Below, in pieces: positions 1 to 64,000 of a DNA stretch of 64,000 bases; the stretch's first letter is position 1, and each line of letters starts with the position of its first letter. Made by a program: the position numbers and the translations under genes. The notes beneath the pieces are model-generated. The model was not told the origin of the DNA, made no database searches, and saw nothing but the letters and a program-made list of their open reading frames with translations. Source of the stretch: Oikopleura dioica (Eukaryota; Animalia; Chordata); assembly GCA_907165135.1 (NCBI GenBank), contig OU015567.1, positions 12,896,001 through 12,960,000 on the forward strand, read 5' to 3'.

Positions 1-379
1 AGTTCGTGATTAGCTGGGAAATCGGCTTAGCAAACATAACTAAAACACCATTATTTTTTTTGAAAACGGTTCAATCGAATTTTTTACCTGTTCCTACAGA
101 ATATCGAGTAACGGTAGAATTCGACTTTTCAACGCGATATAAGAAGCGATGAGCTTTTAACAAGATTGAAAGGAATATGACACCGTTTATCAAGGAAAAA
201 CGTGTGTCTTATCAATTCTACACCGTTTCCTGCTCAGCTAGATATGTCGGCAGCAGCGGAACTAAAACCATTCAGTCATTAATCGAAGAACAGTTATGAT
301 TACTTATAGCGGTCAGGAGCACATTATCGATAAAAATCATGAAGAAAACTGCCGAAATCAGAATCGAGGATCTCTCCAT
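1..379 (-). CDS. SLC18A: SLC18 (VMAT/VAChT-like) vesicular MFS transporter, 5' part; runs off the window start
   Basis: Exons 379-304, 261-224, 124-88 and 39-1 with GT-AG introns translate to MERSSILISAVFFMIFIDNVLLTAIIPLLPTYLAEQET-SNSTVTRYSVGTVMFAKPISQLITN. This matches SLC18 TM1 (LLDNMLLTVVVPIIPSYL), a luminal N-glycosylation sequon (NST) and TM2 (VGLLFASKATVQLITN). Not in the ORF track. Confidence 0.8.
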
Positions 380-733
380 TTTGAAAAAATTCTTTATTAG
401 CTTTTTCATTTTCTAATTTAATTTAATTTAGTCACCTCATTCTAAAGTTGAAGAATCAAATCAGGATCTGTATTTAATTGACCGGCCCTGCGAATTATCG
501 GCTTTGAACAAGGATGGAGAAATCAATCATAAAAACAAGAATGCTAGTTTCAATATATTTCTTTGTTTCTTCCTACAGAATTGGATACAATTATCCATCT
601 GTAAATGAGTAAAATAGGTGCAAGTGTAATTTAATCCTTTGAAGAATCTTTCGAGCATTCTAAATCCTTTTGAGTGGTTTTCGTTTATAAACAAACTCCA
701 AGTTGGTTTTCTCGAAAATATAAAAATTTGAAA

Positions 734-1433
734 ATGTCTGATGTCGAAAGTGAAAAGGTCAAGATTCAAGTGATTGTTCGAACGAAGGACACTGATTGCG
801 CTGGAACTGATGCGAATGTCTTTGTTACACTAAAGGTTCGAGAGAAATTTGCTTCAATTGGGCGATAAAACGGTGTAAGGGGGTTTAACTCCGCCAGATA
901 ACCGTGTGGTCGATAAAAACCGGCCACAGGAGCTCACGATAAAAGCTCTCAACGTGCGCTTTTGACAATCCTGCGGACGAGGCTCAAATGCCGTCTTGTC
1001 AGGAAATACCTTTATCTCCCTTTTTAACGTGAACACTTTCGATGAACTTTTTTGAAGGGCGAGCAGGGCGAAACCGGAAAGATGGAGCTGAAGACGAGCG
1101 AAAATCACTTGAACAAATTTGAGCGAGGGCAAATTGATGTCTTCCATCATCAAATTGCTGAAATAGGCACAGGTAACAGAAAACGTGACAAAAACACAAC
1201 TTTCCTATGTTCGATTATTTTTCAGTGACGGCGATGAGAATAGAACATGATAATAAAGGACTCGGATCGTCCTGGTGCGTTGACTACGTTGAAATACATT
1301 TTCCGCATAGAGTCTACCACTTTGGTGAGCATCTTGGAACGCTTCATTTTCAAAATATATTTCAGATGTCGACAGGTGGATGGAAAAAGGACGTGTGGAC
1401 ACAACTTCTATTGATGTTGATTACACTGGGTAG
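734..1433 (+). CDS. Single PLAT/LH2-domain protein, 127 aa, 4 exons
   Basis: Exons 734-835, 1058-1172, 1226-1324 and 1366-1433 sum to 384 nt with consistent phases and GT-AG introns. PLAT signatures present: AGTDANVFVTLKG, NKFERGQID, RIEHDNKGLGSSWCVDYVEI, DRW. Confidence 0.85.
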
Positions 1434-1702
1434 CAAAAAAAAGAAACACAAAGTCTATTTTGCCCAAACATACTTATCTTGTCTGTTTCTATCTTAAAAT
1501 AAACTCATTCGTCATATGGTTGTAGAATGATTAATTGAGTGGGTACATCTTGAGCCTCGTGATGCCTCATGGTATCTTTCGCGATAGGTGGTGGCGCTCT
1601 GACGCGCGTTTTCACGATGCGCAGGTGTCGCTCTTTCGATTTTATAAAAGTGCTTTTAGACGACAATTCGAAACTCATAACTCAGCGTGAGCTCACTTCA
1701 AG

Positions 1703-4700
1703 ATGAAGCTCGGGAGTTTTTTCATCGCTCTTAAAACAGGTGCGCAGAGAGTCTTAGAGATCCACAGAGAAACGCCAGATTGAGCCAGACATTTTCTAAC
1801 GTGTATTGTTTAGCTGAGAGTTACGTGATACGCGATGAGGAAAACACAGCCTACGATGTTCAGCCCGTCAAAGAATGTATTTCCAAGATCGGAAATATCT
1901 GCGTCGCCCAGCGAATTACTGTAAGTAACAATTTGATCGACATTATCGTAAATGAGTAATTAAGGGTTACACAAAGAAACCAACATCGACGATTAGTGAA
2001 ACACTCGTTTCATCTGACACTCCAAAAGAGGACAAGAATAACTTTGGTAAATCATAAATATTCTGACAAGTAAATATATTTTCTACCATAGAAATGAGCC
2101 CACTTATTGGATACATGCTCACCAAAGACAAGGACTACCTCACTCTCGGTGTCCAAGGCAGCGATATCAACGGACTTTCCAACCCAGCTGTCAACTACCT
2201 CGCCGCACAAAAAGCACAAGATGGTGATCTTGCTATGTCTCTCGCCATGTCTAAGAGTAAGAATTCTTTCTAATTCAACGACTCATATTTATTGTCTAGA
2301 TCCTCTTCTTCCAATTTCCGATGTTCTCACTCAAGATGGTACCATTGCCGTTGCCACTGCCAAGAACAACAATCTCAAAGCCGATCCTAATGGCGTCGCA
2401 GCCGCCACCTTCCTCGCAGGCGCCAAAAATCCCTACACCGCCTTTGCTCTTTCTGGAAGCACCATCCCAGCACAGGGCATTGCTGCCAACAGTAAAAACC
2501 CACTCTACTACGCCCTCGGAGGCAATGCTGACATGGCCGCTGGTTACGCCGCACTCGGTGGTAATACTTGGGACAAGACCGGAGCTGATCCATGGCTTGC
2601 TTACGCCGTCTCTGGTGATCCAGCCACCCTTCATGCCGGTTTGAATAACAATGTTGCTGATCGAACCCGAGATTACTCTGCTTACCTCAGTGGCAACCCA
2701 GTCATGAGCTACACTATGACCGGCAACCCACTCGCCGCTGGTGTTCGATCGAATGTCAAAGTCAACAAGTCAAACAATCCAGTCATGAACTTGTACGCGG
2801 CCAAGCAAGGTGTCCAGGCTGCTACTGCTCTCACTGGAAACGCCAACGCCGCTTATGCCGCTCAGAAGTACGCTGCTGACAACAACTTTGACGTTACCAA
2901 GACCGTCCTTGCCGATCAACTTGGCAACCCTCTTCTGACAAAAGCCTTGACTAACGACCAGAATCTGGTTCTCAGTCAGGTCGCCGCTTCTGCTGATGCT
3001 GACACTAAGAAATTCCTCGGAGCCATGACCAAAGATCCATCTATGGCCCTTGCCGTCTCTGGCGATCCAGCATCAGTCTACGCCGCCAGCAAGGATGATC
3101 CAGAGAAGCTATCTCTCGCCATGGCAACTGGAAATCCTGCGATCGCATACGCAATGACCAAGGATCCAACCCTTATGGCTCTTTCTTCAGACGATCCAAA
3201 AGTCAAGCAACTCGGAGCTGCTCTTAGCGGTGATACAATCATGGCTGGAGTTGTTGGTGGCCCAGCCGCTGCCCTTGCCGCAGACACTGCTGATCCTGTC
3301 AGAAGCATGATGATCCAACAGTTGGACAACCCCATCGCTGCCTACCAGCTTACCAATGATGAACGAGCTCTTTTCATTAACGATAAAGACAACAAACTCT
3401 CCGCAGGTGTAAATGCTCCTTTGGTCGCTGCCTTGACTAAGGATCCTCTTCTTACCGCTGCTACTACAGGAAATATCATGGCTTCCTACTACGCTGACAA
3501 ACCTGATCCAATGAAGTCTATGATCCTCAACGGTTCTGGAAATCCTGCTCTTGCCTACGCTGGAGCTCTCCGAGATCCTGATGTGACTCGATCAGATGCA
3601 ATGATTGATGCTGCCATCGCTGGGGGAAACACTGACATGGCTGCTGCCAAAATCCTTGGAAAAGGTGCTCCTCCTGCAATACAGCTAGGAGCAGCTGGCG
3701 TCCCCATACATAACAACGTACCTGAATTCATTCTTGGCGCAACTGGAAATGCCCACGCTGCCCTTCTCGCCGATGGAACCGATACTATTTCTGACGAAGA
3801 CATTCTCCTTGGTTCTCAGAGCAATAGCGCAGCGCTCACTTACGGCCTCACGGGCAGCAACGTCCTCGCTGCAATCACAGATCCAGAGGCTAAAGCGAAT
3901 CCAGTTCTTGTCGGTGCTAACAGCAAGACCGATGCAATGGAAACATTTGTCGCCACTGGTGATGCTACTGCTGCCAACTTGGCATCAGTTGACGTTGCCG
4001 CACCAACAGCGAATGATGAAATTAATAAAGCTGTTCTCGCTGGTCAGCTCGATAGTCCTCTTGCCACTTATGCGATCACCAAGGACAAAGATCTCATGGC
4101 TATCCAAATGGCTGAGAACGGTGACGCCAACCCAAACACGATCGCATTCTTGACACAAGATCAGGCTAATACGTACGCTCTTACTGGTGATGCCAAGGCT
4201 GCCTACATTGCAAAGGGTTTGCCAACCGACACGACAAGTGAACAACTTAAGAAATTCTACGCTGCTGAGACTGGCAACCCAGCCCTTGCCTACGCTGTCA
4301 CTAAGGACGCTACCCTTGCGGCTCTTACTGCTGGACCAGAGAACGTTGCTAACGATCTTGGACTCACATACCTCCTCTCCAAGGATGCTACTGTCCAACC
4401 TCACCATGCCTTTGCTCTTACCGGCGGTAACCCAGCAACTCTCATCGCAGGCAACCAAAATACTGATGCAGACAAGCTCGTCACTCTTTCCGCTGCCGCC
4501 ACTGGCAACCCAGCTCTTGCCTATGGACTCACTAAAGATCCCACCCTCGCGGCCGTCACATCAGATCAGTTTAAGGCTGCACAAAAACCACACTCTACTG
4601 TTGGCGCCGTTTTGGCGCGAACTAACCCAGAACTTGCTTACTCTTTTACCGGCAACTCCAACTACTTGCTCCAATCAGAACTTGCAGGCAATCCATCCCT

Positions 4701-5052
4701 CGCTCTCGCCCTTGGCCAGAACGCTCCACAACTGACAGCAGCTCAACTCGCTAGCTCTGCTTTCCTCACACAGGACCAGGCCTATGCTCTCTACGGAAAC
4801 CCACTCGTCTACAGCGTCGACCAGGCTACTCAGAAGCAGCTTGGCCTTGCTTCAGCCCTCGGCAGCCCAGCTGTCGGCTACTTGGTCGACCCTAACAAGG
4901 GAAAGGACGCTACTAAGACCCTCAACAATGTTCTCGCCAGTCAATCAGCGAATCCACTAGCAGCTGCTGCCGCAATCCAGACAAACAATCCAATCTTGCA
5001 ATATGGCGTCACCCAGCATCCTTATTTTCTTTATAACTCTCTCCTAAATTAA
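1703..5052 (+). CDS. Secreted Ala/Gly/Asn/Asp/Tyr-rich repeat protein, 1047 aa, 5 exons; candidate extracellular structural (oikosin-like) protein
   Basis: Exons 1703-1739, 1814-1920, 1965-2046, 2092-2256 and 2300-5052 sum to 3144 nt, all GT-AG. N-terminus MKLGSFFIALKTAES is signal-peptide-like, TATA-like tataaaa lies near 1643, and the motif GNPALAY(A/G)xTKD recurs. The ORF-track N-terminus (2107-2299) is in the wrong frame or intronic. Function is inferred. Confidence 0.8.
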
Positions 5053-5261
5053 GCTTGAAAGCTTCCTTTTAACAGATTTACTTTCTCTTCTCTTGTTCAT
5101 AGTAATTCCAAACGAAAAAAGTAAACACATTGACAACAAACAAAAAAGAGTTTATTAAAAGAATACAACTCCTACTGCCCGCAATACTTACCCTCCTATT
5201 ATCAAATAACAAAAAGCTGTTCAACACGAGCGAATAAAAATAATAAAATCATGAAAAATAG

Positions 5262-6792
5262 CTAATAGGCATTATTGCAGGATTCTTTGCGCTTCGTCAA
5301 CGGCAAATCCAAAAGGCAAAAATTCGCTCCATAAGGATCTTCATGATCGAGGCGCAGAAAAAGCCCAGTGATGTTGTAATCAATAAGAATTGTTGTTGGA
5401 AGAAATGCTTTTGTTTGAGGACATGGCTCAAGTTGGTCGAAGATCTGTTGTTGAACAATTTTGCCATCCCATGATTCCATAGTTTCGGACGTAAGCGGGC
5501 GTACTAAAAAAATTGTATTTTTGGTTCAGTATACTCGGCACCTACATGGTAAGCTGATGCCATAGTTGAGAGGAAAATATTCTGGAACGTCGGTTTTTGA
5601 ACAATCTTTAACAATTGGTTTCCGACATTAATTCCATCCCCTATGCCCAAGGGGTACCTTTATGATTCGACGAACGATGATAATGATGGCAATCTACAAC
5701 AAAATATTGCATTTTTACTTATCATTATAAGATACCGTAAAAAAGGTTGGTAATTCTCAACATTCTGCGCATCTTTTCAAGGTCTTCAATTGATTTTAGA
5801 AAGAAGAGACTTCCCTCTTTACATTGATTATTGATTGTCAAGTTTTGGAAGGTGAACTCCATGTTCTCGTCGAACGGGATCCACGGCCAGTCTTGATAAT
5901 GGAGATCCAAAAATACAACCGGATCCACCCAAATTGGTCGATAAGTTTCATTCCCTACTCGCTCTCTAGTGCATATAAATGGCAACTGAAAAAGGTGTGG
6001 AAAATTGTATCGAAAATAATTTGCTTACTGTATTCTGATGGGTCGGAGGATCTTCGAGAAAGCTCGCGGTAAGACAGTGTGGAGTTTCTACTGTAAAATC
6101 ATTTTTGTACGATACGCGTATCTCTTTGGTAAGCTTTGGAGAATAACAAAATGAAATTAATTCTATGCGTTTTTTTTTCAAAGTATTCCTGGAAAATTTC
6201 ATCCTCGTTCGTCGCTTGAAAGTTTTCTATGGAATAGAAAACCTCTCGGAGTTGATTTCTTAGATACAGTTAGAATTGGACTTTGATTTATCGCCTTACT
6301 TTGAGATGTATGCACCATCTTCTGCCGCTATTTTAAAATGAGTACTGTTGAGATATTCAATTTTGTTCCTCAGGAATGTTAGTTTGCCCAGAATAGCACG
6401 TCTATAATGTAATTTTTCGTTTTTGTTTTGTTAAAGAAAGGCTTACTTTGATATTTCATTTCGAGTATCTTGGGAGTTTAATAATGGAAGCTCCTTTTTC
6501 AAATAATTGCAAACCCGAACTGCGTGTTCTTTATTTACGTGTTCCCAGCAAAGAGTTTTTTCCTCGTCAATTTCATCCCAAACTTTTCTTTGGTATAAAA
6601 CACTAGCCATAGGTCTTTCAATTCAGTTAAATACCAAAATTTGATGCTTTTATCAATCCACTCTTCAGTCAATAATTGAAGTTGTCCAAAGATCGCTCTA
6701 GTTTTGTGAAAATTTCCCAGAAAGCATAAAACCGCGCTGAAGATTCCGCAAAGGGCAAAAATAATCAAGTACTTATTCAGTTTCACTTCCAT
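5262..6792 (-). CDS. Uncharacterised multi-exon protein with an N-terminal membrane anchor (probable type II)
   Basis: ATG at 6792 gives MEVKLNKYLIIFALCGIFSAVLCFLG (hydrophobic). Several GT-AG-bounded open exons follow (e.g. WDEIDEEKTLCWEHVNKEHAVRVC, ETYRPIWVDPVVFLDLH), with a stop at 5262. Not all junctions were resolved and no family was recognised. Confidence 0.5.
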
Positions 6793-9700
6793 TTCTGACC
6801 ATTTCAATGTGAGATGAGAAAAATGAGTACTCTCTCACACGTGATGCTTTTTTTTTTAATATACGCAGTTCAAAGGACCAAAGAGCGAAATCAAGGATAA
6901 AGCGACGCGCGGAAGTGGCCAAACTTTCCCTTTTATCGTTTATTTCAAAGAGAAGGCATGACTTCTGGAGAGTTCTCTATTTTTCTGTAGCATTATTTTT
7001 TCTCGTCATATCTTTTTTTACTGTTGCTTGCTAAATGCAGTAGCATTTCCTGAGTTCTTAATTTGTCTGCGATCAACAAAGAATAAGTTGGTTTTTATTA
7101 AGCTTATTTTTCTATTATATATGGCCCATATGATATGGGCAATATATTATATTATATATGATCTATAATATATGAATCATATAATATAATATGATATAAT
7201 ATGATATATTCTATAAGTTTTATATGTATAGTTATACTGTAAAACTTACACAGACTATAAATTATTGTGTAACGACAAAAAAAACAGTTAACAGTACTTG
7301 GGAGACTGTGATAACTGTAATTGAAGATCGTAAATCGTGTTTTTCGCAACGGTAACCGTAAATTTCCGCAAATCAAAAGCACCCCTCGAGATAATGCAAA
7401 TTACTTCAGCTGAAAAGAGTGACATGATGACGGGGTGGCATTTTCAGATTTCGAAGCAGAAATTACAGAATGAAAAAAAATCTTTGAAAGGATACTTGAG
7501 GCACGCTCGTGGCACAGAATAGGCACTTGAGCCGAAACCCGTTACAGCCGGTCGCGAAGGACTGTAGCAGTTTCTCAGAACATTGAGGAAAACAACAACT
7601 ACAGTTTCTCACCTGCGCACACTAGTTCAAAAGTCAAATATGATCTGACAGGGGTGAATTATAAACATTTCGAAACTGTGTCAATCGATAAATACAACAG
7701 AACAGTTTAACACTGTATAAATCATACTGTATGATTCTTTCTAAAGCAAGAATATTCGGTGATTGCTTATCAGCGCAATTAGAAGTAATCAATCCGTCGC
7801 AAAAACGGATATACCGTGGACATATTCACGTAAGGCCGCCCTAGGGCCGTCCACAGTCTTCGTGTACTGATAAAAACTATCAGAAGAGAAATTCTTGGAC
7901 AGGAATTTAGAAATTTAAATCAATAAAGAGAGACTAACGAGAATACGAAATTTTTACGTCAGGTAATCTCATTTATACCACGTTTTTCTCGGTTTATATA
8001 AAAGCTAGAGAGCTTGAGATAATTTTAGTTTGAATATTTTTAGTTTGAGTTTTTTTTTTCTTTTTTTCGAAGAAAATTTTCAAGGTAGATTGAAGCTCAT
8101 TTGCCAGTTGTTAGTCTTCCTTGGTTTCCATTTTTTGTGAAAGAAGCTGTCAGAAAAGGAATAATGTATATTTGAGTAAAGAAAAAGATGGCTTTCGATT
8201 AAACAAATTACATCGGACTGACTTTTGCTAAATCCATGGTAACTACCCGTCCAGCCAAACACCAAACAGAGAACTTGTCAAAGCTTTCTCCCGCGCGTGT
8301 AGAGATTTTTTTCCATTTTATTTCCTCGAGCCCAGAATAAAAAAGGTAATGACTCGATTTTCATGCTCAGTAAAAAGTTCAGTACTGAGTTCATGTAGGA
8401 GTAAATGTTGAGTAAATTTGAGTTGCGTTCGATAAAGAGGCGTAAAAGCGACTTTTTGCGGTGGAAATGTAAATTGTAAAATTTCAAAGGCACAAGATCG
8501 AGGCAATAAGGGGCATCTCAGAGGACTTTTTCGAGAGTTGAAGTTAGTTTCATTTCAAAATGACAATGCTCAAGTTTGCATTTTGAAGTAGCCAAATTCG
8601 ATTTTGCAGAATAGTAGTGTGTCAGTATCGACGGAAGTACAACAGTGCTACGTGGAGATACATACGGATCGAAATCGCAAATAAGCAAATATCTCCTTGA
8701 CAGGTCCCAAGAAAAATCAATGCCTTCAGAGATAGCCGTGAGGGCGGGACGTTTTTAGCAACGTAAAAAATCGTTGCTGATTTTAAAAAACGCCTGTGTC
8801 ATTTTTAATGATGTATTTTTTTTTTCGCAATAAAGTCAAGGCGAAAGCAAAACTCGTAAAAGTAAAACTCTGAGCAGTCTTTTATTCCCTCGGGAAAGGA
8901 ACCATCTGGGGTTTTGATTTATTACCCGGTCAGAATTCAGAATTCTCAAAATTGTTATAGCAAGGGAGAGAAAACAGTTAATGGAGAATATGAGGATTCA
9001 AGTGGACCCTCGGTGGGACTAAGGACAAAAAACGATTTGCTCTGTGTCCACTTGAATAGATGAAAGATGTTAATGACGCTGAATTTGAGAATTCGCGCAC
9101 TACATTCATCTTTCGACAATTTTCAAACTGTAGTTAGGTTCCTTAGGTTTATTGTCGCCTCAAGAAATCGTCAGGAAAGGCTTTTCCCTCTGAGATAATG
9201 AATCGCTTAGTAAGACTCGAAGATGAATGATTCGACTCACTGATCGTAAAATTCTCATCGTTTTTGTCCCCCCGTCACTACTGATTTTTGCTGCAGAGGA
9301 GTAAATAACAAATTTACGGTGGTGTTTGCCGAGAGAAAAAATTGTAAACCTAGCTGCTTCAGTTCGATCAAAGAGAGCGGAGGAAATTGCGAATTTTTTT
9401 ATTACAACTTCGAAAATAATAAAACACCGTAGGGGTCCCAATTACAACGCTATTATTTGCCGCGATTTTCCATGAGCTCGGCAGTTATCATAACAAAGAT
9501 TCTTCTTTTCAACGAAAAAAAACGCTTTCCCAAGACTTTTTTGTCTAGAGAAATTCTAGATAATCGTCTAATCAAGAGGTTTTTAAATTTTTTTTGTTTT
9601 GCCCGGAGGAGCGCGCCGCGCGAATTTTTCGCCTGGCGCCCTCTCGTGTCTGCCCATGCGCTGATTTCACCACGCTTCACCTCCGTTTCGCCCACTGTTC

Positions 9701-9845
9701 AATAATTCGGACGTTTTATTTTTTTCTAGATTGCGAGACCGAAATCCGCGAAAAAAGGGCTACAAAGACCGTATCGAAGAGAGATACTGAAATACGAAAA
9801 TTGAGAGATAACATAAAGAAGCTTTGCCAGCTCCCCTAAAGGCGC

Positions 9846-12800
9846 ATGCCCGGGGCGACTGGAACATCTGTGGCGGAAATGGAGCGACATGTGAATGAGC
9901 TATCCGATGAGGTGAAGCAAGAAGTTTCGGCGGTTATTAACGCGTCTGCCAGACAGTCTATCAGACCGTACAATACACAGGTAATAATTTATTACTAATA
10001 AACAACTTTCAAATTTCGTCTTTGAAATCCTCCTTTTTTACCCAGACGTGAGTTAATTCACAGACATTCTTCTACGTAAATTCACTCTCATTTTTGATTC
10101 TGAGATCAAAGAACATATTTCAATTAAAAATTTATCCGATGAGTTAATCCCCGGTACATGTGCCAATTAAGCGATTTCAGCCCTCTGTTGACATGGGCCC
10201 AAGCTTTTGGTCGATTTATGGGTTTACAAATTGTAAGCCCCTAATGGCTCTTAGATAGCTTCGAAAGTCGATTTTTGGCGAATATTGCCGAGCGCGCTAA
10301 TCGATGTTCAGAATGAATATTTATTCGCCATGAAGGAAGACTTGTCTGAATGGCTTCAAATTCTTCACTCAGGAAACGGCACCACAAAAAAGCTCAAACA
10401 CTTTTAGTTTGGAACTTCATAAAGACTCATCTACTGTCGCGTCCTTTGACGTCTTAGGAAATAAATCGCAGAATAAAATGACATATTTTTATCGATATTA
10501 TCGGACAGGCAAATACAGTTTGAAAGTAACTGTACGTCGATGAACAAACATTTGTGGTGCTCTTGAAAAGAAACGATAAACGCATATTCTTTCTTTCGAA
10601 AACTTGAAACTGGAATTCTCCTCTGCAAACACGCGAATACAGTGACGCTGCATGCCGAAGAGTTCAAAATGACGAACCCAGAGCATCCCTCGTTGACGAA
10701 AGTCAAGGTGCCGCAGAATTGTGTGAAGTTTAACGAGGTAAATAATTAAAAATCAGGCCCGGGCATATCTTTATTTTCCACACTTGTCTGTAAATTATTG
10801 ATTGATCAAGTTCACTTGGCAGTTGTTTATTCCGTATTTAATTGAGCTACGTACAGTAGCAGAATACTGTATTTAATCTGTATTCTTACCTCGCTTTTTG
10901 ATGAGAACTTCCTTCCTTGGATTGTTCAAACAGTATTTTTTTTTGTTTGAAGCATTGAAAGTTGCGGATATCCTCTTTCTTTCCATCTGGGACGTGAAAT
11001 TGCCCCCTAGGCGCGAGCCCTACTTGTTCAAAGATAGCCTCTTCGGTATTTACCCAGCGAGGATAAGCGCATCTGTCACAAAACGATGCATAATTGATAG
11101 TAGTTACAGTAGACGAAGGGAGCTTCTCTGTGGGTGACAGTATGTTGGGTCGGCTCCAGCTCGTTTTTAAATTTTAAATAATGAAACTGCGGTTCAGATT
11201 TCACGTCTATCTCCCTTTTCCATTCTCTTTTTGTTTCGATTCGTACAAAGCCCGGGGGAATCCAAATGATCCAAAAAGCCAAGGTCATGTGGTCCGGCGC
11301 CGGTGAACTCAGCCGGCAAAAGACCGATGAATATTTCATCTAAGAGCCGGATTTGAAAATTCACATTTAGGGCCGACATGTCAAAGCAGAGTCGTTCTTC
11401 GCGCGTGACAACGTTGCGGTCTTCATCAAGTGGTGCAGGGAAGAACTTGGCATTTCGGATATCATCATGTTCGAAACTGACGATCTCATATTGAGGAAGA
11501 ATGAGAAGAACTTTATCCTTACACTTCTCGAGGTACTGAAATCATGGAAGAGTACGAATTTCAACGAATATTTTAGGTTGCTCGACGAGGTGCAAAATTT
11601 GGAATGGAGGCACCAACGATCGTCAAACTAGAACAAGAAATTGAACGCGAAATGAGAATCGATGCGGGCGAAGTTGAAAGCGACTATTCCGATTATGAAG
11701 AGCCCGAACCAGAGCCGCAGAAAGTTGCGATCGACTTTAAAAGCCTGGATGAAATGGTAATTATGATCTTTGCCGATTCGCCAGATGAGGGATGCGCGGG
11801 TAGATTTCTCATGGGAATTGGTGAACTCTCGGTTCGGTCATTATTAACGCATTATTTCTAAAGGTGCAATATTATCTTGGACTTTGTACTTGCCCTACGA
11901 TGTTTTCGTTGACGAAAGTGGGAGATGGAAAGTATCGAATTGGAGACTCAAAGGCTTTGATCTACATGAGAGTAAGCAAATCTCTGTATTCTACAGTTTC
12001 AACCATTCTTAGATTCTCCGAAATCACGTGATGGTTCGAGTTGGTGGAGGCTGGGACACGCTAGAAAATTATTTGAACAAACACGATCCATGTCGGTGTC
12101 AACGCCATCGCCAGGAGAAACACATTCGTCAGGTAAAATTATCGGTATTATTGGTTATTTATAATATTGGACGATCTCCAAGCAAGAGATGAGTGATCGA
12201 GCTCCGATAGAACTGAAGATAAACCAGTTTGATGGGGAGTGTTAGTAATGGAGATAAAATAAGATTAGCCCTTAGAATCTCGCTCGCTAAGATTGTTCGG
12301 GTATTGAGAAGGGATGAAAGGGGCTTATATGGATTTTATAGAAACTTTCTGGATCAACGACGCGTCTTAATCAAACTCTCTCCCCTCAAGCGACGACCTC
12401 TTCAAAGTCATCGTCGCGGAGGGGGTCAAGGGCCTCGCTCGCGGCGACACTGTCGACATCGACGCCCTCGCTAAATGCGTCGAGGCCTGTAAAGACTATA
12501 ACAAGACCGAATCCCATCGGTCTTGAAAAGCCAAAAGATAGGCGCAGCTTGCCTGCTAGACCCGCAACGGCAACTCGACCGGCAAGGCGCTCGAGTGTGT
12601 CGTCCGAGTACTCGACCACTTCCGTGTCTGATAGACTCGGTCCTCCTAGGAAACGGCTTACGAAAACAAAACCTAAATCAAAACCCAAACTTCAACCTCA
12701 ACCACCACCAAAATCGAGTCTCGGGAGAAGTTCCTATAACAGTAAAACTCTGGGCGGAAGTTTCAGTGCTCGAAATAAAGTTAAAACAAAAACACCATCA

Positions 12801-14205
12801 ACCCCGGCTTTTCGGCCGTATTCAACCCTTCCTCGAGTAAGAACCTTAACACCATGCATCTTTTCTCTCACCCTAACCCTAACCCGTATGTCAATTTCTC
12901 GCAATTAGGGACATACAGTAACAAGACAGTAACAAAATCACTCGACGACTAATAAGCTAAACAAAGGCCGATTCCACTCGAAAAGGCAAGTTCAAATCGA
13001 AAAGCGTGACCAACCTGATCGAGGCGAGCTTTGGCGTCTCGCCAAGCTCTTCCGTATTTGATCGGCTGTATTCGAATTCTAACAGGCGAACGCGCTCACC
13101 AAAGACCGAGACGCCGGAAAAAGAGGTTCCATGCCTTGTGTTCTTTTCCGTAGCACAGTTTGATTTCAGAACTAATCCCAGTGCACAAATCTCACAAAAA
13201 TATGCTGATTCCTTGTTCAAGAGTTGATAGACTCGCTCAATCATGAATGATTCAAGATTAGAATAGAATTATCATCAATTAACATGTAGATTTGCATGAA
13301 AATACCGATCTCACGGGCACTTCGCTTATGTTAACATTTTCTTTAGCACTTCATTATCGAGCGGCACGAAAAAGGACACGTTGTGAAAGAAGTCAAGGGT
13401 ACGCCGTCTAGCGTCAAATCCGATATTGCCAAGGAAAGACGGCGAACGACAAACAATTCCAATACTCCAACGCGTTCTCCTGCCACTGCTCGACGCAACG
13501 TCAATCTAAACCAGTCGTTGCCTGTCGACCGCTCTTCTGTAGAGCGCAGTAGGCCACTGAAAGGCGACAGTAACTCTGCGAGTAGAATGAAAAAACATCG
13601 CAGTCAAACTCCCTCTCGCTCTAGAATCGGTTCATCGACCCCGCCGCGCTCATCCTCGGCGACGCCTTACTCGACTCCTATGACCGCGAAAACGCCGAGG
13701 ACAAAACGGCTGACCTCGCAGGAATCCATGGCACCTGGAAAGAGCTCCGGAAAGACGTCTCGTGAATCGAGCCAAGACCGCAAGGTCAACATGAAGGTCT
13801 ATCGCGACGATAGACTAACACTAGAAGATCTCGGCTCGTCGACAAAAGACGAGAAAGCTCCAACAAAAAGGCCAAAATCCGCTGCGGAGATGGCGCTCCA
13901 AAGCTTATCTGTGTCTTTGCATGGAGTTTCGGGGGAATTAGTCAAGCCCAGAATGGAAGCGAGGCCAGGATCGGCTAGGAGTAGAATACCCGTCCCGGTT
14001 GGGAGGAGGGTCAACACTCGAAGCCCTTCGCCATTCTTCAGGTTTGAAAAGTCTGATTTATTAAGCGTAACACACTTTTAGCAATGAATCTCCCGAAAGA
14101 GCTGATTCTGGAATAGACATTTATAACGATTTCGAATCTCCGACAAATACGATGCGTCGTCAACGCGCTGCCGAGGCAACTCGCCCACCAGACATCATCG
14201 AGTGA
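9846..14205 (+). CDS. GAS2L: GAS2-like actin-microtubule crosslinker (CH domain, GAR domain, long S/P/R-rich tail)
   Basis: CH domain: [66 protein letters not shown] domain: [29 protein letters not shown] at about 12010-12100. Tail carries SRIPVP (SxIP). ATG 9846 has an in-frame upstream TAA. The 3' end is 14205, or about 14286 if the gtgagt donor is used. Confidence 0.9.
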
Positions 14206-14513
14206 GTCCGGAAGAAGCTCACAGTAGTCGTCCCTTTGCTGCTCAATCTCCGTGTTATATTAGCGCTAGCTGTGAATTACTGTAACTGTACGAGTAGTAG
14301 TCACCAAACAAATATTCCACGACAATTCTACGATTCCGAAAAAAAAAATGTTAGCGACGAAGAAAAATCCGCCTATCCACTTGTGTATCATACTTTTCCA
14401 ATTTCTGTACTTCTGGACAAGAGTTTTTCTATTTATTTTAAATAAAGCTTTGAGCTTTTTAAATTCATAATTTCGAGCAACAGTGTTTGTTTTCTGGCAA
14501 GTAGGGTTTATCA

Positions 14514-17500
14514 TTATTGTTGTTGAAATTTTTTGATCGTTTTTGAGATGTCAAGTCGGAGGTTTGATCCTGGACGAGAGCGGCTTACAGGCTGTGTTTC
14601 TGGGGCTCCGTGTCTGAAATTTCTTTTTAATAATTAGTCGGTTTTGTTGAAACTTGCCTTGTTTGGATTGAAGTTCTGCCGGGGCCTTTTAAGAGAATGG
14701 AACTGTTATGAAGAGCTTCAAAGTTTGGCGCCGCCTGAATTTCGGTTTTAATAATTGTATCGAATATACTCGATTGTGACTTTGAAAGCGTGCTAAGAGT
14801 GTGTTGTAAAAGAAACCTGTCAATACCTGATCGTGAGGTCGCGAATGCTTTCGACGCTGCTGTGACGGGACATGGTAGGAAGAAACGTGGTAATACGGGC
14901 TATCGGAGCATTCGGAACGGACATCGTCTTGATCGGAGCTAAAATGAATTACTTAGAGGGCAAATTTTTAATTTATCGAACAGAGGCTATCTTTGAATTT
15001 TTTGAAATTATCGAAAACGCTGTTAGTTGCACCCATGCGAACCTATATTGCGAAGCAGTATCGAAGGAAGTAGCTTGTCGGCAGTGCTCAATTTTAGGTT
15101 TTGGCCTTGGCGAAAGACCGAATGTGAATTTATTTTCAGAGTTGCTCATCGGGCCTGCTGAGCGTGGCGATGTAGGAAGATTACTGTAGTGATCGAGTGA
15201 GTGGCGGCCGCTCATCCCTGACTTAGGGCGGTTGGAAGGGTCAGAGGGGAGGCGGCTGATGCCTCGATGGCCCACATTCCCTATTTCCGCACTAAACACA
15301 TGCATCATACTCTGTTGACAGCGAGCAATAAATACCTCGAGACAAACTTCTGATTTAGAGATATGTTCTTTGTTTCGTTTAGATCGAGCATTGGCTGATG
15401 GTGTGGCTGGTTCTTCGTCAAATGAGCTCTATCTTCAATCAACTGTAGTTGTGGAGCACTGATATTTCGTCTCGCCTAAACGTCAGTCGTTCTCGGTAGT
15501 GAAAATTTCAAAATACCTTATCCGCCGATTCCGGTCTTATTCTACCGAGAGAGGTTAGCTGTGGAGGCTGCGACGAATTCAGCGAGTTTCCTGATGATGA
15601 CTTTCGTAAGCGAGTGTCATCAACATCAAGATGTAATGAACTCGATGATCTTCCAGACGATGAAGAGATTTTGTTGACTTTTCGTTGGAAGCGCGGCGAA
15701 ACCGTACTGAAATCAACAATGAGTTTACCGCAGCTTAAAACACTGAACGCTTAGAGGATGAATGTTTGAGGATTATCGAAGAGAAATTGACTTGTAAAAC
15801 ACGTATTTCGCGCTCATTACTGAGTTGGCTTTTCAAAGAGCGCTCATCATCGCATTGTCAGCTCCTTATTTCATCACATAAGTTTACCTAGATCAAATTC
15901 CGTACATTTTTTACCCAAAGAGTTTCAGTTATTTATCTTGATAGAAAACCCGCTTTCATCAAGATAAATTTGGTATCAAGGCCTAAAGTACTTTCCAGTG
16001 CACGCGGCACTCAAGTACTTTACAGCCTACGTGAAGTATCACAGATGATATCACGTAAAGGGAGGACCACCAAAGGTTTTTGACAAGCAAAAACTTGGAA
16101 AATATTTTCTTATAATTGCCTTGGTGGTGTGATTCTCGAACTTAGCGGGCGGCGTTCTTCTAGAGACGTTCGTCTGATCATTTCTAACCTGGACTCATGA
16201 GCGGGCTTCCGATAGCCGACAGGGTTGTCGCAAGAGTGTCTCTGGTGAACGCGCGAAACTGCTTCTGAATCCGAGTCGTCGGACATGAGCCGAATGTCTG
16301 AATAGCCAGTTCCATCGTGTCCTGGGCGGCAATTCGTCCGTCTCTTATGTGATATTCGTTGTGAATACTCTTAAATTCATGGCTAGCCAGCTTTCACAAC
16401 AAAGAAAAATACCTGAATCCCCTCCAGATTCATATCCAGACGGACTAGGCAGAATCTCATCTGGCTGAGAAGAGCTTGGAGTAGTTGGGATCGACGTAGA
16501 CGCTGATGTTGACATAGACGAAGTCTCGCAAGCTAAGCGCAATAATAAAGTACACTGATTTTCAAGTGGGTACTTACATCCTTGATTAGGGTCATCTTCA
16601 GATTGTATAGACGCAATGGAATGTCTCTCCAGAATCACATCGTGGTCTTATCAGTGATCTCGCACAAGTCTAGCATCGGCTAGGGGCCTAGACTCGAGGG
16701 CTTCAAGTGGGTTTTTATTCTGCTGGAGTGATAGATCCTTTCCTGATAAATCGCCAGATGGGCAAATTGTACTACGCCCACTGCCAAAGCTACCATTGCT
16801 TATGTTCGATTTGAAACTGTCAGGTGGTGATCCTCCGATCGTCGAGCTTCTGTACGATTCTGTTGGACTTATGAAGAAGTCTGTTTGTGAACCCTTGTCA
16901 CGTGTGATGGGACCTAAAACAAAATAACCGCAAGCTCGATAATACTCAAACTAGGAAGTTGGTATCTTACCGCAGTTGACCTGGACTCTGACCCCGCGTT
17001 TTGGCTTGTTGAGTATATTTTTCAGTTCTTGTTCGAGTAGACGGACTTGTTGTTGAAGAAGGCCGACTTTCTGTTGGAGACGCTCTTCGTTTGGAGAATA
17101 GCCTGGTTGAAAGATTTCCGGAGAATTGCAGGAGACTGTATTGAACTGTGTCATGTTGGCAGTGGAAGAACAAGGTGACATATTCGTCAACATATTTAGC
17201 CCTCTCGAGACAGCAGCATCTTTCCCTAACAGGGTCAGATTGTCATGTGATTGACTTTTGGAATAATCTCCTGAAGCGTTCTCGATCACGCGGGGTTCAG
17301 TCCCTTCTGGACCCTTGATTATTGCGCGAGCTTCATTGTAAGATATCGTCTCATTAGAAGTACTCGTTTGCCTAGAAAACTTGCAGAAGGGTTTTCCATT
17401 TCCCATGCTTTGTGCTTGAAGAATTTCTTCGATTTCTTTCGGCAACATCACAGCTTGGTTTTCTCCAGTCTGAGTGTTTCCGAGAATTCCAAGCGAAGTC

Positions 17501-19138
17501 TTTCTCGTTGAGCCTCCAAACTCAGCCTCGCCTTCTATTTTTGGACAAGAAAGCTTCTTTGGGCTGTATTGAACCATGTGTTTTGAAAGGAGAGGAGAGA
17601 ATGGATATTTATCGGCTGGGGGAGTTCCAACAGATCGCTTGTGTCGATACCCTAAGCAAAAGTTATGATAGAATTCTTGAACTGGAACAACCTAGACCAG
17701 GCTGAACGGTTCCCGGCGTTGACGAGTTCGATGAAAGCGACGTATTTGAGCTGTACTTGTCGTCAAGAGCCACAAGTGAGCTTCCGGAACTGCCACGCGT
17801 GAGTGCTTTCAAGTTTTGATTCGAAAGATTCCTGCCTAAATGAGAAACTAATCACCAGATCACTTTACTCCTTTTTTACCTGAAACTGCCTCAAGCATGC
17901 CTCTGATTGATTCTGCGGCACCCTCGCCTTTTCCCGAAAACTTGAATTTTCGATTGAACGAAGTTTCTTCAATTTGGCCGATATTGATCAATCCGTGGTT
18001 CTTTGAAGCTTCTCGTTGAGCATCTTCCCACTCTTTCATCTTCTTCTCCTTCTTTTCGAGCTCTTCCTCTCGCTCTTTTATCGAGGAATGCTGCTCCGTA
18101 CGCATGCTTTCCACGAGGTCCTCGTATTCTTCCTCCCAATCTTCTTTGTTGCCCATAAATGAGTTGGTTTCGTCCATAAGTTCTTGATCGAGCTCCATTT
18201 TTTCAAGGTCCAAAATGATTGCCCGAAAGTCTTTTCTATCCTTTGGATCGTGCGCCCAGCAAGTATTGATAAGCTGCTTGATTTCTTCTGGCGCCTTGTC
18301 AGGTAAAACCGGTCGTTGACGCTTTTCCACGACCATCCAAGCGACTTGAAAACCTTCCATGCCTTTGAACGGCACTTCTCTTGTCAGCATCTCCCATAAA
18401 AGAACGCCAAAAGAGTAGACGTCGCACAAATCGTTCGATTTCTTTCCTTGAATTAATTCAGGCGCCATCCATGGAAATGTTCCCACCATGGTCATCGTCG
18501 CCGTTTGAGTTAAATATCTGGAGGCGCCGAAATCGCATAATTTCAAAGTGTAGTCGTCGCCGACAATTACAACGTTTTTCGATTTGAGATCTCGATGGAT
18601 GACTAGAAAATGAGTTATTTTCAAGCAGCTTTTTGCTCTGGAATTCGCTGTATTTTTATAGAAAGAAGAGAAAATACTCGCGATAATCCATAATTGACCT
18701 CAGTCAATACCTTTGCAAGGAGCTTCATTGTGAAGATAGTTCACGCCTCGCGCAATGTCCAAGGCCCATCGGATCATTTGCTCGAAATCCAACTTGGCTG
18801 CTTCTTTCGTCTGTAGAAAGCTGTACAAACTTCCATAACGCGCGAATTCAATCAAGATACTGTAATTGCCCGGTTGTTCACAAGCGCCGTAGAATTCGAT
18901 AATATTTGGGTGATTGAGCATCGCTAGAATGCTCGCTTCTTTCTCTTTGCTCGGGAGCTTTTTCACCGCAATTTCCATGTTTTTGAATTCGCCGCGAAAA
19001 ACGGAGCCGAAGCTCCCCGAACCGATAGGTTCGTATATTCGAACTTCATCTGGTTCGACTAATGTATAATTATCCTGAAATTTTCCAATCAACAGATGAA
19101 TAATTTTTCAACTGCAATACCTGCGGAATATTCTCCAT
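14514..19138 (-). CDS. MAP3K20: ZAK/MLTK-type MAP3K with coiled coil and long Ser-rich tail
   Basis: MENIPQ|DNYTL... leads into GSGSFGSV, AVKKL, EKEASIL, VIHRDLKSKNVV, DFGAS, GTFPWMAPE and WEMLTREVPFKGMEGFQVAW, closely matching ZAK. The kinase region (17860-19138) is secure. The tail exons and the 14514 stop are tentative. Confidence 0.85.
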
Positions 19139-19849
19139 TTTTTTCTTCAGTTCGATTTTACATCAATCAGCGATTCTCTTAATCTGAGTTTGAGCTTCTC
19201 TCTATTATGAAAAAAATTGGCCGGTGTCAATTATTCAATGGTGGTGGCGGAGCGGCCAATTTCGTTATTAATTTGTTCGTGGAGTAAAACGCACTTTTGA
19301 TGGGATGGCGTTTTGGATTGCTCCTCTTTCGGCACAAGTTGCTGGCCTCGATTTCGCGCGCTGAGCACTAGGGGGATAATTTGCGACTGTACAAGACAGT
19401 CCTTACTTTTACACCACAGTTATCGCAAAATGGCTCGCGTGTGTGATCCCACCCCACCGCACCTCACTTTAGTGCTGAAATCTTACCCGCCAGGCTTAAA
19501 AAATTATCCAAGGTCAAATTTTTGAAAGTCAAATTCAATTATAAAATATTTAAAGCTGTGTCTAACCCACCCCCTTCATTTTTAGATTGAATTTCGATTT
19601 CAGAAGCCATTACTGAAATCAAGGAAGAGATCGAAAAATCCTCATCGTTTTCCATGATTTCAAGCGAAAAAACTTTATGACGAAATAATTTCAATAAAAA
19701 CTTTTTATGATTATAAATCAGCTGCTTTTTAAAAAAAACGGGGCCAAATATTTTTGAACCTCGAATTCTTCGAAATTGCACGAAGCAGAATTTGAATTGT
19801 GTCAAAGTTATTTTAGCTTTATGCTAAAAATATCTTGAAAGCGGAAGGC

Positions 19850-21450
19850 CTTGAACCTATGTGCATCACGTCACCCTTCCAGCTGCGGAATTCCTCCTCC
19901 CTGTCAACGTGAAAGTGTCAGTGTGAGGTCTTTGACGCCGCGAACGGCCACGTTCGAGGTGGTTACGACTTCAGAGCTTTCAGGTGCATCTAAACGTGCC
20001 CACACGTCAATGCACGTCAAATGCTTAGCACAGACACATCAAAAGGAATCAACCAGAGCCGACAAAATCAGAACGGATACGGAACAGAGAAAATTAAGCA
20101 TCCTCGTTTTTCACATCGTTCGAGCCATAACGTTATCAAAATCAGCCTGTTCTCTTGAAAATAAGAGCCTCTTAGATACAATCCATCAAATGCAGCAGCT
20201 GCTGATGAGAATTGTCCCAACGCGGCTAGCCGGATCGGCAGCAACTAGGCACGGTTCCAAGCCATAACAGAAATATATATCCGCGGGAACGAGCTTTTCT
20301 CCTCAATTAGATGTGCGATTCTGAGCTTTGGCTCAACTTTCGCGTTCAAATTTACTCAACTGCTTCCTGTTTTTGAATTTCACATCTTAGGCTAAGAGTC
20401 GCAGGTGTCAACCTTCGGAACTAGTCGATCAAATTCAGCCAAGGCAAAGTCTCCGATTCGGATGTGAAAGCTTTTGTCAATCAACCATTTTTTCGCAAGG
20501 TAAGATTTCCGTCAAGAATCCAGCCCTTGATTCTTTTTCTTCGGTTCTTTTCTGGCACATTTTGGGACTCGACATATTATTACTATCTCCAGCTGTTGGT
20601 AAGATTTTTGCCAAGTCCTGCCTTTTCTCTCAAACAACTTGGAAAACATTTACGACTGTGGCCTTACGATTATGAGCCTTATCGCGTCAAGGACTGGCTT
20701 CCTCCGCTCGGACAGGTGATCTTGGTCGATGAAATTCGTCGAGCACGCTTTTGCTGCTTCCTCCCCAGGAGATAGCCACATCGATAAATCGCCGATAGAC
20801 AAGTTTTGACTTTCCCATAATTTCAATATTATTAGAATCGGAAGACCGGCGGATACTTGCTTTCAAAGCATAATTATGAGGTAGAAGCGAGTTTGAAAAC
20901 TGTTATTTTTCAACGACTGTACAATATTCTTCAATTGTCCCTTTCAAATAAATTGGAAAATTAAGTCTTTTGATCCCTAAGAGGTCGAATTTTCTCCCGC
21001 CAAGATAATCGTTTTCAACCGATTTCACAAAACTTCTGACAATAAAGAGTAATAAAAGATCGGTAATAGCTTTGAACTCGACACTTGGCTCAACTCTGTC
21101 AAGCTGAAACACATGCAGCTATAACTGGCCGCAGTTAAAATCATTTTCTGATCCAAGGGCCAACGCCCGGGCTGATACTCCGAGAACTAGCCAAATAAAA
21201 AGTGAGTCAAAAGAATTTACAAGAGAGCTTTCAGGTTCATTAGCGAAATCAAGTGGCGTTTTGTCAACTGGGAAAGTGGCCCGAGGACCGTGCCCAAGCA
21301 AACAGGCCGCTCTTGGAGTGCTCTTGGTGCAAGTTTATGGAGCATTGTCACCCGTCAAGTGGCAACTTTGGCGTTTTTTTCTTTCTCTCGCACGTTAGGG
21401 GACAGACTGTTTTGTTTGGGCAATTTCGGAAGCAGCCTGTAAGAGCAATA
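19850..21450 (+). other. Unresolved probable multi-exon gene
   Basis: Several splice-site-flanked open segments (e.g. FDAANGHVRGGYDFRAF, PYDYEPYRVKDWLPPLGQ, NRKTGGYLLSKHNYE), but I could not build a coherent model or recognise a family. Confidence 0.3.
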
Positions 21451-21594
21451 AATAACCATAATGAGGGTAAACAGTGATAAAAATATCCGGTCCAAGTGGA
21501 CTCACGATAAATGTTGGTTTACGCACGGAAAGTGATAACACTGATAATGAAAAACGTATCACAAGTGCTTTTCTTTAACTGCGGTTTATGACAG

Positions 21595-23792
21595 GATAAT
21601 TTCAAAAAAATTTTTGCGGGTCCGGGGATTGATGACTAAGTTCGTGGGGACTAGGTTCGTGGGACTAGGTTCGTAGGTGGTTATGCCAAAGTATGCAAGA
21701 TGGGGTATGGTTTCCTTTCTATAAGGAACAATGTGATGCGACTAGGTTCGTGGGACTAGGTTCGTAGGGGTGCTAGGTTCGTGGGTTTTGAAATAAGAGA
21801 TTTTTCTATAAGTATTATAAGTATTATAAAAATTATGAATTTTTTTATAAGGAACAATTGAGTGCGACTAGGTTCGTGGGACTAGGTTCGTGGGTTTTGA
21901 AATTTTTTTATAAGGAACAATTGAGTGCGACTAGGTTCGTGGGACTAGGTTCGTGAGTTTTGAAATTTTTTTATAAGGAACAATTGAGTGCGACTAGGTT
22001 CGTGGGACTAGGTTCGTGGGTTTTGAAATTTTTTATAAGGAAAAGGAGGGTGCGACTAGGTTCGTGAGACTAGGTTCGTGGGTTTTGAAATTTTTTATAA
22101 GGAAAAGGGGGTGCGACTAGGTTCGTGGGACTAGGTTCGTGAAGACTAGGTTCGTGAAGACTAGGTTCGTGGGACTAGGTTCGTGGGACTAGGTTCGTGA
22201 AGATTAGGTTCGTGAAGACTAGGTTCGTGAGACTAGGTTCGTGAGACTAGGTTCGTGGGACTAGGTTCGTCGGACTAGGTTCGTGGGTTGTAAAATTGGG
22301 TAAAGTTAAATGGTAAAAATGATTTTCCCACCCCCTCCCACCCCCAAAATAAGCCGCTAGGCTCTTTAACTGAATTTCTATGTTAGCGCTGAATAACAAT
22401 GGTTGCCTTAGAATAGAAACCCACGAGCCTAGTCCCGCGAACCTAGCGGCAACCCATTTTTCCTTATTAAAATAAATTTTAAAAGCCACGAACATAGTCC
22501 CACGAACCTAGTCGCACCCCATTTTCCTTATAAAAAATTTTTAAAAGCCACGAACCTAGTCCCACGAACCTAGTCGCACCTCCCTTTTCCTTATAAAAAA
22601 TTTCAAAACCCACGAACCTAGTCTCACGAACCTAGTCGCACCCCACTTTTCCTTATAAAAAATTTCAAAACCCACGAACCTAGTCCCACGAACCTAGTCG
22701 CACCCTCCTTTTCCTTATAAAAAATTTCAAAACCAACGAACCTAGTCCCACGAACCTAGTGGCACCCTCCTTTTCCTTATAAAAAAATTTCAAAACCCAC
22801 GAACCTAGTCCCACGAACCTAGTCGCACATAATTTCTCCTTATAGAATAAAAATAATTACCAATTAAAAACCCACGAACCTAGTCCCACGAACCTAGTCG
22901 CACATATTTTTTCCTTATAGAATAAAAATTCTAACCAATCAAAAACCCCGAACCTATATTTTGATAGCAATATTATATTATATGATCATAGAATTACAAT
23001 ACATATATATAAATATATATAAATAAATATATACATATAAATAACACTTAATCATTATAAATAAAAATATACATATAAAATCAAAAACTCACGAACCTAG
23101 TCCCACGAACCACGTTTTCCAGCCAGCCACCCACGAACCTAGTCTCACGAACCTAGTCCCCACGAACTTAGTCATCCCACACGGAAATCTTAAAAATTCT
23201 GAAAGTGCAGTTTTCTTCAGCTCATCAAGACGAGTCGAATGATGGGTCAAACTCTTGATAACCCCAAGGATTGACCGGTTTACCGGCTGGTTACCGGAAA
23301 ATACGTTTCCGGTCGCCGTTTTTGTTCTAGAAATGCTAGGATGATGAATGAACCCGTAAACTGATCCTTATGGTCAGTTCTACTGTGGGCAAAAAGATAT
23401 TGGTCAAATATATAGCGAAACTTTTTTATCGATTAAAATCGAAATTTTGTATGGTATCTCGTTGTTGCTGCGCCTTCCTAATTTTCGGTCCCATTTTCAT
23501 GAGAAAATAGAATTTCGGTGATAAGCACCTTATGGTTAGAGATATGATTTTCATTTTTCACGCACAGAAGAGCTAACTTAAAGAACCAGTTTCCCACTTT
23601 TTTGTCATTCTAGCATTTCTAGAACAAAAACGGCGACCGGAAACGTATTTTCCTGAAACTGCCGGTTAACCGGTCAATCGTTGGAGTCATCAAGAGTTTG
23701 ACCCACCATTCGACTCGTCTCGACAAGCTGAAGAAAACTGCACTTTCAGATTTTTATGATTTTCCGACCCGCAAAAATTTTTTGAAATTATC
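21595..23792. mobile_element. Non-autonomous TIR element (MITE), about 640 bp native length, ~190-bp imperfect TIRs, 4-bp TSD ACAG; left TIR interrupted by a foldback insertion
   Basis: gataatttcaaaaaaatttttgcgggtc at 21595 is the reverse complement of the end at 23792. The TIR continues at 23185-23344 (aaatcttaaaaattctgaaagtgcagttttcttcagc...) and pairs with 23605-23765. acag flanks both ends (21591-21594, 23793-23796). No ORF. Confidence 0.8.
21626..23181. mobile_element. Foldback-type element, 1.56 kb, arms built of tandem 14-bp ACTAGGTTCGTGGG units within ~60-bp higher-order repeats
   Basis: The left arm (21626-22290) carries ACTAGGTTCGTG(GG/AG/AAG) repeats and the right arm (22420-23181) the reverse complement CCCACGAACCTAGT. 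Both termini read gatgactaagttcgtggggactagg inward. cgg is repeated on both flanks (21623-21625, 23182-23184). No transposase ORF. Confidence 0.85.
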
Positions 23793-26700
23793 ACAGTCTT
23801 CAGTTCCAAAGAATGATATTATCATTGACACCCTTATCATTGGCAGGAGTCGTTGAAAGACCTGTTACATGGAGGTAAATATTATGATATTTGAAAATTT
23901 TCGAATGACATTATTTTGGTATTTGAGCCACGCTTCTGCCAAAATTTCAAAAGCGTAATCCCCAAATGAATTCCATAATATACTAAAAGGATATCCAAAG
24001 ATTTAGCTAGGGAAATCCGACTTCAACGCTATCGGAAGTCAGCGCGGCGGCCCAGCGTTTGATCATTCTATCGTTTTGTGTTTGTGTTATTTTGGAGGGC
24101 AGCTTTCTCTTTTCCCGAGAAGTAGCAGTTACCCGGCTTTTGTTTGGTAATTGCGCGAGAAGAGGGTTGATTGTTTCAATAATGCGAAAATAGATCTTCC
24201 CCACAATTCCATAATCTTCCTTCATTATTTCGGGCGACGAGTGTGAAGAAAAACTTTTTCGTGGCCTTCAAAATGACTCTGACAAATTTACAACTCCCTG
24301 AAATACAAACTTGGCGGGGTTTTTGACATATCAGAAAAATGCGCTGTCAAGATCAGCGTGTGCCCAAATAGAAGTCGAAAATGGAAGAACCGGAAGCGGT
24401 GACGACTTGGGAATCGTGAACCTGCTGATGAGATTGAACTGTCAAGCGGTTCCGGTAAATGTGCGAGATAAGCCACTACTACTGTATGCGCTCTCTGAGT
24501 TGACAAACGTTTTTTGCATCGCAAAGGGAAACTTTCGAGGAGCTACTTGTGCAGTGATGAAATTCGGGAAAATCGCGGGTAAACTTGGAACTTGCTAAAC
24601 AAGTTGTTTGCTCGATTTGAAGAAGCTACTGTATGAGCGAAAGCTTACTGAAGAAGCTCATGTAGACTTTGTGGTTTCCATCTGGGACGATTTGCGGTGC
24701 GGACTCTGCGTCTCCAATTTTTACGGATCGTTTTTGTAATTTTACGACATGTTATGCGCCGCATTTGATCAAGTCAATGTTGTCCAAGGAAGTTCTTGCA
24801 GGGAATAAATGCAATAAACTTGGCCATTTTCTCATGCCCCGTCGCCAACTACCGCAATCTGGCCGCTGGCGTTTGCCCTTCTGGGCCACTAGCCCCAGGT
24901 GCACAAATTTTTCGCACGTCAAAGTTTTGGTAAAGTCAGATTATTTTGAAAGATGATATTTATAAGCACGAACGGAAAGAATTCCAAACTGGAAAATTGC
25001 GTTTTCTCTCCTGTTTACGCCTTGGACTTGACCGTACTCAACCTGGTCGCCCGTCTGGAGCCCTAAACACAAGAATTTTTCAAGACATTCTTGAAAATAA
25101 ATAATGACCAAGGATAATTGCATGTTTACCTTTTGTTTAGGATCATTAATTGTCGAAGAAGTTCTCCAGGGTGGCGCCCAGATGGCGCTACTTGCCTCCC
25201 ACAGAGATGGCGCCCAAGTGCGATTCATTTTGTCAGCTCGTTGTCTGATCGCCGAGGTGAAATTCAAATATAAATCGTTTCTATTTTCACGTTCTCTATT
25301 CAATAAAGAACCACAGCTCCAATCAGAGACCATTTTCAGTACAATCAGAATTGCTGGAATACAAACACCCTCGCAGCTTGTCCAAACAGCTTTGTTGTCA
25401 GATTGAACGTCTCAGAGATCTTTTACGAAGACGACAGAAGAAAACCTAAAAAGGCATATTCTCGAATATGAGAAACCTTCTACCGCTGATATGCTTACTT
25501 ATCGACGTCGTTTCTGCTCAAGCAGCGTTTATGTACGGAAGAGCGCAGCCAGAAAAAGAGTATAAAACGCACTACGGTAAGCAATTCTTCATGCAAAACA
25601 TCTTTTTCGTAGAAATTAAAAATGATTGTCAATAATTTTTCAAGTTCAATAAAAACAGGGGCTTCAAAAAATACCGCTTCCGCTCTCAAGTTTGAGAAGA
25701 TCTCTCAAGCTTGAAGGAGATGCGTTTTTGTTTTTATTGAAAACACACATGATACCTGGCCCTTTTAAATAAAATTCTAATCGTTTAGTGAGAGCGTCTC
25801 TTTTGCCAGATGACGCTCAAAATCAAGCTCAGAGAGCTCTTACGGAATCGCTCAGGGACCCGCCCGGGCGTTCCATTCCAGTGAGAGCCTTTCTGAGTCT
25901 TTGGCAAATCCCTCGATACGGCACAGTGTCAGAATTCGTAAGTTTTCCCATCATCCCCATCGTCATCTCGTCATTATAAGTTATTTTTTATTTTGTCTGC
26001 ACAAACTCATTTCATCGTAGTTCAAGTAGATGTTTTGTTTGCCAAAGAATCCAGGTGTTAGACTTGATTCTGATAGTGAAAGATGCTTAAAAGCACAGTA
26101 AACGCTTTGTTCCCCTATTTTCTGTTTGAAGGTCAAACTTGACTTTGTGGCTTTTCTTTTCAAAGTTCCGATAAGGCTCCCTTTTAAAAAGTAATCCTTC
26201 CGGGGTGTCATTTATACTGCGTATTGATCCCCAATTTAGAAATAATCAATTACCGTTGTTTATCGCAGGAAAGGTCGCGCCTTGATAAATTACCCGCGCG
26301 ATTTTCGGTGCTAGAATCGTTACTGTAACACATTTCGGAAATTTACTTCCCCATTATCGGGCGCTGAGCAAATGCTTCAGCAGGAAACGACATGCAAGCG
26401 GAAATGTCAAAAGCAAAATGTCTGGTCAAAAACTACGCGCACCTGCCGATTTTTTCAGCTCTTAAATTTTTGAAATTTCAAGTATTCTAGTTGGAACTCA
26501 GCTGCAGCCATCCTTAGAGGCTAATGAGCACGAACCAGCTTTCCAAAGTTGTTTTGAAAATAGTTGACAAAGTGATGATCCGGGATAGGGGAAACCGGCC
26601 GTGTACCGAAACCACGCGTCAATTAATGCGTTACAAGCAACTTTCATCCCTTGCGGTGATTGAACTTGGAAAAGGGACCTTGCTCAAGGAGCATCGTTCA

Positions 26701-26860
26701 AGTAGCCTCCTTGGCTTTGATCCAGGGATAAGGCAACTTCCATGTTCAAAGTAGCATTTGTAAAAACACAGATACGCAGTTTCTTTACCTTGTCGAAATT
26801 TCGTTTTGTTTTGTCTCCTAAAAATACCCTCTCGAGTAAACTTTAACTTCTTGAATTAAG

Positions 26861-29800
26861 TCAACCAGCGACGGGCAATCCACCGGGCAGCTCCTGATCA
26901 ACTGGGAAATCATGGTACAAATGATAGACCCAAGAAACGACGTGGTTTGAGCAGTAGTAGGAGAAACAAAAGGACAAGAACGCGATCTGCTGGAAGAACT
27001 GGCCCTGTAGGACCCATCGGACCACCGGTAAGTTAAATTCGTCATTTTAATTATTACGAAGAAATCGTCATAAATACCATTGACCGTCTCCTCCAAAAAT
27101 AGCCCCGCATCATAAATCAGCTATCCCTCAGTGTTGGCTGTCCTCATCAGCTGTTAACCGGGGCATATAATAAATCGAGAGCCCACTCTTGGTGTCACCG
27201 TAAACACGGGATTAATCTCGAAAATGATTAGCTCACGCGTTTGATCCCTCGTTGACCACCTGGTGATTTTTCTTGTTGCCACAATTTTCGAATTCAAAAG
27301 GGCTAATCCAATTTAATTATCTCGTTGAAATGAAAATTTCACAAAAATTCTCGAGTGTTGAAGGTCATTTTCAGGGGCCGATGGGATTAATGGGCCGGAC
27401 TGGACCAGCAGGACCACCGGGGCCACCTGGTCAATGCGATCGCTCCTACTGCGTGGGTGGAGCGAGTATGAACGATGTATCGAGCTCTTACTCGCAGCCG
27501 ACAGAGGATCTGTTCGCCGCGTTTACAGTCGGTCTGACGAGAAACTTCACGAGGACAAGTCGTAACAAAGGAGTTGTGCGATTCGACAAGGTTCAGCTCA
27601 CCTATCCGAGGAACATTGGATACGACACCAACACCGGTGTCTACACTACGCCTATCTCAGGTAAAAGTTACTCCTCGAAGGCCTAGTTTGAACCTGAGAA
27701 GCGCGTAAAGATGGGAGGTGCAGCTGCACGGTCACCTTGACGCGTCCTGACCATCGCGGAATAGTGGAGCCGCTAACGCTGTAATGACCGCCCGGTGCCG
27801 CGGTCAACGAATTTTTGGATTTCTTCCCGAGCGTTCCACTTTCTCGCAATACCATTTTTCCGCAAATCCATTGAAGAATTAGATTAACATAATAGAAAGA
27901 ATGTTAGCTTGCAAACAATTTGAGAGAGACTCCCATCTGAATTCGATAGTTTCCGGTTATGGCGGTGCAACAAACACTGACTCTCCTGTGAGAATCAACA
28001 ACCGGACGTCGCTTTTTTAACCATTTTGCTAATGATCCTGTGATTGATGTTTTTTTTCGCTAAATTTTGAGATGCAAGTTTTGTTTGTCGTAGATATAGA
28101 CTCTCTCCCGCAGAGATTACACCAATTTGCTAAATTTTATACGCCTTGTCTTTAAATTATTTCGGGCGCCAGAGCGGATTTATAAAAAGAAGTCTATCAT
28201 CTCCAGCAGTCTTGCTGGATTCTTTCTTTGGCAAATAAATGATTTACAATGCTGTCGAGGCGTTAGGGTTCTTGTATTTGCACAAACGTAAATTCAAAAC
28301 TACCGGAAGTTCAGTAATAACTTTGACCTTCATTGTGTCAGCGAAACTTCCGGTCACAGACTGACAAATTCATTTCAGGCATTTACCACTTGACTACTTC
28401 GGCATTTGCGCTCGAGAAGCCGCTCTTCCTCTCCATTGTACAGGATGGTACACAGCGACTGTGTACTGTGACTTCGCAATTAAAGTAAGTTCAAATTGAA
28501 TTCAGAAGTTCAAACGGCCCGAAAGTTAGTCAAGAGATTAAAGATTCCTTTGCACTGTCGCATTTCTGCTACCGTTTATTATTCTTCTGACGCAAAGAAA
28601 TCTTTTCGGCCTTGGCGACTGTCTATCAGAGGCGGAATTAAGTTTATCTTCTTTTTTCGTTTGTTCCAAATTTTCGGGCAGAAATCGACAGTATCACGCC
28701 TTGGAGATTAAAATTATCTGCATCAAGCAAACTTAGCCCATCAAGTAGCGTTTACAATGAGATTAGAGGGATTGGATTCCTGAGAATGACTGTAAATGTA
28801 CAGAAACAGTATCGGAAACTGTGAGATCGTAGCATTTACAGTAAAAGAGGTCGATTTCCGGGCGCCTATAAATTCCAGTAGCGGCTATGCGTGGCTCCCA
28901 AATTTATCATTTTCGGAGGACGCGATTTCAATTTACGATGTCGATTACAATTTCCCCCTTCGATAGTTTTTTTGTTCCGCCCGCTGATACACGCCAGTGA
29001 GACAAGTGACCAGGCGACTGGAATTAGTCCAAGTGCCGCGCTGATAACAATATTTCGACAATGTCATTTTCAGAAAAGTACGCAAATATTGCCACCCTCG
29101 TCGTTTCAACACGTTTGAACATCTTCAAAAATGATAGTCAACAGAACCACACGTAAATTTGGCTGAATATTAACGACAGAACATAAAATAACTCGAATTC
29201 GCTCATGCGGGAGGAGTTCAAATTCGCGGCAATTCTCAAGTTTAGACGAGCAGCCAACACTTCAGAATATCCGCCATGGGTCTCAATCGTTTCCAGGTGG
29301 AAATCACATCTCCCAGGCAGCAAGACGCTTAGTCTGACAAAGCGAAATTGAATTTCGGAAATATTGACTAAACCTTTTCGTTGTTGTTTTGTTGATTCAA
29401 CTAAAGCTCTTGAGAAAATACACTTTTCAAATAAGGTATTTATCGAGCTTAATGCCTTCAAAGGAACTTTTTCTCAAACTAAATGTACTCAGATGGGCGG
29501 TAGGGATTTGCCCGTGAGAGTTACTGTCCTGGAAACGAGGCAGTAAATTAAAATTATGATCTGCCTGAGAAATTCGGGATCCGAGCACAAAGTGTAGCAA
29601 GCTGCCCACTCAAAGATCCTAAAAGGTCATCATCTTCCTTGAGGAAGCTCAAACTGCCAAGGGTGATTTAAATCTCTTCTAATCTTTTTGACGCCGGAAA
29701 ACATTGGATGCTCTTTATCCCGTTCTAATTTATAATTAAGGTACCAAACTTCCTCGTGCAGCGTGACGGTCTACTTAAATGCCGGATCGAGCATTTACGT

Positions 29801-29873
29801 GCAGCTCATCAAAGGATCGCTCTTCGGGCACTCGTATTTATTCACAACCTTCAGTGGACACCGACTTCATTAG
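26861..29873 (+). CDS. C1q-domain protein with a short collagen stalk; 5' exons not resolved
   Basis: Exons 26861-27027, 27375-27660, 28379-28484 and 29741-29873 are phase-consistent. 11 Gly-X-Y triplets precede the gC1q motifs AAFTVGL, VVRFDKV, YDTNTGVYTTPISGIYHL, SCSVTVYLNAGSSIYVQL and TTFSGHRLH*. Confidence 0.85.
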
Positions 29874-30294
29874 CGCGCTAAAAAACCAACCCGCCGACAA
29901 GTTTAATTCATCCCTTTCCCGACAGAACTTCGACCTGTGAATAGACAAACGTTTTGTTTTTATAAATCCGTGCCCAAAAAAACAACATCAACTTAGTTCA
30001 GCCTTTTTCAAATTTTTCTTTTTTCATTTGTTCTCGATATCGTGCTACTCATACTTGTACTGCGTGGATTTTTCCTGCAATAACTGTAAATAAAACACTG
30101 TAATGTAGATGTCCGACAAGTCTAGCGTCAATCATGTATTCTTTCTTTTTCTCGGTCTACCAGTAATATTAGGTAGAATGAATAATTTTTCTTTGATGGA
30201 GGTTTAGCTATTTTTAAAGGAAGGGATTTTGAACAGGCAGCAGACTTTTGATTTATCAAAGCTTTGATAAAATATGATGATGTTAAAGTTCGAG

Positions 30295-31150
30295 ACTTGT
30301 TTAGTTTAGAATGGGTGGAAAAAATATAAATTTAACGAAATTACAAAATCTTTTCTCTCTAAATATTTTCAAACTTTGAGTAGAGGTCTTGAAAGAACAG
30401 GCCAAGCTTCATATTCTCCGAGGAAAAAAATTGAAATTTAAAAGTTCTAGAGCTGTCTAACGGCAATTGAAGTACATTTCTACTGACGGCTCTAGCGTAA
30501 AAAATCTTCATTGTAACAGCATATTTTTTGACGGAATATATTCTTGAGCATCTGAAGTAAGACGCCAGCTATTTTTTATTTCGTTTTGATTACGCGATCC
30601 TTCTCTTATCAGCGATCAAAGTCAGACGAAAATTTTGATGAGACGGGGAGCGCGGCAGTGACAATGCGGCATGGTGACGCTGTGGCGCACCCTAGCCAAC
30701 CACGAATGAAAATCTCGTTCAATCATTTTCCTTTCAAGCGTCAGGTTAGGGTGGGCAACAGCGCCACTACGCTGTCTAGTCACCGCCGCGCTCATCGCCA
30801 CAGCGAATTTTTCACCTAACTTTGATTGCTGATAAACCGGCGATAAACTAATCAGAATGAACAAAAAAATAGCTGGCGCCCTAGTTCAGAGTCTCGAGAA
30901 TATATTTCCGTCAAAAAATTGGAGTCCCTAATGGGTACTTTTTGCACAATAGCTGTCAGCAGAAATTTACTTCAATTGCTTCCAGACGGCAAAAAAAACT
31001 TTTCGATTTTCGATCTTTTTCTTGGTAAATATAGAACTGGACCTACTCTATCAGCTCATTCAGTCAGATTTTGAAAATGTTCACGGAGAAAAGATTTTGT
31101 AATTTCGTGAAATTTATATTTATTTCACCCAATTGATTAAAATAAGATAT
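30295..31150. repeat. Degenerate ~850-bp palindrome (old foldback/MITE-like element)
   Basis: 30311-30695 aligns along its length with the reverse complement of 30745-31132 (e.g. aatataaatttaacgaaattacaaaatcttttctc, ttttttgacggaa-tatattct-gag, gcgccagctatttttt, gagcgcggc-gtgac), leaving a loop of about 45 nt. Ends are approximate and no TSD was identified. Confidence 0.7.
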
Positions 31151-31410
31151 GGCGAAGCTGTGAGATTGACGTTGGGAGTTAGAGTGAGTTTACAGATTAA
31201 ATATATATAATCACTGGTACAGAAGTGAAGCCTTTGGCTAAATGCGAACTTGAGTTGTAAATTTCTATCTGCTAGTTTTCGGAGCAACATGTAGCGCACA
31301 ATATTTCACCTATTCTTTAATTAAAAAAGTATTAAAGTATTGAGTTAAAAAAGAGTTTCTCTGTCGTTGTCGATTTCCATCCGATTGCTATTGGCTCGAG
31401 AGTCGAGGGT

Positions 31411-33082
31411 TTACTCGTCTTCCAGTGCTGCGAAGCGCGATTGTGCGCCGAGCTAGGAAATTGACTGATCACTGTGTAGTGGCTTTAAATAGTACCTCTT
31501 CTCTCTGGTTGCTTTCAGGTCCAGCCGCTAGTTCTCCACTTTCTACTCGTCTTTTCAAATCCTCTTCAGCTTTCTTCGCCCTTTCCTCGGCCGTAAGCTG
31601 AAATAAAAAATCATTCTCTTCCTTGATTTCAAAAGCCTTACACTTGGTTTCCTGTCGCTACTCCTTGGTGGTCGTTTATCATCAACTGATAGCTTTGATA
31701 GTTTCTGCTCGATCTCTCTTTCCTTCTTTGCAGTATCAATTGGTTTGGCAGAACCGAATATGGAAGCAGAAGAACCAGCAGCTTTTGGAGCGGATTCTTA
31801 ATTAAAAAAAATACAGCGCGAATTGAAAAAAAAACAATTTCTACCTTCGGTATTGACGGTTCTTTTGGAAAGCTGGAGTTTCGGCCGCTCTCTAGGAGCG
31901 TCGCGTCGGACTTCATCTCTCGGGTCGCGTCGTGGAATTTCAGGCTCGGCCCTTCTCCACTGATTGTCTTCATCTGCTGCGCTTGAGTATCTGCTGCCGC
32001 CAAATCCTCTGTCTCTGTCGTCGCGTCCGTAACCGCGGTCTCGATCATCTCTTCCATATCCTCGGTCGCGATCGCCGTAGCCACCTCGGTCGCCGTATCT
32101 ATCGCCGCCGTAGCGATCACGGTCCCCATAACCACGGTCTCTATCTCTGTCACCGCCATATCTGTCACCCCCGTATCTGTCTCCACCGTATCTGTCTCCC
32201 CCGTATCGGTCGCCTCCTCGACGATCGTCATATCCTCCTCGAGAACTTCATATTCCAGTAAATAATTTGAAGATTATCACTAGCTTACCCATATCTATCT
32301 CCACCAAAGCCGCCTCGGTCGTCCCGTGATGGAGCAGCAGGGCGACGCCAATCATCAGCATCATCTGATCGGCCAAAGCCGGGATCTCGCTCTCGTCCAC
32401 CTCTTCTATCATCTCGACCGTCTCGGTCGTCTCGGCCATAACGATCTCCACCTCGACCGCCACCTCTCGAAGAGAATTCCTAAAAGACGAATCGTCAACC
32501 TAACAAAATTGAGAATTAGCTAACATCGTAGATTTCAATTTTGGCACGTCGGCCAGCAAGCATTGTATCGTTCTTAGCCATGATCTTTGCCATGGAGGAG
32601 ATGCAGGAGTCTCGATTGCCGTCAACAGTAACGTAAGCAACACCCTTGAATCGACCCTTCTGGCCGCCGTCGATGTCATCCTCTTCGCGGGGGATATCGA
32701 TTCGGGTAATGTTGCTACGAAATTTAAACATGAATAATTGATAAAAATATTATACGGGATATCGTCGAAGAATTTTTGAAGATCTTCTTCTTGAATTTCG
32801 TAGACCAAATTCGCAACGGAAGCAGTAAATGGAGGACGTGCTGGAAGCTAAAAAATAAGCTAATCAAACAGTAAGAATGTGAGTTTCTACCAATGAGACA
32901 TCAATTTCGAGCGTCGTAGCTCTCGGTGCCGAAGGAAGCTCCATCATTTCACCATTGACAGCAATCTTGTTGCCTTAAAATCATTGTAAGTGTGGACAAC
33001 ATTACAGATATTTACCGGTATCGCCGATGAAATCACCAAGCTGGATTTTCTTTCCTTTAGTCTTGGGCTTGCCTTTGCCCAT
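31411..33082 (-). CDS. EIF4B: Eukaryotic translation initiation factor 4B
   Basis: N-terminus MGKGKPKTKGKKIQLGDFIGD, RRM (PPFTASVANLVYEIQEEDLQKFF...KGVAYVTV), DRYG-rich region (GGDRY tandem repeats), ERPKLQLSKR, C-terminus SRFAALEDE*. Confidence 0.85.
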
Positions 33083-33491
33083 CTCGAACAATCACTCAGA
33101 CACGGAACCTAAATGTTTAAATTTTTCACTCAAGCACCTAAAATTTATGCATAACACCAGGAAAACAACTAGGATATATTTTCTTTGTGATAATTATGCA
33201 GAAGAGTAATGGCTATTGATTTTGAACAAACTTGACTTTGAAGGAAAAAAAAAGTAAATAGGTGAAGATAAGGTCTTTATTTTGGGTAGTAATATTTTAA
33301 TGAAGAAAATAGTACAGTGAGTTGACAGTGAAGAACAGTTTGTTTATTTGAACGAGTGAAGAGTGAAGATAGTGCAATTGCAAAACGATTGAAGAATATA
33401 AAATGGAATAAAAATAGATGCGCAAGAAAGTGGTTTTGTACAGTAAGAATGTGAAGAAGTAGCAACAGTTTTATGTATAATAATATTATTG

Positions 33492-36350
<2,859 letters not shown>

Positions 36351-36637
36351 GTGTCTCTACAAAGCGAAACTGGTCATGAAAAGAAGAGTGAAGATGGATA
36401 AGATTAAGAACTGTATGGAAGAATATTCACAGTTATTTTCCGTCAAGAAGATCATTCAATAAAGCTTCTAAATCATCTGCTTCCGATTCTGATTTACTTT
36501 GCTGCGATCTTTCATTACTTCTTCCTTGTTTTGAATCGAGTTTAAAAGTTGAAATTGAGACATTTAGCGATTAAAAACGGGCCTGAAACTATCATCAAAA
36601 TCGGGAATACTATAGTTTTGCATGGAGGCCGATTCCA

Positions 36638-37305
36638 TCATTGATTGAAGCATCGAAAGTTCCATTTCAGATTGTTTTTCCTCCTATCCAGGCGAGTTTT
36701 CTCAGCTGTAGATAAGTCCCCTTCAGCCATATTGTCCAAAAACTCGTGTCGGTAATAATCATCTGATTCGATTCCTGCTTCCACTGTCAAAAAACAGTTA
36801 GCTACTGTATAAACGGAGAAATAATCACCTAGAGCTGCTTTGTAAGGATCAAATTTATACTCTTCGGCATATGGCGTCAGCGTCGCTACTCGTCGAGCTA
36901 TCTTTTCAGATAATGGTAGTTCAACTTTTGCAATATCTGGATCTAATAACACATGGATGTCGCTGTTAATATTAATGGTATATTCGCATCTTTACCGAGA
37001 GAAATTATCGAGTCTGTGTAGGATGTTCGGAATGCTGCGCGCGATTTATCCGCCAAATAGTTCAAAGCTAAAAAAAATCAGCCAAAGATCTCAAATATTT
37101 TTCTACCTATCGGTTCACGAATGCTTCTATTCCTAATAAAGTAATCATTGATGGGCAGCTTTTCCTTGAGCACAGGCTCTCTAAAAGGTGGATGAACAGT
37201 CAAGACATCAAACCAAATCGGTCTATTCTCTTCTGCGATGAATTTATTCTGGATGTAGTCTCTGACGCGGGTATAAGGGCTTCCGTACCGCCACAGTCTA
37301 CTCAT
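36638..37305 (-). CDS. MRPS23: Mitochondrial ribosomal protein S23-like
   Basis: MSRLWRYGSPYTRVRDYIQNKFIAEENRPIWFDVLTVHPPFREP matches the MRPS23 N-terminal domain (SRL...GSI.SR.RD...KP.WFDV...FPP.REP). Three exons can be joined in phase. The C-terminal half is divergent. Confidence 0.7.
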
Positions 37306-37635
37306 TCTGAACAGAAAAGAAAGGAGGGATGATTTCTTCGTCATCCGCGTCAAGAGGGTACCGATCGATACCCGTTATCGAGTAGTCTCTCAAACCAACT
37401 TGGCCAGAGAGAATTAATCGATAATTACAACCCAGAGTATATTGACATTTTAATTACAATCCTGTCAAAACACCTTCTTCTTAAGATTAACACCTTGCTG
37501 AACCAGCGAGAGATCATTTTCATTATATAAATATATTTTTGAAGTGAAAGGTTTTTCCAGGAATACAAAAAGGAAATATTTGAAGTTTGAAATAGAAAAA
37601 TAAAAGCAGGCAATGTAGAAAAATACAAAAATGTG

Positions 37636-39587
37636 TTAGTAGTCAAGATTGGCTCCGTTTTCCTTGGCCCAGTTGTTCATCGTCATGACGAGATAGTCGA
37701 CCTCGCGGTTGTTCGTGTTTCTCAGCATCAGGATCAGATCTGTGAGCGAGTCACGGGGCTCTAAAATCAATCATGTCTTGTCCATTTTGGATGATCTGTA
37801 TCGAACCTTTTTCTGCAATGATTCGTTGGAACCAGCCAATACAAGCGCCTCGTTTTCCTTCCCAGTATTCAGGAGAAGGATCAAGTCTTTCAAGAACATC
37901 ATACGCTTTTGCCGCGTAATAGAACTGCCCAGTTCGGTAACAATCCGACGCGATCATCGACAAGATCGTAAACGTTCCGCTGTTGGAGTCGGTTTTGAGG
38001 TAATTCTCCCAGGCTTGAGAGGGCTTTCCGTTCATAATGAAGCATTTGGTGAGCCAGGAGATGTACGCAAACTCGTTCTGTATCTTCTCAGATCTGTTTT
38101 TGAATAATTGATGATTTCTGTGCTTTACCGTAGACGATACCTGACTAGGAGAAAGACCTCTTCTGCTTCTTCCCATTTGCGCCGCTGGGCCAACGCCTGG
38201 CCGTAGTTGAAATTGAACGTGTCGTCATTCGTAAAATATGCCTTTAAATTATGTAATTCTCTGCCCAGTTCCATTGTCAGAAATGAACCTTTATAGAGCT
38301 GAGATAAAGCAAAACATCATCCCACTGCTTCGATAAAAAGTAGCAGCTAGCCATACATTGCCGGCCAGGAATCGTGTCCATTTCAGTCGAGGATTGGCCG
38401 ACGGCTTGAAAATAAAGTTGAGCTTGTTTTACATTTTCTTTGTTTCCGTCTATATCTGCCATCATCAAATGTGTAACGCCCTGTAAAAAGATTAGTTCTA
38501 TGTGCTATTGGACTCATTTTTACCTTGATGATGTGTTCTGGAGGCAGAGCGGGCTCAACATCCTTCATGAGATTGTGGGCTTCTTCTACATCTCCATTCT
38601 TGAGATAGTAAATAGATAAGTTGAGTCTCGCTTCTGGGAGCACACCAACAAGCGGTGGGAAAACTTGCAGTGCCCCCTCTCCGTTCTGAAAGACGACTTG
38701 ATTATGCTTCACTAGTGCTCCGATGCCGCCATCGAGGGACTTGATATTTCTGAGTTCTTTGAGTGCCTCGCGCCCGTCGTACTGACGAAAGTGGTTGCAA
38801 GCTTTTAAATTGAGTGCGATTGGACTGTCGGGGTGTTCGGCTAAGTAGGCCGCGAGCACTTCGTCGGAGACGTCGTAGTAGTCAAGTTTGTAGTAGCACA
38901 TGGCGATGTAGACATTTAGGGCGAGGAATTTCCGGTTATTTTTATAGCTACAATAATGTTAGGGACAGACAAGTTGCGTTGATCTTTACTTACAGCGTTT
39001 TATATATATCGGCTGCTTCTTGAAAGTGCGATCTGAGATAATGCATCGAGGCCAAGGCCAGCTGATCTTCGCTGCAGTCATATTCCAATGCCCTGTGGTG
39101 CTGCATAAGTCGCGACTCATCACCCTGCTTTTGGGCTAATTGGAATTGCACTCGATTTTGGAGGCTTGAGTGGGGAGCGCGTTGAATCGTTTCGTCGCCT
39201 TTTTGATACATTCCGAGGAAGAAGTAGCATATTGATAAGTAGCAGTAAACGCTTGGGTCGCTGTCATTCTTGGGAAGAAAAGTTAAGGATCGGAAATTAT
39301 GTCGTAAGAATTACATTTTCAAGTATACTTTCATATGTCCTCATTGCCTCCTCAAAGTTACCAATCCTCACGCAGGTTAGCGCCTTCCATTTGAGCAGCG
39401 TCGTATGATCATGTGATGGCTTCTTCGATCTGAGTTCAAACTCAATTAGCGTAAGTGCTCCAGTATAATCGCGCTTGCTGAAGAACCCTTCGATTATCGG
39501 CTTTTCCTGTGGCTCGGCTCGTTCCGCCGGGGTCACTCGATTAACCGGGGACTGTGATATCGCTGCCTTCTCCCGAGATAACAGCAT
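37636..39587 (-). CDS. IFT56: Intraflagellar transport protein 56 (TTC26)
   Basis: MLLSREKAA...SKRDYTGALTLIEF, LQNRVQFQLAQK, DQLALASMHYLRSHFQEAADIYK, CYYKLDYYDVSDEVLA, ALNLKACNHFR, PEARLNLSIYYL, DTIPGRQCMASCYFL, YDVLERLDPSPEYWEGKRGACIG. Confidence 0.95.
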
Positions 39588-39705
39588 TTTCTCTGAATAG
39601 AAAGAGGTGTAAAATCAGTGATAAGAAAATATATAGATTGATAGGAATAGAAAAATAGATCAGTATGGAAGACACGGGAAAAGGAAGCAGTAAAAAGTAA
39701 GAAAA

Positions 39706-40112
39706 CTAGTTGCATTTCCAAAGAAGAACGCCAACAGCTCCACCGAACATCATGACCATCTTTGCCCCGCAATCAGCGTCGACATTGGCGTCGAAACCTT
39801 CGCCAATGATACAATGCCACGCGGCGCCGAATTTCTTGTCCATTTGTTCTTTTACCATTTTGGCGGCAAGGGAGTAGTTGTTTGAGTATTTCTCAACAGC
39901 TTGAAAAAACGGTCAAATTCTAAGTGTATCCTGAAGAAATTACCAGTTACAGCGGCATCAGAAGCTTCCGAGGACATTTCTTCTTGCATATCGCAATCAA
40001 TCACAAGAGGAAAACTAAATAAGCACTCAGGAATCAGTGAAAAAGAAAAGACATACCCATGACCAGCTCGATGAGCGAGCTCTTCTCTCTCTTGTTTCTG
40101 CGCTTCTGCCAT
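39706..40112 (-). CDS. DNAL4: Axonemal dynein light chain 4 (LC8 family)
   Basis: FPLVIDCDMQEEM...AVEKYSNNYSLAAKMVKEQMDKKFGAAWHCIIGEGF...FGGAVGVLLWKCN* matches DNAL4 (FPLV..DMPEEM, MDKKFGSSWHVVIGEGF, WKCS). Two short introns. Confidence 0.9.
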
Positions 40113-40173
40113 TCTAAAAGCGCGAAAATAAGTCGAAGAAAAAGGGGGCAGTGGAACAAGTTCATGAAAGAGG

Positions 40174-41303
<1,130 letters not shown>

Positions 41304-41644
41304 TGTTCTCTATTTCACACTCTTCAAAAGAACTTCTCTTTCCAATATTCTTGACTGGCCAATCAGCGCGCGCTGAAAATTTCCAGCCATCTTTTCTCTA
41401 ATAAATGCGCTCCCCGCCATGCAGAAACCATAACAATGCTTCCAATAAATAAAACAATTGGCTCGAGCCAATTTTTTATGCTCACCAATTATCGTAATTA
41501 CAGTTTTATAATTCATGCAGGTGCTGTGAATGGAATCTCCGAGTATAAAATCGCGCTCCAGCTCTGGAATCAGCATCACACCTTCTCCGGCTTTTATCGA
41601 GCCACTTTTAAAAAACCAAAAACCTTCACTTTACCTTTTTCAAC
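41304..41644. promoter_or_regulatory. Bidirectional promoter between NKAP (operon head) and alpha-tubulin
   Basis: 341-bp gap between divergent ATGs. CCAAT box GGCCAATCAGCG at 41357-41368, perfect 18-bp palindrome AATTGGCTCGAGCCAATT at 41456-41473, TATA-like gtataaaa near 41543 on the tubulin side. Confidence 0.6.
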
Positions 41645-43081
<1,437 letters not shown>

Positions 43082-43288
43082 AATTTGAACTTTCTGCTCT
43101 TCGATTTTTGAAATAAAATGCGTCATCATATAATTAACGAGCGTTTACTTAAATTGCAGATTATTATAATCTCTAGAATACACCCATAATGTTTTGATCT
43201 AATGAGAAAGAAAATCAGTTTTATCAAGCAGCGCATCAAAGTGAGTCAAAATTAGCATATTCTTTATAAAAAAGTAGTATCATAGAAG

Positions 43289-44120
43289 ATGGTTTCTTGC
43301 TGCTGCGGATTTGGCAAAAAGGAAGAGCCAACAGAGCCCATCAATCATGAAATCATTCCAAGGTAGGAGTTTTAGAATTAACGAAAATAAAAAAAATCCA
43401 AGTGCACGATCAAAACTTGCAAGTCCTCGATTCGAAGAAGTTTCACTGAACGAAATTGTCATAACTGAACCAAAAGAGCAGCCCAGCAACAAATGCGTGG
43501 GAAAGAAGACTAAAAAGGGGAAACAAGATTGCGAAGAGAAAACTACCGAGGGAAAAACATCTACAGAATTCGCTTTACCTGTAACAACCTTCAACACGAC
43601 AGCTATTGTTGAGCATGTAGCCAGAGGTCTTGGTAATGATTTTTTTTCAATTCAAAGAACCAACAAAAATTTTAGTTGTCGCCCTCATCGTCCAAGACAG
43701 AGTTCAACCGAATACTTCCTTTGCAATCAAGGTTATGACCCCATTTGTAAATATGATGACTGTACTTTCGAAATCAATTTTCAATATAATTTCAGAAAAA
43801 TTTTAATCCCCTGTATATTTTTGTTAGGAATCCTACAGAATGGTTATATTCAGGCGCACAAAGTCAGTACTTCCATTCGGAGAGAATTCAATCGAACTGT
43901 AAAAGCTAAGTATCAACTAGGCCTGCATGTTTAGAGTCACCATTAGTAATGAAACACGAATTCATTACTTTAAGAGCCTGCAAAGTCAGAAAAAGAGCAA
44001 AGACCCCCTGTAAAAGAAACTGACAACGAAGCCAATCTTTTAGATCATAAAATCATCGAAAATGGAGAATTGGTTTATTTTAAATTGTTTCTAGTTACAA
44101 CTGAGAAATAAGCCTCAGTA
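43289..44120 (+). CDS. Uncharacterised multi-exon protein starting MVSCCCGFGKK
   Basis: Acceptor catag|aagATG lies 207 bp after the tubulin stop. The first three exons join in phase through GT-AG introns. The 3' exons and the end coordinate are uncertain. Confidence 0.45.
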
Positions 44121-44293
44121 AATATCCGGTCAGAACAAGATCACAGGATATACATAAGCGAAAAATGAGCTAGAATAAGAAAGGAAAGAACAATAAGCTG
44201 GATAAAGTCAGTTGGAATATTTTTTACATTCACAGGAGTTAGAGAGTTCTGGATCTGGGTCGAGCGGGGCAAGCATTCGTGTTTCCGTGCTGA

Positions 44294-45048
44294 TTACTTC
44301 TTCAGCTGCGGATTACTGTGAATCTCTTCACAGTGCGGCAAAGGACATAAACTTCCACTACAGCAGCCAGTGTCGAAGTGGAATTCGTGAATTTTCAAAT
44401 ACTAAATTAACGCGATAATTGCCAGTTGAAGAAGGATTCAGAGGACTCACAACTTTGCATACACCGCAGATGACCTTTCTTTGGGGCGAAACTTTTAGCC
44501 TCCTCGCTTGTGGACAAAGAGAGAAGTGTTTGATAATCTGTTTCTTGTGTCTGCATGATTGTAAGTCGCATTTCTTGCAGTCCGAAGCGTGTAACAGTTC
44601 CGAAAGCTCTTTTTCTGGGTCGATTGTGTCGTCCGAAGGCATTTGGTAAGAGCGAAGGGATGATGTCTGCCGCCGAGCTGCTTCAGCTTCTTCGATGAAA
44701 TGTTCAAGGAGGGATCAAAAACAACTAGACAACTAGAGAGAATAAATCTTCTTTGGATCCCGTATCTTGTCTGTATCTTTCAAAAAGCGCTTGTCTCTGG
44801 CGCACCTCTCGTTGCCTCACTAGATAGTACCTCGCTCCTCTTCTATCATCCCTATCATTTCCTCGCACGCCCAAGTTCTGGGCTAAGTTTGCCAAAGCCT
44901 CGTTCAAACTCCCTTCAAGCTTTTGTAACAATTTCAATAAGAAAGTCGTACTAGTACCCGTTCTACGAGCCTCTGGAGGAATCTGCATCGCTCGACGATA
45001 TGGCGACGAAAGATTGACTGGCCGTGGAGGTGAGCGAATTCCCGGCAT
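44294..45048 (-). CDS. Small gene encoding an isolated TAZ2-type zinc finger (CBP-derived)
   Basis: Exons 44642-44451 and 44401-44294 give LLHASDCKKCDLQSCRHKKQIIKHFSLC...CGVCKV|YLKIHEFHFDTGCCSGSLCPLPHCEEIHSNPQLKK*, i.e. three HCCC sites. The link to the upstream ORF 45048-44725 is unresolved (in-frame TGA at 44717-44715). Confidence 0.75.
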
Positions 45049-45775
45049 TCTGAAGGCTCAATATCACTATCCTGCAATCGACAATGAGTACAAGTTGTAT
45101 TCAGTACAACTAAGAAAACTTGTTTTTTTCGTATTTATTTTATTTCCTGTCACAAAACAGGACTCGTATTAAATCTTTGCGAGGGATACTAGCGCCATAC
45201 TAGCAGCATACACTACAGTAGAAGATAAAACTACAGTGAGTTGCTTACAAGTTGAAAAAGAGCATTAACGATACAAACTTTAAGTTTTTAACGACGACTG
45301 AAAATAGGAGGATTGAGGTAATTATGTACAGTACATTTTAAATTTTGCTGGATATCTTATTGGTCACGGACGAATAAGAAAAGAACCGAATGGGTGGTAA
45401 AAAGGGTTGGAAAAGTTCAGGAGCTTTGAGTATTTTTCTTTCAGGAATTTAAGTTTTTAAAAAGTTGAAATCACAATGTTTGTTTTGAAGTAAAATTTAA
45501 AATAAAGATACAAAAAAAAATATAGGCTGCGATGGAACGTCAAGTAGAAGTACGTAGGCTGATATTAAAAATAAAAGATAGGCCCGAATTAAATAATCAA
45601 GACCTGGCGGTATGGCTTCTTTGTACAAGGGTTGAGAAATAGAGAGGGGGAGAATGATAAGGGGATTGATAACGGATGAACTTGGTAACTTCCCAGGGGC
45701 AAGGAGGGAAGAAGACTTTATCAGTAGAGAGCTGAGTTTAGTAGGATAGATCAATTTTCATAACGCTGGCGGGGA

Positions 45776-46500
45776 TCAATAGAGATGGCTCTTTCCCGCT
45801 TGGTAGTCGTAACGGCGCAGTGAGGAGTCACGCCGAGCTTTACACAGGACCAGCGTCATCGCCATCGATGCCAGTAATAAACCTAAATAAACAGGTGAGA
45901 AATCGATCCCTGAATTCGGAACTTTGTGACAAGTCTGTCAAAGTTCTTCATCATCAAAATATGCCAACCAATATTCTGGCGAATTATATGGTGGTCTGAA
46001 ATTGGCAAATTCACAGTACAAATATTAGCTGACCGGATCAGCTTAGTATCAAATTGGATGAAAAATAATGACTCTGGATTTGATCCAAAGCATCGTCCCA
46101 AAATCGCTTAAAAATAATGATGATGATAGTTGGCGCGCCACCTGACACGCTGCTTGTCTTTGAACTTACCGACGCAGGATCCGGCGATGACAGCGGCAAG
46201 AAATTTCTTATTCACAAAGTGATCGAAGAGGGAGGCTTCGCTGGGCGACTTGTCGGAGCGGATTTCAGGATTTTCGCTGTCTAAAATTTTGTTATTTCAG
46301 AAAGAAACAATCATTTAATTTGTTTAAAATCATATGCAATTCAAAGCTTACAATTGGTAATGAAATCCCCAGACGCTTCTCCCGATCCTTCGAAATCTTC
46401 ATCATCTAAATTCACGATTTCAATACTTTCAACGGATCAAGGAAGGCTCACCTGATAACTGTGAAAGCACACTTGCTGTTAAAAGTAGCAATCTTCTCAT
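45776..46500 (-). CDS. Minimal syndecan-like type I membrane proteoglycan, 106 aa, 4 exons
   Basis: Exons 46500-46452, 46405-46352, 46280-46170 and 45882-45776 sum to 321 nt, all GT-AG phase 1. Signal peptide, DDEDFEGSGEASGD (Ser-Gly GAG sites), KKFLAAVIAGSCVGLLLASMAMTLVL transmembrane segment, tail CKARRDSSLRRYDYQAGKSHLY*. Not in the ORF track. Confidence 0.8.
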
Positions 46501-49244
46501 TTTTATTCTTTTCTTCTGAAGACGTCTCTATGAAAGTCGTAGTCTTCGTTCTCGTCCGATTTCTATCTCTATCTGTCTGAACTGGATATTGTTGTTAGTT
46601 CACCGAATTGACCAAAATTTTCAGCAAAAAGGAAAATTTGAAAAAAGAAAGGAAAATTCAAGACAAATCTTGTCAAGTGAGCTTGAGAATCTCTCGGGCA
46701 GCGGGGTCGCCCACTGGGGGGCGTCGGAAAACATTGACCCAAATTGGCCCTGAAAAATCAAATTCAGATCATCATTCAACTTTTGTGAAAATTTCCGCAT
46801 CCGTGAAATTTTGGACAGATTTGGCACAGCACAAGGCGTGGTAAATAGACGCACGGGTGCATTTCAAAAAAGAGGAATGTTTATTTTACGAATATCCATA
46901 AAATTGGGGGAATGTTTACGCCTTGATGGGGGCGATCAAAAATTTGTTGGGAATCGTAAATCTTGGAATCAACACGCAATAAAGTATTAAATAGGCTCTC
47001 GGGTAAAGATACGATGGTGGAAAGAAAAACTAAAGATCTTGAGATTCTTTGTGAAACTCAAAATCATTGGTCTTTCCAGCAGCTATATTTGTGTTTAACC
47101 CAATAATGATGGCAAAACACAAATATGGCGAGTCCAGCATGAAAAAATCTCGCTTGTAAACAGGGCATCTTTATCGTTCTCTATCAAGAAGCAATCACTC
47201 TTGACCACCTGATTCCTGTTTACCTCGGTAAACGAAATTCCGGAAGTCATAAAAAATGGGGACCCGGCCGATCACATTCCCAAACTCACTGTCGATCAAT
47301 ATTTTTTTCGACTTTTTTTATATTTATGTAATTTTCAGTCGGGTAATGGCTTCAGAGTTACAGAGCCATAAACAAGTATAAAACAAGTATACAAGTTTAC
47401 AAAAAGAGTTTTTGTTTTGTTTTTGAACCATTGTAACTGTTTGGCTACGTTATATAAATATAACATGATATATTACTATTTTTCGTTGACTTGTGGCGTA
47501 GCAGAAACAATTACAGTGTAGTAGGCGTAATAATAAACAGTTACGTAACCGAGCTGTGCCCAAAACTGGCAATAAAAATGATTGAATTTAGTTTTTAGTC
47601 GGCGTGTTTTGGCCTTGGGCGATGCGTTGTGGCTTGAGGAGGAAATGAACACACGCCCAGGGGCAAAACGAACCGCTTGGTTTGGGCCCAGTGGAAGCGA
47701 TTACGTAATAGAGGTAGCAACATCAACGTAACACAATAATTTATAAATACACAAACAGTTCTTAGTGCTACTCTGTTCTCGGACTCGTCCAGACTTAGCT
47801 CAACAGTTCTGGCGCATTCCGCCAGAAATTGGAGGGAGAGGGAGGATGCGGAACGAACCAGTAAAAACTAAGGCAGCATGTGGAAGGTGATGTGTGTGTT
47901 TTTTTTAAGTTTTTTTTTTAATTAATTAAATTATTTGTCAACAAAAATTGATGCTCATCAGCGATCCACGATAGAATTATGGGACTGATAAAGTTCTCTA
48001 TTAGAGAACTCTCTCTATTTAAAATAGTATATAAATATAAGTTTGGACGTGTTTAAGAATATCTTTATACAGAAGTTGAATAAGTAGAAAAATTGCACTT
48101 GGCCAATTTTTTTAATATTGAAGGATGTCGGCCAGGCTCAAAATTTTTGAAAAATTTTGATCGAATAGCACACGAAATAGAAAAATGGGGGAATAAAAGT
48201 ATACGCCTTTATAATCTTTTCAAGACCGAGAACGGAAAAGGGGGATTTCTTATTGGTAAGAGATAAACTTTAAAAAAGGTTTTGTGGGATGAACTTTTGG
48301 TAAAAATAGTTGTTCGCAATTTTTAAAGCTGGAGAGTAAAAAATAATAATATAAATAAATTAAGGATAAAAGCGGGTTGAACTTAGATTTTGAGCTTTTC
48401 GCGTAAAGGTAAAGGAAATTTTCAATGATTTCTGAATAGGTTGAAGTCATTTGCGGTGAGTCAGCGCTGGACGGGACCAATCAAAAGTATTCTACCAAAT
48501 TTGCGAACGTGGGTGTGTGTAGGTGTGTCAAAAAGGAATTTATATGATCGGAATTGAAAATAAAAAAATGCGAAAGTAATTGTGGCAGCGGTTTCATGAT
48601 TCTAGTTGGGAGATTTTGAAAATAAGAAGGAAAAATCATAGAATAGGACTTTTGGAACCGCTCGCGAACGCCCCCTGCCACGGAGGAATGGAGCGAGCCG
48701 AGGGATGAGAAAGGGCAAACTGGTAACATGGAACCTGGCTGAAGTGGTGGTCAGAATTGAAATGCGATAGATACTGGGTAATCTGGGCCATTTAATTGTT
48801 TTAAGAAAGTGTGACAAAACGGGACCCAAGCAGCATCGGGCAGTAGTGGAGCCGGATCAGATTGATGAACGGAGCCAATCAGATCGATGTATGTGGTTTT
48901 CGGAAAGGAGCATTTGAGGTCTGCCAGCCAATGACTAAGTGGCGGGAAATGTTGGGGAAGACATCGTCGACCATTTTTTTATCTTTTTTGTAGGTTTTTG
49001 AGCAGGTCAGATTTTTTCACCGGTGGCTTCTCTCTAGCTCACTCCTAGCGTAGGTTGTTTTTGGATGGTTAAAACGTAGGTGCATTTTTGATGGGCATTT
49101 GGTATAGCTTGATGAGAACACGGGATTGGCCGAGCGCGCGGTTTTGTGAGGAGTACTGTTTTTGGTTGGGTAGGAAGTTTAGGGAATGAATGAAGAGGAT
49201 GAGGGGAGTGAACGGAATTGTGAGTGGACAACAGTGACAGACAG

Positions 49245-52200
49245 CTACAGTCCATCAACCGTCTGGGCATACGACTGGCTTGGGTCAGCGTTGGGCTGCT
49301 GACCTAGCGGCGGATCGCCCTGGTTGAACATCATGGACTGACCGCTGCTCATGCCCGGCTGCTGAAATCTAGGAGCCTGAGCCATCATCTGAATTGAGAG
49401 TTGTAAGAAATCTGAAACGGAATTGTTAACACCCGGTCGCTATAGTGCGACGCTTACCTGCGGCTGCTGGGGGCGCATCATATTCTGTTGTGCCCCCATT
49501 CCACCTCCCATTCCGTTGCCCATCATTGGCCCGTTGCTCATCATGTTGTTCTGCATCATGTTTGGTTGCATGCCGTTGTTTGACATCGACACTATAGAAA
49601 GAAGTTACGAACACTGAGATCAAGGAAGAGGAAAACTTTGGAAACGAGTATTCTGTGGAGATGGACCTCTATTCATTTGATTCCCAAACGTTCCACTCTG
49701 CATCATGCCCATCTGATTCATCTGGTACATCTGCGAGTTGCCCATGTTGTTCGACATTTGATTAGGCATCATCTGAATATGAGTTGAAAATAGACCGATA
49801 CTAGTATTTCGTATGCTTACCATCCTCGGACCCTGGTTCTGGGGCCAGTTCCTCATCTGATTTTGCATCATCTGGCGAGGTGCGTTAATCATGTTTGGCT
49901 GCATGTTGCTCATCTGATTCTGCATTTGAGGGTTGTCTAAAATCGTCGTTAGCAAAAGATCACTTTGTTAAAGATCGAGAAAAGGTATACTTACTTGGAG
50001 CGCTGATCATCACTCGGTTCTGCGTTTGATTAGGATTTCTGGGATTGATATCGCGGAAAATTTGGGCAACATGTTGCGGATTTTGTTTTAGCACATTGAG
50101 GATCTTACAAATTCTGTTATTTTCTGGCAAAATCTTGGATGTTCTACCTTTGGATCTTTCGGATCAGTTGACTCCTTGATGATTTTGATCGTGTTGTCTA
50201 TATGTTGTTGCGGCTGCTGTTGAGTGTTCATCGGGCTATTGTGGTTGTTCGGGCGTTGGGTGATGAACATGGTTCCTTGCTGCTGTTGCTGCGAGGTCGG
50301 CATGTTATATCCCTGCAAACAGTAAAATACAGAGCTTTATCAAACACCAAATGTGTTCACCAAAAACACTTATCCGTCAAAACTCATCCAACTACTCTCA
50401 TCAAGTCCAACGAGTTTGAGAGGGAACTTATAGAAGTGACTCTCGTTGATTACCTGAGATCGGAAGGGGGGATTCTGTTGAGGAATCTGGTTGTACATAG
50501 ACTGCGGCTATATAAATATATATTAGCGCTTGATCATTTTTTCTTGATTTCGCAGTCTATCCCCGTACAAAAAATATCACCACCATCATCAATTAAATAC
50601 AGCTGAAATGTCAGCCATACGCAAATATACAAATCAGGACACGAATGAAAGAACTGATCGGTATATTTTTATTTAGTAATTGCACCATAATTTATTTAGC
50701 TCTTTGTTTTCTGCGTATACTTACAGGATTATATTGATCACGCATAGACTTGTTTCCTTCTTGAATCGCTTCCTGGACGACCTTGTTGGCGGCTTTGATT
50801 GCTGCCGTCGGTGCGCCGCCTTGACCCTGGTATTGCATTTGTCGCTGGTTCATCATATTCGGACTGCTTGAGTACTGATGCATTTGCTGCTGCATTGGGT
50901 TATTCTGTTGCTGGCCCAGTTTGCCGTTATTTTGCATTTGACCCAATTTACTAGTGAAAAAATACACAACCGATATTTCGGACTAAACGTTACCTTGATC
51001 CTTGCATGCCTCCCTTCGAGGCAACGTTTGGATTCGGCGTTCCTGGATTACCCATAGATGGAGTTGGTGGGCCTGGAGTGGCTGGTCCAGGAGTAGCCGG
51101 AGCTTCGAGCTCTGGGCGAGCCATACGACGACGCATGAGTTTTTCTTGTCGCCGACGGGTGGACTCCTGTTGCATGCGAAGACGCTGCTTGATTTGAGCA
51201 CAGTAGTTGATCTTACAGGACTTTTCTTCACAATGTTTTGCGTGGTAGCAACAGAGAGCGATGAACTTAAATTTCGGTAAACATTTTGATCATTTCAGAT
51301 GACATTTACCTGTTTGCAAATGTTACATTGCTGGTTGTTCTTCTGCTTCTGTTTCATTTTAGCACATCGCTTAGAATGCTCGATGATCTTTTTCATCCTA
51401 GAAATAGATTGTTAGTCTCAGTTTGAAAGGACAGAAAGGAAGAGGAAAGATCCACTTACTTTTGACAGTTGGGTCTGTTGCAGTTTGCGTCTCGGCACTT
51501 GGCAGAATGAACCAAGTTCTGAATGCACTGTTGGATGCCTTCTCTTCGTTTCTCGTTGGATGTCATAGAATCGTTATCATTATTGCCTCCAAAGATGCCG
51601 TTGTTGGCGACCTTCTTTTCGAGCGGCTGATGTTCGTGTTGCGAACCAATAGCATCGTTGCACTTGGCGCAGAGGTCGAAGTCGCTGCAGACCTTGCAGT
51701 GGAATCGTGTGGTGATTCGGGCGTCGCAGTTGTTGCAGGAGAAGGTTTCGGAAGAGAAGCGATTGTCAGGATTGTGAAGGGTGTACAAAAAGCACATGGA
51801 TGAGTACTTGGTTCTTCGGAGAGTCGAGAACTCCCAATGCTCGTCTCGAGCTTTGTTCAAGAAGGGATCTCGTCCGTCCATCAAGTCGCAAGGCATGTCC
51901 TTGTCGGGATCCTCGATCGCAGGGAGAGCAGGTACACTGTCGGCAGAATGCATACGAATGACGAAAAAGACTTCTTTGTGTCGCTCCATGAGGCTGTTCA
52001 ACTTGGACATCAAGTCTCCTCCGCCTTTGTTATTTTTGTTTCGTTTCTGATTCTTCTTCTTCGATTTCGCCTTGTCGCTGTACATGCCGTCATCATTGGC
52101 CATTTCTGCTTCTTCAGCGGCTTGCTCTTTCAGGACTTCTGCGATGAGATCCTCGATGGCAGTCGGCCAGAAATCACCGTCGAAGTAGGGCATTTGGGTA

Positions 52201-55200
52201 GCGCAAACAACGCCGTCATCTTTAGCCTATACTGGTTTAAAGAAACGCCCGAATGAGGGGGTCAGTACCTGTGAATAGATGTCTTTGAATTCGGTAATAA
52301 CGCCACGGTCTTGTGCCTTATTTAAAATCGTTCTGTACCAATCACAAAGTCGCTTGGATCTGGGCATCTTCATCTCCTGAGGGTGGCAGTGGAAGATGTA
52401 GTCATCTCCCTCAGATGGTGGACAAGACCAGATGTGGGCCCAGACATATCCTAAGTTTCGGCAGTATTCAAGATATCCTAAAAAGAGAATTTAAGAGTTG
52501 AAAGTTGACATAAAAGACGTACCCATAATAAGTTCGTGGTAAACGCCTGTTCTGAGACAAGCAGGCTGGAAGAATTTAACAGAATCGAGGTATCCAATAT
52601 AAACGCGGCGCTGGTTTGGCGAAGGGCACTTATCATCGTATTCCTGCACGTGAAGGCCAAAGAAACAGACATCGACGCCTTCGATTTGCTCGAAAGCGAA
52701 GAGGACTTTTGCGCGGAATTTGAACTTTTCGGCGATTGGGTATCCAGCTGTTTCTCCCTCTTTGCGGACGCCAGAGCGCGTTTCGACGGCCTTGTTGCCC
52801 ACGAAAACAGTACGAATGTACACATGTCCTGCTTCGTTGTTTTTGTCATTAGCTAAAGAATAGTTAGAAAAAGCTTGTGTGATTTAAAAGTTTACCAGTG
52901 ACGTAGCCGTTGACCTTGGCCTCGATAAACTTGGACAATTCAGTTTCCGGCAAGTTTTCGGCTGTGAATGGATTCTTCTTGCGCCGCTTGGACGTATTGT
53001 CCTGGCAGAAGTCGCAGATGAAATCCTTCCAAATCTCCTTTTTATAAAGGACGCAGATTTGGTGATTCTTTCGCCCGCAGCGTTTACATTTCTGGAAGGG
53101 CTCAAAGTCTCGCGTATCGTTTTTGCTCTTTGAGAACTTCGTTTTTGGCTGGAGAGCGGGATTGTCGGGATCACTACTCGTTGCGATGCTGAAAAAATAT
53201 TCGTAAATAATGAGTTTTTATTATTGAATCTTACGTGTCTCCCTTGGCATCACCGAAACACTTTTCGCAGTAGTAGATTTTCTCGGTAAATTGAGGACCA
53301 GGAACATTCATCGGAATAGCTGGACCCGTCGTACCGTCACTCTCGTAACAGTAGTACCAGCTTCCCACGCTGATAGTGCAGGTTGTCTTGCCAAAACAAC
53401 AAAGAGGCAATGCGGTCCATGTTAGAGACTAAATTATTGCAATTAAAACGATAACAAACGTAATTAACAAATTACCTGGGCACAACAAAAGCCATTTCTC
53501 CTCATGGCGGGCTCTGCAGCTCGCAAAAACTCCTCTTTAAGTTTTGTGCACATCCGATACACCCGTGAGTTCTTCTTATTGTAAAGCCAGGCATTCTCAA
53601 ACATAAGCCACATATCTTTGATGAATTCCCAAGGCTCCTCATAAGTTCCCATTTCCAACTTTGTATTCATCGTTGATAAATCCATTGGGTTCTTGACGAC
53701 TTCAGGGTAGTCGGGAATACCGAGTGCGACTGGGTCGACTGGTATTTGAAATGGTGGGGCGTCTTGATGCTCGTAAACCTTCCTCCAAATAGGCATGAGC
53801 ATGTCCCTCAATTCCTGAGCGCTCCATTTCTTTAGCGTTCCGGGGTCGGTCTCCTCCTTGACCTCTTCCTTCTGCTTTTTCGAAACAGGGCTTGGGCTTG
53901 GCGCGGGGCTTTGGGCCTCGCGTTTGATCGGGCAGGGTTTCGCATCTGGGGGCATGTTCGGTTTCTCTTCATTTTCCTGTTTTATCATCGAGCCATTTTC
54001 ATTTTTAAACGAGGATTGTGTTGTGTTAATTTGCGGTTTGACATCTCCAGCGTTACTTTGCTGATTATTAAAGGACTTAGATGGGTTTTGCTGCGTATTT
54101 TGCACATTGGGCTTTGTCTCGACGCCAGGCTCTGATTTCACCATATTTGAGTTTGGCATCTGTTGGTTTTGATTCTGGTTGTTCGGCGTACTCGGACTCA
54201 TGAAGTTCTGCCCCGGTTTTCCGGAGTTCATCTGGCCAGGAGTTTGCGCGCCAGGCTGACCTGGATTCTGTTGATTCCAACTTGGCTGACCAGAAGGCTG
54301 TTGATTCGGCTGTTGCTGCATGTTTCCTGGACCTTGGTTGTTTTGGAAGCCACCTTGTTGCTGATTTCCTTGCTGTGGCATTCCCGGGTTTTGCCCCTGC
54401 CCTGGATTTTGCTGATTTTGGCCAGGAAACTGCGGATTAGGCGGACGAGGCATTCCTCCTTGATTCGGGCCTTGACTCGGTCCACCTGCAATTGCAGGAT
54501 TTTGAGCTGGATTTCGCTTCAGCTCGAGTTCTTTTTGAATTTTGTAAATTTTCTCGGCGAGCATGTGATAGTAATCCTCCCTCGTCGTAGCTTTGTTGTA
54601 CATATCTTCCTCGACGCGTCTCGCGAATGAAAACAACTTCACAATGCGCTCGTCATTCGCATTCGTCGAGTTATTTGTTTGATCCGTGCCGGGGAAGATA
54701 GCAGAAACGAGCTTCTTCACGAGATGTTCTCGTAGTTCTGAGTTGACGTCAGCTCTCCAGTTGCCGTTAGCGACTTGGTTAGGGTTGTTGGTATTGTTTT
54801 GGCCGCCTTGCGCGGGTTGTTGCCCGGGCTGATCAGCAGTCGGTGGCCGTTGACCCTGTTCATTGGCATTTCCAGCCGCGTTTCCTTGAACAGCTCGATT
54901 CGGATCGTTACCGCCGCTCGGATGCTTGAGCGGCTGGCAGACTTGGCACTGTTGATTCTTACACTGCTTCCAATGGGCGATAATGTGCCTCGACGAGCTA
55001 CAATGCTGGACCGGACAGTTCTTCGCCATTTGACAGCTGGGCAAATGCTCGAGCACGTTTTTCATCGTCTGACAATGAGGAATTTGACATTGGGTGCCTT
55101 GAGCGTCATTTCTCTTCGTACACTTTGCTGCGTGGATCAAAATAATTAACTGGTTCTGTATCATCTTGCGCTTCTCCGGGTCCTGCGTTGCCGTACTATT

Positions 55201-58200
55201 CGCTTGATTCGATAACTGTTGCTGATTCGGCGGTACGTTTGGATTGTGGTTCGGGTTCGGCATTTGCTGATTCGGGCCAGACTGCACCATCATGGTTCCA
55301 TCATTTGGATGGTTCCCGTTCGTCATCGCCATTCTCGGGTTCATCGGAGCCATCGGTCGCATATTCTGAGGCATGTTCATCCCAATCGGCTGGCCGTAAA
55401 CTTGCCCACCCGGTCGATGCATCATGCCTGGATTCATCTGCATTTGGTTCGGCATCATGTTCATGTTGCCCATGTTCATTTGTTGCATTCGCATTTGGTT
55501 CTGCATGCCCGGTGGCATTTGGTTCATCTGGTTCGACATGCCTCCTTGCTGATTCTGTACCATCGTCGGCTTCGCCACGCTCTGGAGCATCGTGTTCACA
55601 TGTTGCTGTGTGTTATTCGGTCTCATCTGATTCGGCTGGTTCCCGAAGTTGCCCTGGAAACCCTGTGGGTTCTGCGGAGTCATCCTAGAAAACATCACTT
55701 TTTAAAACGCGCCCAAGAATGGGAGAGAGCTCTTACTGTCCCATCATATTCGGATTAAAGCTGTTCATGTTAGGCGTCGTCACCCTCATTGCCTGGCCAG
55801 AACTGGCGGGTGGCACGCCGGCCGGAGCTGGCGAGCGGATATTATAAGAACTCGGGCCAGGCGACGGGCTGAACAATTTGTTTCAGAATCATCGGCAGTC
55901 AAGTCAACAATCAAGTTTTTGATTTTTTGAAAAAAATATTTGATTAGTTTCAAGAAAAACATGCTTGATTTCAAAGTTAACAAGGATCATTTGGGAGCAA
56001 TTTCAAAATTATTTTTAGTGATAAAGAACGAGCCAATACGCTGGCAAAGAGTAATTTTTCTTTTGAATATTTCTATAATTAAAAATGTCTTCTTTTCTAG
56101 TGCTAACTCACATCATTGTCAAAGATGCTTTCTTTTCGAAACAATATTTATTTGCAAAATTATCTCCATCCACGCTCTCTTCTCCCAAATCAGCCAAATA
56201 CAGTCATGAGAAGTCAAAAAATATGTGTTTTTGAGCTGGTGCTCCTTCTTGCGCCGCCTCCGACGAGCAGTGCGACTTTGAGCGCCAACCTACGCGCGGG
56301 GCGCAGCTGGCGGCAATAGCAGAGCGCGGTGGAGCAGAATCGAAACAATTCAAAATTAACACTAGAATTAGCCATCAATCGGCCTAATCATCCTTCGATT
56401 CTCAAAACAAGTCTTTGCCGAAGAAATTTCATAAAGAAAATTTGTCCGGAATTTAGTTCAATAGGAAATTATTAGCCCCAAAAGACGGGGTATTTTTAAT
56501 TGCTGTCTGGAAAATATACATCAATAAAAACGACCTCTTACAGGTCCAAAACGAAAGAAAAGTTATACTCAGCTACTAAAATTGACCTCAAATGACTCCA
56601 TGTGGAAGAAAATCAAACATAAATATTTTTTCTCTTGTGGTTTGACATCTGTTGAATCATTTTTGTTTTGGTTTTTGAAAATGTTCCGAAGCCCGTCTAT
56701 TTCTACACATTTTCAAAAAACATTCTGTCTACAAGACCGAGGTCTTATCAAATTCTTCTCTAGACCAAATTTTATCTGTTCTTATTTTCTTATTCAAGTT
56801 CTTTAGTGTGCCCTTACAAGCCTCTCAAAAAGGTGAAAAGAGTTTTCTGATCAACAATTTTACAACTATTTTAGTACTGAAGATGGATCTATTAGATCCG
56901 AAAGCTTTACTATGAATAAACCAAAACAAAAATGATAAATATTTTTTCTTGAAATAAAAAAACTTCAATTGTGAAATTTTGAGAAACCAGAGAAAATAAT
57001 ACCTCGGCGTTATAACTCGGTTAGGCGAGGGAGTAGGCATTGGCATAGGCACATTGGTCTGCTGTGGCCGATACTGGTTGCTCCCGTTCATCATTTGATT
57101 CATCGAGTGATTTGGCATTGAGTTCGACATTGACGAGGTCGGCATCGAGTTGTTCTGATGCGAGGGAAACTAGATTGAGTTATTCTTTCAAGAACGGGGG
57201 AGGCGAATATCAAGAAAAGGGTAAGACAAAATTAGTGTGGCGACGAATAGGGATGGGTTAGGGATGATTTTTCTGGGGTTAGCTCCTGAAAAGCAGCTGC
57301 TTTTTGATTCGAAAGGAAAATTGAGGGGAATGGAAAATTTAGATCGAATTCAACTTTCTTCCTCAAGAAAGACTTTCTCGCGGAAAATTGCATGGAATCT
57401 CGAGTCGTTCCAAGTCAATGAAATAATGTAGAAAGATTCGATTGAAAATTTTATGGACTGAAATCTGATATCATAAAAGAGGACCTTCAGAAAAGTCTGA
57501 TGAAAAAGAAAGTTGAATTCTCAGTGAAATTATTCCACATCAACGAGTAATAAAAAGGGTGTAAAATATAAATCATGCTTTTTAATTTTTTTAAATTCAT
57601 ATTTTTCAAATCTAGAGTCACGACAAGAAAGCACAGAAGATTTATAAAAATGTAATGTTTTTTCGACTTACGCCATACGAGTTTGCATCAAGATTGTTGC
57701 TCCACTAGTGGATAAACAAATGATTAGAATTCGTTTTTTAGAAAATCTTGTGAAATAGGAAGGGGATGAAGAGTTGTTGCTTACCTGGTTCATCGAGGAA
57801 CCAATCGGGTTAACATTATTTTGATTCGTGCTCATTCCATTACTCTGTCCGCTGTTTTGGTTCGACGGATTCTGTGGATTCTGCCAGTTCGGATTCATAA
57901 TTATTTTAATTAAAAAATCTCTGCTAAAAAAACTTGAAAATAAAGCGTGGGAAAATTTTTCAGTGATCAATCGATTGTAGATTTTCTCCGCGTGCGCTCA
58001 TTGGCTCCCAAATTTGACAGAATAAAAAAATGTTGTCAAATGGGCTTTCAATTGAAGAAAATAAACTTTCGAATGTTTCGCAGTTTACTTTAGTCTTTAT
58101 CCTCTGATATGGAATAATTTTAAAATTGCGCAGGCTTAGCTCTGCAATCTGTGTAGAAAACCTGAGTCGGGCCTGAAAGTCGGAACCTGTCTCAGGGTTT

Positions 58201-58800
58201 CTGCATGGATTGCCTGGAAACCAAAATTTGATTCTGATTTTTTGTTCTGAAAAAATCTTCGTGAATCCTTGACAAAAGCTCGTCGACATTGTTGACTTGA
58301 TTCTGGTTGTCGTTGGAGCCGCTGAAGATGGAATCGAGCACGTTGTTCTGCTGATTCATCGGGTTCACTGCAATTTCGCTGCTTTCTGAGATTCGCGGCC
58401 GTTTAGAAGGCGGTCCAATTGCGGAGTCCGTGCTTCCGAGGGTTGAAAAATTTCATCAAACTATCAATTCTGATTTCAACTTCGAATTATATTTACAAAA
58501 TTTAAAATTATAAATTTCACTCAAAGAAGAAAATTCATCGAAAAAAAACTCTTTTTCAAAACTTTCTTTCCTAAAAGAATAAAAGCAAAATTTTTTTCGG
58601 CTCGAAAAAAAAATCTTGCAGAAAATTTCTTTCCCAAAATAAAGTTCCCAAATTTTTTTCAGAAATCGAAAATTGGCAAATTTTAAATTTCCTATCAAAA
58701 TTTATTTCTTTCGTTTCAAAAAATTTTTCATCTTTTTCGACACGAAAAAAAAGAAGATTCTACCCAATCCCCTGAAAGGTCCTCCTTGCTGGAAGGCCAT
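49245..58800 (-). CDS. CREBBP/EP300: CREB-binding protein / p300 histone acetyltransferase, full length
   Basis: N-terminal GPPSKRPR, TAZ1, KIX (REHLVKKLVSAIFP...YYHMLAEKIYKIQKELE), bromodomain, RING/PHD region, HAT (VYIGYLDSV, HIWSCPPSEGDDYIFHCHP, KRLCDWY, PYFDGDFWP), ZZ, TAZ2, and NCBD (ILNVLKQNPQHVAQIF). Stop at 49245. The start ATG (58800) and first junction are tentative. Confidence 0.97.
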
Positions 58801-59399
58801 TCCTTGCTCCGTGTCAATCTTGAAGATTTTTCATCTGAAAAAATGAGTCTCGAAATCTAGCTTCGTTTTTTCTACCGTGGATTCTATTTTTCATGCAAAA
58901 ATGGCGCTTTCTGTGAATTTCGGAACTGATGAAAGTGAAAAGAAAAATGGTGAAAGATGGGGATTCGCGTCTTTTTCCGCCCGCGTTGACTTTTTTCTCG
59001 AAATCGAATTCTATAGAATCTCCGTCTATTTGATGTTTTCTTTCCTTCTGCAATTTTCTATCCGTCCATCGGACATTTCTGCTCTCCCGCCCACGTATTT
59101 TTCAAATTGAAACAAAAAGACCCTTATCGTCGATTCTCCCCGACTTTCTTTCCCTCCCCTTCGATGATTTTCCCTTTTCGTGAGTGATTTTTTCATGCAA
59201 TGTTTAATATAATGAATCACCTGTATTTTAGCTCAATTGCTGTTCTTTCGTACGTTCTCTCTTTCGTTCAAAATTTTTGTCTCTAGAATTTTTTTTCGCT
59301 TCCAAAAAATTTTCGCTCCCAGCTGCGTCTTCTTCGGCACAGGAGTTTTTCTTTGAAGAAAAAATTTTTCGCCCTTTTCGGGGCGTTTTCTCTGAGCTG

Positions 59400-59760
59400 A
59401 GCGTTTCTGAGCTGAGCTCGGTGTGTGAGAGATGCTGGGTGAGATGCTGGAGAGAGAGAGTTGCGGCGTGTTGCGGCGCGTTGAATCTAAAATTCGCGTC
59501 GCTCTGTTTTCGCGGTGCACCCGATCCGGACGCGGCGCTCGGCCAATCAGCGGACGCGCGCGGCGCTAGTCGCCCACCCGCGGCGGCGCACACCAAGTTG
59601 ATTCGCCAGTTTCAGCGCCACATCCGAAAATGCCCACTCATCGAGCCCTAGTAGCGCGATGAGTCAACCCAACTCACAGCGCCGCCCCGAGCGTTATTGA
59701 CTGAATCGCACGAGAGCTCAACTCTCACTTTTCAGACTGATGGAGGGCGCTTTTTCCCCC
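59400..59760. promoter_or_regulatory. GC-rich probable bidirectional promoter of CBP and the TAZ1 mini-gene
   Basis: Locally GC/CpG-rich island between divergent genes. GGCCAATCAGCG at 59541-59552 is identical to the CCAAT box at 41357. Confidence 0.5.
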
Positions 59761-60556
59761 GATCTCGTTTGAAGCGCATTTTTCACTGAATTTCCTCTCG
59801 AAAACTTCTTCCCTTTCTAGTTTATCTAGGCCAAGCAACAAAGTTAAAAATGGAAAGATTTTGAGATAAAACATTTGTAAAATTCATGGAAAAAATGAAT
59901 TCGCTGAATATCCCCATGTTCACGGACCCTTGATCGGGAGTATCTCTTGGAGTCCAAGACTAGAACTCGTTGACAATTGCTTGAGAGCGTCGTTATAATT
60001 GTGAGCAAATGGCAGACCTAAAACTCCTTTAGGTTATCGAGATGGTGGTAATATTTTCGCAATTCACACATTATATCTGTCTTGAAAATATATTTCCAAA
60101 TAAAAATGAAATAATCAGGGACAACAAGCGTGATAACGCCCACTCTGTAAATTTTCTCATAAGTTCGAGGTTGAGAGAGTCGGATATCAGCAAGTTCCTG
60201 ACAGCAACTATTAGAACTACTTTTCCGTCGTGGAACTCGATAGATCACCGCCTGGGAACCGTTTGAATAATTGCGACGTCACACGGTTTGATAACTCACG
60301 AGCTGGAGCCTTTAGCTCCTCTTTCACTTCAGGACTCCTCCGTTAGTTTGTTCAAAACAACGAAGAGAAAGAAGACATACCAGAAAAACAAGCACCAAAA
60401 CTCGTTTTTACCAAAGCTTCTTTGAGGTACTAGTCGATTTTAATGATAAGAGAAAGCGCGTTTGATAGCAAGGAGGAGTCCAGATCCGATAATGAATAGA
60501 TTATTCAGAATTGTATTCAATTTTATAGATAAATTTGATAATTTTTATCGATAAGG

Positions 60557-61092
60557 ATGACGATCAACACTGGCGGCGCTGCTATGATCGACTATCTCTG
60601 TGAAATAACCGAGCCTGTTTATGAATACACCCGAAAACCCCTCCGAAAAGACAAGCGAAGACTTCCTGAACATATGCTCAAGAAGCGACTTTCCTGGGTG
60701 CGTGGCTCGATGATGACCTTGATCCATACGATGAAGTGCATCAACGGCTTCTATGGCAAGCGCGGGGCTAGTTGCAGAGTCAAACACTGCGACGATATCA
60801 AACGAGCGATCGAGCACATGCCCTTTTGCACGATGGATAGATGGTGCATCACACAGTATTGTATCGCCACGAAGACAATTGTTCATCATTGGAGGAAAGG
60901 TTCGATGGAATTAATTCAGAATTTCAGAATTTGTTCATTCAAGTAGAAAATTAATCCCTCTATTTGATTTAAATTTGTATTTATTTCAACAACGATCGAA
61001 CTCAAAAAAGAAACTGCAGAAAAATCAATTGTCCAGTTTGTAAACCCTTTCGCGACGGAAAATTCGACAAACTCAAAATTCGAAATCGCTAA
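60557..61092 (+). CDS. Small gene encoding an isolated TAZ1-type zinc finger (CBP-derived); further 5' exons possible from about 60330
   Basis: Exons 60557-60894 and 61011-61092, joined by an inferred GA-AG intron, give LIHTMKC...SCRVKHCDDIKRAIEHMPFCTMDRWCITQYCIATKTIVHHWR|NCRKINCPVCKPFR...*. All 12 zinc ligands align with CBP TAZ1. Confidence 0.8.
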
Positions 61093-61894
61093 TTCTTAGA
61101 ATAAGTCCTGCTCGAAAATAGAAATAAATATAATTTTAAAGGAAGCTGCCTTGACGACCTTCTCTACTTCATTCTTTGATAGGTCGGCGATCTAAGATCG
61201 TTCTTTTAGTCGGAGGTGAAAGTTCTGTGGCTAATTGAGTTTAAAGTCATCGTGAAGTAACGTGCCCAAACCCCTAGCTCGCCCACATTTTGCGAACATT
61301 TTTCCCTTGCTCGCTGAGTTAAATTTCATCAAATGGCGCTCCATCAACCTGCCGCAAAAGCGAGTTTTCATTTTAACTTGCTGGTACAACGATGTCGCAG
61401 TCGTTGATCCTTCGCCTCTCTCTAGCTGGAGTTCCTTCTAGTGTAGCGTGATTTGTTTCGATAACGTTGAGTTCAAATATTCGAACATTTTCAACCCTGT
61501 CCTTGACCATAATTTACTCTCCATGAAGCTCAAAAAATTGACAAAAACGAAAATTTCTGAAGAATTCACTCTGTCCCGTGTTTTATACATCTCCAAAGGG
61601 TCATACTCAGGGGCGACTAATATTTCCCTTCGTATGAATGAAAAGTTCAGAGATCACCTCTGGAATTTCTCCTCTCAGTTGAATTTTCTAATAGGATAAT
61701 GTTAGGAGTTTTCACGTAAGCTAGTAAAAAAAGGGAAATATATTCCACACCGACTAAACTTTAGTCACTAAAGTCGTAAATATTTATTTGACTCGTTTAA
61801 TTTTTTTTTGGTAAAATTCTTCTATCGATCATAAATCATGTCCCTTCCTGGCTGGCTGGCGAACAGAAGCAGCAAAAAAGGAAAAAATCAAGTG

Positions 61895-62292
61895 ATGAAA
61901 ATCTTCAAGTACTTCAATTTTCTCCTAGCGTTGATGTCTTTTCCCACCATTTTCTATCCAGCAAAATCGGACGAGGATATTAACAAGTTGATAGACCAGT
62001 GTTCAAAGTTTGAACTTCAAACGGTAAGCAGCTGTAAACGATGTAGAAAATCATGTTTGTAGGGGATTCCGAACAACAAAAATGGCGGTTGGTGAGCAAA
62101 ATTTTCAGCAACCCGACGATTCTATCGGAGCTCAAAGAAAAACCCGTCCGATCATGCACGGGTTTTGCTGACACCATAAATACGATTGCAGCAGTCGGCG
62201 TTGATTCTGCCCTAGAAAGCGGAGATATATTTTTTCAAACAATGACTTCGACTTTTGGCTTTTTGGGCAATTTTGATTATGGAAAAAAATAA
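61895..62292 (+). pseudogene. Frameshifted paralogue A of the secreted ...GNF(D/N)YGKK protein
   Basis: Exon 1 (61895-62023) and exon 2 (62063-62292) are out of phase. Removing 14 nt at 62002-62015 restores LIDQCSNG|DSEQQK, matching paralogue B (LIDICSNG|ESENK), and gives 114 aa. Confidence 0.6.
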
Positions 62293-62529
62293 ACGTAACA
62301 GTGTGTAAAATCTCAGTCTGCTTTACTGCTAACTAACGGGGTAGCCCATCAAAAGTACTGTAAATCGTCCAAAACTGTCGTCTGTCAACAAAGAGGCCCT
62401 TATGTTAATACGAGGTTCAAGTGACTTGGTAGCTATCGACACGTGTTTATTATAAATATTGTATTTTCTTTTAAAATTAAAATGTCAGTATATAAGCCAG
62501 ACAAAAAGTTATGTAAGCAGAATCGAACA

Positions 62530-62940
62530 ATGAAAATTGGCAAAATTTGTCTTTTATTCGCGTCAGTGATAGCTTCTGGCCCAAGTTCTTATTTGGCTTG
62601 CTCGACTGTTGAGACAATCGCGTTATTTACCTTGATAGACATTTGCTCCAACGGTAAGGAAATTCTAAAAATTCATCTCTCGAAATCGCTTTTAGGAGAG
62701 TCTGAGAATAAAAGGGAGCAGCTGATGAGGAAAATTTTCAATGAACCAAAAATTCAATCGGAGATCGAAGAAAAACCATTTCGGTCATGCATGGATTTTC
62801 TCAACGAAGTCAATCAGCTAATAGCAAATCCTACAACTGTTGCTGAAGCTGATCATACGCCGGAAGGGGAAGATCCTTTTTTGCAAACTTCTTATACTTC
62901 TTTCGGCTTTATGGGAAACTTTAATTATGGAAAAAAATAA
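62530..62940 (+). CDS. Secreted 122-aa protein with C-terminal Y-G-K-K (putative amidated peptide/hormone precursor), paralogue B
   Basis: Exons 62530-62653 and 62696-62940 (42-nt GT-AG intron). Signal-like MKIGKICLLFASVIASG, Cys in CSNG and RSC shared with paralogue A, C-terminus SFGFMGNFNYGKK*. Confidence 0.75.
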   Translation: MKIGKICLLFASVIASGPSSYLACSTVETIALFTLIDICSNGKEILKIHLSKSLLGESENKREQLMRKIFNEPKIQSEIEEKPFRSCMDFLNEVNQLIANPTTVAEADHTPEGEDPFLQTSYTSFGFMGNFNYGKK

Positions 62941-63044
62941 ATGTCATTCAAAGCATATTTTTTATTCACATGAAGAGACAAAGTAGAGGCTTTGTAGGTT
63001 TTCTGTGTTAATGAACTAGCATGAGCAGACAATAGCAAGTTAAT

Positions 63045-64000
63045 CTATAAATGGGACTGTTCTTCTTTAGCTGGCGCAATGTCCCGGAAAGCCGGATTTC
63101 CTAAGAGCAAAGAGATTACAAAGAGCAAGGGAAAGATTAAGACGCACCTGTTCCATGTTCTTCCTTTTCTTTTTGAGACATGAAATCGTCGGATGGCCTG
63201 AGAGATGAAAGGCCCTTCAGGAGAATGGACGCGACAAAGTAGACAACAATTATCACCGCTGGAGTCATCGACATCAGCATGGCTGGAAACATGATTAGGC
63301 GATTTTTAAAACAAATTGTTTACCAATTGTGTTGCTCCACTTAGGAAAAACTTGAATCGGGCTGTCTGGATCATCCCCAGTAACATCTCGGTAGGCGTTC
63401 GCGATGGTATCGTATCCAAGGAAAGCAGTAATGATTACGTAAAGCAACATGGCGGGGGTAATCAAGTACCACATTGGATAAAAATAACCCTTGGTAATGA
63501 CTGAAAGAGAGCCGACCATTTCTTCGAGGTTGGAAACAAATCGGAATTTGCCCGTGTAGAAGTTGTACAAGAAGTGTTGGACGACGATGAGGAAGAATGC
63601 TAGAATAAGAAGACCGTGGTAGGCAGAGTAGTCGTTGATGAGATTGAAGAACCAGTAGCCACCGTTAGTAAGGATAGGAATGCCGAGAAGGAAGCCAATC
63701 AAGCAGGTAGTAGAGAGAACAGCGACTCGTCGCCAACCATAGCGGCAACTTGGAAACTCGTCCAAAAGCCAGCGATGAGGACGTCGACCATGGCGAATTG
63801 TGAGTCGAGGCCGAGAGTGACCAGCATGATAAAGAACAACGCTGAATGGGTTAAAATAACCATCAGGGAAGAGAATTTTTACCTGAAAAAAATTGCGAAG
63901 CTGGAAGCAACGACATAGCTTCGGGATAAGCGATGAAAGCGAGACCAGGTCCGGATGCGACGACATCTTCGACTTTGATGCAGTTTTTGTAAGCCATGTG
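63045..64000 (-). CDS. SLC6A: SLC6 sodium:neurotransmitter/amino-acid symporter, 3' part, with an apparent 1-nt frameshift
   Basis: VVASGPGLAFIAYPEAMSLLP, LFFIMLVTLGLDSQF, DEFP, GGYWFFNLINDYSA are SLC6 signatures. Stop at 63045. The frame breaks in the A4 run at 63764-63767. Subfamily not assigned. Confidence 0.9.

Follow-up and report, generated by a model that had tools for sequence, protein, structure and literature searches.

Two small genes encoding single TAZ-type zinc fingers, of probable old descent from CBP/p300, flank the CBP/p300 gene of Oikopleura dioica

Hundreds of transcription factors compete, through the TAZ1 and TAZ2 fingers, for CBP/p300 as a limiting hub. Free TAZ proteins that evolved naturally would act on this competition as built-in regulators. 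A TAZ finger located outside a histone acetyltransferase is found in the plant BTB-TAZ (BT) proteins, where it serves as a protein-interaction module. To our knowledge, cbp-2 and cbp-3 of C. elegans, about whose function little is known, are the sole studied natural case of free TAZ proteins. These two genes are local partial duplicates of cbp-1, with all three genes contained within 160 kb; the HAT domain is absent from both copies, and CBP-3 retains the first zinc finger (TAZ1) only (PMC10320766). The two copies are expressed, and RNAi of each altered reporter activity (PMC10320766). Artificial release of TAZ1 offers a further mechanistic precedent: over-expressed p300 CH1 peptides lowered activity of the EPO promoter (PMC7865418).

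We analyzed a 64,000-nucleotide stretch of O. dioica contig OU015567.1 (hereafter the window, to which all coordinates refer), in which the CBP/p300 gene has one small TAZ gene on each side (Table 1). The first coding ATG of CBP is likely that at 58359; both it and the Q/N-rich upstream exons of the gene come from reading the sequence alone. At its other end the gene has its own stop codon and 3' UTR, based on spliced reading and a contig of the X30 metatranscriptome. The first-pass annotation described a TAZ1-only gene head-to-head with the 5' side of CBP, and this gene was recovered: it lies on the plus strand and points away from CBP, and ~2.2 kb separate its ATG (60557) from that of CBP. 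The first-pass annotation further described a TAZ2-only gene about 4 kb past the 3' end of CBP. Its place and strand held, as the CBP stop codon lies 4.2 kb upstream on the common strand, but the gene is not TAZ2-only: the spliced contig encodes a product of about 213 aa rather than 99 aa. As had been claimed for the HAT, bromodomain and KIX, Pfam and tblastn revealed no HAT (KAT11), bromodomain, KIX or ZZ in either small gene, and when the products of every CBP exon were compared with the window by tblastn, no relics of KIX, bromodomain, PHD, HAT or ZZ were found near them. Likewise, Pfam detected no BTB domain in either gene, and Rfam found nothing over 43-62 kb of the window.

Table 1. Coordinates of the CBP/p300 gene and the two flanking small genes in the window.
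Feature	Coordinates	Strand	Basis or content
CBP/p300 coding region	49245..58359	-	Pfam, spliced reading, X30 contig
CBP exon	53464-55698	-	TAZ1 (about 54922-55182), KIX and bromodomain by Pfam
CBP HAT	52491-52823	-	Pfam
CBP ZZ	51456-52193	-	Pfam
CBP TAZ2	about 51170-51545	-	Split by introns 51398-51459 and 51266-51309
CBP intron	49389-49457	-	Removed in X30 metatranscriptome contig
CBP stop codon	49245-49247	-	Spliced reading
TAZ1 gene coding exon 1	60557..60894	+	ORF, Pfam zf-TAZ; end fixed against L001
TAZ1 gene intron	60895..61010	+	116 nt, GA..AG in window; predicted from sequence comparison
TAZ1 gene coding exon 2	61011..61092	+	Conserved in L001; TAA stop
TAZ2-type gene coding exon 1	44764..45048	-	95 aa, orphan basic region; X30 covers 44764-44902
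TAZ2-type gene intron 1	44700..44763	-	64 nt, non-canonical; joint seen in contig 1 of X30
TAZ2-type gene coding exon 2	44451..44699	-	Linker and zinc sites 1 and 2; X30 contig
TAZ2-type gene intron 2	44402..44450	-	49 nt, GT..AG, phase 0; joint in X30 contig
TAZ2-type gene coding exon 3	44294..44401	-	Zinc site 3; TAA stop 44294-44296

The TAZ1 gene has two coding exons, and its spliced product, according to the sequence-derived gene model, is 139 aa long. Exon 1 (113 codons plus 2 nt) encodes a conserved 46-aa N-terminus and most of the finger, while exon 2 contributes the third zinc site (C115, C120, C123) and a short tail ahead of the stop codon, past which an AATAAA is present at 61123-61128. 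All 12 zinc ligands (H57 C61 C73 C78 / H87 C91 C97 C102 / H111 C115 C120 C123), which the first-pass annotation had described as intact, are in the canonical TAZ1 spacing of H-x3-C-x10-12-C-x4-C / H-x3-C-x5-C-x4-C / H-x3-C-x4-C-x2-C. Full-length spliced proteins were handled in scripts, and only exon products were submitted to Pfam, structure prediction and exact look-ups. Exon 1 alone scored 34.7 bits against Pfam zf-TAZ (PF02135), above the 25-bit gathering cut-off, and the best PDB sequence matches of the protein were CBP/p300 TAZ1 (E about 1e-6). An AF2 model of exon 1, which spans three of the four TAZ1 helices, had a pLDDT of 70; its top five Foldseek matches were all CBP/p300 TAZ1, with probabilities of 0.91-0.99, TM scores of 0.47-0.61 and E-values of 0.2-0.6. 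These results point to the TAZ1 fold class for the finger.

Relatives of the TAZ1 gene are present in Tara metagenomes, where ORFs matching exon 1 were 98% (P0001) and 76% (P0002) identical. Sequences from two wild Tara relatives, L001 and L002, define its structure further. The intron, exon 2, the position of the stop and all 12 zinc ligands are conserved in L001, and the ATG is likewise conserved. As donor dinucleotide the intron has GA in the window; L002 has GG and L001 has GT. A cut at 60895-61010 is the only one that keeps the window and L001 both in frame, a TAG following the donor in L001. Amino-acid identity to L001 is 72% compared to an identity of 47% at third positions, with pN of 0.17 and a saturated pS of 0.79, and L002 differs by 5 synonymous changes and 1 non-synonymous change. 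Thus, sequence comparison demonstrates strong purifying selection on the TAZ1 gene, in agreement with the earlier suggestion that its fold is under selection. With respect to RNA, no dataset among those listed matched this gene. Raw RNA reads X4-X6, which bear the same species label, aligned only in short blocks (90-95% identity) whose flanks did not match; their source is a divergent lineage, which makes them uninformative regarding expression of the small genes here.

The TAZ2-type gene is real and spliced. A contig of the poly(A) (oligo-dT) X30 metatranscriptome splices out both of its introns, and part of the gene is present in 5 RNA runs. Removal of the 64-nt intron fuses two ORFs in frame, whereas its retention leads to a stop at 44725. 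The exact cut is ambiguous by 2 nt, and placing it at 44765/44702 yields AT..AC; this joint is known from one low-depth contig and could represent a deletion allele instead of an intron. The fused product joins a 114-aa orphan N-terminus in frame to a divergent TAZ2-type finger, and the 3' UTR extends to at least 44103, with an AATAAA at 44074-44079. In a single-sequence AF2 model the N-terminus forms two long helices (residues 33-59 and 65-94); it had no Pfam match and no usable match in the ESM Atlas.

The finger itself has 12 ligand-type residues in the TAZ2 order, including the C-x2-C pair of the middle site (H132 C136 C139 C144 / H153 C157 C173 C176 / H186 C191 or C192, C197 C202). The claim that all zinc ligands are kept thus stands with respect to the residues; their spacing is altered at site 1 (C-x2-C versus C-x4-C in CBP) and site 3 (H-x4/5-C versus H-x3-C in CBP). 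Unspliced exon pieces scored 20.3-21.8 bits against zf-TAZ compared to the cut-off of 25, with exon 2 giving a partial match at 20.3. The best PDB matches of exon 2 were p300 TAZ2 (E 0.004), and the spliced finger aligned colinearly with TAZ2 of the window's CBP over 89 residues (E 4e-10). Protein searches and a scan of JGI metagenomes identified no orthologue. The 64-aa finger exon and the 107-aa upstream ORF retrieved nothing in a word-based protein search limited to lengths of 35-112 aa and 59-187 aa, in which an annotated product of 213 aa would go unseen; this result is hence not evidence of absence. In addition, 351 pattern matches to the 83-aa exon in the JGI scan included none that was confirmed.

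Both small genes lie close to CBP, the TAZ2-type gene within about 4 kb and the TAZ1 gene about 2 kb away, and the first-pass annotation attributed them to local partial duplications of CBP. A free "quick" tree of 139 TAZ domains was unresolved, with the TAZ1 gene falling in with other sequences on long branches. A constrained tree uniting the TAZ1 copy with window-type CBP TAZ1 was 31 lnL units better than the free tree, and was not rejected by the AU test (p 0.82). Our call on the origin of the TAZ1 gene therefore draws on character states together with the test of the constrained tree: the TAZ1 copy and the window-type CBP TAZ1 group have in common four derived residues that are seldom seen among 121 other TAZ1 domains. 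For the TAZ2-type gene, the phase-0 intron at 44402..44450 occupies the same position in the domain as CBP TAZ2 intron 51266-51309, a shared feature that rejects origin as a retrocopy. Identity to CBP's own fingers is only 32% for the TAZ1 copy and 21% for the TAZ2-type copy, and recent duplication is rejected on this basis. Taken together, the shared derived residues, the AU test and the common intron support the view that both small genes are old partial duplications of the lineage's own CBP.

On balance, we consider it probable that these are two real, independently transcribed genes of old CBP descent that encode non-catalytic binders with a single TAZ finger each. Since neither carries a HAT, bromodomain, KIX or ZZ, both proteins would most likely bind activation domains of transcription factors without catalysis. 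That the proteins bind zinc, reside in the nucleus and bind such ligands is a prediction, as is the direction of any effect on CBP. The proteins could compete with CBP for activation domains, acting as decoys; alternatively, their N-terminal parts could bridge activation domains to something else, and it is in this sense that we infer a role as decoy or adaptor. In the TAZ1 small gene, many near-invariant residues of TAZ1 domains, both on the surface and in the core, are altered, and its ligands may therefore differ from those of CBP, which weakens the simple decoy model.

This divergence of the binding surfaces speaks for a somewhat unlikely alternative, that the proteins are adaptors rather than decoys. 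Here the conserved N-termini, consisting of an acidic-hydrophobic helix and a basic patch in the TAZ1 protein and a leucine-rich helical pair in the TAZ2-type protein, would be functional partners of the fingers, either recruiting another complex to TAZ-bound factors, as in plant BTB-TAZ proteins, or directing the protein to places other than CBP sites. Residues 1-46 of the TAZ1 protein are as well conserved between divergent lineages as the finger, and the TAZ2-type protein has 114 additional residues with two predicted long helices, both consistent with adaptor function. However, no known family in Pfam or the Atlas matches either N-terminus, and the helix models are of low to moderate confidence. 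More speculatively, and in our estimate less likely still, selection in the larvacean lineage may long have maintained two dedicated free TAZ proteins, their surfaces re-modelled and their N-terminal modules new, as a natural competitor/adaptor layer that would re-wire access of transcription factors to CBP; the conserved acidic-hydrophobic N-terminal helix of the TAZ1 protein could gate the finger as a built-in mimic of an activation domain.

We likewise considered whether the TAZ2-type gene is a decaying duplicate, transcribed and spliced without a functional zinc finger, or encoding only the 107-aa ORF if the 64 nt are retained. Decay would fit the identity of only 21% to CBP TAZ2, the changed spacing of the ligands, Pfam scores below the cut-off and the failure of the word-based search and JGI scan to find an orthologue, as well as the fact that the ORF-fusing intron is non-canonical and seen in one contig only. 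Nevertheless, 12 of 12 ligand-type residues were retained despite heavy divergence, the ORF is open through three exons, and poly(A) RNA of the gene is present in several environmental studies. Moreover, X30 differs from the window at 1 site in each of two upstream coding pieces, compared to 8 sites plus a gap in a piece that is mostly 3' UTR. In light of these findings we regard decay as improbable. That the small genes are not separate, being alternative terminal exons of CBP or pieces of a larger neighbouring gene, is highly improbable: although the TAZ2-type gene is on the CBP strand 4.2 kb downstream, and an acceptor-like AG directly precedes the ATG of both genes (CAG immediately 5' of ATG 45048), making upstream exons or trans-splicing possible, CBP ends in a stop and 3' UTR of its own, X30 depth is zero in the intergenic bins beside the TAZ2-type gene, including 45700-48499, an AATAAA-like run lies ~90 nt upstream of the TAZ2-type ATG, and the TAZ1 gene, whose ATG and stop are conserved, lies on the strand opposite that of CBP.

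The favored reading, that of two old, non-catalytic TAZ binders beside CBP, would add to the worm genes a second system, independent of them and open to experiment, in a culturable chordate with a small genome, comprising a TAZ1-only protein under selection and a TAZ2-type protein whose N-terminus is new. The first-pass annotation was aware of no description of the arrangement in chordates, and no chordate example of a HAT-less TAZ protein was present among the clusters looked up; beyond chordates it is not unprecedented, given C. elegans cbp-2/cbp-3 and gene models from protostomes. HAT-less models with TAZ1-type zf-TAZ as their sole Pfam domain occur in many protostomes, and examples with multiple TAZ1 copies include Watersipora XP_067942658.1, Ixodes XP_029836739.2, Mytilus CAC5370960.1, Heterodera KAL3086952.1 and Planococcus XP_065216757.1. 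Like the TAZ1 gene of the window, these models are short and have zf-TAZ as their only Pfam domain, but they contain 2-3 tandem, near-canonical TAZ1 copies, whereas each window gene has one highly diverged finger. Some may be annotation fragments. The many unstudied models suggest that the phenomenon is recurrent and overlooked.

As in C. elegans, the window contains HAT-less partial CBP duplicates located close to CBP. In the worm the copies, for long called pseudogenes, still show a close alignment with cbp-1, in contrast to the window copies, which are 21-32% identical to the CBP fingers. Further distinguishing the window from the worm, purifying selection clearly acts on the TAZ1 copy, the other copy combines a TAZ2-type finger with a new N-terminus, the host is a chordate, and the copies sit one on each side of CBP. 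Plant BT proteins combine their finger with a BTB domain and a calmodulin-binding region, unlike the window genes, which are without a BTB domain. Finally, the TAZ1 protein resembles isolated p300 CH1/TAZ1 fragments, in which free TAZ1 is able to titrate activation domains off p300/CBP (PMC7865418); those fragments are artificial constructs with a native surface, whereas the TAZ1 protein of the window has an altered surface and its binding is predicted.

Both of the small genes that the first-pass annotation had placed on either side of CBP/p300 as stand-alone TAZ genes proved to be real, but the downstream copy is not TAZ-only. The locus lies in a compact genome with short introns, and near-identical DNA was present in runs carrying the same species label as well as in marine metagenomes. 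Introns of 46-116 nt with G(A/G/T)..AG donors fit a larvacean, for which 11-12% non-canonical introns have been reported (PMC8008620). Features of CBP/p300 and of the downstream gene are summarized in the table.

Features of CBP/p300 and of the downstream TAZ2-type gene (window positions)
Feature	Position	Strand	Basis
CBP/p300 Q/N-rich upstream exons, to ATG	58359	-	sequence reading only
CBP/p300 exon, 744 aa (TAZ1, KIX, bromodomain)	53464-55698	-	Pfam
CBP/p300 HAT	52491-52823	-	Pfam
CBP/p300 ZZ	51456-52193	-	Pfam
CBP/p300 TAZ2, interrupted by two introns	51398-51459, 51266-51309	-	spliced reading
CBP/p300 intron	49389-49457	-	absent from metatranscriptome contig (spliced out)
CBP/p300 stop codon, frame open to here once 49389-49457 is removed	49245-49247	-	contig and sequence
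TAZ2-type gene, finger exons noted in the first pass	44451-44642, 44294-44401	-	sequence
TAZ2-type gene, 49-nt GT..AG intron between finger exons	44402-44450	-	predicted, then absent from X30 contig

Just upstream of the region lies an ORF with an alpha-tubulin-like product (42149-42913, plus strand). Two adjacent small plus-strand ORFs (61838-62292 and 62443-62940) have signal-peptide-like starts and products terminating in F-G-F-x-G-N-F-x-Y-G-K-K; by sequence they look like a pair of amidated-peptide precursors.

The ORF of the divergent plus-strand gene (the TAZ1 gene, ATG 60557) scored 34.7 bits against Pfam zf-TAZ (cut-off 25), and its product matched CBP/p300 TAZ1 chains among solved structures (E ~1e-6). 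The relatives recovered by a word search were two ORFs from Tara Oceans metagenome scaffolds, P0001 (scaffold L002, 98% identity) and P0002 (scaffold L001, 76% identity). The intron was placed by aligning the DNA of the window, L001 and L002. Since a TAG directly follows the H-H-W-R codons in L001, the donor there must be a canonical GT, right after TGGAG. At this one site the dinucleotide is GA in the window (60895-60896), GG in L002 (~406) and GT in L001 (449), with the frame kept, a small natural series for a relaxed +2 donor position. With the acceptor at 61010, both the window and L001 lineages encode a 139-aa protein with its stop codon in the same position, and exon 2 contributes N-C-x4-C-x2-C, a precise match to zinc site 3 of TAZ1. 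The putative ligands, said in the first pass to be intact, number 12 here and have canonical TAZ1 spacing (H57 C61 C73 C78 / H87 C91 C97 C102 / H111 C115 C120 C123). The likeness of L002 to the window (98% over exon 1) ends ~50 nt into the intron, from ~position 445, and the tail beyond matched nothing anywhere in the window; this could reflect an intron insertion, a structural variant removing exon 2, or a chimeric scaffold.

Between the window and L001, the TAZ1 gene showed 72% amino-acid identity, with pN 0.17 and a saturated pS of 0.79; identity was 47% at third codon positions versus 82% at first and second positions. Relative to L002, 5 changes were synonymous and 1 non-synonymous. These comparisons indicate strong purifying selection, as the first pass had suspected, and extend it to the 46 residues N-terminal to the finger. 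For the exon-1 product alone, AF2 (pLDDT 70) predicted three TAZ helices, preceded by a short helix at the N-terminus and a disordered linker of basic character; the best five Foldseek matches of this model were all CBP/p300 TAZ1 (probability 0.91-0.99, with weak E-values).

Part of the TAZ2-type locus was present in five RNA runs, all from poly(A) libraries of environmental samples, and we placed the best match (X30, a metatranscriptome run) and three raw-read runs on positions 43900-49899. A 686-nt X30 contig aligned to 44103-44401, 44451-44699 and 44764-44902, indicating removal of the 49-nt intron and of an extra 64-nt segment. Because depth was zero in neighbouring bins (45700-48499) and the CBP/p300 intron was spliced out in the same run, the X30 contigs are RNA. 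Transcription was thereby confirmed for the TAZ2-type gene, whereas the TAZ1 gene was found in no indexed RNA run. The 64-nt segment (44700-44765, minus strand), seen in one X30 contig at depth ~2, has non-canonical ends that read AC..AT, TA..CA or AT..AC given a 2-nt ambiguity (AT..AC if cut at 44765/44702), and its absence could instead represent a deletion allele. Its 3' end, TCCTTGAAC, resembles a U12 branch-site motif, although larvaceans reportedly have no minor spliceosome. With the 64 nt removed, an upstream ORF (ATG 45048, with a TGA in frame ahead of it) joins the finger ORF in one frame, so that the product is 213 aa instead of 99 aa. The gene starts 4.2 kb past the CBP/p300 stop. 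Its ATG directly follows an acceptor-like CAG and has an AATAAA-like run ~90 nt to its 5' side; in the TAZ1 gene an AG lies <=2 bases from the ATG in all three lineages. The AG motifs at the two ATGs would be consistent with splicing in the 5' UTR or with trans-splicing of a spliced leader.

Between CBP/p300 and this gene, X30 contigs also mapped to 45403-45672 and 48548-48861, and RNA reads of a divergent lineage matched short blocks only, with unlike flanks (45512-45562, 47355-47407, 47540-47565 and 47701-47755). No ORF, Pfam or Rfam match explained the transcribed pieces at 45403-45672, 47355-47755 and 48548-48861.

The N-terminal 114 residues of the TAZ2-type protein are basic (pI 11) and matched no Pfam family or Atlas cluster; a single-sequence model predicted a Pro-rich disordered start followed by two long helices. 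Its finger (132-202) was colinear with the CBP TAZ2 of the window over 89 residues (21% identity, 53% positives, pairwise E 4e-10), matched p300 TAZ2 chains more closely than TAZ1 chains, and has the C-x2-C pair as its middle site, in TAZ2 fashion. Ligand-type residues were kept at 12 of 12 positions, but spacing was altered, site 1 (C-x2-C) being two residues shorter than in CBP and the His-to-Cys gap of site 3 two residues longer. Orthologue searches were empty, although the length window of the word search would miss an annotated 213-aa protein. The X30 contig differed from the window once in each of two upstream coding pieces and at 8 positions plus a gap in the mostly-3' UTR piece, a pattern that hints at constraint and is the sole sign of it for this gene.

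We compared all CBP/p300 exon products with the entire window by tblastn. Near the two small genes only TAZ fingers were recovered, with no relics of KIX, bromodomain, PHD, HAT or ZZ, in agreement with the first-pass annotation as to KIX, bromodomain and HAT. The TAZ1-gene finger shared only 32% identity with TAZ1 of the adjacent CBP, a domain that is itself nearly unchanged in several marine metagenome ORFs (e.g. P0019, P0021, P0027 and P0028). Since a claim of novelty depends on a lack of relatives, an exhaustive profile search was run; of the 97 proteins that it recovered (E <= 0.001), P0001 and P0002 alone were close. A quick tree built from 139 TAZ domains gave no resolution; when the TAZ1 gene and the CBP TAZ1 domains of the window type were constrained to group together, the tree lay 31 log-likelihood units above the free search (p-AU 0.82). 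The derived states 17 I, 47 E, 50 P and 54 M (domain positions) occur in both TAZ1-gene lineages and in 64-91% of the window-type CBP group, versus just 4-15% of 121 other TAZ1 domains. Moreover, the 49-nt TAZ2-type intron (phase 0, after C-x2-C-K-x) shares position and phase with the CBP TAZ2 intron at 51266-51309. Taken together, the constrained tree, derived residues and shared intron support an origin by partial duplication, at the DNA level, of the CBP of this lineage, as had been proposed, although the identities (32% and 21%) place the events far back, with long divergence since. Many positions nearly invariant in TAZ1 are replaced in the TAZ1 gene, so its ligand surface probably differs from that of CBP.

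A decoy role would be a reasonable proposal. Over-expression of p300 CH1 peptides lowered the activity of a HIF-dependent promoter (PMC7865418). A role as adaptors is a serious rival, because both small proteins have extra N-terminal parts.

The best non-self matches in the profile search were short proteins whose sole domain was 2 or 3 TAZ1 fingers, with annotated examples in Watersipora, Mytilus, Heterodera, Globodera, Ixodes, Strigamia, Oedothorax, Nucella, Planococcus, Homalodisca and Leptopilina; no chordate names occurred among the 20 clusters looked up. HAT-less models with 2-3 tandem near-canonical TAZ1 fingers (P0003-P0024) are present in bryozoan, mollusc, nematode, tick, spider, centipede and insect genomes, a set that appears to be recurrent and is not described in the literature searched. 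For larvaceans and other chordates, full-text searches returned no account of free TAZ genes, but the kind is known. C. elegans cbp-2 (TAZ1 and KIX) and cbp-3 (TAZ1 only), which lack HAT, lie <=160 kb from cbp-1 and are considered partial duplications, are expressed, and their RNAi alters reporter activity (PMC10320766). They already exemplify HAT-less partial CBP copies near CBP; in contrast to them, the genes described here are new in their chordate-like host, in the new N-terminus of the TAZ2-type copy and in a TAZ1 copy that is clearly under selection.
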